From assembly GCA_017445085.1 (NCBI GenBank), contig JAFSUT010000032.1:1-43135 (forward strand): DNA of 43,135 nucleotides, written 5' to 3'. Position numbers and translations under genes: made by a program. Origin of the DNA: Clostridia bacterium. GTDB lineage: Bacteria; Bacillota; Clostridia; Oscillospirales; CAG-272. The notes below the pieces were generated by a model. The model was not told the DNA's origin. It saw only the letters and a list, made by a program, of their open reading frames with translations, and ran no database searches. Below are positions 1 through 43,135 of this stretch, piece after piece (the first letter of the stretch is position 1; each line of letters opens with the position of its first letter).

Positions 1-4
1 CTCT

Positions 5-123
5 TTGACCCGAAAGGGATGGATTTGTGCGCAGATTTGGGTGCGGACGACGAAGCCTTACTTCGTAAGGCAAGGAGGAGAAACCCAAAGATGCCGCAAA
101 GGCACTGTTTCGGGCGGGTTCAA
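5..123. repeat. Nested imperfect palindrome / structured intergenic element downstream of the CdaR-like gene
   Basis: Apical perfect stem GCCTTAC(55-61)-TTC-GTAAGGC(65-71); middle imperfect arms TTTGTGCGCAGATTTGGGT / ACCCAAAGATGCCGCAAA; outer arms CCCGAAA / TTTCGGG. May be truncated by the window edge. Confidence 0.5.
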
Positions 124-161
124 ATTCGCGCCATCTTCCTACATTCCCACAATACGAAAAT

Positions 162-1247
162 TTAGAATTTGACGGGCTTGGAGGTCAGATATTTCTTGAC
201 CATCAGCGCCACCTTAAAGGTGATGGCGTGCTCAAACTCGCGCAGGTCAAGCCCCGTGATCTTGCGGATCTTTTCCAGGCGGTAAACCAGCGTGTTTCTA
301 TGTACAAACAGTTTTCTCGACGTCTCCGAAACGTTGAGATTATTTTCAAAAAAGCACTGTACGGTCATCAGGGTCTCACGGTCCAGCGACTCGATGGAGC
401 CCTTTTTGAACACTTCCTGCAAGAACATCTCGCAAAGCGTGGTCGGCAGTTGATAGATCAGGCGCCCGATGCCGAGATTTTCATAGCTGATGATGTTTTT
501 CTCGGTGTCAAACACCTTGCCGACTTCGATCGCCACCTGCGCCTCTTTATAGGCGCGGGCAAGATCCTTGATGTTGTCCACCACGGTACTGATCCCGATG
601 GCGACCTTGGTATAAAACTCGGACGAAAGCGTCTGCGCCACCGTCTGCGCAAGATCTTCGATCTCGTGCGTGTCGGTCGTGTTTTTCACTTCCTTGACGA
701 GGACGATATCGTTTTCGCCGACGCTGATGACATAGTCGTGATTTTTGTCGGGGTACATATTTTGTACCATCTCATAGGGGAGCATATCGGTCTTGCCGTA
801 GAATTTGATGAGGAAGACCACACGGCTCTCCTCGGTGTTAAAGCGCAGTTCTTTTCCCTTGATGTAAATATCGCTGGGCAGGATGTTGTCAAGGATGATG
901 TTTTTGATAAAGGAGCACTTGTCGTACTTTTCATCATACAGATTTTTGATATTGGCAAGCGATACGGCAAGCAGCGCCGCCGTGCTTTCCGCCGCGGCGT
1001 CCTCGCCGGAAACGAACACCGCGTACTCAAACTTGACCCCCGTCCCGATGGGGCGGTAGGTAAACCCGTCGATCTTCACGCGGTCGCCGGCATACGCAAG
1101 TTCCTCGCGCACGCGCGGGCGCGCCTCGCCGATGCGTCCGAGTTCGCTGCACGCGATGACCGTGCCGCTCTCGTCAATGACGCCGATGGAACGGTCGGTC
1201 GCTTCGGTCATTTGATGGATCACGCCTTGAAACAGTCTGTTCGACAT
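162..1247 (-). CDS. CdaR/PucR-family transcriptional regulator (sugar-diacid-recognition N-terminus, GGDEF-like middle, PucR C-terminal HTH)
   Basis: C-terminal NLNVSETSRKLFVHRNTLVYRLEKI HTH signature; N-terminal IGVIDESGTVIACS; GGAGG RBS favours the ATG at 1247 (MSNRLF). Confidence 0.88.
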   Translation of the reverse strand: MSNRLFQGVIHQMTEATDRSIGVIDESGTVIACSELGRIGEARPRVREELAYAGDRVKIDGFTYRPIGTGVKFEYAVFVSGEDAAAESTAALLAVSLANIKNLYDEKYDKCSFIKNIILDNILPSDIYIKGKELRFNTEESRVVFLIKFYGKTDMLPYEMVQNMYPDKNHDYVISVGENDIVLVKEVKNTTDTHEIEDLAQTVAQTLSSEFYTKVAIGISTVVDNIKDLARAYKEAQVAIEVGKVFDTEKNIISYENLGIGRLIYQLPTTLCEMFLQEVFKKGSIESLDRETLMTVQCFFENNLNVSETSRKLFVHRNTLVYRLEKIRKITGLDLREFEHAITFKVALMVKKYLTSKPVKF

Positions 1248-1300
1248 TGATTTATCCTCCATAGCGATTAAAAATTCACATAAAAGCGGGGGCTTTACCG

Positions 1301-2062
1301 TCAGATCAGTTTAACGGTAAAATAAATGGCGGCGAGCAGATATATGCCGCACAAAAAGACGAGAACGTAGGTGACGAGTCCGCCAAAGAAAAGCGAGACC
1401 GCAAGGGCGCAAAGCGCAAGCACCGCGCCGATATAGACCGCAGCTGTATTCAGCTTGTCCGCCGCGACCGTCCTGCCGTCCGCGATCTGCACGTGGGTAC
1501 GTGCGGCGGCGCGGCGGATCATCGTGACGCTGAAAAGCGCCGCAAGGACCGTACCCACGATCAAAAGCAGGTTCCAGAGGGCGCCTTTGCCAAATGCCGT
1601 GCTGCCGACCATCGCCGCCGCGATCGCACCGATCACGGTTTCCAGCGTAAAATAGAAGAAGTCCGGCAGGTAGATCTCATAAACGAAAAAGAGGAGCGCC
1701 GCGGCAAAGAGCGCGATCACGGCGTGCATCTCATCAAACTTGGCAAGTACGAGGAGCGTCGCGGCAAACGAAGCGGCAACGCCGAGGATGAGCGAGGAAG
1801 AAAAAACGCGCATCGTTTCATCCGCCCCCGTGCGTAGGCAAAAGATCTTATAGCAAAGCGCACCGACAAACAAAAGCGCACCGGCGCCCATGACCCACGG
1901 CATAGCGCCGGTACGAAACGCGAGTGCAAATCTGCCGTTGTTGCCCATACGAATGAGAAACACCGTCAAAACCACGAGTGCGATAAACACCACCGTCATC
2001 TTGGAAAAAACGACGTTGGCACGTTCTTCTTTGGATTTTACTTTTTCTTTTCTGTTTTCCAC
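1301..2062 (-). CDS. Hypothetical multi-pass membrane protein (253 aa)
   Basis: About 7-8 hydrophobic segments; GTG start with GGAG upstream; closely follows rsmE on the same strand. Confidence 0.75.
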   Translation of the reverse strand: MENRKEKVKSKEERANVVFSKMTVVFIALVVLTVFLIRMGNNGRFALAFRTGAMPWVMGAGALLFVGALCYKIFCLRTGADETMRVFSSSLILGVAASFAATLLVLAKFDEMHAVIALFAAALLFFVYEIYLPDFFYFTLETVIGAIAAAMVGSTAFGKGALWNLLLIVGTVLAALFSVTMIRRAAARTHVQIADGRTVAADKLNTAAVYIGAVLALCALAVSLFFGGLVTYVLVFLCGIYLLAAIYFTVKLI

Positions 2063-2068
2063 GATCTT

Positions 2069-2815
2069 TCACTCCGTTAATTCAAATTCATAAGCAATAC
2101 ACGCCAGCGCAAACGCAGGCGCACTCTCGCAACGCAAGATCCGCGGACCGAGCGAGCACATGGAAAACCCGCGTGCCGCCGCCGCCTGTGCCTCCGCGAC
2201 CGAAAAGCCGCCCTCACTGCCGATGACCAGCGATATGCGCTCCGGCTTTTGTCCCCGCACCGCCGAAAGGACCCGACGGAGCGACACGGTGCCGTCCCCC
2301 TCGTAGCAAAAGAGGGAGAGATCCGCATCCGCCGCCGCATCCAGCATCCCATCAAAAGAGAGGGAGGGTGAGACCTGCGGCAGGAACCCGCGGCCGCACT
2401 GTTTTGCCGCCTCGTCGGCAATGCGCTGCCAGCGCGCGCCCTTGCGGGCAAGCGCCTGCCCCTCGGGGCGTGCGATGCACCGCGAGGACAAAAACGGCAC
2501 GACGGATCTTACGCCGCATTCCACCGCTTTTTGCACGATGGAATCCATTTTGTCCCCTTTGGGAAACGCCTGGTACAACACGATCCCGACAGGCGACTCG
2601 CTGCCCGACGCGCTTTTCGACAGGATGCGCGCGATCACCTCGCCGTCGGTAATTTTTTCGAGTTTACAGGCATATTCGTCGCCGCAAAAGGCGCAAACCG
2701 TCAGAGCGTCGCCGACCGCCATACGAAGCGACCGCGCGATATGCCACGCGTCGTCCCCGACGATCGAAATCGACCCGTCCGCGATCTGCCCGTCCGGCAC
2801 AAAAAATCTGGGCAT
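2069..2815 (-). CDS. rsmE: 16S rRNA (uracil1498-N3)-methyltransferase RsmE
   Basis: MPRFFV start, HIARSLRM, KGDKMDSIVQKAVECG, AAKQCGR, IGSEGGF, LGPRILRCESA motifs. Confidence 0.95.
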   Translation of the reverse strand: MPRFFVPDGQIADGSISIVGDDAWHIARSLRMAVGDALTVCAFCGDEYACKLEKITDGEVIARILSKSASGSESPVGIVLYQAFPKGDKMDSIVQKAVECGVRSVVPFLSSRCIARPEGQALARKGARWQRIADEAAKQCGRGFLPQVSPSLSFDGMLDAAADADLSLFCYEGDGTVSLRRVLSAVRGQKPERISLVIGSEGGFSVAEAQAAAARGFSMCSLGPRILRCESAPAFALACIAYEFELTE

Positions 2816-2853
2816 AGATCCCCCAATATCCGCATTACGTTATATTCTTTATT

Positions 2854-2882
2854 ATTATACAATATGTTTTCAAAAATGTAAA
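2854..2882 (-). promoter_or_regulatory. sigma-A-like promoter for rsmE operon
   Basis: Minus strand TTTACA-N17-TATAAT. Confidence 0.6.
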
Positions 2883-2969
2883 TAGATTTGTGTAACATTT
2901 CTAAAAAAACTCCCGACCGATAGACAAAGCGCACAAACCAAGACGAAAAATCCCATAAAAATGACGAAA

Positions 2970-3015
2970 ATAAAAAGAGGAATGTAAAGCGTCTTCCATC
3001 TTTACATCCCCCTTG
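2970..3015 (-). terminator. Intrinsic terminator after the YhaN-like ATPase
   Basis: Minus strand GGGGGATGTAAAG...CTTTACATTCCTC followed by TTTTTATTTT. Confidence 0.6.
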
Positions 3016-3042
3016 ATTTGATTTTCGCCGGAGAAGGAGAAT

Positions 3043-5298
3043 TTATCTCCCCGAAAGCATGATATGATTGCAAACCATCACGCGATCCGCGATTTTGCCC
3101 TCCCTTGTGTGGCAGGTAAAAACAAGCGACTGTGTGCCGCCCTCGGCAAGTCCGCCGAGCAGACGGAGCATTTTTTCGGTGCGTGCGTCGTCGATATGCG
3201 CAAAGCACTCGTCAAGGAGGAGCGGCGCCTTTTCCTTTGCAAACAAAAGGTCTGCAAGCGCGATGCGCAGGGCAAAATAAGCGCATTCCCGCGTGCCGTG
3301 CGAGAGATACGCCACGTCGTGCGCGCCGCCTGCCGCAAGGAAGGTCATGCCAAGATCGTTATCCACGCCGAGCTCCTCGTACCGCCCGTCGGTGATCGCC
3401 CGCAAAAGCTTGCCCGCGGAGGACGCAAGACGGGGAGAGATCCGCGTGCGCAGTCCCTCCGACGCGTTTTCAAGCGCCGTTTGCGCCAGCATCGTCGCCT
3501 CCGCTTTTGCCTTTGCCGCCTGCAGTTTTTTCTTCATGGCGGAGAGTGCGGCGGAGAGCGGCGCGGGAGGTTCCGCCGTGGCGCGGAGCGCCGCCAGCGA
3601 CTGCTCAAGGTCGCTCTTTTTGGTCGTCAGCGCCTCCATGGCGTTTTCGGCAAAGTCACGCTTGCGCGTGCAGTCGGCGATATCAAAGGTTTCAAACACC
3701 GAGAGGTCGGGGATCACCGACAGCGACGCTTCCACCGCCGCGCGGTCAAACGCCGCGTTTTCTTCCCGCAGATGCGCCGTTTTCGTCTCGGCGTCGTGCA
3801 GGGCGGCGCGCAGATCCCGCTGCTTTGCAAAATAAGCGTCCAGCGCCGAAAGCAGGGCGGCGGCGTCTCCGTTTTCCCCGCCGCGACGGCGCACTTCTTC
3901 TTCCAGCGCGCGCTTTGCCTCTGCCGCGGCGGCGCTTTCACTTTCATAAAGTTCCCGCGCGGCGGCGAGTTCCGCCTCCGCCGTGCGTACGCCGTTTTCC
4001 GCCTGCGCGTAGTTTTCCTCCGCCTCTTTTGCCTTTGCCGAGAGTTCCGAGAGGTTGTATACGCCAAACGTCCGAAGCACGGTTTTCGTCCCCCGGCGGC
4101 GCAGTCCCGAAAAGATCAGCAAGGCGGCGCCGAGCGCACAGAGGATCCCCCCGCCGACATAGCCGTAGAGCGACGGCAGGCGGAAAAGATAGGCCACGCC
4201 GATCAGCGCAAGTCCGCAAATCAGCGCAAGGATCCCGAAGACCGAAAAGATCCGGGCGGCGGTCATCGTGCGGGACGCGCGTCTTGCCGCGGCGGTGAGC
4301 GCCTCGGACGGCTTGTCCCCGGAGAGCGCCTGTGCGGCAGCGTCGGCGGCGGCGCTTTTGTTTTGCAGTCGCCCCTGCGCCTCGGCGGCGCGAAGTTCGA
4401 GGAGGCGTGCGTTTTCCATCATTTGCTTGAGGCGCTCCATGTAGGCGTTATCCGGCACAAAGCCGTCAAAGCGCGTATCAAGTTCTTGCAGCGCCGTCCG
4501 CAACTGCACCGCCCGTTGTTCCTCGGCGTCCGCCTTTTGAAACCGGAGGTGCGCAAGATAGTCGGCATAGAGTTCACACAGGCGGCGATAGCGCTGCGCG
4601 TCGGTCTTGTTGCTCTCAATGCGGGCTGCCGTGTCGGCGAGGCTCCCCTCTTTGGCGATGATCTCGCTGTTGCCGGCAAGCGCCTTATCCAGCCGTTCTT
4701 CAAGCACGGCGATCTCGTTTTCAAGGTCGCAGATCAGCCCGCCCTTGCCGTTTTTGTGCAAAAGCGAAACGCGCAAAGCGTCCAGTCGCTTTTGCGCCTT
4801 TTCGGTGCTGACGGTCTCATCCGCCGAAAACAGCAGGTTTTCGATCGCCGCCGAGAGTTCCTCGCCGCCGGTATACCCCTCTCCGCTCTGCGTGATGACC
4901 GCCGTCTTTTCAAACACCGTTTCGGGGACAAAAAGCAACGCCTCCCCCGGGTTTTCGCCTTTGAATACCGCACATCGGCGGTCCAGGTCGCTCACCGCCA
5001 CGCTCTCGCGAAAGCCGCTTTGCGTGCGGTGGATTACACGGTCGATCCGAAAATGCCCGCCCGACGTCGAAAGTTCCATACTGCCGCCAAGCGACGGCTC
5101 GCCAAAGCCGAGATAGAGCTGCCGCGCGGACGGCTCCCCCTTGGAGGACGCGCCGTAAAGCATAAAGCGGATGAACGCCGCCACCGTGCTTTTGCCGCTC
5201 TCATTTTCGCCCTCGATGATATTGACGCCGCGATCAAAGCGCAAAGTATAATCCTTTTTGCCCATAAAGGAATCTATATGTATCTGTTCGATCCTCAT
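3043..5298 (-). CDS. SbcC/Rad50-like (YhaN-type) AAA ATPase with coiled coil and central hydrophobic segments
   Basis: Walker A GENESGKST, long coiled coil, two TM-like helices, signature LSHGTRE, Walker B LLLDECF, FTCH. Confidence 0.88.
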   Translation of the reverse strand: MRIEQIHIDSFMGKKDYTLRFDRGVNIIEGENESGKSTVAAFIRFMLYGASSKGEPSARQLYLGFGEPSLGGSMELSTSGGHFRIDRVIHRTQSGFRESVAVSDLDRRCAVFKGENPGEALLFVPETVFEKTAVITQSGEGYTGGEELSAAIENLLFSADETVSTEKAQKRLDALRVSLLHKNGKGGLICDLENEIAVLEERLDKALAGNSEIIAKEGSLADTAARIESNKTDAQRYRRLCELYADYLAHLRFQKADAEEQRAVQLRTALQELDTRFDGFVPDNAYMERLKQMMENARLLELRAAEAQGRLQNKSAAADAAAQALSGDKPSEALTAAARRASRTMTAARIFSVFGILALICGLALIGVAYLFRLPSLYGYVGGGILCALGAALLIFSGLRRRGTKTVLRTFGVYNLSELSAKAKEAEENYAQAENGVRTAEAELAAARELYESESAAAAEAKRALEEEVRRRGGENGDAAALLSALDAYFAKQRDLRAALHDAETKTAHLREENAAFDRAAVEASLSVIPDLSVFETFDIADCTRKRDFAENAMEALTTKKSDLEQSLAALRATAEPPAPLSAALSAMKKKLQAAKAKAEATMLAQTALENASEGLRTRISPRLASSAGKLLRAITDGRYEELGVDNDLGMTFLAAGGAHDVAYLSHGTRECAYFALRIALADLLFAKEKAPLLLDECFAHIDDARTEKMLRLLGGLAEGGTQSLVFTCHTREGKIADRVMVCNHIMLSGR

Positions 5299-5328
5299 CC
5301 GTAAAAACCTTTCCTTCCTTTATGCGTT

Positions 5329-6471
5329 TTAATCGGTCAGGCTTCTGCCTTCCAGCGCCGCCAGCCCGAGTTTGAGCGCTTCACGCGCGCACGAGCGCGT
5401 CTCGGCGTCCCCTGCTGTGAGCGACGGCAGGAGCGCACGGTAGAGTTCGCCGCGCATCGTCATATCCTTTTCCAGCATCCCGCCGTCAAACGTCGGCGTA
5501 GTCTCATCGACGATCTCCAGCGAAAACAGTCCGCGCACCGCGCTTTCCAGCCGCGACGGATTTTCGATTTCCGGCGACACCGCGCCCGTGAGCGTCACGC
5601 GCAAGAGGGTCTTGTCGTCGTACTTTTTTTCTTTGATCACGCCGTCGATGGCGGCGGCAATATCCGCAAGCGTCTGCGCGCCGCCGACGTCCACCTTTTC
5701 CACGGCGTACATCCTGCGCCAGGTGGGGATGCGCTTGACCGTCACGGCAAAATCTCCGCCGGTCGCCGCCTCGATGAGATTGACGCCGCCCTCGCCGCAC
5801 TCGTCAAAGCTCCTGCCTTCCACCACGCCGGAATACGACCAGACGACGTTTCCCTCGCGCATGACCTCGGGCGTTTTGTGGATATGCGAAAAGGCGTTGT
5901 AATGCGCCCCGAAGCCGACAACGTCGGCGCGTGTGACGGGGGCGTATTTGGAAAGGGGCGAGGACATATCGCAATGCCCGCAGCAGAGATGCAGTCTGCC
6001 GTTGTCATCCGCGCTTTTGCCGGCAAGCGGACTTTGCAGGAGCGAATCGCCCGTAAACGCCCAGCCGTACACCTCGGTGTTCAGATCCTCAAACACAAAG
6101 CGCGAAAGCGTGCTGTCGCTGAAAACGTAGACGTTTTTCGGCAATTTCTTCGCCGCGTACAGACTGCCGCGCGTATAGGGGTCGTGATTGCCCGGCGAAA
6201 TGACGAAACGGCAATCGGGCATCCCCGAAAACTCTTTGCAAAGCAGGTCCACCGTCTCCGCCGTGGCGTAACCGTCGTCAAACAGGTCGCCCGAAATCAA
6301 AACGATATCCACCGCCGCCTCTTTTGCATAGTACATAATGGAAGTAAACGTGGCGCGAAACTCCCTGCGCCGGATCTCGCTTTTATCCACGCCGAGCGAG
6401 GAAAAAGGGGAGTCGAGGTGCAAGTCGCCCATATGCAAGATCTTGATTTTTTCCTTAAATGCTTTACTCAA
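5329..6471 (-). CDS. SbcD/Mre11-like (YhaO-type) metallophosphoesterase DNA repair exonuclease
   Basis: DLHLD, GDLFD, GNHD, SHIH motifs; paired with the downstream ATPase. Confidence 0.9.
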   Translation of the reverse strand: MSKAFKEKIKILHMGDLHLDSPFSSLGVDKSEIRRREFRATFTSIMYYAKEAAVDIVLISGDLFDDGYATAETVDLLCKEFSGMPDCRFVISPGNHDPYTRGSLYAAKKLPKNVYVFSDSTLSRFVFEDLNTEVYGWAFTGDSLLQSPLAGKSADDNGRLHLCCGHCDMSSPLSKYAPVTRADVVGFGAHYNAFSHIHKTPEVMREGNVVWSYSGVVEGRSFDECGEGGVNLIEAATGGDFAVTVKRIPTWRRMYAVEKVDVGGAQTLADIAAAIDGVIKEKKYDDKTLLRVTLTGAVSPEIENPSRLESAVRGLFSLEIVDETTPTFDGGMLEKDMTMRGELYRALLPSLTAGDAETRSCAREALKLGLAALEGRSLTD

Positions 6472-6565
6472 ACCGTTGCCTGTTCCTTTCCGCTTTGCGT
6501 GCCGGGCACGCCCGCTTGAACGGTTTTGCGTTCAAGCCGCAATTGATGGTTTTATTTTACCATAT

Positions 6566-8110
6566 TCATTCCGCTTTGCAAACAGTTTTTTTGCCGCGCG
6601 AGAAAATATTTTTGAGCCACGCCCACTCCCCGGCGGAGAAAACGCCGAAAAGACGGGAAAAAAGGAGATACAAACCGATATAGACAAGGAGCGCCGCCAA
6701 AAGCTGCGGCACGGCGCCGCCCGCCTCGACGCCAAAAAAGCAAAGACGGGCGAGGTTGCCCGCCGCCGCCGCGGAAAGGAGGGGCGCAAGCATCCATCGC
6801 CACACCGATACGCGCATCGGCAAAAGCGAGAGCAGGCGGGAAAAACTGAGGACCGTGTTGACCGTTTCCGAAAGATAGATCACGAGGATGTATCCCATCA
6901 CACCGAGCCGGGGGACGAGCAGCCAGACGAGGAGCGCCGAGACGCCCGCGTCCGCAATGTTGACAAACATCACGTAGACCTGCGCGCCCAACCCTTTGAG
7001 CATGGCGTCCACTGCGGTGTCCGCAAACATCACCGGCATCAGCGGCGCAAACAGCCGCAGGTAGATCGCCGCGTCCCCGCTTTTGTAGACGGCGCGGCAG
7101 ATCGCAAGAGGAAAGGTGCAAAACGCACCGGCGCACAGGATCGAAAACCATACCGTGACCGAAACGGCGCGGGCGCCGACGTAGGCGATCCCGGTTTTGT
7201 TTTTTGCGGCGTCCATCTCGGTCACCTCGGGGATCAGCAGTCCCGAAAAGGCGCCGATAAACGCCGACGGGTACAAAACGAGCGGCAGCGCCGCCGCCGT
7301 GACGACGCCGTAGGTAGCGAGCGCCGCGCTGTCGCCGTAGGCGGCAAGCCCTATGGGGATGAGGATATGTTCCAGCGTCACGAGCCCCGAACGCACGTAC
7401 GCCGAGCCTGCCACGGGCAGAGCGTTTTGCGCGGTGGCGGCAAGCGGAAAGCCGCGGCAGTCGCGCGAGAGATGACGTGCGTCCGCAAGATACACCGCCG
7501 TTTCCGCGAGAAAGGAAACGATCTCGCCGACGCTGCCGCCCAGCACCAGCGCAAGGCAGGCGTAGGCGATACCGCGCCAGGAAAGGGCGGCGAGGAGCAG
7601 GGTCGTTGCAAGGATCTTTACCGCCTGCTCAAACACACCGGAAAGCGCGCTTTTCCACACGCGGCGCACCGCCGAAAAATAGCCGGCGTACGCCGAGGAG
7701 AGCGAAAGCGGGAGCAGAGAAAGCGAAAGCGCGCGCAGGGACGCCGCCGCACGCAGATCGAGGAGAAGATGCGCGGCGATCCACCGCGAAAAGAAAAAAA
7801 CCGCAAGCGTTGCCGCACTGCCGAACAGCGCCGCGTAGAGGAGGCAGGCGCGCATTGCCCCGCGAAGTTCTTTTTTCTCGCCCCGCCCGAAATGGAGCGC
7901 ACACAGGCGCGTTGCCGCAAGTCCGACGCCGGAGGTGGCAAAGGTCACCGCAAATGAATACACGCTCATCACCAGCGAGTACAGCCCCATCGCCTCTTTG
8001 CCGATCTCGCGCACGCAAAACGAGTTGAACGCCACCCCGACCGTCCGCATACAAAGCGTGCAAAGTCCCAGCGTCAGCGCCCCGTAAAAATACTGTCTTG
8101 CCCGTTTCAA
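6566..8110 (-). CDS. SpoVB/MurJ-like polysaccharide biosynthesis (MOP) flippase
   Basis: 514 aa with many TM helices; IGKEAMGLYSL, ATSGV, FEQAVKI motifs typical of SpoVB; TTG start with AGGAGG. Confidence 0.82.
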   Translation of the reverse strand: MKRARQYFYGALTLGLCTLCMRTVGVAFNSFCVREIGKEAMGLYSLVMSVYSFAVTFATSGVGLAATRLCALHFGRGEKKELRGAMRACLLYAALFGSAATLAVFFFSRWIAAHLLLDLRAAASLRALSLSLLPLSLSSAYAGYFSAVRRVWKSALSGVFEQAVKILATTLLLAALSWRGIAYACLALVLGGSVGEIVSFLAETAVYLADARHLSRDCRGFPLAATAQNALPVAGSAYVRSGLVTLEHILIPIGLAAYGDSAALATYGVVTAAALPLVLYPSAFIGAFSGLLIPEVTEMDAAKNKTGIAYVGARAVSVTVWFSILCAGAFCTFPLAICRAVYKSGDAAIYLRLFAPLMPVMFADTAVDAMLKGLGAQVYVMFVNIADAGVSALLVWLLVPRLGVMGYILVIYLSETVNTVLSFSRLLSLLPMRVSVWRWMLAPLLSAAAAGNLARLCFFGVEAGGAVPQLLAALLVYIGLYLLFSRLFGVFSAGEWAWLKNIFSRGKKTVCKAE

Positions 8111-8133
8111 AACGTCCCCTCCTTTTTCTCTCC

Positions 8134-8141
8134 ATTGTATG
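8134..8141 (-). promoter_or_regulatory. Possible sigma-E -10 element for the spoVB-like gene
   Basis: Minus strand CATACAAT matches the sigma-E -10 consensus; spoVB is sigma-E controlled in Bacillus subtilis. The -35 match is weak. Confidence 0.45.
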
Positions 8142-8200
8142 CGCCGCGCGCCGTTTTTCTTCCGGTATCGTCCGCGATTTTTACGGATTTTTTCTCCCCC

Positions 8201-8229
8201 TTGATTTTCAGCGGCGTTTGTCGTATAAT
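8201..8229 (+). promoter_or_regulatory. sigma-A promoter for the LTA synthase operon
   Basis: TTGATT-N17-TATAAT. Confidence 0.7.
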
Positions 8230-8288
8230 AAGGGCGTATTTATATTTGGAAGAAAACATCGGATGATAAAAGAACAGGAGAAAGAGTT

Positions 8289-10073
8289 ATGTTTGCATGG
8301 CAAACCGAAAAACGCCACACCGGCGCGCGTGCGGTCGCAGCGGCGGCAGTCGCCGCCGTCCTTTGCGGACTTGCCGTCGGATTTACCTCTCTGGGACTTG
8401 CCGCCGCCGTGATGCCGAACTGCGGTATGTTTGCAAGTTATCTTGCCCATCCGCTGATCCTTTTCTTAAATCTTTTGCCGCCGCTTTTGCTTTCGATCTT
8501 CTTTTGGCTTCTCTTTAACCGCGTGTGGGCGGCGGCGCTTTGCACCTCGCTCACCGTCCTGATCCCGAGTGTGATCCACTACTTCAAATACAGTTTTCGC
8601 GGCGACGTTTTGCTTGCCGAGGACTTTACGCTGGCGGCAGAATCCCAAAAAATGCTGGAAACCTACCGGCTGTTTTTCGATCTGCCGCTCGGTCTTGCGC
8701 TTGCCATTGCGATCCTCCTGCCGACCGCCGCGGCGATATTCTTTCGTGGGCGCTTTGCACGTCGCCTTGCGCCGCGCCTGATTGCCCTCCCCGTCCTTTT
8801 CTGTATGCTTGCCGTCTATCCGCTCTACGCCGACGACAGCATCTACGCAGAGGCGACCGCAAACAGCGACGCCATCAATCCGTGGTCGGATACGCAGGTG
8901 TACGTTTCCAAGGGATTCGTTTATCCGTTTTTACATACCGTCAAATCGGCGGCGCACCCCGCGCCTGCCGGCTATGACGCGTCGGCGGCAAAAGCGAAAC
9001 TCGACGCTTATACCTCCGCCGAGATCCCGAAAGACAAGCGCGTCAACATCGTCTGCACCATGCTGGAGGCGTTTAACGATTTCTCGCGCTTTGACAATTT
9101 CACTTTTACCGAAGATATTTACGAAAAATATCACGCGCTGGAGGCCCGCGGCGTTCACGGCGCGCTCGTCACCGACATTTTTGCGGGCGACACCCGCGTC
9201 AGCGAGCGCGAATTTCTCACGGGACTGCCCTACGACTGCCTGGACAATTTCATCTCCCCCGCAAACTCCTACGTGTGGTATCTCCGACAAAACGGCTATA
9301 CCACCACGGGGGCGCACCCCTGCTTTGCCTGGTTTTACAATCGGCAAAACATCAATCAAAATCTCGGATTTGAGACCTATCTGTTCAGCGAGAACTATTT
9401 TGCCCGCCGCACGGGGGCGGACATCACCTACGACGCAAGATACTTTCCGATGCTCTACGACCTCTACGTCGCGCGGGATAAGTCAAAGCCCTATTTTGCC
9501 TTCAACATCTCCTATCAGGGGCACGGTCCCTACCCCGCGACCGAACAGCACTATCAAAAGCCGTTTGTGAAAAACGGCGGCTGGTCGGAAGCGGACGACA
9601 CCATCCTCAACAACTACTTCCAAAGCATCAGCGAAACGGTGGAAATGCTGTACGCCTACTGCGAAAATATGCTTGCCGAAAAAGAACCGCTGGTCCTCGT
9701 CTTTTTCGGCGACCATATGCCGTGGCTCGGCAATATGGAATCGGTCTACGCCGCCGTCGGGCTCAACATCGACCCCTCCACCCCCGACGGCTTTGCCAAC
9801 CGCTATGAGACGCAATATCTGATCTTGGCAAACGACGCCGCCAAAAAACTGCTGGGCGATCCGTTTATCGGCAGTGCCGAAACGCTGAGCGCCAAGGTGC
9901 TGATGAACAAAGTCTTTTCGCTTTGCGGCTATGCGGGCAACGCCTATATGCAGTACACGAGCGACGTATTCTCCCGCGTCGGCGATATCCACCGCACCGA
10001 CAAAGCCGAAACCGAGGTGCAAAAAGAATTTGCCGCCGTTGCCTACTATTACAGGAGACATTTTATTTACTGA
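8289..10073 (+). CDS. LTA synthase family (LtaS/sulfatase superfamily) membrane protein
   Basis: N-terminal TM helices, then NIVCTMLEAF, AGDTRVSEREFLTG (catalytic Thr region), QGHGPY, FFGDHMP. Confidence 0.88.
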   Translation: MFAWQTEKRHTGARAVAAAAVAAVLCGLAVGFTSLGLAAAVMPNCGMFASYLAHPLILFLNLLPPLLLSIFFWLLFNRVWAAALCTSLTVLIPSVIHYFKYSFRGDVLLAEDFTLAAESQKMLETYRLFFDLPLGLALAIAILLPTAAAIFFRGRFARRLAPRLIALPVLFCMLAVYPLYADDSIYAEATANSDAINPWSDTQVYVSKGFVYPFLHTVKSAAHPAPAGYDASAAKAKLDAYTSAEIPKDKRVNIVCTMLEAFNDFSRFDNFTFTEDIYEKYHALEARGVHGALVTDIFAGDTRVSEREFLTGLPYDCLDNFISPANSYVWYLRQNGYTTTGAHPCFAWFYNRQNINQNLGFETYLFSENYFARRTGADITYDARYFPMLYDLYVARDKSKPYFAFNISYQGHGPYPATEQHYQKPFVKNGGWSEADDTILNNYFQSISETVEMLYAYCENMLAEKEPLVLVFFGDHMPWLGNMESVYAAVGLNIDPSTPDGFANRYETQYLILANDAAKKLLGDPFIGSAETLSAKVLMNKVFSLCGYAGNAYMQYTSDVFSRVGDIHRTDKAETEVQKEFAAVAYYYRRHFIY

Positions 10074-10077
10074 TCCG

Positions 10078-11292
10078 ATGAAACCGACAAAACATTTTTG
10101 GCTTTCCGTATCTCTCGTTTCGCTCTGCGCGGTGCTGACGCTTTGCGCCGCCGCCCTGCGCATCGGCGATACCGTCGGCTACGTGCTGTCCAGCGATATC
10201 ACCGCGTACATCAACGGCGTGCAGATCCCCGCCTACAACATTGACGGGCATCTCGGCGTCGTCGCCGAGGATCTTAACGCCTACGGTTTTGCCGTGACGT
10301 ATGATGACGCCACGCGCACGCTTGCCATCACCTATCGGCACGGCGCCGTCACCGGCGTCGAGATCCCGAAAACGTCGTCGCTGCCGGTCGGCAGCCGCGT
10401 TTGCCCCGTCCTCCACACCGATATCAAGACCTATCTCGACGGGCGCCTTTCGGAAAGTTACAACATCGACGGGCGCACCATCATCCCGTTTGCACAGCTC
10501 GACGTCTACGGCAGTCGGCTCTACGACGACGGCGCCCGCCTTTCCATGCTGCTGACAAGCGACACGGGGCGCACCCTCTCCGAGCAGGCGCGCACCCTCA
10601 CGAGTCTGCCGAAAAAGATCATCCACGCGGGCGGCTCGATCGGCGGCTACGCCGGATCCAACGCAAAAGAGGCGATGGACGCCTCCTATGCGGCAGGCTG
10701 CCGCGTCCTTGAAATTGATTTTCTGTTTTCTGCGGACGGCGTCCCCGTCTGCCTGCACGACTGGTCGCGGTTTTATTCCAATACGCTCTCGGAGGAGCCG
10801 TGTACCGCCGCCGCGTTTGAAGACGTAAAGATCTTCAACTTATATACCTCCATGACCCTCCCCCGCCTGGCTGCGTGGCTGGACGCGCATCCCGACGTGC
10901 ACATCGTCACAGACGTCAAGGACGACAACGTCGAAATGCTCGCCTATATCGCCGCGCAGTATCCGACCCTCATCGGGCGATTTATCCCGCAGATCTACAG
11001 CCGCGAGGAATTTGCGCCCGTGCGCGCCCTCGGCTACACCGATATCATCTTTACCCTGTATAAGATGACCGACTACACCGAAAAGACCGACGCCGCCTCG
11101 ATCGCCGCGTTTGCAAGCCGCGTGGGACTTTTGGCGGTCACCGCCGACGTCGTCCTTGCGGACGCGCCGTTTATCGACGCCTTTACCGCCGCCGGCGTGC
11201 CGCTGTACGTCCACACCGTCAACGGGTCCGCGGCACAGGAAAACTGCTACGCGCTGGGCATCACCGGCGTTTACACCGATTATACCGAATGA
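10078..11292 (+). CDS. Secreted glycerophosphodiester phosphodiesterase-family protein with N-terminal copper-amine-oxidase-like (stalk) repeats
   Basis: Signal peptide MKPTKHFWLSVSLVSLCAVLTLCAAA; two xYNIDG repeats; GDPD motifs IIHAGG, SNAKEA, LEIDF, CLHDW, VTDVKD, YVHTVN, GVYTD. ATG at 10078 lies just after the upstream stop. Confidence 0.8.
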   Translation: MKPTKHFWLSVSLVSLCAVLTLCAAALRIGDTVGYVLSSDITAYINGVQIPAYNIDGHLGVVAEDLNAYGFAVTYDDATRTLAITYRHGAVTGVEIPKTSSLPVGSRVCPVLHTDIKTYLDGRLSESYNIDGRTIIPFAQLDVYGSRLYDDGARLSMLLTSDTGRTLSEQARTLTSLPKKIIHAGGSIGGYAGSNAKEAMDASYAAGCRVLEIDFLFSADGVPVCLHDWSRFYSNTLSEEPCTAAAFEDVKIFNLYTSMTLPRLAAWLDAHPDVHIVTDVKDDNVEMLAYIAAQYPTLIGRFIPQIYSREEFAPVRALGYTDIIFTLYKMTDYTEKTDAASIAAFASRVGLLAVTADVVLADAPFIDAFTAAGVPLYVHTVNGSAAQENCYALGITGVYTDYTE

Positions 11293-11307
11293 GGAAACCG
11301 ATCACCT

Positions 11308-12288
11308 ATGTCCTATATTGTCTTTGATATGGAATGGAATCAGCCGATGTGCGCCGCACAACCGCAAAAAGGCGCCAACGGTGTGAAACTTGCCGGCGAG
11401 ATCATGCAGATCGGCGCGGTCAAACTCGGAGAGGACGGCGCCCTCGGCGACCGTTTTTCCATGTGCGTGCGCCCGCGCTTTTATCCGCGCCTCAACCGGC
11501 GCGTGCGCGAGCTCACGGGCATCACGAAAGAAGAACTGCGCGCGGCGCCCGAATTTCCCGCCGTGGCAAAGGCGTTTTTCGACTTTTGCGGCGAAAATCC
11601 CGTATTTCTCTCGTGGGGATACGACGACATTCCGATTTTGCGGCAAAATCTGACCGCGTGGGGGATGGACACCGCCGTTTGCGAAGTTGCCTACAATCTG
11701 CAAACCATTTTCAACGCGCAGACCGACGGCGGCAAAGGACAGCGCTCGCTCGCCTTTGCAATGGAAACCTTTGGCATACCGCAAACGCTGGAGGCGCACG
11801 ACGCCCTCGGCGACGCCTATCACACCGCGCTGGTCGCGGCAAAACTGGATATCGCCGCCGGCATCGCCGCCTACGGCGAGGACGTCGGCACGCTGTGGCA
11901 ACATCCGAGAGAGGCAAAGACTTTTGCCCCGTACAAGGATAAACACGAAGCGCTCGCCGACAAAGATCTGGCGGCGCTCACCTGTCCCGTCTGCGGCGCC
12001 GTTCTCCCCACAAAAAAATGGGTGACCAAGGGCAACGGCTATTACATCGCCACGGCGCACTGTGAAAAAGACGGCGACTTTATCGGGCGCATCCGCTTTT
12101 CACACCTCGGCAAAGGCGCCTGCCAGGCGGTGCGTTCGATTTTCGCGGCAAACGAGACCGCGCTCTCCCACTACGCCGCAGTCGCCGAAAAAAGCGCGGC
12201 GCGCGCCGCGGTATTCAAGGCGCGGATGCGTGCGCGGCGGCGGGAGAAACGCCGACAAAATGAAGAAAGCAAAAACAAGGAAACGTAA
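11308..12288 (+). CDS. DEDDh 3'-5' exonuclease (ERI-1/KapD-like) with C-terminal Cys-containing ribbon
   Basis: IVFDMEW, EIMQIGAV, LTGIT, HDALGDAYHTA motifs; CPVCG...HCEKD. Confidence 0.85.
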   Translation: MSYIVFDMEWNQPMCAAQPQKGANGVKLAGEIMQIGAVKLGEDGALGDRFSMCVRPRFYPRLNRRVRELTGITKEELRAAPEFPAVAKAFFDFCGENPVFLSWGYDDIPILRQNLTAWGMDTAVCEVAYNLQTIFNAQTDGGKGQRSLAFAMETFGIPQTLEAHDALGDAYHTALVAAKLDIAAGIAAYGEDVGTLWQHPREAKTFAPYKDKHEALADKDLAALTCPVCGAVLPTKKWVTKGNGYYIATAHCEKDGDFIGRIRFSHLGKGACQAVRSIFAANETALSHYAAVAEKSAARAAVFKARMRARRREKRRQNEESKNKET

Positions 12289-12322
12289 AAAAACCGTTGC
12301 AAACGCAACGGTTTTTTTACGT
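12283..12322. terminator. Bidirectional intrinsic terminator
   Basis: Perfect 18-bp inverted repeat ACGTAAAAAAACCGTTGC / GCAACGGTTTTTTTACGT between convergent genes. Confidence 0.9.
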
Positions 12323-12333
12323 CATTCTTATTT

Positions 12334-13155
12334 TTATTGATCCTTCCCCACGAGATGGACGTCGAGTTGACTGTACGGAATGGAAATTCCGACGCTGTCA
12401 AACGCCTTTTTCATATTCTCCATCAAATTAAAGTAGACCGACCAGTAGTCCCCGGTCGCGCACCAGGCGCGGACGACGAACACGAGGGCGCTTGCATCCT
12501 GCCGCAAAAGCGCGGTGAACGGTGCGGGATCGTCCAGCACCTTGTCGTTTGCCGAAACCACCGTCAGGATCACCTTTTTGACCTTGTCGATGTCACTGCC
12601 GTACGCCACCGAAAACTCAAGATCCACGCGGCGGCGGTCGGCGGTGGAATAGTCGGTGACCGTGGCGTTGGAGACCGCGCCGTTGGGGATGGTGATGCAC
12701 TTGTTGTCGATCGTCATCAGTTTAGTGTAGAAAATGCCGATCTCGGTGACCGTGCCCGACTCCCCCGCGGCTGTGACGAAATCCCCCACCTTGAACGGGC
12801 GGAAGAAAAGGATCATCAGTCCGCCGGCAAAATTGGCAAGACTGCCCTGCATGGCAAGACCGACGGCAAGACCTGCGCTGCCGAGAACGGCGGAAAGGAC
12901 GGTGCCGTTGATGCCGATGATCGTTGCCGCCACGACCACGACCAGCACTTTCAGCGCGACGCCGATAAAGGACAGGATAAAGGTGCGCACGCTTTCGTCC
13001 AGGTGCGAAAGTCCCCTGCCGTGCGAGATCAGCTTGACGATCCAGCCGGACAGCTTAAAGCCGACGATGACGAACACGATGGCGCAAATGGCGGAAAACA
13101 GCAGATGGATGCCCCCCTGCGCCACATAATCACGGATCGAGATCAAAAAGTCCAT
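12334..13155 (-). CDS. mscS: Small-conductance mechanosensitive channel MscS
   Basis: GLAVGLAMQGSLANFAGG, RPFKVGD, IPNG, RRVDLEFSVAY, ISIPY motifs. Confidence 0.93.
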   Translation of the reverse strand: MDFLISIRDYVAQGGIHLLFSAICAIVFVIVGFKLSGWIVKLISHGRGLSHLDESVRTFILSFIGVALKVLVVVVAATIIGINGTVLSAVLGSAGLAVGLAMQGSLANFAGGLMILFFRPFKVGDFVTAAGESGTVTEIGIFYTKLMTIDNKCITIPNGAVSNATVTDYSTADRRRVDLEFSVAYGSDIDKVKKVILTVVSANDKVLDDPAPFTALLRQDASALVFVVRAWCATGDYWSVYFNLMENMKKAFDSVGISIPYSQLDVHLVGKDQ

Positions 13156-13193
13156 AAGATACTCCTTTGTCTGATAATGATATTCTGTATACG

Positions 13194-13222
13194 ATTATAT
13201 CCGCAAAAAGCGAAAAAGTCAA
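13194..13222 (-). promoter_or_regulatory. sigma-A promoter for mscS
   Basis: Minus strand TTGACT-N17-TATAAT. Confidence 0.7.
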
Positions 13223-13242
13223 TCCCGCAATCCCGCAAAACG

Positions 13243-13995
13243 TCATTGCGCGATACCGACAAATTTCAAAAACCGTTTTTCGTTCATCTGCTCGTTGGTG
13301 ACGTATGCGCCGTCGCGGAACACCGCGTAGGTGGTGATGGGCGTCGGCGCCGCCTGCGCCTCCGCCCTCGTGCGCAGATGCACGGTGGAAAGGCGGATGC
13401 CGTGCGCTTTTGCCGTCGCCTCAAGGATCGGCACGTACTTTGCGTTAAACGGGCATTGGTCGGTATAGTAGATCACGATGCCGTCCCGATCGACGTGCGG
13501 CGCTTTTGCACATTCGGCAAAGCGCGGCAGCGGCGCGCCGCCGTCAAAGGGGAGCGCCCAAAGTTCAATGCCGTTTTCCGCGCGGTCGCATACCGAAAAT
13601 CCTTTGTGCAAAAGGTATTTCGGGTCGGAGAGAAACGGCAGTTTCCGCGCGGCGGACTGGATGCAAAGTCCGTGCTTGCCCTTTTGTTTACTATCGGCAA
13701 TGCAGGCGTCCAAAAGGTCGCTCGAATACCCGTGCCCCGAAAGCGACCCCGACACCCAAAGGCAGTCGATGTACATATAACCGTCCGCGACGATGGGGTT
13801 CCACGCATACTCCGCCGGCAGATATTCGATAAAGCACTTGCCCCGCGCCGCGCTTTTGAGAAACACCAGCCCCTCGTCAAGCCGCGCGGCGAGCCACGCT
13901 TTTTTTGACGCCACCTGCACGTCTTTGTCGTTTGAAATGGCACAGCAAATATGCTCGCCGGCAAGGTTTTCTTTCGTCAGTCGAATATACTCCAT
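13243..13995 (-). CDS. GNAT-family N-acetyltransferase with C-terminal YoaP domain
   Basis: EHICCAIS, FIEYLPAEYAW, IDCLWVSG, YTDQCPF, AQAAPTPITTY motifs of the YoaP family. Confidence 0.88.
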   Translation of the reverse strand: MEYIRLTKENLAGEHICCAISNDKDVQVASKKAWLAARLDEGLVFLKSAARGKCFIEYLPAEYAWNPIVADGYMYIDCLWVSGSLSGHGYSSDLLDACIADSKQKGKHGLCIQSAARKLPFLSDPKYLLHKGFSVCDRAENGIELWALPFDGGAPLPRFAECAKAPHVDRDGIVIYYTDQCPFNAKYVPILEATAKAHGIRLSTVHLRTRAEAQAAPTPITTYAVFRDGAYVTNEQMNEKRFLKFVGIAQ

Positions 13996-14025
13996 CGAAA
14001 AATTCCTCCGAATTTATTTTGCAGG

Positions 14026-14065
14026 AAAAATGAGGCTGTAAAGGAACAGAGGCCCTTTACAGCCT
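14026..14065 (-). terminator. Terminator-like hairpin just upstream of the YoaP/GNAT RBS
   Basis: Perfect 12-bp stem AGGCTGTAAAGG/CCTTTACAGCCT (14033-14044 / 14054-14065), followed on the minus strand by CATTTTT. Confidence 0.65.
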
Positions 14066-14140
14066 AGGAAGATGAGATACGAACACGCACGGTTTTAACG
14101 GGCGTCTTTCCGCCCATTCGTCAGCAAAGCGCTTGTTCAT
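14057..14140 (-). CDS. Candidate 27-aa leader peptide (MNKRFADEWAERRPLKPCVFVSHLPRL)
   Basis: Starts 7 nt after the radC stop and ends inside the first arm of the terminator hairpin; no good SD sequence. Confidence 0.3.
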   Translation of the reverse strand: MNKRFADEWAERRPLKPCVFVSHLPRL

Positions 14141-14147
14141 ATCCTAG

Positions 14148-14837
14148 TCACGGAGACATAAATACCCCGGGCATTTTTGAGGACAGTACGTTTCCGCCGT
14201 CCTCTCCGATGATCACGTGATCCACAAAGCGAATACCAAACAGGTGAAACGCATCGGAAATGATATGCGTGGTTTCGATATCGTCCTCCGACGGCACCGC
14301 GGGTCCGTGCGGATGGTTATGTACCAAAATGACCGAGGCGGCGTTGGCGCGCAGTACCCGTTCCACGAGGTCACGGGTGTTCATCGCGATACTGTTGACT
14401 GAGCCCACGCCCACTTTTTCGATCCCGATGATCCGCTTGTTGTTGTCGATCAGGATCATATACACCACTTCCGCCGATACGCCGATATAATACCGCTCCA
14501 TCATCTCGATCACTTTTTTTACGCTGTCAAACTTGCGGAGGGTAACTTCCTCGCAGAGCGCCGTGCGGTAAATATCGGGGATCAATTTCAAAAACGCCGC
14601 CGTATTGCGGCTGACGCCCTCCACAAGGCAAAGTTCGTCCGCCGTGGCGTCAAACACGCCGCGCAGATTGTGAAACCGCAAAAGCAGTCGATGCGCGATC
14701 TCGTTGGTATCCCTGCGCGGGATCGCGTAAAAAAGCAAAAGTTCCAGCGCGGTATGGCTGTCGAGATTGTCAATGCCGTCACGTATATACCGCTCACGCA
14801 GGCGCTCACGGTGCCCCGCGTGGAGTGACTCGCTCAT
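14148..14837 (-). CDS. radC: RadC-family (UPF0758, JAB/MPN domain) protein
   Basis: HAGHRERLRERY, LELLLFYAIPRRDTNEIAH, ILVHNHPHG..PSEDDI.T, DHVIIG. Confidence 0.92.
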   Translation of the reverse strand: MSESLHAGHRERLRERYIRDGIDNLDSHTALELLLFYAIPRRDTNEIAHRLLLRFHNLRGVFDATADELCLVEGVSRNTAAFLKLIPDIYRTALCEEVTLRKFDSVKKVIEMMERYYIGVSAEVVYMILIDNNKRIIGIEKVGVGSVNSIAMNTRDLVERVLRANAASVILVHNHPHGPAVPSEDDIETTHIISDAFHLFGIRFVDHVIIGEDGGNVLSSKMPGVFMSP

Positions 14838-15259
14838 TGTTCCAGGCGGCGCACAAATGCCGCCGCGGTATAAAACGTACAGCCAAAGACCTTGGCACCG
14901 TCTGTCACGGTCGTCACAGAATTTTTGCCGATCTCATAGGCGAGGACGTCACGGTCGCAAAGCAAAACCACCACCGTCTTTTTCACGGCGTGCGGCGCGG
15001 CGGCGGGCATCTTCCAGAGATAGTCGTTGCTGCCAAAAGCGCCTTTTTCGGTCAGGTACATCCCGTTTTTCATAAAATACAGGCGCTCTGCCGCGCGGTC
15101 AAGCGAAAGCACCTTGATTTGATACAAAGTATCGTCGGTTTCCACCGTGCAGTCGATCTTGCCGCTGTCGTTTTTGCTGACGCCGAAGAGCCCGAAACTC
15201 TTAAAAGCGTAGCCTTTCGCTTTGCAGACGTTTTTGACGTCACCGAGTCCCTGTGCCAT
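14834..15259 (-). CDS. Hypothetical protein (141 aa)
   Basis: G-rich RBS before the ATG at 15259; 4-nt ATGA overlap with the radC start suggests coupling. Confidence 0.6.
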   Translation of the reverse strand: MAQGLGDVKNVCKAKGYAFKSFGLFGVSKNDSGKIDCTVETDDTLYQIKVLSLDRAAERLYFMKNGMYLTEKGAFGSNDYLWKMPAAAPHAVKKTVVVLLCDRDVLAYEIGKNSVTTVTDGAKVFGCTFYTAAAFVRRLEQ

Positions 15260-15332
15260 ACGTTCTCCCCCCTGTGCTTGCAAATTTGATGCGGCCGCTA
15301 TTGCATTCCGCACCGAATTCTGCTAAAATAAA

Positions 15333-15362
15333 AATGAAAAAGCCCCGCGGTGGCGGGGCTTT
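15333..15362 (-). terminator. Intrinsic terminator after tRNA-Thr
   Basis: Stem AAAGCCCCGC/GCGGGGCTTT followed by a T-rich tract on the minus strand. Confidence 0.75.
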
Positions 15363-15364
15363 CA

Positions 15365-15440
15365 TGGAGCTGGTAGCCGGACTCGAACCGGCGACCTGTT
15401 GATTACGAATCAACTGCTCTACCAACTGAGCCATACCAGC
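15365..15440 (-). tRNA. tRNA-Thr(CGT)
   Basis: 76 nt GCTGGTATGGCTCAGTTGGTAGAGCAGTTGATTCGTAATCAACAGGTCGCCGGTTCGAGTCCGGCTACCAGCTCCA; anticodon loop TTCGTAA, T-loop GTTCGA, encoded CCA. Confidence 0.97.
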
Positions 15441-15449
15441 ACGACAAGT

Positions 15450-15479
15450 ATTATACAACACAAAGTTTGACTTTGTCAA
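15450..15479 (-). promoter_or_regulatory. Consensus sigma-A promoter of tRNA-Thr
   Basis: Minus strand TTGACA-N18-TATAAT, ending 9 nt before the tRNA. Confidence 0.8.
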
Positions 15480-15489
15480 GAGGTATTTT

Positions 15490-16350
15490 ATGAATTTATG
15501 CGATATTCGTACCGTGCGCGATATTCTTGCGGCGTTCGGCACGCAAACAAAGAAAAACTTCGGGCAAAATTTTCTCATCCGCCGCGAAATCCCCGAGCGG
15601 ATCGCCGAGGAATGCTGCGACGCGCGCGACAGCGTCATCGTCGAGATCGGACCCGGCATCGGTTGCCTGACCGCCGAACTTGCGCGGCGCTATCGCCGCG
15701 TCATCGCGTTTGAGATTGACAAAACGCTGATCCCCGTCTTGAAATTCACGCTGGGCGAGTTCCGCAACGTCGAGGTCATCGAGGGCGACATCATGGAGGT
15801 CGATCTGCAAAAGGTCCTCGCCGAGAGAGCCGCGGGAGAGCGCATTTCGGTCTGCGCCAACCTCCCCTACTATATCACCACGCCGATTTTGATGCGCCTG
15901 ATCGAGAGCGGCGTGCCGTTTGACAGCATCACCGTTATGGTCCAGGCGGAGGTCGCCGACCGCCTCACCGCAACGCCCGTGCGCGGCGACTACGGCGCGA
16001 TCACGGTCGCCGTCCGCTACTACGGACAGCCGCGCCTGCTTTTTCCCGTGGGGCGCGACAATTTCCTGCCCGCGCCGAAGGTGGATTCCGCCGTCGTGCG
16101 CATCGACCTGTACGCGGACAAGCCGGTAAAGCCGCAGAGCGAAAAAGATTTTTTCAAAACGGTCAAAGCGACGTTCGGTCAGCGGCGAAAGACCCTGGCA
16201 AACGCCCTTTCCGCAGGTCTTTCCGACCTTGGCAAAGACGAGATCAACCGTGCCATTACCGATTGCGGATTTGACCCGCAGATCCGCGGTGAAAAACTCT
16301 CGGTTGCGGATTTTGCCGCCCTCTCCGACCGCTTGTTTCGGGGAAAATGA
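15490..16350 (+). CDS. rsmA: 16S rRNA (adenine1518/1519-N6)-dimethyltransferase RsmA/KsgA
   Basis: KKNFGQNFL, EIGPGIGCLT, ANLPYYITTPI, PAPKVDSAV, FGQRRKTL. Confidence 0.96.
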   Translation: MNLCDIRTVRDILAAFGTQTKKNFGQNFLIRREIPERIAEECCDARDSVIVEIGPGIGCLTAELARRYRRVIAFEIDKTLIPVLKFTLGEFRNVEVIEGDIMEVDLQKVLAERAAGERISVCANLPYYITTPILMRLIESGVPFDSITVMVQAEVADRLTATPVRGDYGAITVAVRYYGQPRLLFPVGRDNFLPAPKVDSAVVRIDLYADKPVKPQSEKDFFKTVKATFGQRRKTLANALSAGLSDLGKDEINRAITDCGFDPQIRGEKLSVADFAALSDRLFRGK

Positions 16351-16372
16351 CCGAAAATCCACCGAAAATTAC

Positions 16373-16415
16373 AAAAAACGGACCGTAAAAACAGAGGTTT
16401 TACAGTCCGTTTTTT
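16373..16415. terminator. Bidirectional terminator between rsmA and the SDR gene
   Basis: AAAAAACGGACCGTAAAA ... TTTTACAGTCCGTTTTTT near-perfect inverted repeat. Confidence 0.8.
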
Positions 16416-16444
16416 CTATAGGCAAAATTTTCGGAACACGCAAG

Positions 16445-17218
16445 TTACATTGCGGTATAGCCGCCGTCCACCGCAAGGTTGACGCCGGTCACGTATGCGG
16501 ATGCGGGCGACGCCAAAAAGATCGTGGCGGTATCCAGCTCGCCCTCCTCGCCGTAGCGCTCCTCGGGGATCATGGTCTTGGCGTTTTGCTGGAAGAAATC
16601 GCTGTTTAGCGTATCTCTCGTCAGATCGGTATAGAAGTAGCCCGGGCAGATGGCGTTGACGGTGATATTGTATTTGCCCCATTCCGCCGCAAGCGCACGG
16701 GTCATATTGACCTCGCCGCCCTTTGCCGCGTGGTAGGGTGCGGAGCCGGCGATCTTATTGCCGACCAGACCGTACATCGAGGCAATGTTGATGATGCGGC
16801 CGTACTTTGCGCCGATCATTGCCTTTTTTGCCACGGCACGCGCCACGCGGAAGGAACCGAACAGGTCGATGTTCATCTCGTTTTCAAACTGCTCGTCGGT
16901 GATGTCCTCCGCCGGGGCGACCGCGCCGGTGCCTGCGTTGTTGATGAGGATATCCACTCTGCCGAATTTGGCGATCACCGCGTCCACCATGGCGTCTACC
17001 GCGGCGGTATCGGTGATGTCGCAGCGGACGGCAAGCGTTTGTACGCCGTATTCCTTTGCGATGTCGGCGGCAACTTCGTCGATCAGATTTTGGCGGCGGG
17101 CGACCGCAACGATGTTTGCCCCCTGGTTTGCAAGTGCTTTTGCCATCTGAACGCCGAGCCCCGTCGAGCATCCCGTAACAATGGCGACTTGTCCTTTAAG
17201 ATCAAAATAGTTTTTCAT
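16445..17218 (-). CDS. Short-chain dehydrogenase/reductase (gluconate 5-dehydrogenase-like)
   Basis: TGCSTGLG, NNAG, YHAAKGG, VNAICPGYF, VDGG. Confidence 0.9.
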   Translation of the reverse strand: MKNYFDLKGQVAIVTGCSTGLGVQMAKALANQGANIVAVARRQNLIDEVAADIAKEYGVQTLAVRCDITDTAAVDAMVDAVIAKFGRVDILINNAGTGAVAPAEDITDEQFENEMNIDLFGSFRVARAVAKKAMIGAKYGRIINIASMYGLVGNKIAGSAPYHAAKGGEVNMTRALAAEWGKYNITVNAICPGYFYTDLTRDTLNSDFFQQNAKTMIPEERYGEEGELDTATIFLASPASAYVTGVNLAVDGGYTAM

Positions 17219-17269
17219 AATATATCTCTTCTTTCATTTTAAGATTTCGTTTTATTTTTGCCGCTGTTT

Positions 17270-17389
17270 ATTGTAAAGCGCGGGCGCGCGCCCGTCAATG
17301 CAAAGATTTTTCACTTTTCAAAATTTTCTTGCGGCGCGGACAGGCGCCTGTTTTGTATTATTATACCACGCCGCCCCGCCGCTTTTCAA
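17270..17389 (-). promoter_or_regulatory. Two tandem sigma-A-like promoters for the SDR gene
   Basis: TTGACG-N17-TACAAT (17270-17298) and TTGAAA-N18-TATAAT (17360-17389) on the minus strand. Confidence 0.55.
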
Positions 17390-17441
17390 TGCTTTCGGCT
17401 GCCGAAGTTTATTTTTCGACCCTCGGGCGCACGGCGCGGTG

Positions 17442-17479
17442 CGTGTAAAAAAGGCGCCGTCGCGGCGCCTTTTTTACGC
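17442..17479 (-). terminator. Intrinsic terminator after the uvrA-like gene
   Basis: GTAAAAAAGGCGCCG / CGGCGCCTTTTTTAC inverted repeat. Confidence 0.85.
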
Positions 17480-17483
17480 GGGA

Positions 17484-19985
17484 TCACAGGTACTTTCCCG
17501 TCACGCTTGCGGGATCGTTTTTGATCTTCTCCGGCGTGCCGACGGCAATCACGCGCCCGCCGAGTTCTCCGCCGCCCGGTCCCATATCAATGATATAATC
17601 GGCGTTTTTGATGACGTCAAGATCGTGCTCGATAACGATGACCGTCGCCCCCGCCGCAACCAGCGTGCGAAATACCGAAAGCAGGGTCTCCACGTCCAGC
17701 GGATGCAGCCCGATGGTCGGCTCGTCAAAGACGAACACCGTGTCCTCCTGCCCCCTGCCCATCTCCCCGGCGAGTTTCAGCCGCTGGGCTTCCCCGCCCG
17801 AAAGACCGGGCGTTTCTTCACCGAGGGTGAGATAGCCGAGTCCCAGCGCCGAGAGCACTTCAAGTTTGCGTTTGACCGGCGGCAGATCCCGGCAGACATC
17901 GACCGCCTCATCCACGCTCATATCCATCAGCGCGGGCAGGGAGTATCCGCGCTGCCCTCCCTTCGGCGTGCGGCAGATCAAACTTGCCTCGCGGCCGTAG
18001 CGCGAACCGCCGCAGTCGGGGCAAGGGATATCCACGTCCGGCAAAAACTGCACGTCCAGGCTGATGGCGCCCGTCCCGTCGCAGGTCGGACAGCGCAGCC
18101 GCCCCGTGTTGTAGGAAAAATCGCCCGCCCCAAAGCCCCCGGCTTTGGCGTCCGCACAGCGCGCATATGCCTTGCGCAGTTCATCGTGGACGTCGGCGTA
18201 GGTCGCCACGGTAGAGCGCACGTTGACCCCGATCGGCGTGGCGTCGATCAGTTTGACCCGGCGGATGCCGTCCGCCTTGACCGCCTTTACGTGCGCGGGG
18301 GCGGCGGTGCCCCCGATTTCGGCTTCCAGCGCAGGGATCAGACTTTCAAGCACCATGGTCGTTTTCCCCGAGCCGGATACGCCGGTGACCGCCACCAGCC
18401 GCCCTTTCGGAAAATCAACTTCCAGCGGTTTGACCGTGTGGATCTCCGCCGTGGACAGATGGATCTTTCCAAGGGCAAAGACCTCGCCGCCCGCGGCGCG
18501 TCCGCCCACGTCCACCGTCCGTTTGCCCGACAAAAAGCCGCCGATGCGCGAGTTTTCGTTTTCCGCAACGTCCGCCACCGTTCCCGCGGCGATCACGCTG
18601 CCGCCGCCGGCGCCCGCGCCCGGTCCCATTTCGATCAACCAGTCGGCGCGACGCAAAACGTTGGTATCGTGATCGACCAGCACCACCGTATTGCCGTCCG
18701 CCAAAAGGTCGTCCATCACGCCGTACAGCCCCTCAAGGTTGGACGGATGCAGACCGATGGACGGCTCGTCCAGCACGTAGAGTACGCCCGTGGTGCGGTT
18801 GCGCACGGCGCGGGCAAGCTGCATCCGCTGGCGCTCCCCCGTGGAGAGCGTGGACGCGGCGCGATCCAGCGTGAGATAGGAAAGCCCGAGGTCACAAAGG
18901 CGCTTCGCCGCCCCGAAAAACGAGGCGCAAATGCTCTCTGCCATCGGGCGCATCTCCGGCGGAAGAGAGGACGGCACGCCATCTGCAAACGAGATCGCCG
19001 CCGCAAGCGTCATTTTGCAGACGTCGGCAAGCGAGATCCCGCAAAGGCGCGGGGCGCGCGCGGCGTCCGAAAGGCGCGTACCGCCGCAATCGGGGCAAAT
19101 ATCCTGCCGCAAAAATTTTTCCACGCGCTTCATTCCCTTTTCGTCCTTGACGCGGGCAAGTGCGTTTTCCACCGTATATTTGGCGTTGAAGTAGGTAAAC
19201 ATCATATCGCCCGCTTCGCCCGTCGTCTTATTTTGATAGACGACGTTTCGCTTTTCGGCAGGGCCGTTGAACACGATGTCCCGCTCGCGCGCGGTCAGAT
19301 CCTTGAACGGCACGTCGGTACGCACGCCCATCTCGCGGGCAATATCCTTCATCAGCGACCACATCAGCGTTTGCCAAGGCGCGACCGCGCCCTCGTCGAT
19401 GGTGAGGTTTTCATCGGGGACGAGCGTGGATTCATCCACCGTCCGTACAACGCCGGTGCCGTCGCACCTTTTGCACGCGCCCTGACTGTTAAACGCAAGT
19501 TCCTCCGCGCCCGGGGCAAAAAAACTTTCGCCGCAGGTCGGACAGACCAGCGGGCGTTCCGCCGCCACGTTCATCGACGGCGGCAGATAATGCCCGTTTT
19601 TACAGCGGTGACTTGCCAGGCGCGAAAACATCGGGCGCAAAATATTGAGCAGTTCGGTCCCCGTACCAAACGTACTGCGGATGCCGGGGACGCCCGGACG
19701 CTGCCGCAGGGCAAGCGCCGCAGGGACGTACAAAACCTCGTCCACCTGCGCCTTTTCCGCCTGGGTCATCCGGCGGCGCGTGTAGGTGGACAGCGATTCC
19801 AGATACCGGCGCGAGCCCTCCGCGTACAAAATGCCGAGCGCCAGCGAGGATTTGCCCGAGCCGGACACGCCCGCGATGCCGCACAGTTTGCCGAGCGGGA
19901 TATCCACGTTGATATTTTTCAAATTATGAACTCTGCCGCCGCGCACCTGGATATGACTCGGCGATTTCTTTGTATTCTGCTCCAT
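17484..19985 (-). CDS. uvrA: UvrA-family ABC ATPase (probably a class II paralog)
   Basis: VHNLKNI, GVSGSGKSSLA, zinc-finger Cys pairs, LSTGERQR, DEPSIGLH, second GVSGSGKT, LSGGEAQRLKLA; 833 aa, shorter than canonical UvrA. Confidence 0.85.
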   Translation of the reverse strand: MEQNTKKSPSHIQVRGGRVHNLKNINVDIPLGKLCGIAGVSGSGKSSLALGILYAEGSRRYLESLSTYTRRRMTQAEKAQVDEVLYVPAALALRQRPGVPGIRSTFGTGTELLNILRPMFSRLASHRCKNGHYLPPSMNVAAERPLVCPTCGESFFAPGAEELAFNSQGACKRCDGTGVVRTVDESTLVPDENLTIDEGAVAPWQTLMWSLMKDIAREMGVRTDVPFKDLTARERDIVFNGPAEKRNVVYQNKTTGEAGDMMFTYFNAKYTVENALARVKDEKGMKRVEKFLRQDICPDCGGTRLSDAARAPRLCGISLADVCKMTLAAAISFADGVPSSLPPEMRPMAESICASFFGAAKRLCDLGLSYLTLDRAASTLSTGERQRMQLARAVRNRTTGVLYVLDEPSIGLHPSNLEGLYGVMDDLLADGNTVVLVDHDTNVLRRADWLIEMGPGAGAGGGSVIAAGTVADVAENENSRIGGFLSGKRTVDVGGRAAGGEVFALGKIHLSTAEIHTVKPLEVDFPKGRLVAVTGVSGSGKTTMVLESLIPALEAEIGGTAAPAHVKAVKADGIRRVKLIDATPIGVNVRSTVATYADVHDELRKAYARCADAKAGGFGAGDFSYNTGRLRCPTCDGTGAISLDVQFLPDVDIPCPDCGGSRYGREASLICRTPKGGQRGYSLPALMDMSVDEAVDVCRDLPPVKRKLEVLSALGLGYLTLGEETPGLSGGEAQRLKLAGEMGRGQEDTVFVFDEPTIGLHPLDVETLLSVFRTLVAAGATVIVIEHDLDVIKNADYIIDMGPGGGELGGRVIAVGTPEKIKNDPASVTGKYL

Positions 19986-20138
19986 AGGTTCTCCGAAATT
20001 TTCAAAATTTTTCCTGTTTTTCCAAAATTATATATACCATAAACGGGATAAAAAAGCAAGCGGAGAATGCTTTGGAAACTCTGCCTTAAATTTTGCCGTT
20101 TTTGCGCGCGGATCTTGCCGTTTTGGAAATCATTACAT

Positions 20139-20167
20139 TTGAAACGCGGCGTTTTCTCTGCTATAAT
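20139..20167 (+). promoter_or_regulatory. Strong sigma-A promoter (extended -10)
   Basis: TTGAAA-N17-TATAAT with TG at 20159-20160. Confidence 0.8.
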
Positions 20168-20212
20168 GGAGTTGTCCTCGAGAGACAAATCCGGTTAGGA
20201 GGTATGTATATA

Positions 20213-20299
20213 ATGTGTAATTTCAATTTGAACTGCAGCGCGTGGAATTGCAACTCGATATGGCAGCTTCTTTGCTCGCTGATCGGCTGCGGCTGCTGA
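20213..20299 (+). CDS. Small cysteine-rich peptide (28 aa, MCNFNLNCSAWNCNSIWQLLCSLIGCGC)
   Basis: AGGAGGT SD at 20197-20203, 9 nt before the ATG; own promoter and downstream terminator; 6 Cys. Confidence 0.7.
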   Translation: MCNFNLNCSAWNCNSIWQLLCSLIGCGC

Positions 20300-20353
20300 A
20301 ACGCTTTGCGGTAAATTCCCCATTCGTTTTTACGGTAGTACATTGAATACACG

Positions 20354-20396
20354 GGCAGCCTCACCGCACGGCGCGGTGAGGCTGTCTCCTTTTTTT
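20354..20396 (+). terminator. Intrinsic terminator after the small peptide
   Basis: 14-bp stem GGCAGCCTCACCGC/GCGGTGAGGCTGTC, then TCC and a T7 run. Confidence 0.75.
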
Positions 20397-20407
20397 AGGA
20401 GGTAAAT

Positions 20408-21013
20408 ATGAAAAAGATCCTTACGCTTTGTATGTCGGCGCTCCTCTTTTTGTCGGTCGCCGCTTCGGCGTCCGCCGCCGACGTCTTTTATACGGTGGTG
20501 CGCGGCGACAGTTTGTGGAAGATCGCCGTGCGGCACGAAATCGGCGTCAGTGAGATCATCGCCGCCAATCCGCAGATCCAAAACCCGAATTTGATCTATC
20601 CCGGCAATATCGTGCGCGTTCCCTTGCAGGATGCCGGCGTCGCCGCCTATGAGGACGAAGTTATCCGCCTTGTCAATGCGGAGCGGGCGCGGTACGGGCT
20701 GAGTCCCTTATCCAAAAATTGGGAACTCTGCCGCGTGGCGCGTTACAAATCGCAGGACATGGCGGACAGGCGCTACTTTTCGCACACGAGCCCGACCTAC
20801 GGCTCGCCGTTTCAGATGATGAAATCTTTCGGCATCACCTACCGCGCGGCGGGTGAAAACATCGCCTACGGTCAGCGGACGCCGCAAGAGGTCGTCAACG
20901 CCTGGATGAACTCACCGGGACACAGGGCAAACATCTTAAACGCCGCCTTTACCGAGATCGGCGTCGGGTACGTGGCAAGCGGGAACTACTGGACGCAGAT
21001 GTTTATCGGATAA
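20408..21013 (+). CDS. SafA/ExsA-type LysM + CAP(SCP) domain secreted protein
   Basis: Signal peptide; LysM YTVVRGDSLWKIA...NPQIQNPNLIYPG; CAP domain KSQDM..YFSHTSPTYGSPF, GENIA, WMNSPGHRANIL. Confidence 0.9.
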   Translation: MKKILTLCMSALLFLSVAASASAADVFYTVVRGDSLWKIAVRHEIGVSEIIAANPQIQNPNLIYPGNIVRVPLQDAGVAAYEDEVIRLVNAERARYGLSPLSKNWELCRVARYKSQDMADRRYFSHTSPTYGSPFQMMKSFGITYRAAGENIAYGQRTPQEVVNAWMNSPGHRANILNAAFTEIGVGYVASGNYWTQMFIG

Positions 21014-21018
21014 AACAT

Positions 21019-21057
21019 AAAACAAGGGTGGGGCAAATGCCCCGCCCTTGTTTTTTT
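21019..21057. terminator. Bidirectional terminator
   Basis: AAAACAAGGGTGGGGC / GCCCCGCCCTTGTTTT. Confidence 0.85.
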
Positions 21058-21084
21058 ATCGTGCGGAAAAACGCATACCATCCT

Positions 21085-23244
21085 TTACTTTCTGCCAAAA
21101 AGCGATTTGAAGAAATTTCCGATCGCATCCAAAATATTGAAAAACCAGTTGGATTTTTGTTCGGTCTTCGGCGCCGACTTTGCATCGGCGGCGCCGCTCT
21201 GTGACGGATTCGTCTTTTCTTCGGTCTTTTGGGATGTTTTTGCGTCTTTGGCGCTTTCCCCGCCGACATGATTGCTTTCGGAAGAAGGTTGCTGTGCGGC
21301 AGTTTCACCGCCTGCCGCGGGCGTTTTTTCGCTCTCCCGCGACTGTGCCGACGCCTCTGTCTTGCCGCCGTTTTGCTTGCCGCCGACCGTGCCGTCAGAA
21401 GTCTTCGGGGCGTTGGCGCCGGGGGCTGTGGGCTGTGCCGACGGTGTGGGAATCTGTATGTCGGTAGACGGCGCCGACGGTGCGGTTGCCGCAGGCGCCG
21501 ACGGCGTTACTTCCACGTCCGACGTCAGCCCGCCGCTCTGCATCTGTCCGTCCGCAGGGCGCGGGAACTGTCCCTGTTCGCCGCCCGGGAACTGTCCGTC
21601 TATGGGCGCCTGTCCCTGTTCGCCGCCCGGGAACTGTCCGTCTATGGGCGCCTGTCTCTGTTCGCCGCCCGGGAACTGTCCCTCTGTGGGGCGCTGTCCC
21701 TGTCTGCCGCCGGGCATCCGTCCCTGATTTGCGCCGGGGAATTGTCCCTCTGCGGGCATCTGTCCTTGTGTGCCGCCGGGGAATTGTCCCTGTCTGCCGC
21801 CCATATTGCCCATACCCATGCCGCCGACCGAAGTCGTGCCGGCGGTGGCGGTGGCTGCCGTTTCGCTGCCGACCTTGAGCGTATACGACGCGCCCGAGGT
21901 CAAGGCGGGGCTTGCAAAGAGGATATAACTTGCGTTTCTGACCGCTTTTGCCTCATACAGCACCGTCCCTTTCTCGTCGGTGATTTGGAAGCTGCCGCCC
22001 GCGCTGACCAGTGCGGTCTGCGCACCGCCAAAGCCGCCCATTCTGCCGCCCATCATGCCGGTCGTACTGTCAAACGTCAGGTAAGGCGTATCGGCGGTGT
22101 ATCCCTGCATCATACCGAGGTGACCGACCGCAAGGACGGTCGCACCCTTAAAGTTTGTGCCGGTTTCGGCGTCGAGCGGATCGCCGTCCCCCTGCGATGG
22201 CGCATAAACTTCCAGCGTGCCGCCGCAGAGATTGATGGCGCCGTTGGAATCCACGCCGTCCCCCGCGGTGACGTTGATGTAAACGCTTCCGCCGTACTGA
22301 TTGTAAGCAAAACTATAATTCGTCAGGTCGGAATTTGCCGCATTGACGCCGTCGTCGGTGGCGTTGACCGTGATGTTGCCCGAATAGATATTGAGCGTTG
22401 CCGCCTCTATCCCCTCTTTCGACTTTACAACGTTTACGGTGGGTCCCGCCGTGCCGTCTGCGCCGATATTCATCACGTAGTCGCATTTGACGCCGTCGTC
22501 CGCCGCGGATACCGTGACGTTGCCGGAAAGGATGTTGAGTTCTTTATCGGCTTTGAGCCCATCGCCGACGGTTGCGGTGATGTTCAGCGTCAGATCACGG
22601 ATCGTCAGCGACGCCGTGGAGAGGAGCGTATCGGTGGCGTTGCCGTCGGCATCTTCTTCGTAGAGATCAGCGCCGCCTTTGACGCCGTTTTTGCCGTTTG
22701 CCGTGACACTCAAAGTACCGCTGCCGCAAAGGGTGACGTTTGCGCCGTCCTTGCACTTGATGACCGCGTTTTCAATGTCCGGATACAGCGCCGCATCGGT
22801 ATAAATATCGTCGTTGTTGTACTTGTCGTCGGCGAGGTGATTGACCGTGCCCGCCGCCGCGACGATCTTGACCTCGCTGCCCTTGTTGCAGGTCAGGGGC
22901 GCGGTCGCAGACGCCGTGAGTGTGAGCCCGTTCAGCACCAGGGTGACGCCGGTGACGTTTTTCTTTATGACGATACTGCCGTCCTCACAGGCGCCGGAGA
23001 GGATATACGTGCCGGCCTCTTTGATGGTCAGCGACGTGCCGTCGATCTTGTAGCCGCTGTACGTCCCCTCGTTTACCGTGATCCCCGCGGCGGTGAAAAC
23101 AAAACTCGTTGCCCCCGCGGCGGTATATTCACTCTGTGTGGCAGTTTGCCCCGCGGCAAACACCGCCGTGGAAAACAAGAGGAGCGCCGCAAGCAAAAGC
23201 GCGCCGAGGCGAAGGTGTTTCATCGTTGATTTTTGGATTTTCAT
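21085..23244 (-). CDS. Cthe_2159-family (DUF4353) carbohydrate-binding beta-helix protein with Gln/Gly/Pro-rich linker
   Basis: Signal peptide; TLTIKEAGTYILSG, LVLNGLTL, DGLKA, DDGVKC, EGIEA, DDGVNAA, GDGVDSNG repeats; low-complexity tail; amphipathic C-terminus. Confidence 0.85.
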   Translation of the reverse strand: MKIQKSTMKHLRLGALLLAALLLFSTAVFAAGQTATQSEYTAAGATSFVFTAAGITVNEGTYSGYKIDGTSLTIKEAGTYILSGACEDGSIVIKKNVTGVTLVLNGLTLTASATAPLTCNKGSEVKIVAAAGTVNHLADDKYNNDDIYTDAALYPDIENAVIKCKDGANVTLCGSGTLSVTANGKNGVKGGADLYEEDADGNATDTLLSTASLTIRDLTLNITATVGDGLKADKELNILSGNVTVSAADDGVKCDYVMNIGADGTAGPTVNVVKSKEGIEAATLNIYSGNITVNATDDGVNAANSDLTNYSFAYNQYGGSVYINVTAGDGVDSNGAINLCGGTLEVYAPSQGDGDPLDAETGTNFKGATVLAVGHLGMMQGYTADTPYLTFDSTTGMMGGRMGGFGGAQTALVSAGGSFQITDEKGTVLYEAKAVRNASYILFASPALTSGASYTLKVGSETAATATAGTTSVGGMGMGNMGGRQGQFPGGTQGQMPAEGQFPGANQGRMPGGRQGQRPTEGQFPGGEQRQAPIDGQFPGGEQGQAPIDGQFPGGEQGQFPRPADGQMQSGGLTSDVEVTPSAPAATAPSAPSTDIQIPTPSAQPTAPGANAPKTSDGTVGGKQNGGKTEASAQSRESEKTPAAGGETAAQQPSSESNHVGGESAKDAKTSQKTEEKTNPSQSGAADAKSAPKTEQKSNWFFNILDAIGNFFKSLFGRK
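21562..21801 (-). repeat. Intragenic 42-bp tandem repeats encoding GQFPGGxQGQ-type units
   Basis: Identical 42-bp units at 21568-21609 and 21610-21651, a third near-identical unit at 21652-21693, then degenerate copies. Confidence 0.85.
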
Positions 23245-23282
23245 AGTCGTTTCCTCCGTTGTGATTTTTTCTTTCTGTCTTT

Positions 23283-23329
23283 ATTTTACGGCCAAAGATT
23301 GAAACTAAATTGAAGTTTTTTAATTTTTT
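23283..23329 (-). promoter_or_regulatory. Tandem TTCAAT-N5-TTCAAT box with -10 TAAAAT (site 1)
   Basis: Plus strand ATTGAA at 23298-23303 and 23309-23314; -10 at 23283-23288, 9 nt away. Confidence 0.75.
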
Positions 23330-24000
23330 CAAAGTTGATTTTGCGTTTCCGCATACGGCAAAAGCGCGATCTCAAGATTGCCGTTTTTCGTGCGGAGTTC
23401 GTCGATAAACGCCTTTTCCTCCGCGGGATCTTTCATCTGCACTTTATACGAAAGGCGGAACATACTGCCCATGCCGGTGGTTTTTACGCCGGCGTTTTCG
23501 ATTTTTTTCAGATAGCGGTCGAAAATATCGTCAAACGCGCCGTTGTACTCCAGCGACTCGGGGATCGTGATGCGGAGCAGTTGTTCCGCCGCGGCGGTCT
23601 TATGCTCAAACAACGGCGCCGCGCTGAGAAAGAAGAAGAGCGCCGCAAGCACGACGAGGATCACCACGCCGTAGGCGATATAACCCATACCAAAGGCGAT
23701 GCCCGACCCCATGGAGATCAGAATGGCGGCGATCTCATCCGCGCTCCCCTGCGCCGAGCGGAAGCGGATCAGTCCAAACGCACCGCCGATGGCAACGCCC
23801 GCGCCGATATTGCCGTTGACAAAGGTGATCACGGCGGCGACCACAAAGGGGAGCAGCGCCGTCACGATGAAAAACCGCTTGGTGGAACGAACGCGAAAAC
23901 TCATGATAAAGGCGTATACGAGCCCTGCCGCAAGCGCGGCGGCCGCCATGATGAAAAACTGCGCCGGCGTTACGGTGCCGGAATAAATCGACTGAAACAT
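23329..24000 (-). CDS. DUF4956 domain membrane protein
   Basis: VNGNIGAGVAIGGAFGLIRFRSAQGSADEI, LRITIPESLEY, FIDELRTKNGNLEI. Confidence 0.9.
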   Translation of the reverse strand: MFQSIYSGTVTPAQFFIMAAAALAAGLVYAFIMSFRVRSTKRFFIVTALLPFVVAAVITFVNGNIGAGVAIGGAFGLIRFRSAQGSADEIAAILISMGSGIAFGMGYIAYGVVILVVLAALFFFLSAAPLFEHKTAAAEQLLRITIPESLEYNGAFDDIFDRYLKKIENAGVKTTGMGSMFRLSYKVQMKDPAEEKAFIDELRTKNGNLEIALLPYAETQNQL

Positions 24001-24018
24001 ACCTATTCTCCTTTTCTG

Positions 24019-24714
24019 TTAAACGGCTTTTGCCCCGACAAGGCAACGGCTGTACGCCTCGCCGTATTTGGAAAAACTGCTTTTTTTGATCTTGCCCGCC
24101 GAGAGGATCCGGGCAAGCCATAGTGGCATCGCCCCTTCAAGTTTGATCTCCACGATCGTCTGTCCGTCCTCAAAAAACGGCGTGCCGTCAAGACTGTCCG
24201 TCAGGGTGAGGCGGTCTGTACGATAGCGCGGGCACTCGTCGATCGTGAGGCGGAGATCGCCGTCCGGCGCAAAATACGCAGTGCGGTCATAGAGGATCAG
24301 ACAGGTCGGCACCAGCGTTTTGTAATAGTCGCGAAACGCCGTCATCTCGCGGTCGATCTGCCCCTCGCCGAGATCTTCCCCACCGCTGAGAAACCGCTCT
24401 GCCTGCGGGATCGTCGTTTGCACGCGGCGCTTGTATACGACGTCGTACGCCTTGCGCTTCATCTCGAGAAAGACGGGCGAGGACGCGTCGGCAAGTCCGT
24501 AGGCACGCAGGCGCATCTTTTCCTTAAAGAGCGGCTTTTCCACACTCGTCCGGATCAGCCGAAAGTTCGGCGTATCGTAGTAGAGCGAGGCGATCGTCGT
24601 TTTACCGTAGTTGTCCGCCGCCATATAGCCGTCAAGGTGTTCTCTCAAAAATTCGGTCTGCGCCGCGGTCAGCAAATATTTCATCTCCACGCGCTGCATT
24701 ACCGTGATTGCCAT
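24019..24714 (-). CDS. VTC-domain (polyphosphate polymerase / CYTH-like) protein
   Basis: RVEMKYLL, IASLYYDT, KEKMRLRAY, FLEMKRK, YKRR, YDRTAY, LRLTID, EIK, SFSKYG. Confidence 0.9.
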   Translation of the reverse strand: MAITVMQRVEMKYLLTAAQTEFLREHLDGYMAADNYGKTTIASLYYDTPNFRLIRTSVEKPLFKEKMRLRAYGLADASSPVFLEMKRKAYDVVYKRRVQTTIPQAERFLSGGEDLGEGQIDREMTAFRDYYKTLVPTCLILYDRTAYFAPDGDLRLTIDECPRYRTDRLTLTDSLDGTPFFEDGQTIVEIKLEGAMPLWLARILSAGKIKKSSFSKYGEAYSRCLVGAKAV

Positions 24715-24733
24715 ACGTATTCCTCCTTTGAAT

Positions 24734-26329
24734 TTATCGGGACGTCACAGGCTGGTCGCTGTAACATGCCGTGCCGCCGTAGGTCTCCGAATTTGTAAAC
24801 GTATACGAAACGCCGCCGATCTCCACCGTGTGCGTGCCCTCCGTATGCAAATCAAGCGCATACGAAGGCAGATCTCCCTTTGGCAAAGTCGCGCCGCCGA
24901 GGACGATCAGCGTGCCGCCGGATACCGTCACGTCGCCGTCGGCGTCCAGCGCCGCCGCAGCCGCGCCGGACGGGCCGCGCGTGATCACCACGCCGCCCGA
25001 CTGCACGTAGTCGCCGTTTGTGTCGATGCCGTCGGTGTCTTTTGTCGGCGAGACCTCCACGTCCAGATATCCGCCGCAAATTTCGACGCGGGGCGCCTCG
25101 GCGCCCTTGCAGGCGTTGACGCCGTCGTCGCCGGCGCGGATCGTCGTCCTGCCGCCGAGAATGCGGATGACGTTGGCTTCCAGCCCCTCATAGGCGCTCT
25201 CTATCGTGACTCTCCCGCCCGAGATCTCAAGCACGCCGTCGGCGTGGACGGCGTCCGCGCCGTAGGCTGTCTGCGCCGCGGCGGCGCTTTTGTGCTCCGC
25301 CGCGGTTTTGTTTTCGGGGGTGGAAACGCACATCACGACCTTGCCGCCCGAGAGCAGGATATCGCCTTTGCCGACGCCGCCGGCGGCAAAAATCTTGCCG
25401 CTGTCGGCGTGCAGCCCGTCGTCGTCGCAAAAGAGGGTGATCTCGCCGTCCGCCACGCGCACTTCGTTTTGCGCCTTGACGCCCTTGTAGGAGGTCGTCG
25501 TCACGTCGGAAGCGGTATAACCGCTGCAGGCGCCGGTATACACCGTCACCGTCGGGGCGCCGCCGTCCGCCTGCGCCGTCATTTCAAAATCGTGCGCCGC
25601 CGAAAAGCCGTCGCCTGCGGCGTAAACGGTGATCTCGCCGCCCGAGAGCAGGACGTCGCCGCGGACTTTGCCGCTCTTGTTCAAATCTGTATTCTCGGTT
25701 TTGACGCCGTCGCCCGTTTTCGACGCGGCGACAAGCCTGCCGCCCGTCACGGTGACCGAGTCGCCGCCGCAGATCGCCGCGCCGCGGGCAACGACTTTTA
25801 AGGAAAGATTTTGGATCACAAGATCCTTTGTCGTCACGATGCCGCTCCCCGCGCCGCCGTCCACAACAAGGATACCGTGTCCCTTGATCTTGAGGTCGCA
25901 GGCGGCGCTGATCGCGCCCTCTGTCTGTGCGGCGATTTGCACTGTGCGGGTATCTTCGATCACGTTTTCGGTCCCCCGCACGGCGGAGATCTCGGTCTTA
26001 CCTGCCGTGCGTACCTCGATCGGCGCGCCCTGTCCGCAGGTGACGGTGGCGCCGGCAAGCTGCAGGACGACTTCGTCGTTTTCTCCGGCGTCCACCACGA
26101 TCCGTCCGTCGAGCAGTCCTTTTGCCGTGTAGGTCCCCGCCGAGGTGATCGTATACACGCCGTCCGCACGCTCCACGGCGCCGTCTCCCGTTTGCAGGGA
26201 AAACGCGCCGGTGACTTTATCCGCGCTGACGGTCGTATCCACCGCCGAAGCTTCCCCGTCCCGCGCGCCGCAGGCGGCAAGCGCAAGCGCCAGTGCGGCG
26301 GCGCTCAAAATCGCAATGCCTTTTTTCAT
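24734..26329 (-). CDS. Cthe_2159-family (DUF4353) carbohydrate-binding lipoprotein
   Basis: Lipobox LAAC; YTITSAGTY, GDGVKT, DDGLHAD, YEGLEA, DDGVNA, DGIDTNG. Confidence 0.85.
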   Translation of the reverse strand: MKKGIAILSAAALALALAACGARDGEASAVDTTVSADKVTGAFSLQTGDGAVERADGVYTITSAGTYTAKGLLDGRIVVDAGENDEVVLQLAGATVTCGQGAPIEVRTAGKTEISAVRGTENVIEDTRTVQIAAQTEGAISAACDLKIKGHGILVVDGGAGSGIVTTKDLVIQNLSLKVVARGAAICGGDSVTVTGGRLVAASKTGDGVKTENTDLNKSGKVRGDVLLSGGEITVYAAGDGFSAAHDFEMTAQADGGAPTVTVYTGACSGYTASDVTTTSYKGVKAQNEVRVADGEITLFCDDDGLHADSGKIFAAGGVGKGDILLSGGKVVMCVSTPENKTAAEHKSAAAAQTAYGADAVHADGVLEISGGRVTIESAYEGLEANVIRILGGRTTIRAGDDGVNACKGAEAPRVEICGGYLDVEVSPTKDTDGIDTNGDYVQSGGVVITRGPSGAAAAALDADGDVTVSGGTLIVLGGATLPKGDLPSYALDLHTEGTHTVEIGGVSYTFTNSETYGGTACYSDQPVTSR

Positions 26330-26383
26330 ACCGTCATCTCCTTTGGAGAATAAAAATCTCCTCTGTATTTGTCCTTACTTAAC

Positions 26384-26430
26384 AATATACAGAGGAGGAT
26401 TGAAAAAAGATTGAAGTTTTTTAATTTTTT
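26384..26430 (-). promoter_or_regulatory. Tandem TTCAAT-N5-TTCAAT box with -10 TATATT (site 2)
   Basis: Plus strand ATTGAA at 26399-26404 and 26410-26415; -10 at 26384-26389, 9 nt away; shares a 21-mer with site 1. Confidence 0.75.
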
Positions 26431-26435
26431 TATTT

Positions 26436-27719
26436 TTAATTCTTTTTCAGCGGGAGGGAAACCGTAAAGACCGCCCTGCCGGAAAGATACGCAGCGCGGA
26501 TCTTTCCGCCGTGCGCCTTTGTGACCGCCTGCGCGATGGAAAGTCCGAGCCCGTAGTGCCCGTCCTCACCGCTGCGTGCGGCGTCCGTGCGGTAAAAGCG
26601 GTCAAACAAATGTGAAAGTTGCTCCGCGCCGAGTTCTTCCGCGTCGTTTTCGACCGTCAGCACCGCAAAATGCCGCTGGCGTTTGAGCGAAACCAGGATC
26701 TCCTTGCCGTTGCCGTGCGAGAGCGCGTTGTCAAGGAGGATGGAAACAAGTTGGCACAGGCGGTTTTTGTCGCCCGAAACGTACAGCCCCGCGTCGATAT
26801 CCGACGTGATGGTAACGCCGCGCTCAAACGCCAGCGTCTCAAACGGAAAAACCTCGCCCAGGGTCAGTTTGGAAAAATCCAGCGTCTCTTTCACCGCCGT
26901 GCCGCCCTCGGCGCGCGACAGGGCAAGCAGTTGTCCGACAAGGTCCTGCATCCGCCGGTTTTCGTAGTCGATATTGCCGAGCCACTCGCTGTCCCCCCAC
27001 TCACGCCGCAACAGGTCGCTGTTGGCGGAGATCACGGCGATCGGGGTTTTCAGTTCGTGTCCGGCGTCCGAAACAAAGCGCTTTTGCCGCTTGTCGTTTT
27101 CTTCCAGCGGGCGCACGATCCGACGGGCGATCACCACCGAGATCGCAAACAGGATCACCGTTGACGCCGCCCCGATCCAGATCATTTGCCAAAACAGGCG
27201 GCTTTGATAACGATCGCTGACCGTGCCGTCGATCATGGCGACCAGCGTATAGTCCTCCCGCGCGTCCACAAGATAGGTCATACTGCCGACCTTGCCCTCC
27301 GTTTGCCCCGTCTTCAAGATCCCGGCGGCGGTCTCCGTCAGCGTTTCTTCACTCTGCACGCCGTTGTTGCCGGTCTCGACCGTCAACACTTCCCCGTCCT
27401 TGTCATACGCCACCGCGTAAAAGGTCGACAGCCGAAACGCCGGCTCAAATTTTTCGGGGCGCCCGCGGCGCATATCGCGCAGTTCGTCCTTTTCAGCCGG
27501 AAAAGCCGCAGGCTTTTCGCCCGCCCCGCTCTCCCCGTCGGGCAGCGCGGGGGGCGCATACGGAGAAAACCGCTCGGCAAAAGTATGGAGCATTTCGCGG
27601 TTTTCCCGCGCCGCCGCCGCACGGCTCGAAAGATAGATCGTCGTAAGCGTCACCGTCATCAGCGCAAGGAGAGAAAACACGACCGTAAATACGATCTTTC
27701 TCCGCGTTTGTTCAAACAT
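26436..27719 (-). CDS. Sensor histidine kinase (HisKA + HATPase, two TM helices)
   Basis: H-box FVSDAGHELKTPI, N-box ILLDNA, LFDRFYR, G2 GLGLSIA. Confidence 0.93.
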   Translation of the reverse strand: MFEQTRRKIVFTVVFSLLALMTVTLTTIYLSSRAAAARENREMLHTFAERFSPYAPPALPDGESGAGEKPAAFPAEKDELRDMRRGRPEKFEPAFRLSTFYAVAYDKDGEVLTVETGNNGVQSEETLTETAAGILKTGQTEGKVGSMTYLVDAREDYTLVAMIDGTVSDRYQSRLFWQMIWIGAASTVILFAISVVIARRIVRPLEENDKRQKRFVSDAGHELKTPIAVISANSDLLRREWGDSEWLGNIDYENRRMQDLVGQLLALSRAEGGTAVKETLDFSKLTLGEVFPFETLAFERGVTITSDIDAGLYVSGDKNRLCQLVSILLDNALSHGNGKEILVSLKRQRHFAVLTVENDAEELGAEQLSHLFDRFYRTDAARSGEDGHYGLGLSIAQAVTKAHGGKIRAAYLSGRAVFTVSLPLKKN

Positions 27720-28392
27720 CACCGCACCTCAATTCATACCCTATGCCGCGCAGGGCTTTGATCTCGCATTTGGATTCCACAAACGCAAGTTTCTTTCGCA
27801 CAAACGACATATACACTTCCACGTTGTTATACTCGGCGTCCCCCTCGTAGCCCCAGACTTTCAGCGCGATCTGCTCACGCCCCAGCACCTGTCCCTGATT
27901 TGCGATCAGGTATTCGAGGATGCGGAGTTCCTTTTCGCCGAGGCGCACGCTCTGCCCGTTGTCGCATCGGAGGAGCGCGCCTTTAACGTCCAGCGACAGG
28001 TCGCCAAAGGTCAGGCGCCCGTCGTTTGTCGGCAGTCCGCGCCGCCCGAGCGCGCGCAGGCGCGCAAGCAGTTCCTCGGTCATAAAGGGTTTGGTCAGAT
28101 AATCGTCCGCGCCGCTGTCCAGACCCTCTACCTTGTCGTCAAGTTCGCTCTTTGCCGTGAGCATCAGGATCGGCGAGCGGATGCCGCTCGCCCGTGCACG
28201 GTGCGCAACCGAAAAGCCGTCAAGCCCCGGCATCATCACGTCCAGTACCGCGAGATCATAAATGCCGCTTTCCAATTCAATGAGGGCGTCGTTGCCGTTG
28301 TCCACCGCCGTCACCTCGTACCCCTCGCGCCGCAGGATCTCACAAAGCGCCCGATTCATCCGTTTTTCGTCTTCCGCAAGCAGTATCTTCAT
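27712..28392 (-). CDS. OmpR/PhoB-family response regulator
   Basis: MKILLAEDE, LDVMMPGLDG, GADDYLTKPF, winged-helix VWG...NNVEVYMSFVRKKL...RGIGY; GGAGG RBS before the ATG at 28392. Confidence 0.94.
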   Translation of the reverse strand: MKILLAEDEKRMNRALCEILRREGYEVTAVDNGNDALIELESGIYDLAVLDVMMPGLDGFSVAHRARASGIRSPILMLTAKSELDDKVEGLDSGADDYLTKPFMTEELLARLRALGRRGLPTNDGRLTFGDLSLDVKGALLRCDNGQSVRLGEKELRILEYLIANQGQVLGREQIALKVWGYEGDAEYNNVEVYMSFVRKKLAFVESKCEIKALRGIGYELRCGDV

Positions 28393-28420
28393 CCCGTCGC
28401 CTCCCTGCCCGTTTTTTCTT

Positions 28421-28453
28421 ATGGTATTCCGCAAATATTGAATCAAGATTGAA
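28421..28453 (-). promoter_or_regulatory. Tandem TTCAAT-N5-TTCAAT box with -10 TACCAT (site 3, possible autoregulation)
   Basis: Plus strand ATTGAA at 28437-28442 and 28448-28453; -10 at 28421-28426, 10 nt away. Confidence 0.7.
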
Positions 28454-28578
28454 CGCGCCGAAAAATCTCCGCTTTGTGCGGCAGGCGCTTTTTTTCAGTG
28501 TATCACAAATCGGGCGCAAACGCAAATATTTTGCAAAAAGACGGCGTGCACACTGCATTTTTTGTGAATTTTAAAACC

Positions 28579-28607
28579 TTGACAAATTCGATGCACGGTA
28601 GTATAGT
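28579..28607 (+). promoter_or_regulatory. sigma-A promoter for ugd
   Basis: TTGACA-N17-TATAGT. Confidence 0.75.
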
Positions 28608-28653
28608 AATATGCAATGAAAAAATAGAAAAACCGTAAGACGGAGGATCTATC

Positions 28654-29844
28654 ATGCAAACCAAAATCGCCGTTGCCGGCACGGGCTACGTCGGCCTCTC
28701 CATCGCCGCGCTGCTCGGGCAAAAATATCCTGTGTGCGCCATCGACATCATCAAGGAAAAAGTCGACCTCATCAACAGCGGCGTCTCGCCGATCCGCGAT
28801 GAGTATATCGAAAAATTCCTCGCTGAAAAGCGCACGAGCATCCACGCCACGCTCGACCCCAAAGAGGCGTATACGGGCGCGGATTTTATCGTCGTTGCCG
28901 CACCGACGAACTACGACCCGCAAAAGAACTATTTTGATACGAGCGCGGTGGAAAATGTCATCGAGACCGCACGCACCTACAACAAGGACGCATTTATCGT
29001 CATCAAATCCACCATCCCCGTCGGTTATACGAGATCCGTGCGCGAAAAGTTCGGCGACGACAAGATCTTGTTCAGCCCCGAGTTCCTCCGTGAGTCGAAA
29101 GCACTGTACGACAATCTCTATCCCTCCCGCATCATCGTGGGCACCGATATGGAAAACCCCGCGCTGGTCGATGCGGCAAACCGCTTTGCCGATATGATGG
29201 ATTCCTGCACCGCGGAGCAGAACAGCAAAAAACTCCTGATGAACTTTACCGAGGCGGAGGCGGTCAAACTCTTTGCCAACACCTACCTCGCCCTGCGCGT
29301 ATCCTTTTTCAACGAGTTGGACAGTTACGCCGAGGCTAAAGGGCTGGATACCAAGCAGATCATCGAGGGCGTCTGCCTTGACCCGCGCATCGGCAACTTC
29401 TACAACAACCCCTCGTTCGGCTACGGCGGCTACTGCCTGCCGAAGGACACAAAGCAACTGCTTGCCAACTACGACAATGTGCCCAACAATATCATCGGCG
29501 CCATCGTGGACGCCAACCGCACGAGAAAAGATTTCATCGCGGACAGAATTATTGAAAAAAAGCCGAAGATCGTCGGCGTTTACCGCATCACGATGAAAAC
29601 CAACTCGGACAACTTCCGCGCCTCCTCGGTGCAGGGCGTAATGAAGCGCATCAAGGCAAAGGGCATCGAAGTGGTCGTCTACGAGCCCTCGCTGAAAGAC
29701 GATCTCTTTTTCAACTCGCGCGTCATCCGCGACATCGACGAGTTCAAAAAAATGTCCGACGTTATCATTGCCAACCGTTTCTCCCCCGATATCGAGGATG
29801 TGCTGGACAAGGTTTACACGCGCGATTTGTATTTCAGAGATTAA
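28654..29844 (+). CDS. ugd: UDP-glucose 6-dehydrogenase
   Basis: [52 protein letters not shown]. Confidence 0.95.
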
Positions 29845-29875
29845 CGCTCAAAAAGGGCGAAAATGAGGTAAAATT

Positions 29876-30853
29876 ATGAAGATTTTGGTCACCGGCGGTG
29901 CGGGCTTTATCGGCTTTCACCTCTCCAAGCGCCTCCTGGACGATGGGCATACCGTCGTCGGCTTTGACAACTTGAACGACTACTACGACGTCGGGCTCAA
30001 ATATGCGCGGCTGGACGTCTTAAAACCCTACGAAAACTACACCTTTATCAAAGGCGACCTCGCGGATAAAGGCGCCGTGTTTGCGCTGTTTGAAAATGGC
30101 GCGCCGGACGTTGTCGTCAATCTCGGTGCGCAGGCGGGCGTGCGCTACTCGATCACCAACCCCGACGTGTATATCGAATCCAACATCATCGGATTTTTCA
30201 ACATTTTGGAGGCCTGCCGCCGCTACCCCGTAAAGCATCTCCTGTTTGCTTCCTCCTCCTCGGTGTACGGCAACCAAGAGAAAACGCCGTTTTCCACCGA
30301 CGACAACGTTGACCACCCCATCAGCCTTTACGCCGCAACCAAAAAGAGCAATGAACTGATGGCGTTTACCTACAGCCACCTTTACAAGATCCCCGCCACA
30401 GGTCTCCGCTTTTTCACGGTCTACGGTCCCTTCGGCAGACCGGATATGGCGTACTTCGGATTTACCAACAAGATCATGGCGGGCGAGCCGATCAAAATTT
30501 TCAACAACGGCGATATGTACCGCGATTTTACCTATGTGGACGACATCGTAGAGGGGATTTGCAATATGCTGAACTGTCCGCCGGCGGCGGATGCCAACGG
30601 CGACCGCTACAAGGTCTACAACATCGGCAACAACAAGCCGGAAAAACTGATGTACTTTATCGAAACGCTGGAAAAAGCCATTGGCAAGACCGCAAAGAAA
30701 GAGTTTTTGCCCATGCAGGCGGGCGACGTGTACCAGACCTATGCCGACGTCTCCGACCTTATGCGTGATTTCGGTTTCAAGCCCGCGACCTCCATCGAAG
30801 AGGGGCTTGCCCGCTTTGCGGCGTGGTATAAAGAATACTACCATATCACCTGA
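29876..30853 (+). CDS. NAD-dependent epimerase, UDP-glucuronate 4-epimerase type
   Basis: TGGAGFIG, AQAGVRYS, ASSSSVYG, YAATKK, LRFFTVYGPFGRPDMA, RDFTY. Confidence 0.9.
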   Translation: MKILVTGGAGFIGFHLSKRLLDDGHTVVGFDNLNDYYDVGLKYARLDVLKPYENYTFIKGDLADKGAVFALFENGAPDVVVNLGAQAGVRYSITNPDVYIESNIIGFFNILEACRRYPVKHLLFASSSSVYGNQEKTPFSTDDNVDHPISLYAATKKSNELMAFTYSHLYKIPATGLRFFTVYGPFGRPDMAYFGFTNKIMAGEPIKIFNNGDMYRDFTYVDDIVEGICNMLNCPPAADANGDRYKVYNIGNNKPEKLMYFIETLEKAIGKTAKKEFLPMQAGDVYQTYADVSDLMRDFGFKPATSIEEGLARFAAWYKEYYHIT

Positions 30854-30949
30854 CGCACAGAGAAGAGCCGCGCCGCAAAGCAGGCGCGGGCAAGGATGCT
30901 TCCCATGCGAAAACTTGTAAAAAAATCTCGGATTTTTTTGATTTTTCTC

Positions 30950-30978
30950 TTGACGCGCCGTATTTTTTGTGCTACACT
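30950..30978 (+). promoter_or_regulatory. sigma-A promoter of the aro operon leader
   Basis: TTGACG-N17-TACACT with extended -10 TG. Confidence 0.75.
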
Positions 30979-31010
30979 GATTCCATTCTGAAAAGAAAGG
31001 TCAAAGAGCC

Positions 31011-31121
31011 GTGCAGAACATTCGTTTGAACAGCGTATTTGCATATTATTATTTTAGCTTTATCTATACAACGGATAAGGCTTGTTTTGCTGTTCAAAAA
31101 TCCGCAGTCGGCGCAAATTGA
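31011..31121 (+). CDS. Tyr/Phe-rich attenuator leader peptide (36 aa, MQNIRLNSVFAYYYFSFIYTTDKACFAVQKSAVGAN)
   Basis: GTG start with GAAAGG upstream; 7 of 10 consecutive codons are Tyr or Phe; lies between the promoter and the terminator of the aro operon. Confidence 0.8.
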   Translation: MQNIRLNSVFAYYYFSFIYTTDKACFAVQKSAVGAN

Positions 31122-31146
31122 CCGCTCTCGGATCGTTTGAAACCGT

Positions 31147-31188
31147 ACAGGGTTTGCAGCAAACAAGTTGCAAACCCTGTTTTTATTT
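31147..31188 (+). terminator. Attenuator terminator of the aro operon leader
   Basis: 14-bp stem ACAGGGTTTGCAGC/GTTGCAAACCCTGT followed by TTTTATTT, about 40 nt before aroF. Confidence 0.85.
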
Positions 31189-31227
31189 GTCAACAAAACT
31201 ATAATATAAATAAAAGGAGAAAAAACA

Positions 31228-32238
31228 ATGATCGTCATCTTAAAGCAAAATGCAGACAAAGCGCAGATCTCACAACTTGAGTCCTGGATCCGCAGCATGG
31301 GGCTGGATATCCACAAGTCGCAAGGGCAAAACTCCACCATCCTCGGGCTGGTCGGCGACACCTCCAAGGTGGACATCGACCTTGTCGGCGCCCTCGACAT
31401 CGTGGAAAACGTCAAACGCATCCAGGAGCCGTACAAAAACGCCAACCGCAAGTTCCATCCGCTGGACACCGTGGTGGATATCGGCGGCGTCAAGATCGGC
31501 GGCGGGCATTTTGCCGTCATCGCCGGTCCCTGCTCGGTGGAATCCGAGGCGCAGATCTGTGAGGTCGCGGCGGCGGTCAAGGCAAGCGGCGCGCTTCTCC
31601 TGCGCGGCGGCGCGTTCAAGCCCCGCACCTCCCCCTACTCTTTCCAGGGGATGCGCGGCGAGGGCATCAAACTGCTCTCCGAGGCCAAGGCAAAAACCGG
31701 ACTGCCGATCGTCACCGAGATCATGGACATCTCGCAGCTGCCGCTGTTTGAAAACGTGGATATGATCCAGGTCGGCGCACGCAATATGCAAAACTTTGAG
31801 CTTTTGAAAGAACTCGGACACGTCGATAAGCCGATCCTCCTCAAACGCGGTCTTGCCAGCACGATCGAGGAACTGCTGATGAGCGCGGAGTACATCATGG
31901 CGGGCGGCAACGAAAACGTCATCCTCTGTGAGCGCGGCATCCGCACCTTTGAGACGGCGACCACGCGCAACACGCTGGATCTGTGCGCCATCCCCGTCCT
32001 CAAAGAGCGCACGCATCTGCCCGTGATCATCGACCCGAGCCACGCCACCGGCGTTGCACGCCTGGTCAAGCCGATGTGCATTGCCGCCACCGCGGCAGGG
32101 GCGGACGGTTTGATCGTCGAGGTACACAACGACCCCGCGCACGCGCTGTGTGACGGCAAGCAGTCGCTGACGCCCGAAGCATTTGACGACGTGATGAAAT
32201 GCGTGGAGGCGATCCGCCCCTACGCTTACAAGGGATAA
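31228..32238 (+). CDS. aroF: 3-deoxy-7-phosphoheptulonate (DAHP) synthase, class I-beta with N-terminal regulatory domain
   Basis: IAGPCSVESE, GGAFKPRTSPYSFQG, GARNMQNFELL, LKRG, CERGIRTFE, DPSHATG. Confidence 0.95.
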   Translation: MIVILKQNADKAQISQLESWIRSMGLDIHKSQGQNSTILGLVGDTSKVDIDLVGALDIVENVKRIQEPYKNANRKFHPLDTVVDIGGVKIGGGHFAVIAGPCSVESEAQICEVAAAVKASGALLLRGGAFKPRTSPYSFQGMRGEGIKLLSEAKAKTGLPIVTEIMDISQLPLFENVDMIQVGARNMQNFELLKELGHVDKPILLKRGLASTIEELLMSAEYIMAGGNENVILCERGIRTFETATTRNTLDLCAIPVLKERTHLPVIIDPSHATGVARLVKPMCIAATAAGADGLIVEVHNDPAHALCDGKQSLTPEAFDDVMKCVEAIRPYAYKG

Positions 32239-32242
32239 GCCC

Positions 32243-32271
32243 TTGTCTCCCGAACGAAAATACGCTATAAT
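32243..32271 (+). promoter_or_regulatory. Possible internal promoter between aroF and tyrA
   Basis: TTGTCT-N17-TATAAT in the short intergenic spacer. Confidence 0.55.
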
Positions 32272-32289
32272 GGAGTGAAACGGTTTCCT

Positions 32290-33126
32290 ATGAACATCTG
32301 TATCTGCGGACTCGGACTCATCGGCGGCTCGCTGGCAAAAGCCGTCAAAGCAAAGACGGCGCATACCGTCTACGGCGTAGACCGTGACGCCGCCGTGGCG
32401 GCGACGGCGCTGTCCGACGGTGCGATCGACAAGATCGCGAAAAGAAACGACCTTGCCGACTGTGAGCTTATTATCCTCGCCCTCTATCCGAGAGCCGCCG
32501 TCGAATTTGTCCGCGACCACCTAGCAGACTTTCGCCCGGACGCGATCCTGCTTGACACCTGCGGCATCAAGCGGGAGGTCATGGACGGCATCCGGCGCGC
32601 GACGGCGGGGACCTCTCTCCGCTTTATCGGCGGTCACCCCATGGCAGGCATCGAAAAGAGCGGATTTTCCGCCGCGTTTGCCACCCTGTTTGAAGGGGCG
32701 TCCATGATCCTCTGCACCGAAGCCTGCCGGGACGAGCGCGCTGTCAAAACGGTCGGCGACCTGTGCCGCGCCCTCGGCTTTGCGCGCATCACCATCTCCA
32801 CCGCCGAGCATCACGACAAGGTCATCGCCTTTACCTCGCAGCTTGCGCACGTCGTTTCCGCCGCCTACATCGCGGGGCAATACGCCACAAAGCACGCGGG
32901 ATTTTCCGCCGGCTCGTTTCGGGATATGACGCGCGTAGCGCGCCTGAACCCCGAGATGTGGACCGAACTCTTTTTTGAAAACCGCGAAAACCTCTCGGAC
33001 GTCATCGGCGAACTCATCGAAAATCTCGGCAAGTTCAAAACCGCGCTGGACAGCGGCGACGCCGCCGGGATGCACACGCTGCTGAAAGAAAGCAACGAGC
33101 GAAAGATCCGCTCCGAAAATCTGTGA
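32290..33126 (+). CDS. tyrA: Prephenate dehydrogenase
   Basis: ICGLGLIGGSLAKA, DTCGIK, GGHPMAGIE, HDKVIAFTSQLAH, GSFRDMTRVA. An alternative GTG start lies at 32275. Confidence 0.92.
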   Translation: MNICICGLGLIGGSLAKAVKAKTAHTVYGVDRDAAVAATALSDGAIDKIAKRNDLADCELIILALYPRAAVEFVRDHLADFRPDAILLDTCGIKREVMDGIRRATAGTSLRFIGGHPMAGIEKSGFSAAFATLFEGASMILCTEACRDERAVKTVGDLCRALGFARITISTAEHHDKVIAFTSQLAHVVSAAYIAGQYATKHAGFSAGSFRDMTRVARLNPEMWTELFFENRENLSDVIGELIENLGKFKTALDSGDAAGMHTLLKESNERKIRSENL

Positions 33127-33158
33127 TCCGCTTTGCAAAAAAAGGATAGAATGATCTT

Positions 33159-34208
33159 ATGAAAAAAATTACCGTAAACACAAGCCGCGTCTACGAGGTT
33201 TTCATCGGCGGCCGACTCCTCTCGCACGCAGGAGAACTTCTTGCGGCGGCCGTGCCCGTGCAAAAAGCCCTCGTCGTCTCGGACGATATCGTATATCCGC
33301 TCTACGGAAAAAAGCTGGAGAGTTCGCTCTCCGCGGCCGGATTTTCCTGCCGCAACTTTGTTTTTCCAAACGGGGAGGCGCACAAACGGCTCTCTGTCAT
33401 TGAGGAGATCCTTGAGTATCTTGCAAAAGAGCATTTCTGCCGCAGCGACGTCGTCGTCGCGCTCGGCGGCGGCGTCTGCGGCGACATGGCGGGCTTTGCG
33501 GCGGCGATCTTTTGCCGCGGCATCCGCTATATCCAGGTGCCGACCACCCTGCTTGCGGCGGTGGACTCCTCGGTCGGCGGCAAAACCGCCGTGGATCTCT
33601 CCTGCGGGAAAAATCTGTGCGGCGCGTTCCATCAGCCCGCCCTCGTGCTGTGCGACACCGACACGCTGTCCACCCTCGCACCGCAAAATACGGCGGACGG
33701 ACTTGCCGAAATGCTCAAATACGGCGTCATCTGCGACGCCGACCTCTTTGAAAAGGTCAAAAACTACAAAAACGAAGATATGGAAGCCCTCATCGCCCGT
33801 TGTGTGGAGATCAAGCGCGACGTCGTCGCCGAGGATGAATTTGACCGTGGCACGCGGCAGCTTCTCAACCTCGGACACACGGTCGGTCACGCTATCGAAG
33901 CGGCGTCCGGCTTTAAGATCACGCACGGGCAGGGCGTCGCCGCCGGTATGGCGATCGTCGCACGGGGGGCGGAGGCGCTCGGGCTATGTACGCCGGGCAC
34001 GGCAAAACAGATCGAGGACGCGCTCGACGCGTGCGGTCTGCCGCAAAACTGCGACTTTGACGCGGATACGCTGGCGACCCTGACGCTCTCTGACAAGAAA
34101 GCCGACGGCGACTTTATCCATCTGATCATCCCGCGGCGCATCGGCAAGTGTGAGATCGTCCGCACAAAGCAGGACGACGTACGGCGGCTGATCGCCCGCG
34201 GTCTGTAA
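33159..34208 (+). CDS. aroB: 3-dehydroquinate synthase
   Basis: GEAHK, ALGGGVCGDMAGF, PTTLLAAVDSSVGGKT, LNLGHTVGHAIE, HGQGVA. Confidence 0.95.
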   Translation: MKKITVNTSRVYEVFIGGRLLSHAGELLAAAVPVQKALVVSDDIVYPLYGKKLESSLSAAGFSCRNFVFPNGEAHKRLSVIEEILEYLAKEHFCRSDVVVALGGGVCGDMAGFAAAIFCRGIRYIQVPTTLLAAVDSSVGGKTAVDLSCGKNLCGAFHQPALVLCDTDTLSTLAPQNTADGLAEMLKYGVICDADLFEKVKNYKNEDMEALIARCVEIKRDVVAEDEFDRGTRQLLNLGHTVGHAIEAASGFKITHGQGVAAGMAIVARGAEALGLCTPGTAKQIEDALDACGLPQNCDFDADTLATLTLSDKKADGDFIHLIIPRRIGKCEIVRTKQDDVRRLIARGL

Positions 34209-34230
34209 AACGGCGCTTTTGGGGGCAAAA

Positions 34231-35508
34231 ATGGACATCAACATCCAAAACACAAAACTCTGCGGCGAGATCCGCGCCATCAGCGCAAAATCCGACGTCC
34301 ACCGCTTTTTGATCGCGGCGGCGCTGGCACACGGGCGCTCCAAGATCTCGTTTACCACCCTCTCCGCGGACATTTCCGCCACCGTCGGCGTACTGCGCAC
34401 GCTTGGTGCAGAGATCACCGTATGCGGCGGCGACGGCGACTATACCGCCACCGTCCTCGGGGCGCGACCCGTCCCGCAAGACTGCGTTCTCGATGCCGGT
34501 GAATGCGGCACCACGGCGCGCCTGTGCCTGCCCGTGGCGGCGGCGCTGACCGACGGCTTTACCATGGCGGGAAAAGCCGGACTTGCCGCGCGCCCGTTTG
34601 CCGACCTCTGTACCGCCATGCAAAGCGGCGGCGCCGACTGTTCGAGTGACCGCCTGCCCATCCGCGTGCGCGGCAGGCTGACCGCCGGCGACTACACCAT
34701 CCGCGGCGACGTCAGCTCGCAATATATCAGCGGACTGCTCTTTGCCCTGCCGCTGCTCGGCGGCGACAGCCGCATTCACCTGTCCACACCGCTCGCCTCG
34801 GCAGGCTACGTCGATATGACGCTGGACACGCTCTCGCGCTTCGGCGTCACGGTCGAAAAGGCGGCGGACGGCTATTTCGTCCCCGGCGGGCAGACCTACC
34901 GCCCCGTTGCCGCCTACGCCGCCGAGGGCGACTGGTCAAACGCCGCCTTTTGGCTGTGCGCGGGTGCGCTCGGCGGCGATATCTGCGTGCGCGGACTGCA
35001 CCTTGCCTCCCGCCAGCGCGACCGCGTGATTTCAGAGCTCTTGCAAGCCGCCGGCGCAGACGTCTCCTTTGCAGGCGACGGCGTGCGCGTGCGCGGCGGC
35101 GCTTTGCACGCGATCAACGTCGACGGGCGCGACGTCCCCGACCTCTGCCCCGTCCTTGCCTGTGTCCTTGCCTGCGCCGACGGCGAAAGCAAAATCAGTG
35201 GCAGTGCGCGCCTGCGGCTCAAAGAAAGCGACCGTATCGCCAGCACGACGGCACTGCTGTGCGCCCTCGGCGGCGAAGTCACCCCCACCCCCGACGGCTT
35301 TATTTTGCACGGCAAAAGCATTCTCCCCGGCGGGGTGTGCGACGCGGCAAACGACCACCGCATCGCGATGTGCGCCGCCGTCCTTGCCTGCCGCACGGCA
35401 GGCGGCGTCCGTCTCCTCGGCGCACAGGCGGTGAACAAATCCTACCCGACCTTCTTTTACGACTTTCAAAAACTCGGAGGAACATACAGTGTCATCACAA
35501 ATGGGTAA
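34231..35508 (+). CDS. aroA: 3-phosphoshikimate 1-carboxyvinyltransferase (EPSP synthase)
   Basis: AKSDVHR, GECGTTAR, SSQYISGLL, EGDWSNAAF, RLKESDRI, NDHRIAM, VNKSYP. Confidence 0.95.
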   Translation: MDINIQNTKLCGEIRAISAKSDVHRFLIAAALAHGRSKISFTTLSADISATVGVLRTLGAEITVCGGDGDYTATVLGARPVPQDCVLDAGECGTTARLCLPVAAALTDGFTMAGKAGLAARPFADLCTAMQSGGADCSSDRLPIRVRGRLTAGDYTIRGDVSSQYISGLLFALPLLGGDSRIHLSTPLASAGYVDMTLDTLSRFGVTVEKAADGYFVPGGQTYRPVAAYAAEGDWSNAAFWLCAGALGGDICVRGLHLASRQRDRVISELLQAAGADVSFAGDGVRVRGGALHAINVDGRDVPDLCPVLACVLACADGESKISGSARLRLKESDRIASTTALLCALGGEVTPTPDGFILHGKSILPGGVCDAANDHRIAMCAAVLACRTAGGVRLLGAQAVNKSYPTFFYDFQKLGGTYSVITNG

Positions 35509-36571
35509 ACAGATCACGATCACGGTCTTCGGCGAATCGCACGCCCCCGCCGTCGGTATGACGCTTTGCGGCGTCCCGGCGGGCGAGCGGATCGATTTTG
35601 AGGCGCTCGCCGCCTTTATGCGGCGGCGCGCCCCCGGCAAAGACGCCATTTCCACCGCGCGGTGCGAGGCGGATATCCCTGAGTTTTTATGCGGCGTCAC
35701 GGGCGGCGTCACCACCGGCGCCCCCATCACCGCGATCATCCGCAACAGCGACACACGCTCGTCCGACTACAAAGGATTTTCGCAAACGCCGCGCCCCTCC
35801 CACGCCGACTACACCGCCACGGTCAAGTACGGCGGAAAAAGCGATATGCGCGGCGGCGGACATTTCTCGGGCAGACTGACCGCCCCGCTCTGCATCGGCG
35901 GCGGCGTCGCGCTCCAGATCCTCGCGCGGCGCGGCGTAAAAATCGGGGCGCACGCCCTGCGCATTGCCGACGTCAGCGACACGCCGTTTGATTTGGCAAA
36001 AGTGGACGAAAGCACCCTCGACGCGCTCGCGGCGCGTGATTTTCCGACCCTCTCGCCGGCGGCGGGCGAAAAAATGATCGGAGAGATCCTCGCGGCAAAG
36101 CGCGAGGGCGACTCGGTCGGCGGCGTGATCGAATGCGCCGTCCTCGGTATGCCCGCGGGCTTTGGCGCGCCGATGTTTGACGGGATCGAAAACCGCCTTG
36201 CGGCGGCGCTGTTCGGCATTCCCGCCGTCAAGGGCGTGGAATTCGGCAGCGGGTTTGCCGCCGCCGGGATGCGCGGCAGCGCCCACAACGATCCCTTTAT
36301 CTTTGAGGGCGGCATCGTGCGCACCAAAACCAACAACAGCGGCGGCGTGCAAGGCGGAATTTCCAACGGGATGCCTATCGTCTTTCGCATCGCGGTAAAA
36401 CCGACGCCCTCCATCGCCAAAGAACAACAGACGGTCAACCTGCAAACAGGGGAGGCCGCAGCGCTGACGATCGGCGGACGGCACGACCCCTGCATCGCCG
36501 TGCGCGCCGTCCCCGTCACCGAGGCGGTCGCGGCGCTGACCATACTTGATATTTTAAGCGAGGTACAATAA
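35489..36571 (+). CDS. aroC: Chorismate synthase
   Basis: GESH, PRPSHADY, RGGGHFSGRLTA, GDSVGG, KGVEFGSG, TNNSGGVQGGISNG, KPTPSI, GRHDPC; GTG start 8 nt after GGAGG. Confidence 0.96.
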   Translation: MSSQMGKQITITVFGESHAPAVGMTLCGVPAGERIDFEALAAFMRRRAPGKDAISTARCEADIPEFLCGVTGGVTTGAPITAIIRNSDTRSSDYKGFSQTPRPSHADYTATVKYGGKSDMRGGGHFSGRLTAPLCIGGGVALQILARRGVKIGAHALRIADVSDTPFDLAKVDESTLDALAARDFPTLSPAAGEKMIGEILAAKREGDSVGGVIECAVLGMPAGFGAPMFDGIENRLAAALFGIPAVKGVEFGSGFAAAGMRGSAHNDPFIFEGGIVRTKTNNSGGVQGGISNGMPIVFRIAVKPTPSIAKEQQTVNLQTGEAAALTIGGRHDPCIAVRAVPVTEAVAALTILDILSEVQ

Positions 36572-37714
36572 ATGGATATGAAAAAGATCCGCACCGAGAT
36601 CGACGCGCTGGACGACGTCATCAAAGACGCGTTCCTGCGCCGGATGGAACTCTGCGCCGGTATGGCGGCATATAAAAAAGAAAACGGCCTGCCCGTCTTT
36701 TACCCCGCGCGGTAGCGCGAGATCGTTGCGCGGCTGACCAAAGAGATGCCGGCGGATATGGCAACCTATACCAAGGTGCTCTACAACACCCTGTTTGAAG
36801 TTTCCCGCGCGTATCAGACGACAAAGATCTCGGACGGCGGCAGACTGTCCGCCCGCATCAAAACGGCGATCGAAAATACGCCAAAGACCCTGCCCACGAC
36901 CTGCACGGTCGCCTGCCAGGGGACCGAGGGTGCAAACTCCCAGCGCGCCGCCGAAAAACTGTTTTCGATCCCCACCATCCTCTATATGGGCAGCTTTGAG
37001 GGCGTGTTCAACGCGGTGGCGAGCGGCTTTTGCCGCTACGGCATCCTGCCGATCGGCAACAATCTGCACGGCTCGGTCACCGAGGTCTACGACCTGATGA
37101 AAAAACACAAATTTTATATCGTCAAGAGCATCAAACTGCGCATTGACCACACGCTCGTCGCAAAGCCGGGCGTTCCCCTCTCGGACATCAAGGAGATCTT
37201 TTCGCATCCGCAAGCCATCGGTCAATGCCAAAAGTTCTTGTCCTCGCTTGCAGGGGACGTCAAGGTCACCGAGTGCGCCAACACCGCCCTTGCCGCCAAA
37301 ATGGTGGCACAGAGCGACAGGAGCGACGTCGCCGCGATCTGTGACGCCGGGTGCGCCGAACTTTACGGGCTTTGCGCGCTCGAAAAAAACATCGCCGACA
37401 GCGACAACAACTATACGCGCTTTATCTGCATCTCCAAAGACCTTGAGATCTACCCCGGCTCGGACAAAACCAGCATTATGTTCACCCTGCCGCATACCCC
37501 GGGCTCGCTCTTTTCGGTGATCGCAAAGTTTGCCGTCCTCGGCGTCAACTTTTCCAAAATCGAAAGCCGTCCGATCCCCGGCCGCGACTTTGAATATATG
37601 TTCTACCTCGACTTTGACGCCTCGATCTACTCCGGCGGTCTGCTCGAAGCGCTGAATTCCTTTGACGCCGAATACGAGGGCGGCAGTTTTCTCGGCTGCT
37701 ACACCGAAATCTGA
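36572..37714 (+). pseudogene. pheA: Chorismate mutase / prephenate dehydratase (P-protein) interrupted by an in-frame TAG at codon 48; PDT-ACT part intact
   Basis: MDMKKIRTEIDALD...RRM...AAYKKENGLPVFYPAR*REI (CM domain; TAG at 36713-36715) continues in frame into QGTEGANS, SHPQAIGQC, NYTRF, IESRP, FYLDF. The stop may be a sequencing error. Confidence 0.8.
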
Positions 37715-37738
37715 TTTTGAAAGTGAGGCGCGCTGCAA

Positions 37739-38995
37739 ATGCGTGAGCGCAAAAACGATTTTTATCTCATCGGCGAAAAACTCGGGCATTCGCATTCCCC
37801 CGCCATCCACGCGCTGCTCGGCAACAAAAACTACGCCCTGCGCGAAGTGCCGCGCGATGAACTTGCCGCCTTTTTTGCGGCGCGGCGCTTTTCCGGCGTC
37901 AACGTTACCATCCCGTACAAAGAGGCGGTCATGCCGCTGTGCGACGTCCTCGACGGCGCCGCCGTGGACATCGGCGCGGTCAACACCGTCGTAAATATGG
38001 ACGGCACGCTCTTCGGCTGCAATACCGACTTTGACGGATTTATCTTTATGTGTCACCTCTCGGGCATCGATTTTGCAGGCAAGAAAGTCCTGATCCTCGG
38101 CAGCGGCGGCACCTCCAAAACGGCGGCCGCCGCCGCAAAAAAAATGGGCGCCGCCGCCGTTACAAAGGTTTCGCGCAGCGGCAGCGTCAACTATGAAAAC
38201 GTCTATACCGCCGCGCACGACGCACAGATCGTGGTCAACACAACGCCGGTCGGTATGTATCCAAACGGCGACGGCTGTCCGCTGGACATCGCGCGTTTTC
38301 CGGATCTCTGCGGCGTGGTGGACGTGATCTACAATCCCCTCCGCACGCGACTCATCGCCGAGGCAGAGCGCCTGCATATCCCCGCCGCGGGCGGACTTGC
38401 GATGCTGGTGGCGCAGGCGGCGTTTGCCGACCGCTATTTCCGCGCACGGACGCACAGCGGCGAAAACATCGTCCGCATCATCGCCGCGATGCGCGCGCGG
38501 CTGACCAACATCGTGCTTGTGGGGATGCCGGGGTGCGGAAAAAGCACGATCGGCAAGATCCTCGCGGCAACGACCGGGCGCAAGCTTTTTGACATCGACC
38601 GCATCATCACCGAGCGGGCGGGGATCTCCATCCCCGAGATCTTTGAAACGCAGGGCGAGAGCGCCTTTCGCGATATGGAAACCGAAGTAACGCGCGAGGT
38701 TGCCGCAAACTGCGGCGCGATCATCGCCTGCGGCGGCGGCACCGTACTGCGTGAGGTCAACCGCGCCGCCCTGCGACAAAACGGCTGTATCTTCTACATC
38801 AAGCGCAAGACCGAAAACCTGGCGCGCGGGGGCAGACCCCTCTCCGCGGGCGACGGCGCCCTGGAAGCGCTGTATGCGCAGCGCCACACCGTCTACGAAG
38901 ATTTTGCAGACATGATCGTACCCGAAAGTCCAAGCGTCGGCGCCGCCGCCATGGCGACGCTCGAAGCCTTTCGGAGAAAGGATTTTTCAAAATGA
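37739..38995 (+). CDS. aroE: Shikimate dehydrogenase - shikimate kinase fusion (AroE-AroK)
   Basis: LGHSHSPAIH, NVTIPYK, GAVNT, NTDFDG, GSGGT, NTTPVGM, DVIYNP; then LVGMPGCGKSTIG, GESAFRDME, ACGGG, RP. Confidence 0.92.
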   Translation: MRERKNDFYLIGEKLGHSHSPAIHALLGNKNYALREVPRDELAAFFAARRFSGVNVTIPYKEAVMPLCDVLDGAAVDIGAVNTVVNMDGTLFGCNTDFDGFIFMCHLSGIDFAGKKVLILGSGGTSKTAAAAAKKMGAAAVTKVSRSGSVNYENVYTAAHDAQIVVNTTPVGMYPNGDGCPLDIARFPDLCGVVDVIYNPLRTRLIAEAERLHIPAAGGLAMLVAQAAFADRYFRARTHSGENIVRIIAAMRARLTNIVLVGMPGCGKSTIGKILAATTGRKLFDIDRIITERAGISIPEIFETQGESAFRDMETEVTREVAANCGAIIACGGGTVLREVNRAALRQNGCIFYIKRKTENLARGGRPLSAGDGALEALYAQRHTVYEDFADMIVPESPSVGAAAMATLEAFRRKDFSK

Positions 38996-39426
38996 AACTA
39001 CTCGTCATCAACGGCCCCAATCTCAATATGCTCGGTGTACGCGAACCGGAGATCTACGGCAAAAGCACCTACGCCGACCTTGTCGGGATGATCGAGGCGC
39101 ACGCGGCAGAAAAAGGCGTGGACGTGCACTGTTTTCAATCCAATCACGAGGGCGCGATCGTGGACGAGATCCAGGCGGCGCTCGGCGTATACGACGGCAT
39201 CGTCATCAATCCCGCCGCCTACACGCACACCAGCGTTGCCATCCTCGATGCCCTCAAAGCCGTCGCCATCCCGACGGTGGAAGTGCATATTTCGGACGTG
39301 AATGCGCGAGAGGAATTCCGCCGCCGTTCCTTTGTATCCGCCGTCGCGCTGAAAACCATCGCCGGTCACGGCTTTGACGGCTATATCGAGGCGATGGACC
39401 TCTTGCTCTGCCCGCTGCAAAAATAA
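38992..39426 (+). CDS. aroQ: Type II 3-dehydroquinate dehydratase
   Basis: INGPNLNMLGVREPEIYG, QSNHEG, NPAAYTHTSVAILDA, EVHISD, REEFRR. Confidence 0.96.
   Translation: MKLLVINGPNLNMLGVREPEIYGKSTYADLVGMIEAHAAEKGVDVHCFQSNHEGAIVDEIQAALGVYDGIVINPAAYTHTSVAILDALKAVAIPTVEVHISDVNAREEFRRRSFVSAVALKTIAGHGFDGYIEAMDLLLCPLQK
39316..39412 (+). repeat. 97-bp direct repeat, copy 1 (3' end of aroQ)
   Basis: Identical to 41496-41592. Confidence 0.95.
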
Positions 39427-39526
39427 GTTGTGCGGCAGTTTCGCGTGTTTCCGCGGCTTTATTCAAAGGCGGCGGTCATCAACAGGACATGCCGGCAATT
39501 TTGCTAAAACTAAGAAAAAACTCTTG

Positions 39527-39560
39527 TAAAAACACGGCTTGGAAACCGTGTTTTTATTTT
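39527..39560 (+). terminator. Terminator after the current aroQ 3' end
   Basis: TAAAAACACGG / CCGTGTTTTTA, then TTTT. Confidence 0.65.
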
Positions 39561-39566
39561 GCAGAC

Positions 39567-39595
39567 TTGAAAACAAGCGCAAATAATGCTATAAT
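39567..39595 (+). promoter_or_regulatory. sigma-A promoter of the R-M operon
   Basis: TTGAAA-N17-TATAAT with extended TG. Confidence 0.75.
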
Positions 39596-39632
39596 GTAAC
39601 AAAGTTAAGTTGATTTGTAGGAGTCGACAAAT

Positions 39633-40469
39633 ATGAATATTATCAATGCTATATACAATCTTGTAAACAGACCTGTTATTGATGTTGTATCATACTATAC
39701 CGGAAAGAACAGAGCGAACAACTCCGGTGACGCCCTTGAGGAATACATAAAAGATTTATTTGCCGGTACTTTTGATATGAATGAAACTGAAAGACTGGAA
39801 ACGCTCAACAATGTTTTTTCTTACCTGGGAAACAACAGCAATCCTCCGGATGCTATGCTGCGCGGCGGTGATGCTATCGAAACAAAGAAGATTGAAAGTA
39901 ACGGTTCTGCTCTCGCTTTGAATTCAAGTTACCCCAAACATGATTTGAAAAGCGATAGCCCTATGATTTCAAATGCTTGCCGCACTGCTGAACATTGGAT
40001 TAAAAAAGATATGATTTATGCCGTTGGAATTGTTAATAATGATAAATTAAAGCATTTGGCTATGGTGTATGGTCTTGATTATTGTGCAAGTGAGGAATGT
40101 TACAGCCGTATTAAAACCACAATCAAAAACGGTGTAGAATCAATACCGGGTGTAGAATTTGCCGAAAGCAGAGAATTAGGCCATATCAACAAAGTAGACC
40201 CCCTCGGAATAACATATATGCGCGTTCGCGGTATGTGGGGGATTGAGAACCCGTGGAAAGTGTTTGAGTACATCTATCAAAGAGATTTCACAAATTCCTT
40301 CAACTTTATGTGTATCATCAATGAAAGTAAGTGGAACTCCTTTGACAATACGGAATTGATCACCTCGCTTCATATTCATGGTTTTGACATTCGCGATGTA
40401 AGGATCAAAAATCCGGATAATCCTGCCCAGCTTGTCAATGCAAAACTAATCACTTACTTTCTGAATTGA
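39633..40469 (+). CDS. Type II restriction endonuclease, NgoPII family (predicted GGCC)
   Basis: [66 protein letters not shown], recognised from memory as NgoPII-like. Confidence 0.85.
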
Positions 40470-40479
40470 GGTGCAAGAT

Positions 40480-41469
40480 ATGAAGGTCATCAGCCTTTTT
40501 TCCGGTTGCGGCGGGTTAGACCTTGGTTTTGAACGAGCAGGATTTGATATTCCTGTTGCAAACGAGTTCGACCCTACCATTTGGGAAACATTCAAAATCA
40601 ATCATCCTGAAACAAAACTGATTGAGGGTGACATTCGTAATATTAAAGCAGATGATTTTCCGGCAGATGTTGACGGTATAATCGGCGGTCCTCCGTGCCA
40701 GTCGTGGAGCGAAGCCGGAAGTTTAAGAGGTATCAACGACGAACGAGGCAAGTTGTTTTATGACTATATACGCATATTGAGAAAAATTCAACCAAAGTTT
40801 TTTCTTGCAGAAAATGTTCCCGGTATGCTTGCCGCGCGTCATAGCGAAGCCGTAAAAAACATTATCCAAATGTTTGAGGAAAGTGGTTATACTCTTTCCG
40901 TCACAATGGTAAATGCAAAAGACTACGGGGTTGCCGAAGAAAGAAAGCGCGTTTTTTACATAGGTTTTCGTAAGGATTTGAAGAAAAGTTTTGCTTTTCC
41001 CAAAGGCAGTACCGAAGACGATCATAAAAAAATCACTCTTCGTGATGTGATCTGGGATTTGCAGGATACGGCAGTACCGGCAATCCCGCACAACCGCCAC
41101 AATCCGCAAGCCATAAACAACAACGAGTATTTCACAGGCGCTTATTCGACAATTTTTATGAGCAGAAATCGTGTTAAAAGTTGGGACGAACAAGCCTTTA
41201 CAGTTCAAGCATCGGGCAGACAGTGCCAGTTGCATCCGCAAGCGCCGAAAATGCAATTTATCGAACAAAACAAAAGACGGTTTGTTCCGGGGAAAGAGCA
41301 TTTATATCGCCGGATGACCGTTAGAGAAATCGCGAGAATACAGGGGTTTCCTGATGACTTTCACTTTATCTACGATAATGTGGATGATGCTTATAAGATG
41401 ATCGGTAATGCAGTACCTGTCAATCTTGCTTATGAAATCGCCACTGCAATTGCAAATCAACTAGAATAA
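40480..41469 (+). CDS. C5-cytosine DNA methyltransferase, M.HaeIII/M.NgoPII-like (predicted GGCC)
   Basis: FSGCGG, GGPPCQ, ENV, RKRVF, GNAV motifs; target-recognition segment [31 protein letters not shown] as in M.HaeIII; GAGGTG SD before the ATG at 40480. Confidence 0.93.
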
Positions 41470-41495
41470 GATTCAGACGCTACGCACGCGAGCCG

Positions 41496-41592
41496 TTCCG
41501 CCGCCGTTCCTTTGTATCCGCCGTCGCGCTGAAAACCATCGCCGGTCACGGCTTTGACGGCTATATCGAGGCGATGGACCTCTTGCTCTGCC
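41496..41592 (+). repeat. 97-bp direct repeat, copy 2 (orphaned aroQ 3' end, continuing ...LLCQKAKARE* to 41615)
   Basis: Identical to 39316-39412. Confidence 0.95.
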
Positions 41593-41621
41593 AAAAGGCG
41601 AAAGCGCGGGAGTGACAAACG

Positions 41622-41667
41622 TACAAAAGAGAGGAAAAGCAACTTTGTCTTTTCCTCTCTTTTTGTA
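41622..41667. terminator. Bidirectional terminator (probably the ancestral aro operon terminator, shared with araC)
   Basis: TACAAAAGAGAGGAAAAG / CTTTTCCTCTCTTTTTGTA. Confidence 0.75.
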
Positions 41668-41711
41668 TATTCGCGATGCGCCGATTTTTTGTCCGGCGTG
41701 TGCGCCGCGCC

Positions 41712-42491
41712 TTATTTGCCAAACGGTTTTTGATAGTTTTTCGGCGTCTGCCCGCACACCGATTTGAACTGGCGGATAAACTGGATATCGCTCGGATAGT
41801 TCAGCTCGTCCGCCGCCATTTTGACGGTATATCCGCCGGAGTTTAACAGATCTTTTGCATATTCGATGCGGCTGCGGATCATATCGGCGATCGGGCTGAT
41901 CCCGAACTGCAGTTTGTATAAATGCTGGAAATAGGATACGCTCATATGGAGCGTTTCGGCAAGTTTCCTTGTACTGCGCCGCACTTTCGGATTGGCGTAG
42001 ATCTCGGCGCGCAGGCGCGAAAGCTCGGCGCTGTGCGCACCGGCGGCACCGCCGGTCGCGGTGATCTCCTCGATGAGTTTGAGAAAAAGGATATGCAAAT
42101 ACAAATTACAGATCTCCCCCGCGGCGGCGCCGCCGGCATACTTTTCGTGCTGCATACGGAAAATCAGGTGCGAGAGCACGGACACGTCCTGCACAAAAAG
42201 CACCTTGTTAAAGCGCAGTCCTGCAGAGAGCAGTTCCTCACGCTCCTCTGCGGCAAGATCAAACGTCACCCAGTCGTGGAGAAAGGGCTCTCCGTCGGCG
42301 CCGAAATGCTGCGTCGCCGTTTTCTCGTAAATCATGACCGAACCGGCGGCGGCGTGTACCGTCTCCCCGTCCAGGACGAAAAAAGCGCGGCTGCGGAGGA
42401 CGAGCATCACGTATTCCACCCCGCGCGGCTTTCGTCTTAAAACAAACTGCGCGTTTGCCCCCCGATTATATCCGATACATCTGAGTTGCAT
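41712..42491 (-). CDS. AraC-family transcriptional regulator
   Basis: Cupin-like N-terminus; LAETLHMSVSYFQHLYK..FGISP...RIEYAK.LL...FIRQFKSVCGQTP. Confidence 0.9.
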   Translation of the reverse strand: MQLRCIGYNRGANAQFVLRRKPRGVEYVMLVLRSRAFFVLDGETVHAAAGSVMIYEKTATQHFGADGEPFLHDWVTFDLAAEEREELLSAGLRFNKVLFVQDVSVLSHLIFRMQHEKYAGGAAAGEICNLYLHILFLKLIEEITATGGAAGAHSAELSRLRAEIYANPKVRRSTRKLAETLHMSVSYFQHLYKLQFGISPIADMIRSRIEYAKDLLNSGGYTVKMAADELNYPSDIQFIRQFKSVCGQTPKNYQKPFGK

Positions 42492-42517
42492 ATTCCCTCC
42501 GAAAGCAGAAAATGTCA

Positions 42518-42591
42518 GTTTTTTTACAGTATAACATCTTGTGCGAAAAAAGTAAATATGTTACTATAAAATCAAAGACGGCAAACGTTTG
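42518..42591. promoter_or_regulatory. Overlapping divergent promoters (araC / GH39) and a palindromic operator-like site
   Basis: Plus strand TTGTGC-N17-TACTAT (42539-42567); minus strand TTTACT-N17-TATACT; palindrome CAAACGTTTG at 42582-42591 resembles a LacI/cre-type operator core. Confidence 0.45.
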
Positions 42592-42607
42592 AAACGGAGG
42601 ATGGATC

Positions 42608-43135
42608 ATGGCAAATATCAGCATTGAAACCGACCGCATCATAGGAAAGATCAAACCCCTGCACTGCACGGTCAACGGACCCGTGGTCAACCATGACGAC
42701 AGTTGCAGTACGGCGCCGGGCTTTCGTGAGATCGGCGTGCCGTACGTCCGTTTGCACGACTCTTCTTCTTTTGCAAATTACGGCGGCGAGCATACCGTGG
42801 ATATTTCGGGCATTTTCCCGGATTTTGAAAAAGACCCCTACGACCCCGAGAGTTACGACTTTTATATGACCGACGGCTACATCGAGCGCACGCTTGCCGT
42901 CGGCAGCCGGATCTTCTACCGCCTGGGGCAGCGCATCGAGGTCAAACCGAAAAAATACCACGTGCATCCGCCAAAGGATTTCAAAAAGTGGGCGGTCGTC
43001 TGCGAGCATATCATCCGCCACTACAACGAGGGCTGGAACAACGGCTTTCACTACGGCATCGAATATTTTGAGATCTGGAACGAACCCGACAACCGCCCCG
43101 CCTGCTGGACCGGCACGACCGAGCAGTTTGACGAC
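42608..43135 (+). CDS. Glycoside hydrolase family 39-like protein (3'-truncated by the window)
   Basis: GGAGG RBS; open to the window end: IPYVRLHD-like VPYVRLHD, YDF..TD, IFYRLG, PPKDFKKWAVVCEHIIRHY, FEIWNEPD (clan A acid/base NEP). Missing from the ORF track because it has no stop. Confidence 0.85.
   Translation, partial: MANISIETDRIIGKIKPLHCTVNGPVVNHDDSCSTAPGFREIGVPYVRLHDSSSFANYGGEHTVDISGIFPDFEKDPYDPESYDFYMTDGYIERTLAVGSRIFYRLGQRIEVKPKKYHVHPPKDFKKWAVVCEHIIRHYNEGWNNGFHYGIEYFEIWNEPDNRPACWTGTTEQFDD

Follow-up and report, generated by a model that had tools for sequence, protein, structure and literature searches.

The window that we analysed, a 43,135-nucleotide stretch of DNA from a Clostridia bacterium, carries on its minus strand a two-component system and, behind it, genes for Cthe_2159-domain, VTC-domain and DUF4956 proteins. 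The response regulator (27712-28392; 226 amino acids) combines a REC domain with a winged-helix Trans_reg_C domain, as in the OmpR/PhoB class (Pfam matches PF00072 at 4.6e-27 and PF00486 at 2e-19), and its end is overlapped by the start of a 428-amino-acid histidine kinase (26436-27722; HisKA and HATPase_c). In the kinase, two membrane spans flank a loop of ~145 amino acids that matches no known family, and a Pfam search found neither a HAMP nor a PAS domain. Next come, all assigned by Pfam, a 531-amino-acid Cthe_2159-domain lipoprotein that is the first gene of its operon (24734-26329), a 231-amino-acid VTC-domain protein with a polyphosphate-polymerase-type tunnel domain (24019-24714), a 223-amino-acid DUF4956 protein (23329-24000), and a second Cthe_2159-domain protein of 719 amino acids with a long low-complexity tail (21085-23244). 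A terminator scan placed a strong two-way terminator-like hairpin at the close of the cluster (21019-21054). The first-pass annotation had given this gene content, which agrees with Pfam except that the 'lipoprotein' heading the operon is itself a Cthe_2159-domain protein; the regulator, for its part, most likely starts at the ATG at 28392 rather than at the TTG further upstream with which the longest ORF begins.

Among solved structures, the closest relatives of the regulator are M. tuberculosis PhoP (3r0j/5ed4 and 9ji3, E ~6e-45), RegX3 and DrrD, and PhoB chains are also listed. The PhoP matches include entries whose codes are listed as DNA-bound and polymerase complexes.

Direct repeats in the cluster and in the genome

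Three copies of a direct repeat, TTCAAT-N5-TTCAAT on the gene strand (ATTGAA-N5-ATTGAA on the plus strand), had been noticed upstream of these genes, and we recovered all three, each on the minus strand. Box 1 (TTCAATTTAGTTTCAAT, 23298-23314) lies in the predicted promoter of the second Cthe_2159 gene; box 2 (TTCAATCTTTTTTCAAT, 26399-26415) lies 20 nt past the kinase stop codon, in that of the Cthe_2159-VTC-DUF4956 operon; and box 3 (TTCAATCTTGATTCAAT, 28437-28453), which precedes the ATG of the regulator by 45 nt, is a putative autoregulation site. With a period of 11 and an extended unit of TTCAATCTT, the box is a tandem direct repeat as in OmpR/PhoB-class operators. Only 0.01 exact boxes would be expected in the window, and none of 100 shuffles reached three; when up to two mismatches were allowed there were four sites versus 2.99 expected, the sole extra one being unrelated.

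Each box is followed on the minus strand by a -10-like hexamer where one had been proposed: TAAAAT (23283-23288) 9 nt after box 1, TATATT (26384-26389) 9 nt after box 2, and TACCAT (28421-28426) 10 nt after box 3. The further proposal that the box stands in place of a -35 agrees with a consensus scan of the minus strand, which found no -35/-10 sigma-70 promoter at any of the three sites. When strain contigs were compared with the window (the table of differences being complete up to 26093), the box 1 spacer was changed at 23292 and 23293, and no difference was listed in box 1 or its -10. Sites 1 and 2 also share an exact 21-mer (23309-23329 and 26410-26430), as had been claimed, with the identity stopping at both ends. 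Its non-box part is an A/T-rich tract directly upstream of box 2 (26416-26430, minus strand), identical to the one upstream of box 1 (23315-23329, minus strand), and by its position the tract at box 2 may act like an UP element; the boxes downstream of the kinase in orthologs have similar A/T-rich flanks. At box 1, base 23329 of the tract also belongs to the DUF4956 stop codon (23329-23331).

The motif was not common in the draft genome (1,534,970 bases, 53% complete), a scan of which recovered four exact boxes in 1.53 Mb versus ~0.08 expected from the 490 single hexamers, and no copy of a reversed control pattern. The regulon may be larger, because the genome is only 53% complete. The fourth box (contig C39, 15119-15135, minus strand) has the same geometry, with a gap of 9 nt to its -10-like hexamer, and a start codon lies ~45-80 nt downstream of all four boxes. 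It precedes the gene for a beta-helix lipoprotein, P0001, which is unlinked to the regulator-kinase cluster. In five other loci (L066, L067, L071, L072 and L133) a box stands directly before a homolog of this lipoprotein (45-76% identical). The link is less certain for an unlinked homolog in L134 (genome G030; 46% identical), which has a box roughly 0.55 kb before its inferred start. Judged from this sequence context, the fourth site is genuine. In L133 (genome G039) the homolog's gene is unlinked from the regulator.

P0001 had no Pfam match. We considered whether it belongs to the Cthe_2159 family and rejected this assignment, in that profile-profile comparison with nine Cthe_2159 proteins aligned the signal peptide only. 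Over residues 101-430 of its AlphaFold2 model, mean pLDDT was 74-98 for most ten-residue blocks and dipped to 56-67 in four. VIA-align matched the model to 7akv_G (Z 33.5, rmsd 2.9 over 298 residues) and 2iou_H (Z 30.7), and all of the best 50 matches were listed at Z of at least 19; Foldseek E-values were all >0.01. The predicted fold of P0001 is thus a right-handed parallel beta-helix.

The box tracks the regulator and its recognition helix

We gathered orthologous loci from other gut and rumen bacteria by peptide patterns that included the recognition helix, and the related genomes among them are non-independent samples. The 36 loci in which the regulator was at least 60% identical (375,409 nt) contained 57 boxes with at most one mismatch, all 57 on the regulator's strand and mostly either just upstream of the regulator or just past the kinase. 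Scored in this way, the 250 nt before the regulator contained a box in 25 of 34 loci, as expected if the motif accompanies orthologs, and the 200 nt past the kinase did so in 23 of 30. Hexamer counts made without a preset motif ranked TCAATC and TTCAAT at the top upstream of regulators and TTCAAT at the top after kinases. Spacing was also maintained: the pattern TAnnnT occurred 9 or 10 nt past the box at 52 of 61 sites, versus 2.5% of random positions. In L132 (genome G032) the box likewise lies just past DUF4956, matching the position of box 1, and in L054, L136 and L137 a box precedes CtheB-type genes.

Nine of the 34 loci had no box with up to one mismatch in the 250 nt that precede the regulator, and autoregulation is thus not universal; in three of these (L056, L066 and L081) the regulator sits behind other genes, with a box far upstream at the apparent head of the gene string. 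Similarly, no box was found within 200 nt after the kinase in 7 of the 30 loci, although in one of them (L076) the end of the kinase is itself overlapped by a box.

Across 46 loci in which the regulator was at most 51% identical (516,042 nt), we found no box with up to one mismatch. When 61 relatives were screened for exact boxes, all eight genomes whose regulator was at least 66% identical had one at the regulator-kinase locus. The 53 relatives without such a regulator held 39 exact boxes (0.74 per genome), versus 13 copies of the reversed control pattern in the genomes of all 61 (0.21 per genome). Because these 39 occur in genomes without a close regulator, some exact copies are due to chance or are used by other regulators; one of the exact copies, on contig C33 of genome G023, has G+C-rich surroundings and no -10.

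The word also changes with the regulator's DNA-reading segment. The recognition helix, EYNNVEVYMSF(T/A/V)RKKL, hardly varies across all box-bearing loci. At kinase/regulator-VTC loci with the helix EDNNVEAYISFLRKKF, TTTCAG-N5-TTTCAG replaces the TTCAAT box, and loci with E-x-NVVWVYIS helices have other 11-bp repeats. The box therefore tracks both the regulator type and its recognition helix.

A hairpin over the predicted promoter downstream of the kinase

The promoter region between the kinase and the Cthe_2159-VTC-DUF4956 operon also encodes, on the minus strand, a hairpin (26358-26397) in which an 11-bp stem closes an 18-nt loop and the left arm covers the spacer between box 2 and its -10 together with the first bases of the -10. 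Its folding energy is -20.8 kcal/mol (z -4.79), and a T-run follows the stem on its 3' side (26352-26356). A hairpin is found at most of the boxes downstream of kinases and does not occur at the same position of the boxes upstream of regulators. In an alignment of 20 sequences, 89.8% of cells were paired, a share inflated by the choice of these sequences for folding; compensatory changes are less affected by this choice, and they were found in 19 cells versus 6.4 in shuffles, with none of 500 shuffles scoring as high. Both sides had changed in 7 of the 10 pairs. At least five T residues occupied the 8 nt after the hairpin in 15 of the 20 sequences, and an ATG followed the GGAGG arm by 6-8 nt in 11 of them.

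Like an intrinsic terminator, this is a stable, G+C-containing hairpin with a T-run after the last gene of an operon. Its 18-nt loop is longer than typical, and it was not among the hits of a simple terminator scan, for which loops had to measure 3-8 nt. We propose that it serves as the terminator of the regulator-kinase operon, as a mask for read-through RNA, or as both. Read-through RNA from the regulator-kinase operon would contain both arms, and would either be terminated or have its Shine-Dalgarno sequence masked; RNA from the box promoter, which by the predicted start would begin in the loop and lack the left arm, would be expressed. This overlap of hairpin and -10 is new here. It would be a compact example, supported by covariation, of a terminator and the following promoter using common bases while the RNA of that promoter escapes being stopped.

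A candidate operator of the adjacent regulator

These features make it very probable that the adjacent response regulator, a member of the OmpR/PhoB class, has its operator in the boxes. According to this model, an extracellular signal would be sensed by the ~145-amino-acid loop of the kinase, and the phosphorylated regulator would bind the two TTCAAT(CTT) units as a head-to-tail dimer, the 11-bp period placing both units on the same side of the DNA. Of the two, the promoter-proximal one, ending 9-10 nt before the -10, would replace the missing -35 and recruit RNA polymerase in the manner of a pho box; the period of the repeat and its position in the -35's place fit OmpR/PhoB-type activation. 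In the draft genome the regulon would comprise four promoters, namely those of the regulator-kinase operon, the Cthe_2159-VTC-DUF4956 operon, the second Cthe_2159 gene and the C39 beta-helix lipoprotein. Autoregulation agrees with the presence of a box at the promoter of the regulator gene itself, and by activating its own operon the regulator would generate positive feedback.

The regulator might instead bind the same boxes and repress promoters that are otherwise constitutive. Each box spans about -41 to -16, overlapping the region contacted by polymerase, where a bound protein could block the enzyme, and geometry alone is compatible with either sign of regulation. However, none of these promoters has a -35 match, the -10 hexamers in the window are weak (TACCAT, TAAAAT), and the fixed distance to the -10 seen at 52 of 61 sites is a strictness of phasing that a repressor site does not need. 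A distance of 9-10 nt between operator and -10 is the known arrangement of this class of activators, as in the pho box, and we regard repression as quite unlikely. Very unlikely, too, is that the kinase and regulator are the phosphate-starvation pair PhoP/PhoR or PhoB/PhoR, with the boxes as Pho boxes and the VTC module in a Pho regulon. The polyphosphate-type domain of VTC would suit such a regulon, and the first letters of the box resemble Firmicute PhoP words, but the regulator scored 167.2 bits against the PhoB model TIGR02154 (cut-off 296.2) and ranked fourth among the PhoB-like regulators of its own genome, and the kinase, in which no PAS or HAMP domain was found, scored 119.9 bits against the PhoR model TIGR02966 (cut-off 334.2). 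Moreover, the only PhoU-domain genes found in this 53% complete genome (on C119 and C56) have no adjoining exact box and no pst nearby, and from genome to genome the pair accompanies VTC/beta-helix cassettes.

In some orthologous operons (L032, L056) VTC is preceded by genes for an additional REC-only protein and for a kinase-like one, and the genome has at least three further full OmpR-class regulators; a co-inherited factor of such a kind might bind the boxes in place of the adjacent regulator. We consider this highly improbable, given that the window's cluster has no second regulator, that the box lies at this regulator's own promoter in 25 of 34 loci and is absent from all 46 loci with other regulators, and that the word shifts with the recognition helix. 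As for the boxes being functionless, through chance or as relics of a duplicated promoter, the 21-mer common to sites 1 and 2 could reflect copying, but the expectation for the window is far below the three boxes observed, and loci whose regulators are only 60-86% identical and whose flanks have diverged have kept the word along with its phase and its spacing from the -10, which leaves this explanation scarcely credible.

The operator that we propose resembles several known ones. E. coli PhoB, which controls its own operon, recognizes two direct repeats with an 11-bp period, placed ~10 bp before the -10 in lieu of a -35. The class of regulator, the repeat period and the replacement of the -35 are the same here, whereas the word is TTCAAT(CTT) and, in place of pst/pho genes, the predicted targets encode VTC/DUF4956 and beta-helix surface proteins. 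The CiaR box of Streptococcus pneumoniae, TTTAAG-N5-TTTAAG, also lies ~10 bp upstream of the -10, and CiaR governs a small envelope-related regulon in a Gram-positive that includes its own operon; the hexamer-N5-hexamer repeat, the -10 distance and the small regulon are alike, the word and targets differ, and we claim no orthology. M. tuberculosis PhoP, which binds tandem direct repeats head to tail, has the same pair of domains as the regulator studied here but is distant from it, differs in recognition helix and word, and controls an unrelated regulon.

The genes downstream have also been encountered in other settings. Passages of one study (bioRxiv 10.1101/768473) report that Gram-positive pel operons have as neighbors cotH, polyphosphate polymerase, DUF4956 and DUF4832 genes, and passages of another describe a VTC-'tubulin'-CotH cluster in NELoc-2 of C. 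perfringens (PMC2879425); in these accounts, the VTC-DUF4956 module belongs to loci linked to biofilm and disease. The arrangement is the same as here, a VTC-DUF4956 pair and then a secreted or surface protein, the latter being CotH in L063 and, in most of our loci, Cthe_2159. Those passages describe gene content and give no two-component system, operator or module function, and our literature search found no function or regulator reported for the VTC-DUF4956/surface-protein module.

On a broader and more speculative reading, which we think rather unlikely, the kinase/regulator pair, the TTCAAT box and the promoter inside a terminator would amount to a portable cassette for gene control that has spread through the Clostridia, Erysipelotrichia, Spirochaetes and Coriobacteriia of the gut and rumen. 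Sensing a cue from outside the cell through the kinase loop of no known family, the cassette would switch on a membrane polyphosphate machine, in which the VTC tunnel domain and the DUF4956 membrane protein are a bacterial equivalent of the VTC complex of eukaryotes. Surface proteins of the beta-helix or CotH kind would be switched on with it, and would use the polymer or bind to it after export.

VTC-DUF4956 genes with a Cthe_2159, CotH or other beta-helix neighbor are widespread in anaerobes of the gut, rumen and mouth, and a defined operator with a dedicated sensor pair would make this module testable and provide a handle on what its genes do. The box predicts members of the regulon from sequence alone, and here it drew in an unlinked lipoprotein family that databases have not named. 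The kinase offers an entry point to the inducing signal, and Lancefieldella rimae ATCC 49626 (locus L072) is a cultured carrier.

A tandem repeat in the place of a −35 element

The cluster encodes a two-component system and a VTC/DUF4956/Cthe_2159 module, all on the minus strand, and Pfam searches upheld the gene list of the first-pass annotation, with the amendment that the 'lipoprotein' (531 aa, 24734–26329) is itself a Cthe_2159-domain protein. It lies between a histidine kinase (26436–27722), preceded by an OmpR-class response regulator (27712–28392, starting at the ATG that its orthologs also use), and genes for a VTC-domain protein (24019–24714), a DUF4956 protein (23329–24000) and a second Cthe_2159-domain protein of 719 aa (21085–23244). 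The regulator consists of a REC domain and a winged helix (Pfam), and among proteins of known structure the closest to it are M. tuberculosis PhoP, RegX3, DrrD and PrrA. In the kinase, two hydrophobic spans flank a loop of ~145 residues, for which Pfam gave no match with the cut-off relaxed to E 10. The searches detected neither a HAMP nor a PAS domain in the kinase, and neither protein fell in a named NCBIfam equivalog. The VTC and DUF4956 genes are 18 nt apart in the window, and in six of the fetched loci (L038, L057, L058, L059, L068 and L069) the two genes share 8 nt, an arrangement that suggests coupled translation there; complex prediction from the VTC and DUF4956 alignments yielded no support.

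A pattern search recovered three exact copies of the box TTCAAT-N5-TTCAAT and no others in the 43-kb window, all on the minus strand (box 1, 23314–23298; box 2, 26415–26399; box 3, 28453–28437), as the first-pass annotation had reported. Only 0.01 copies were expected, and none of 100 dinucleotide-preserving shuffles reached three. Tolerating up to two mismatches gave four boxes against 2.99 expected, which is chance level, and the extra site was unrelated. The claimed −10-like hexamers also proved to be in place on the minus strand, with TAAAAT and TATATT each 9 nt past boxes 1 and 2 and TACCAT 10 nt past box 3, followed by ribosome-binding sites and ATG codons at 23244, 26329 and 28392, respectively. 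In keeping with the proposal that the box substitutes for a −35 element, a consensus scan found no −35/−10 promoter on the minus strand at any of the three sites; its only strong match (11/12; 28579–28607) lies on the plus strand and faces the divergent UDP-glucose dehydrogenase gene. The 21-mer said to be common to sites 1 and 2 was likewise exact and bounded by mismatches at both ends. Boxes 1 and 2 are each preceded by an A/T-rich tract of 15 nt, placed where an UP element would be, and the kinase-downstream boxes of orthologs have similar A/T-rich flanks with low information per position; the letter-for-letter identity of the two A/T-rich copies in the window could reflect constraint, conversion or copying.

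Several other features of the region were recorded. When strain contigs of four DNA runs were compared over 23200–28700, the listed differences reached 26093 and covered box 1 only; contigs of three runs carried a 10-nt insertion at window 28572 (28539 is also named), where divergent promoters separate the regulator gene from the UDP-glucose dehydrogenase gene, and one run had a further 1-nt insertion. Among RNA runs, none containing 21000–28700 was listed. The C-terminal part of the 719-aa protein (21085–21900) is a long low-complexity tail of repeated GQFPGG-type units with a short hydrophobic end. Between its gene and the convergent LysM-CAP gene (20408–21013), a hairpin with a 16-bp stem and flanking T-runs on both strands (21019–21054) is probably a two-way terminator. 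An Rfam scan of 21000–28700 gave no match at the boxes or leaders and only sub-threshold matches at the terminator, near 21000–21095. Upstream of the LysM-CAP gene is a plus-strand ORF of 914 aa without a Pfam family (17298–20042).

With 127 contigs and 1,534,970 bases, the draft assembly to which the window belongs is 53% complete. On the question of whether the motif is common genome-wide, it proved rare there, with four exact boxes where simple arithmetic from 490 single hexamers predicts ~0.08, and with no occurrence of the pattern written backwards. Three of the four are those of the cluster, and the fourth lies on another contig (C39:15119–15135, minus strand; 8120–8136 of the fetched locus L001), where it is followed after 9 nt by TAAAAT and, 80 nt after the box, by the ATG of an ORF (L001:6570–8060, minus strand) for P0001, a Gly/Thr-rich lipoprotein of 496 aa. 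The draft also contains 6 one-mismatch and 93 two-mismatch boxes. For three of the former and one of the latter we examined the ORF context, and none of these four combined an intergenic place, a correctly spaced −10 and a gene behind it; the other three one-mismatch boxes, judged by their flanks, were not convincing either. That at C99:26355–26371 has TAAGAT at 9 nt and lies between convergent ORFs, that on C121 is 10 nt ahead of a start codon, and that on C14 lacks a −10 at the right distance.

Co-occurrence of the box with the regulator

Among 61 related genomes, the exact box occurred 57 times, in 31 genomes, compared with 13 copies of the backwards control. Eight of the genomes, including that of the window, encode a regulator at least 66% identical to the window's, and in every one of them an exact box is present at the regulator–kinase locus (the eight genomes contain 18 boxes altogether). 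Because the other 53 genomes contain 39 exact boxes, a number above that of the control, the bare word is not fully specific; one copy (contig C33 of genome G023), for example, has G+C-rich surroundings and no −10.

We then considered orthologous loci. In a first set of 20 relatives' loci, fetched via the VTC protein and mapped with six window proteins, the same regulator type was present in two, G023 (84% identical) and G003 (67%), and in both, exact boxes lie ahead of the regulator gene and immediately behind the kinase gene. A second set of 80 loci came from a regulator search of one-genome-per-species contigs through peptide patterns, two of which lie within the DNA-binding domain, and comprised 34 loci with a regulator 60–86% identical (L052–L085) and 46 with one 39–51% identical (L086–L131), which served as controls. 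According to their record titles, the 34 come from Clostridia, Oscillospiraceae, Lachnospiraceae, Christensenellaceae, Anaerovoracaceae and Breznakia, as well as from the cultured Lancefieldella rimae ATCC 49626 (L072, with a regulator 66% identical) and from Spirochaetales/Sphaerochaetaceae MAGs. The presence of the motif at orthologous loci, which the first-pass annotation had named as a test, was confirmed: of the 34 loci, 25 had a box with at most one mismatch in the 250 nt ahead of the regulator, and of the 30 for which the 200 nt following the kinase are available, 23 had one there, as opposed to 0 of the 46 controls. In the 36 loci with this regulator type (375,409 nt), such boxes numbered 57, every one of them on the strand of the regulator, whereas the 46 control loci (516,042 nt) contained none on either strand.

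Alignment of the 57 sites extended each unit to TTCAATCTT, followed by a TAnAAT-like −10. When the four sites of the window's own genome were added, TAnnnT stood 9 or 10 nt past the box at 52 of 61 sites, compared with 2.5% of random positions in the same loci (506/20,000). A motif-free hexamer count pointed to the same word: the leading hexamers upstream of regulators were TCAATC (21 of 34 loci) and TTCAAT (23 of 34), the leading one after kinases was TTCAAT (25/30), and the control group gave TCACAG instead. The P values of these counts overstate significance because the genomes are related and so do not count as independent samples. In the 120 nt upstream of the control regulators, most of which come from actinobacterial records, TCACAG is enriched (15/46 loci). 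One locus, L052, has two tandem boxes after the kinase, the first with one mismatch and followed by the hairpin described below (7972–7988), the second exact and 128 nt further on, before a Cthe_2159 gene (8100–8116).

All loci with the TTCAAT box encode the recognition-helix stretch EYNNVEVYMSF(T/A/V)RKKL, with rare changes, and the same helix is found in loci retrieved without that peptide (L032, L038 and L136–L140). More distant regulator–kinase pairs beside VTC-DUF4956 have different helices and different 11-bp repeats. The helix EDNNVEAYISFLRKKF pairs with TTTCAG-N5-TTTCAG (L044 and L048). Between the divergent regulator and VTC genes (L044:9760–9805; L048:9610–9655), these direct repeats form a pair in inverted orientation, an arrangement that apparently serves both promoters; the VTC-side pair of repeats is followed after 10 nt by TATAAT. 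Helices of the type E-x-NVVWVYIS pair with TTTTCA(C/T)-type or TTAAGTT/TTAGGTT repeats (L040, L087 and L043). The link between this regulator lineage and the VTC module therefore predates the TTCAAT word, which changes along with the protein, a covariation that provides the strongest indirect argument for the adjacent regulator as the binder.

Genes behind the boxes

The predicted regulon content is conserved across orthologous loci. Behind the kinase-downstream box, some have VTC-DUF4956-Cthe_2159 and others VTC-DUF4956-CotH (L063), Cthe_2159 alone (L073 and L075), a CtheB-type gene (L054) or a P0001 homolog, with a phosphodiester glycosidase (L085) as rare content; in L081 a box heads an FtsX/ABC pair placed ahead of the regulator. 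In genome G032 a box directly follows DUF4956, like box 1 of the window, and boxes precede CtheB-type genes in both G032 and G039. Directly before VTC-DUF4956, L032 (7081–8881) and L056 (2994–4521) carry an extra receiver-only protein and a degenerate kinase-like protein, a pair that the window cluster lacks, and kinase-like genes before VTC also occur in L033 and L034.

P0001 homologs lie behind a box in at least five other genomes. Those 45–76% identical directly follow a box beside the regulator pair in L066, L067, L071 and L072, and that of G039 (L133) follows a box unlinked from the regulator, as in the window's genome; in G030 (L134) a box is roughly 0.55 kb before the inferred start of the homolog, which makes that link tentative. 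The boxes next to the homologs independently validate the fourth site. P0001 itself fell in no Pfam or NCBIfam family, and a profile–profile comparison with nine Cthe_2159 proteins aligned the signal peptide only; by sequence, it is no detectable Cthe_2159 relative. Its AlphaFold2 model (mean pLDDT 68.6, with most of the core at residues ~100–430 above 74) has the predicted fold of a right-handed beta-helix. VIA-align matched the model to 7akv_G (Z 33.5, rmsd 2.9 over 298 residues) and 2iou_H (Z 30.7), with Z at least 19 for all 50 of the matches listed; Foldseek against the PDB returned no match at E ≤0.001, all E-values being above 0.01.

A hairpin over the box-2 promoter and the regulatory reading

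Directly after box 2, the RNA-sense strand can form a hairpin with an 11-bp stem (26397–26387 with 26368–26358) and an 18-nt loop, followed by TTTTT (−20.8 kcal/mol, z −4.79); none of 200 shuffles folded as well, and no Rfam family matches it. The left arm comprises the box-to-(−10) spacer and the first bases of the −10, so that a start ~7 nt after the −10 would fall inside the loop. In other genomes, too, most kinase-downstream boxes are followed by this hairpin, which was not seen at the corresponding position of the regulator-upstream boxes. We aligned 20 hairpins from 33 kinase-downstream and other sites, and because they were picked for folding, the share of paired cells (89.8%) is biased; slid registers all paired in at most 55% of cells. 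Changes on both sides occurred in seven of the ten pairs, and the 19 compensatory cells compared with 6.4 in shuffles (0/500 as high), which favours a strand that folds over a palindrome recognised by a protein. At least five T's occupied the next 8 nt in 15 of the 20, and in 11 of the 20 the right arm contained GGAGG with an ATG after 6–8 nt, making GGAGG the Shine-Dalgarno sequence of the first gene. RNA of the regulator–kinase operon would carry both arms and be terminated or masked, and RNA begun at the box promoter would lack the left arm and be translated.

Regulators of the OmpR/PhoB class, when phosphorylated, bind as head-to-tail dimers to tandem repeats whose period is 11 bp, and a site ending ~10 bp before the −10 replaces the −35 element and recruits polymerase. 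Every sequence-level feature of this arrangement is present at the boxes. The adjacent regulator, once phosphorylated, would bind them head-to-tail, and the bound box would stand in for the −35 element to recruit polymerase and activate transcription, a reading in which binding, activation and transcription starts are all inferred. Given the rarity, geometry and conservation of the boxes, their co-occurrence with the regulator, and their covariation with its recognition helix, we consider it highly likely that they are activating sites of this regulator. To the interpretation offered by the first-pass annotation, the analysis adds a fourth target and the hairpin that overlaps a promoter.

Although its signal may be phosphate-related, the kinase–regulator pair is not demonstrably a Pho system: the regulator and kinase scored far below the curated PhoB and PhoR cut-offs, the regulator ranked only fourth among the PhoB-like proteins of its own genome, and no box was near the PhoU-domain genes found in the draft. 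The best PhoB-like match of the genome belongs to a regulator–kinase pair on contig C107, a candidate for the true PhoPR with a HAMP kinase and no pst neighbours.

Passages of five publications (bioRxiv 10.1101/768473, PMC2879425, PMC4983038, PMC13454231 and PMC10434189) list VTC/DUF4956/CotH as accessory or differentially expressed genes and name no regulator or operator for them. None of the papers listed by full-text searches for a TTCAAT direct repeat of a response regulator dealt with this system, and joint searches for DUF4956 and VTC, or for CotH and a polyphosphate polymerase in an operon context, returned no paper.

OmpR/PhoB-class regulons built on direct repeats that take the place of the −35 are well known; the one described here, as the sequence comparisons suggest, would control a widespread, uncharacterised gene module.

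Follow-up and report, generated by a model that had tools for sequence, protein, structure and literature searches.

A restriction-modification unit between exact 97-bp copies of an aroQ end in a Clostridia genome, with junctions that resemble aroQ

How can a restriction-modification (R-M) gene pair that carries no recombinase settle within the end of a host gene, between two perfect copies of that end, and leave the gene whole? The question is raised by a stretch of 43,135 nucleotides (contig JAFSUT010000032.1 of assembly GCA_017445085.1, Clostridia bacterium), analysed as a whole and referred to below as the window; features lie on its forward strand unless stated otherwise. The gene concerned, aroQ (38992-39426), encodes a type II dehydroquinase of 144 aa (PF01220, E 1.5e-58, residues 2-138) and closes an aroB-aroA-aroC-pheA-aroE/K-aroQ run. 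Sequence comparison bore out the exact duplication proposed in the initial annotation: positions 39316-39412 and 41496-41592 are identical over 97/97 bp at an offset of 2,180 bp, and the copies enclose an insert of 2,083 bp with 41% GC. The repeat occurs in two copies only in the 1.53-Mb, 127-contig assembly (53% complete); it is neither a multicopy sequence nor a tRNA end, and is located inside the aroQ coding sequence. Copy 1 corresponds to aroQ codons 109-140 plus one base and copy 2 is an orphan. A foreign origin of this 97-bp core was considered and rejected, as its best nucleotide matches are congeners and the sequence belongs to the host lineage. Six of the other long repeats of the genome were opened; besides an integrase element and the dnaA region, they are repeats of paralog or internal type.

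The two copies lead into different gene ends. As had been read from the letters at the outset, aroQ as expressed terminates in LLCPLQK-stop, while the orphan copy continues to LLCQKAKARE-stop (stop codon 41613-41615). In the filled allele, copy 1 passes into a left junction (39413-39426), which supplies the new end (P)-L-Q-K-stop and resembles natural AroQ C-termini, then into a spacer (39427-39525) that has no second copy in the assembly (46% GC at 39413-39526), and finally into a terminator-like hairpin that arrived with the insert (39526-39557; -14.1 kcal/mol, z -3.55) and is predicted to close the aro transcript ahead of the R-M promoter. Copy 2 runs into the original, now orphaned QKAKARE-stop end (41593-41615) and the original terminator hairpin (41621-41668; -24.4 kcal/mol, z -8.3, on one strand and -23.0 kcal/mol, z -6.2, on the other), which is likely bidirectional because it is located between aroQ and a convergent araC gene. 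Terminators had been suggested at both places, and both hairpins indeed fold far better than shuffled sequences, although a simple terminator scan listed neither. The right-hand host flank is formed by the gene for the AraC-family regulator (41712-42491, reverse strand; PF12833, PF00165). The aroQ of the filled allele is intact and has four new end residues; since the swapped end lies outside the catalytic domain (the Pfam match stops at residue 138) and the ends of AroQ homologues vary widely, the swap is likely neutral.

Contigs from runs X1, X2, X4 and X6 were compared with the window (X3, X5 and X7-X24 were left out). The empty site was present in three of the four runs (X2, X4 and X6, from three studies): contigs skip exactly 2,180 bp, joining 39315 to 41496 with 97, 95 and 97 shared letters, respectively, run on into the QKAKARE tail and cover the araC flank. 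Relatives with an empty site ending in QKAKARE, which the initial annotation had anticipated, are thus represented by these contigs and by the proteins P0002 and P0003, and as the empty-site strains carry QKAKARE, not PLQK, the former is the pre-insertion AroQ end. The filled left junction was recovered from run X1 on a contig spanning 39383-39827 with 0 differences; X1 is possibly the source sample and was excluded from the independent evidence. None of the contigs in the four runs covers the filled locus from end to end, and the matches listed do not include the right junction. The cassette depth in X1 (about 4-5.6) is close to that of the flanks (about 3-5.2), with no sign of amplification. 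Meanwhile, the 90% protein cluster of AroQ has four members, two ending in QKAKARE and two in PLQK; the second PLQK protein (P0004), which comes from a different assembly, carries one substitution inside the repeat. The nuclease gene is recorded on 4 contigs. Since empty and filled alleles both occur among contigs and proteins, both exist, and an assembly artefact is unlikely. The empty strains may never have had the unit or may have lost it, since excision would yield an identical sequence.

The absence of mismatches between the copies had been taken to mean a recent insertion, and this view is weakly supported. In their flanks, the empty-site strains differ from the window at 32/3,274 (X2), 42/3,094 (X4) and 54/3,256 (X6) positions, i.e. 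by 1.0-1.7%. Two of these three strains also match all 97 repeat bases, and at such divergence an unbroken match of 97 bases has a chance of 19-38%; moreover, the second PLQK protein has already changed. As conspecific strains differ by just 1-1.7%, the identity of the copies is weak evidence of recency, and it places the insertion only within the species and no closer. The unameliorated GC3 of the insert (see below) agrees with a young insertion.

The insert was initially described as an AT-rich R+M pair free of integrase and terminal inverted repeats, a description that its GC content, its two Pfam families (PF09521 and PF00145) and the searches reported below confirmed. It holds two long ORFs, R and M, and no controller gene. 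A sigma-70-like promoter with an extended -10 element (39567-39595; TTGAAA-17-TATAAT, 11/12 consensus), ranking first among 9 detected sites where shuffled sequence predicts 5.1, and a ribosome site AGGAG (39619-39623) precede the gene for an intact NgoPII-family Type II restriction endonuclease of 278 aa (39633-40469; PF09521, RE_NgoPII, E 2.4e-109). The enzyme is a PD-(D/E)xK nuclease of the kind found in NgoPII/HaeIII-type systems and matches 84/84 near-invariant columns of 80 homologues, P-D...E-x-K included. The adjacent gene (40480-41469) encodes a C5 cytosine methyltransferase of 329 aa (PF00145, DNA_methylase, E 5.6e-103), HaeIII-like throughout, recognition region included: residues 1-326 match M.HaeIII (PDB 1DCT) with E 3.3e-135, the next family reaching 1e-36. 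Its start is most likely ATG 40480, as this exact protein is present in the collection and the GTG 40471 form is absent. A promoter-like site within the end of the R gene (40384-40412; TTGACA-17-AAAAAT, 10/12) could serve separate expression of the methyltransferase. HaeIII recognises GGCC. Given an NgoPII-family nuclease next to an M.HaeIII-like methyltransferase, the unit is predicted to be GGCC-specific, the former as a GGCC cutter and the latter as a GGCC methylase, and would be expected to methylate GGCC in the host and to cut unmethylated incoming DNA; NgoPII is grouped with HaeIII and BsuRI in one part of PMC4081073.

The composition of the insert (GC3 0.40 versus 0.69-0.79 in four neighbouring host genes) and the distribution of the RE_NgoPII family, found in 0/18 same-genus genomes, suggest a foreign origin of the unit; in the same order, PF09521 was detected in 12/400 genomes besides the source genome. 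The assembled part of the genome contains 830 GGCC sites, and the motif is avoided throughout, with an O/E of 0.09 overall and of 0.0-0.25 on each of the 64 contigs >8 kb. The same avoidance is seen in 8/12 congener loci (0.06-0.21), in genomes where no nuclease was found. Hence it predates the unit and is uninformative on the age of the latter, nor is it proof of GGCC activity. Post-segregational killing upon loss of the cassette, raised in the initial annotation, is plausible in view of the behaviour known for Type II systems (PMC2993543, in part), the 830 sites and the result of a search for a second GGCC methylase, in which the sole match in the 53% complete assembly was the cassette's own gene.

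How the unit moved is not apparent from genes of its own. Of the 49 inverted pairs, the 25 longest include none whose arms join both ends of the insert, and no recombinase gene was found within it or among the neighbours examined (upstream aroB, aroA, aroC, pheA, aroE/K and aroQ, except for a gap at 36572-36745; downstream just two genes before the contig end). The incomplete assembly gave no match to resolvase and none to the competence gene comEC, the latter result being uninformative for a genome 53% complete. Two known kinds of mobile R-M unit were therefore set aside: a transposon-like unit (Furuta 2010), as terminal inverted repeats are absent among the pairs inspected and the duplication is 97 bp, not short; and an integrase-driven island, as an own integrase, or one among the neighbouring genes examined, is absent and related cassettes have unrelated repeats, none of them beside aroQ in the DNA available. 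A cut at the cognate site does not explain the position of the insertion either, since any GGCC is more than 10 bases away from the repeat, both in this locus and in five other repeat-flanked cases.

The most informative part of the locus lies just outside the perfect repeat. The 26 bases that separate the methyltransferase gene from copy 2 (41470-41495) are likely a remnant of a foreign aroQ, to judge from their AroQ codon-profile score. In the aroQ frame they spell S-D-(one base short)-Y-A-R-E-P, aligned in register with S-D-V-N-A-R-E-E of the host. Scored against a profile of 100 distinct AroQ homologue motifs, they are equalled by 4-10/100,000 random 26-mers of the genome and by 0/4,088 of the insert. 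The likeness of their DNA to the host is by itself equalled by 195/50,000 random 26-mers, so that about 1% of host-like 26-mers would reach the codon score. They share 14/24 bases with the host and 20/24 with the best foreign homologue, and three of the differences from the host fall at third codon positions and are synonymous. The R-E-P triplet is found in 16/100 distinct homologue motifs and in 0/15 congener loci; the Y is not among the top 8 residues at its column in the 100 motifs. At the opposite end, the AroQ-end score of L-Q-K-stop is equalled at 11/100,000 genome positions and 0/4,048 insert positions, and by 11 of 10,163 random positions with an early stop. Both tests were designed post hoc, once the resemblance had been noticed. 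Relative to the ends of the congeners, which are shorter, the left junction is shifted in register by about 3 codons; it also weakly matches the host bases at the junction (98/4,000) and, judging by this match, may be a slipped copy of them. A likeness of the left spacer to the DNA behind aroQ in sister species, noticed by eye, was examined and discarded as not significant: of 104 loci, those scoring best were not from congeners, and similar scores were obtained with the empty tail.

R-M gene insertion that leaves a long target duplication was reportedly described by Nobusato et al. in 2000, and the unit studied here almost certainly belongs to this class. With less assurance, though on balance, we favour the view that it entered by recombination guided by a foreign aroQ end that it carried, as both junctions score as AroQ-like. 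In the donor, the R-M unit would have stood behind the donor's own aroQ. A circle or fragment with the donor aroQ end, terminator, promoter, R and M would then have entered the host species; near codon 109 of the host aroQ, its aroQ-like right end would have paired in register, and near codon 140 its left end would have been joined with a slight shift of register. The stretch of 97 bases enclosed by the junctions would have been copied from the host sequence or later converted to it, so that nothing of the donor aroQ would survive but 26 bases at the right junction and about 14 at the left. Such a course would call on host recombination and on no recombinase of the unit; the entry route, a role of RecA and the conversion are all conjectural steps. 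With the resulting duplication aroQ stays whole, and the unit would be open to precise loss through recombination between the copies. Weighing against this route, an aroQ of only about 60% likeness would be a poor partner for recombination, the Y of the right junction is unusual at its column, and neither a donor nor clear remnants at other repeat-flanked relatives were found.

The donor was sought in several collections. The DNA of the left junction and spacer gave no match above chance in 400 same-order genomes, and a 20-base junction pattern gave 2 matches in 400 same-class genomes, neither of them in aroQ, a control pattern being matched at least as often. Viral contigs yielded 2 loci and plasmids 22 records at 60-80% identity, none of which was a donor. 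The related R-M set comprised 82 loci, 81 with both genes (R-then-M order in most) and 73 evaluable. With direct repeats counted from 20 bp and 88% identity upwards, 6/73 related pairs are flanked by repeats, against 0/17, 0/73 and 0/205 control gene pairs; one of the six (L191) has a third repeat copy nearby and may involve a multicopy element, leaving 5/73. The repeats of these cassettes are mutually unrelated, 21-43 bp long, and lie at ribosome sites, terminators and intergenic DNA; beyond the perfect core, no clear junction remnant was detected in the five other repeat-flanked relatives (best 25/1,256). The idea that other cargo might occupy the aroQ 3' site failed, with R, M or a duplicated aroQ end at 0/10 congener loci (of 12). 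The neighbours of aroQ vary among congeners, and G011 has a gene of 36-37% GC there.

The chief alternative is a long target duplication made de novo by break repair, with no donor aroQ, in which the likeness at the junctions would be chance or selected microhomology. This is the standing view of the class, double-strand breakage having been suggested in the part of PMC2853133 that deals with it, and it agrees with the unrelated targets and short repeats of the related cassettes, with the want of clear remnants at their junctions, and with the absence of aroQ from the DNA available around all 81 related pairs. However, microhomology with the host predicts neither a match to a foreign AroQ (20/24) above that to the host (14/24) nor the R-E-P triplet, and an AroQ-like stop on the other side is likewise unpredicted. 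The de novo origin seems rather doubtful here. An older and longer duplication within the lineage is improbable; in this reading, copy 2 would have decayed in its outer 26 bases, whereas gene conversion, or exchange with empty alleles, would have preserved the identity of the 97-bp core. The register of the 26 bases with the host aroQ, broken by a one-base loss, would be accounted for, a chimeric AroQ (P0142) hints at exchange between species inside the core, and GGCC is avoided throughout the genome. Yet 10/24 differences call for a great age, at odds with a GC3 of 0.40 and with strains 98-99% alike that lack the unit; neutral decay would not favour synonymous changes or a P seen only outside the genus; and the GGCC avoidance, as noted, is common to congener genomes in which no nuclease was found.

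Mobile elements aimed at gene ends are known to bring a replacement end with them. A trans-acting integrase, for which the 97 bp would be the att core and the aroQ-like ends the replacement gene end of the element, must accordingly be considered, the more so as the assembly has two Phage_integrase matches, both tyrosine recombinases on other contigs (C45 and C50) and one of them within an element carrying a 47-bp repeat. We hold this to be very improbable: insert and examined flanking genes are free of recombinase, the inspected pairs include no terminal inverted repeats, the repeats of related cassettes are unrelated and of varied length, and the core is wholly of host type. Finally, a cassette threaded by the assembler between two passes through a single 97-bp node, which the 53% completeness, the 127 contigs and the missing span and right junction might suggest, is hardly credible in view of the X1 contig with its faultless left junction, the even depth of cassette and flanks, the PLQK protein of a different assembly with a substitution of its own and the nuclease on 4 contigs.

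If the scraps at the junctions derive from a donor aroQ, a concrete and testable route is at hand, and other insertions into protein genes are predicted to bear, immediately beyond the perfect repeat, in-frame traces of a foreign ortholog, for which the known cases can be screened. It is possible, on a tentative footing, that long target duplications of R-M units can represent the end state of ortholog-to-ortholog transfer: the unit would leave one species together with the gene end behind which it stood, this foreign end would act in the next species as an attachment site that needs no recombinase, and the host would overwrite the middle, so that only short scraps at the junctions betray the donor. 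If this were true, the missing "release and infect" step would have been caught at the aroQ locus.

Homology-facilitated illegitimate recombination usually replaces or deletes target DNA. The aroQ locus recalls it in having one junction in register and the other at a short out-of-register match, but differs in that the target has been duplicated; the analogy is thus a candidate lead. With the NgoPII and HaeIII-type Type IIP systems the unit shares intact nuclease columns, a methyltransferase alike over residues 1-326 and the R-then-M order, but it has no controller gene and its specificity is a prediction. Integrase-driven islands, exemplified in the main text of Furuta 2010 by R-M plus integrase units at tRNA genes, likewise have repeats at a gene 3' end and supply a replacement end; here, in contrast, no integrase lies in or beside the unit, the target is a protein gene and the relatives sit at unrelated targets.

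The closest likeness is to the class defined by Furuta, Abe and Kobayashi (2010) by R and M homologues, an insert <20 kb and a direct duplication >30 bp (PMC2853133, main text). The aroQ locus has R and M only, a small insert of 2,083 bp, a unique 97/97-bp repeat that falls within the 25-423 bp range of their Table 3, an intact target gene and an empty site in other strains. Their cases, as far as the main text goes, are mostly from Proteobacteria, whereas the present host is a member of Clostridia and apparently an uncultured gut bacterium, its closest named AroQ relatives bearing the label Clostridia; their repeats often span a start or stop site, whereas this one is confined to the coding end and does not reach the stop codon. 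The same main text states that experimental evidence of release and re-infection is lacking. In the literature consulted, mostly abstracts, and apart from the supplementary alignments of PMC2853133, no report of foreign-ortholog remnants at the junctions of R-M duplications was found. As the class is published and common, the locus by itself is ordinary; its value lies in the anatomy of its junctions, both of which resemble a foreign copy of the target gene, a likeness not met with in the sections of Furuta 2010 consulted.

The AroQ homologue P0142 combines the AroQ body of a sister species (a cluster ~84% alike) with the C-terminal end of the window species, IEAMDLLLCQKAKARE, and the switch point between the two species falls within the segment that is duplicated in the window. 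The source of this protein is a single 822-bp contig, and P0142 may represent either a recombinant between species or a chimera of assembly.

Upstream of aroQ, a single 418-aa ORF (window 37739-38995) encodes a fusion of the shikimate dehydrogenase and shikimate kinase domains, which is also present in congeners. Directly 3' of aroQ, one congener locus (L195, genome G011) harbours a gene of 36-37% GC, around which a flanking duplication was looked for and none was seen. This gene is missing from the corresponding place after aroQ in another congener (L196, genome G007).

Across the whole source assembly of the window (G000), both GGCC, the predicted target of the cassette, and CTAG are strongly avoided, with observed/expected ratios of 0.09 and 0.05, respectively. 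Within the genus, the avoidance of GGCC is patchy (0.06-0.21 in eight of the 12 congener loci L194-L205, 0.4-0.9 in the other four), and the NgoPII nuclease was not found in the congener genomes behind these figures.

Elsewhere in the window, a tandem array at 21568-21789, with units of 18-42 bp and six overlapping 72-nt copies, is likely a low-complexity coding repeat. The same assembly also contains a small integrative element (L266), whose 47-bp direct repeats (contig C45, 4726-4772, and a copy 7,765 bp further on) enclose a tyrosine integrase and a Prim-Pol/D5 primase. Repeat L262 (~195 bp, 96% alike; contig C38, 9528-9654, and a copy 1,625 bp further on) encloses an HTH_3 gene together with one for a repeat protein that looks secreted, an arrangement that could be a duplication or an insertion.

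A short contig of a same-family genome (L032, G019:C333) carries an NgoPII nuclease and a broken match to a HaeIII-like methylase. In other bacteria, related NgoPII R-M pairs at five loci (L138, L148, L168, L175 and L185) are bracketed by direct repeats of 21-43 bp, in which the duplicated sequence is either a ribosome site or a terminator, or else comes from intergenic DNA.
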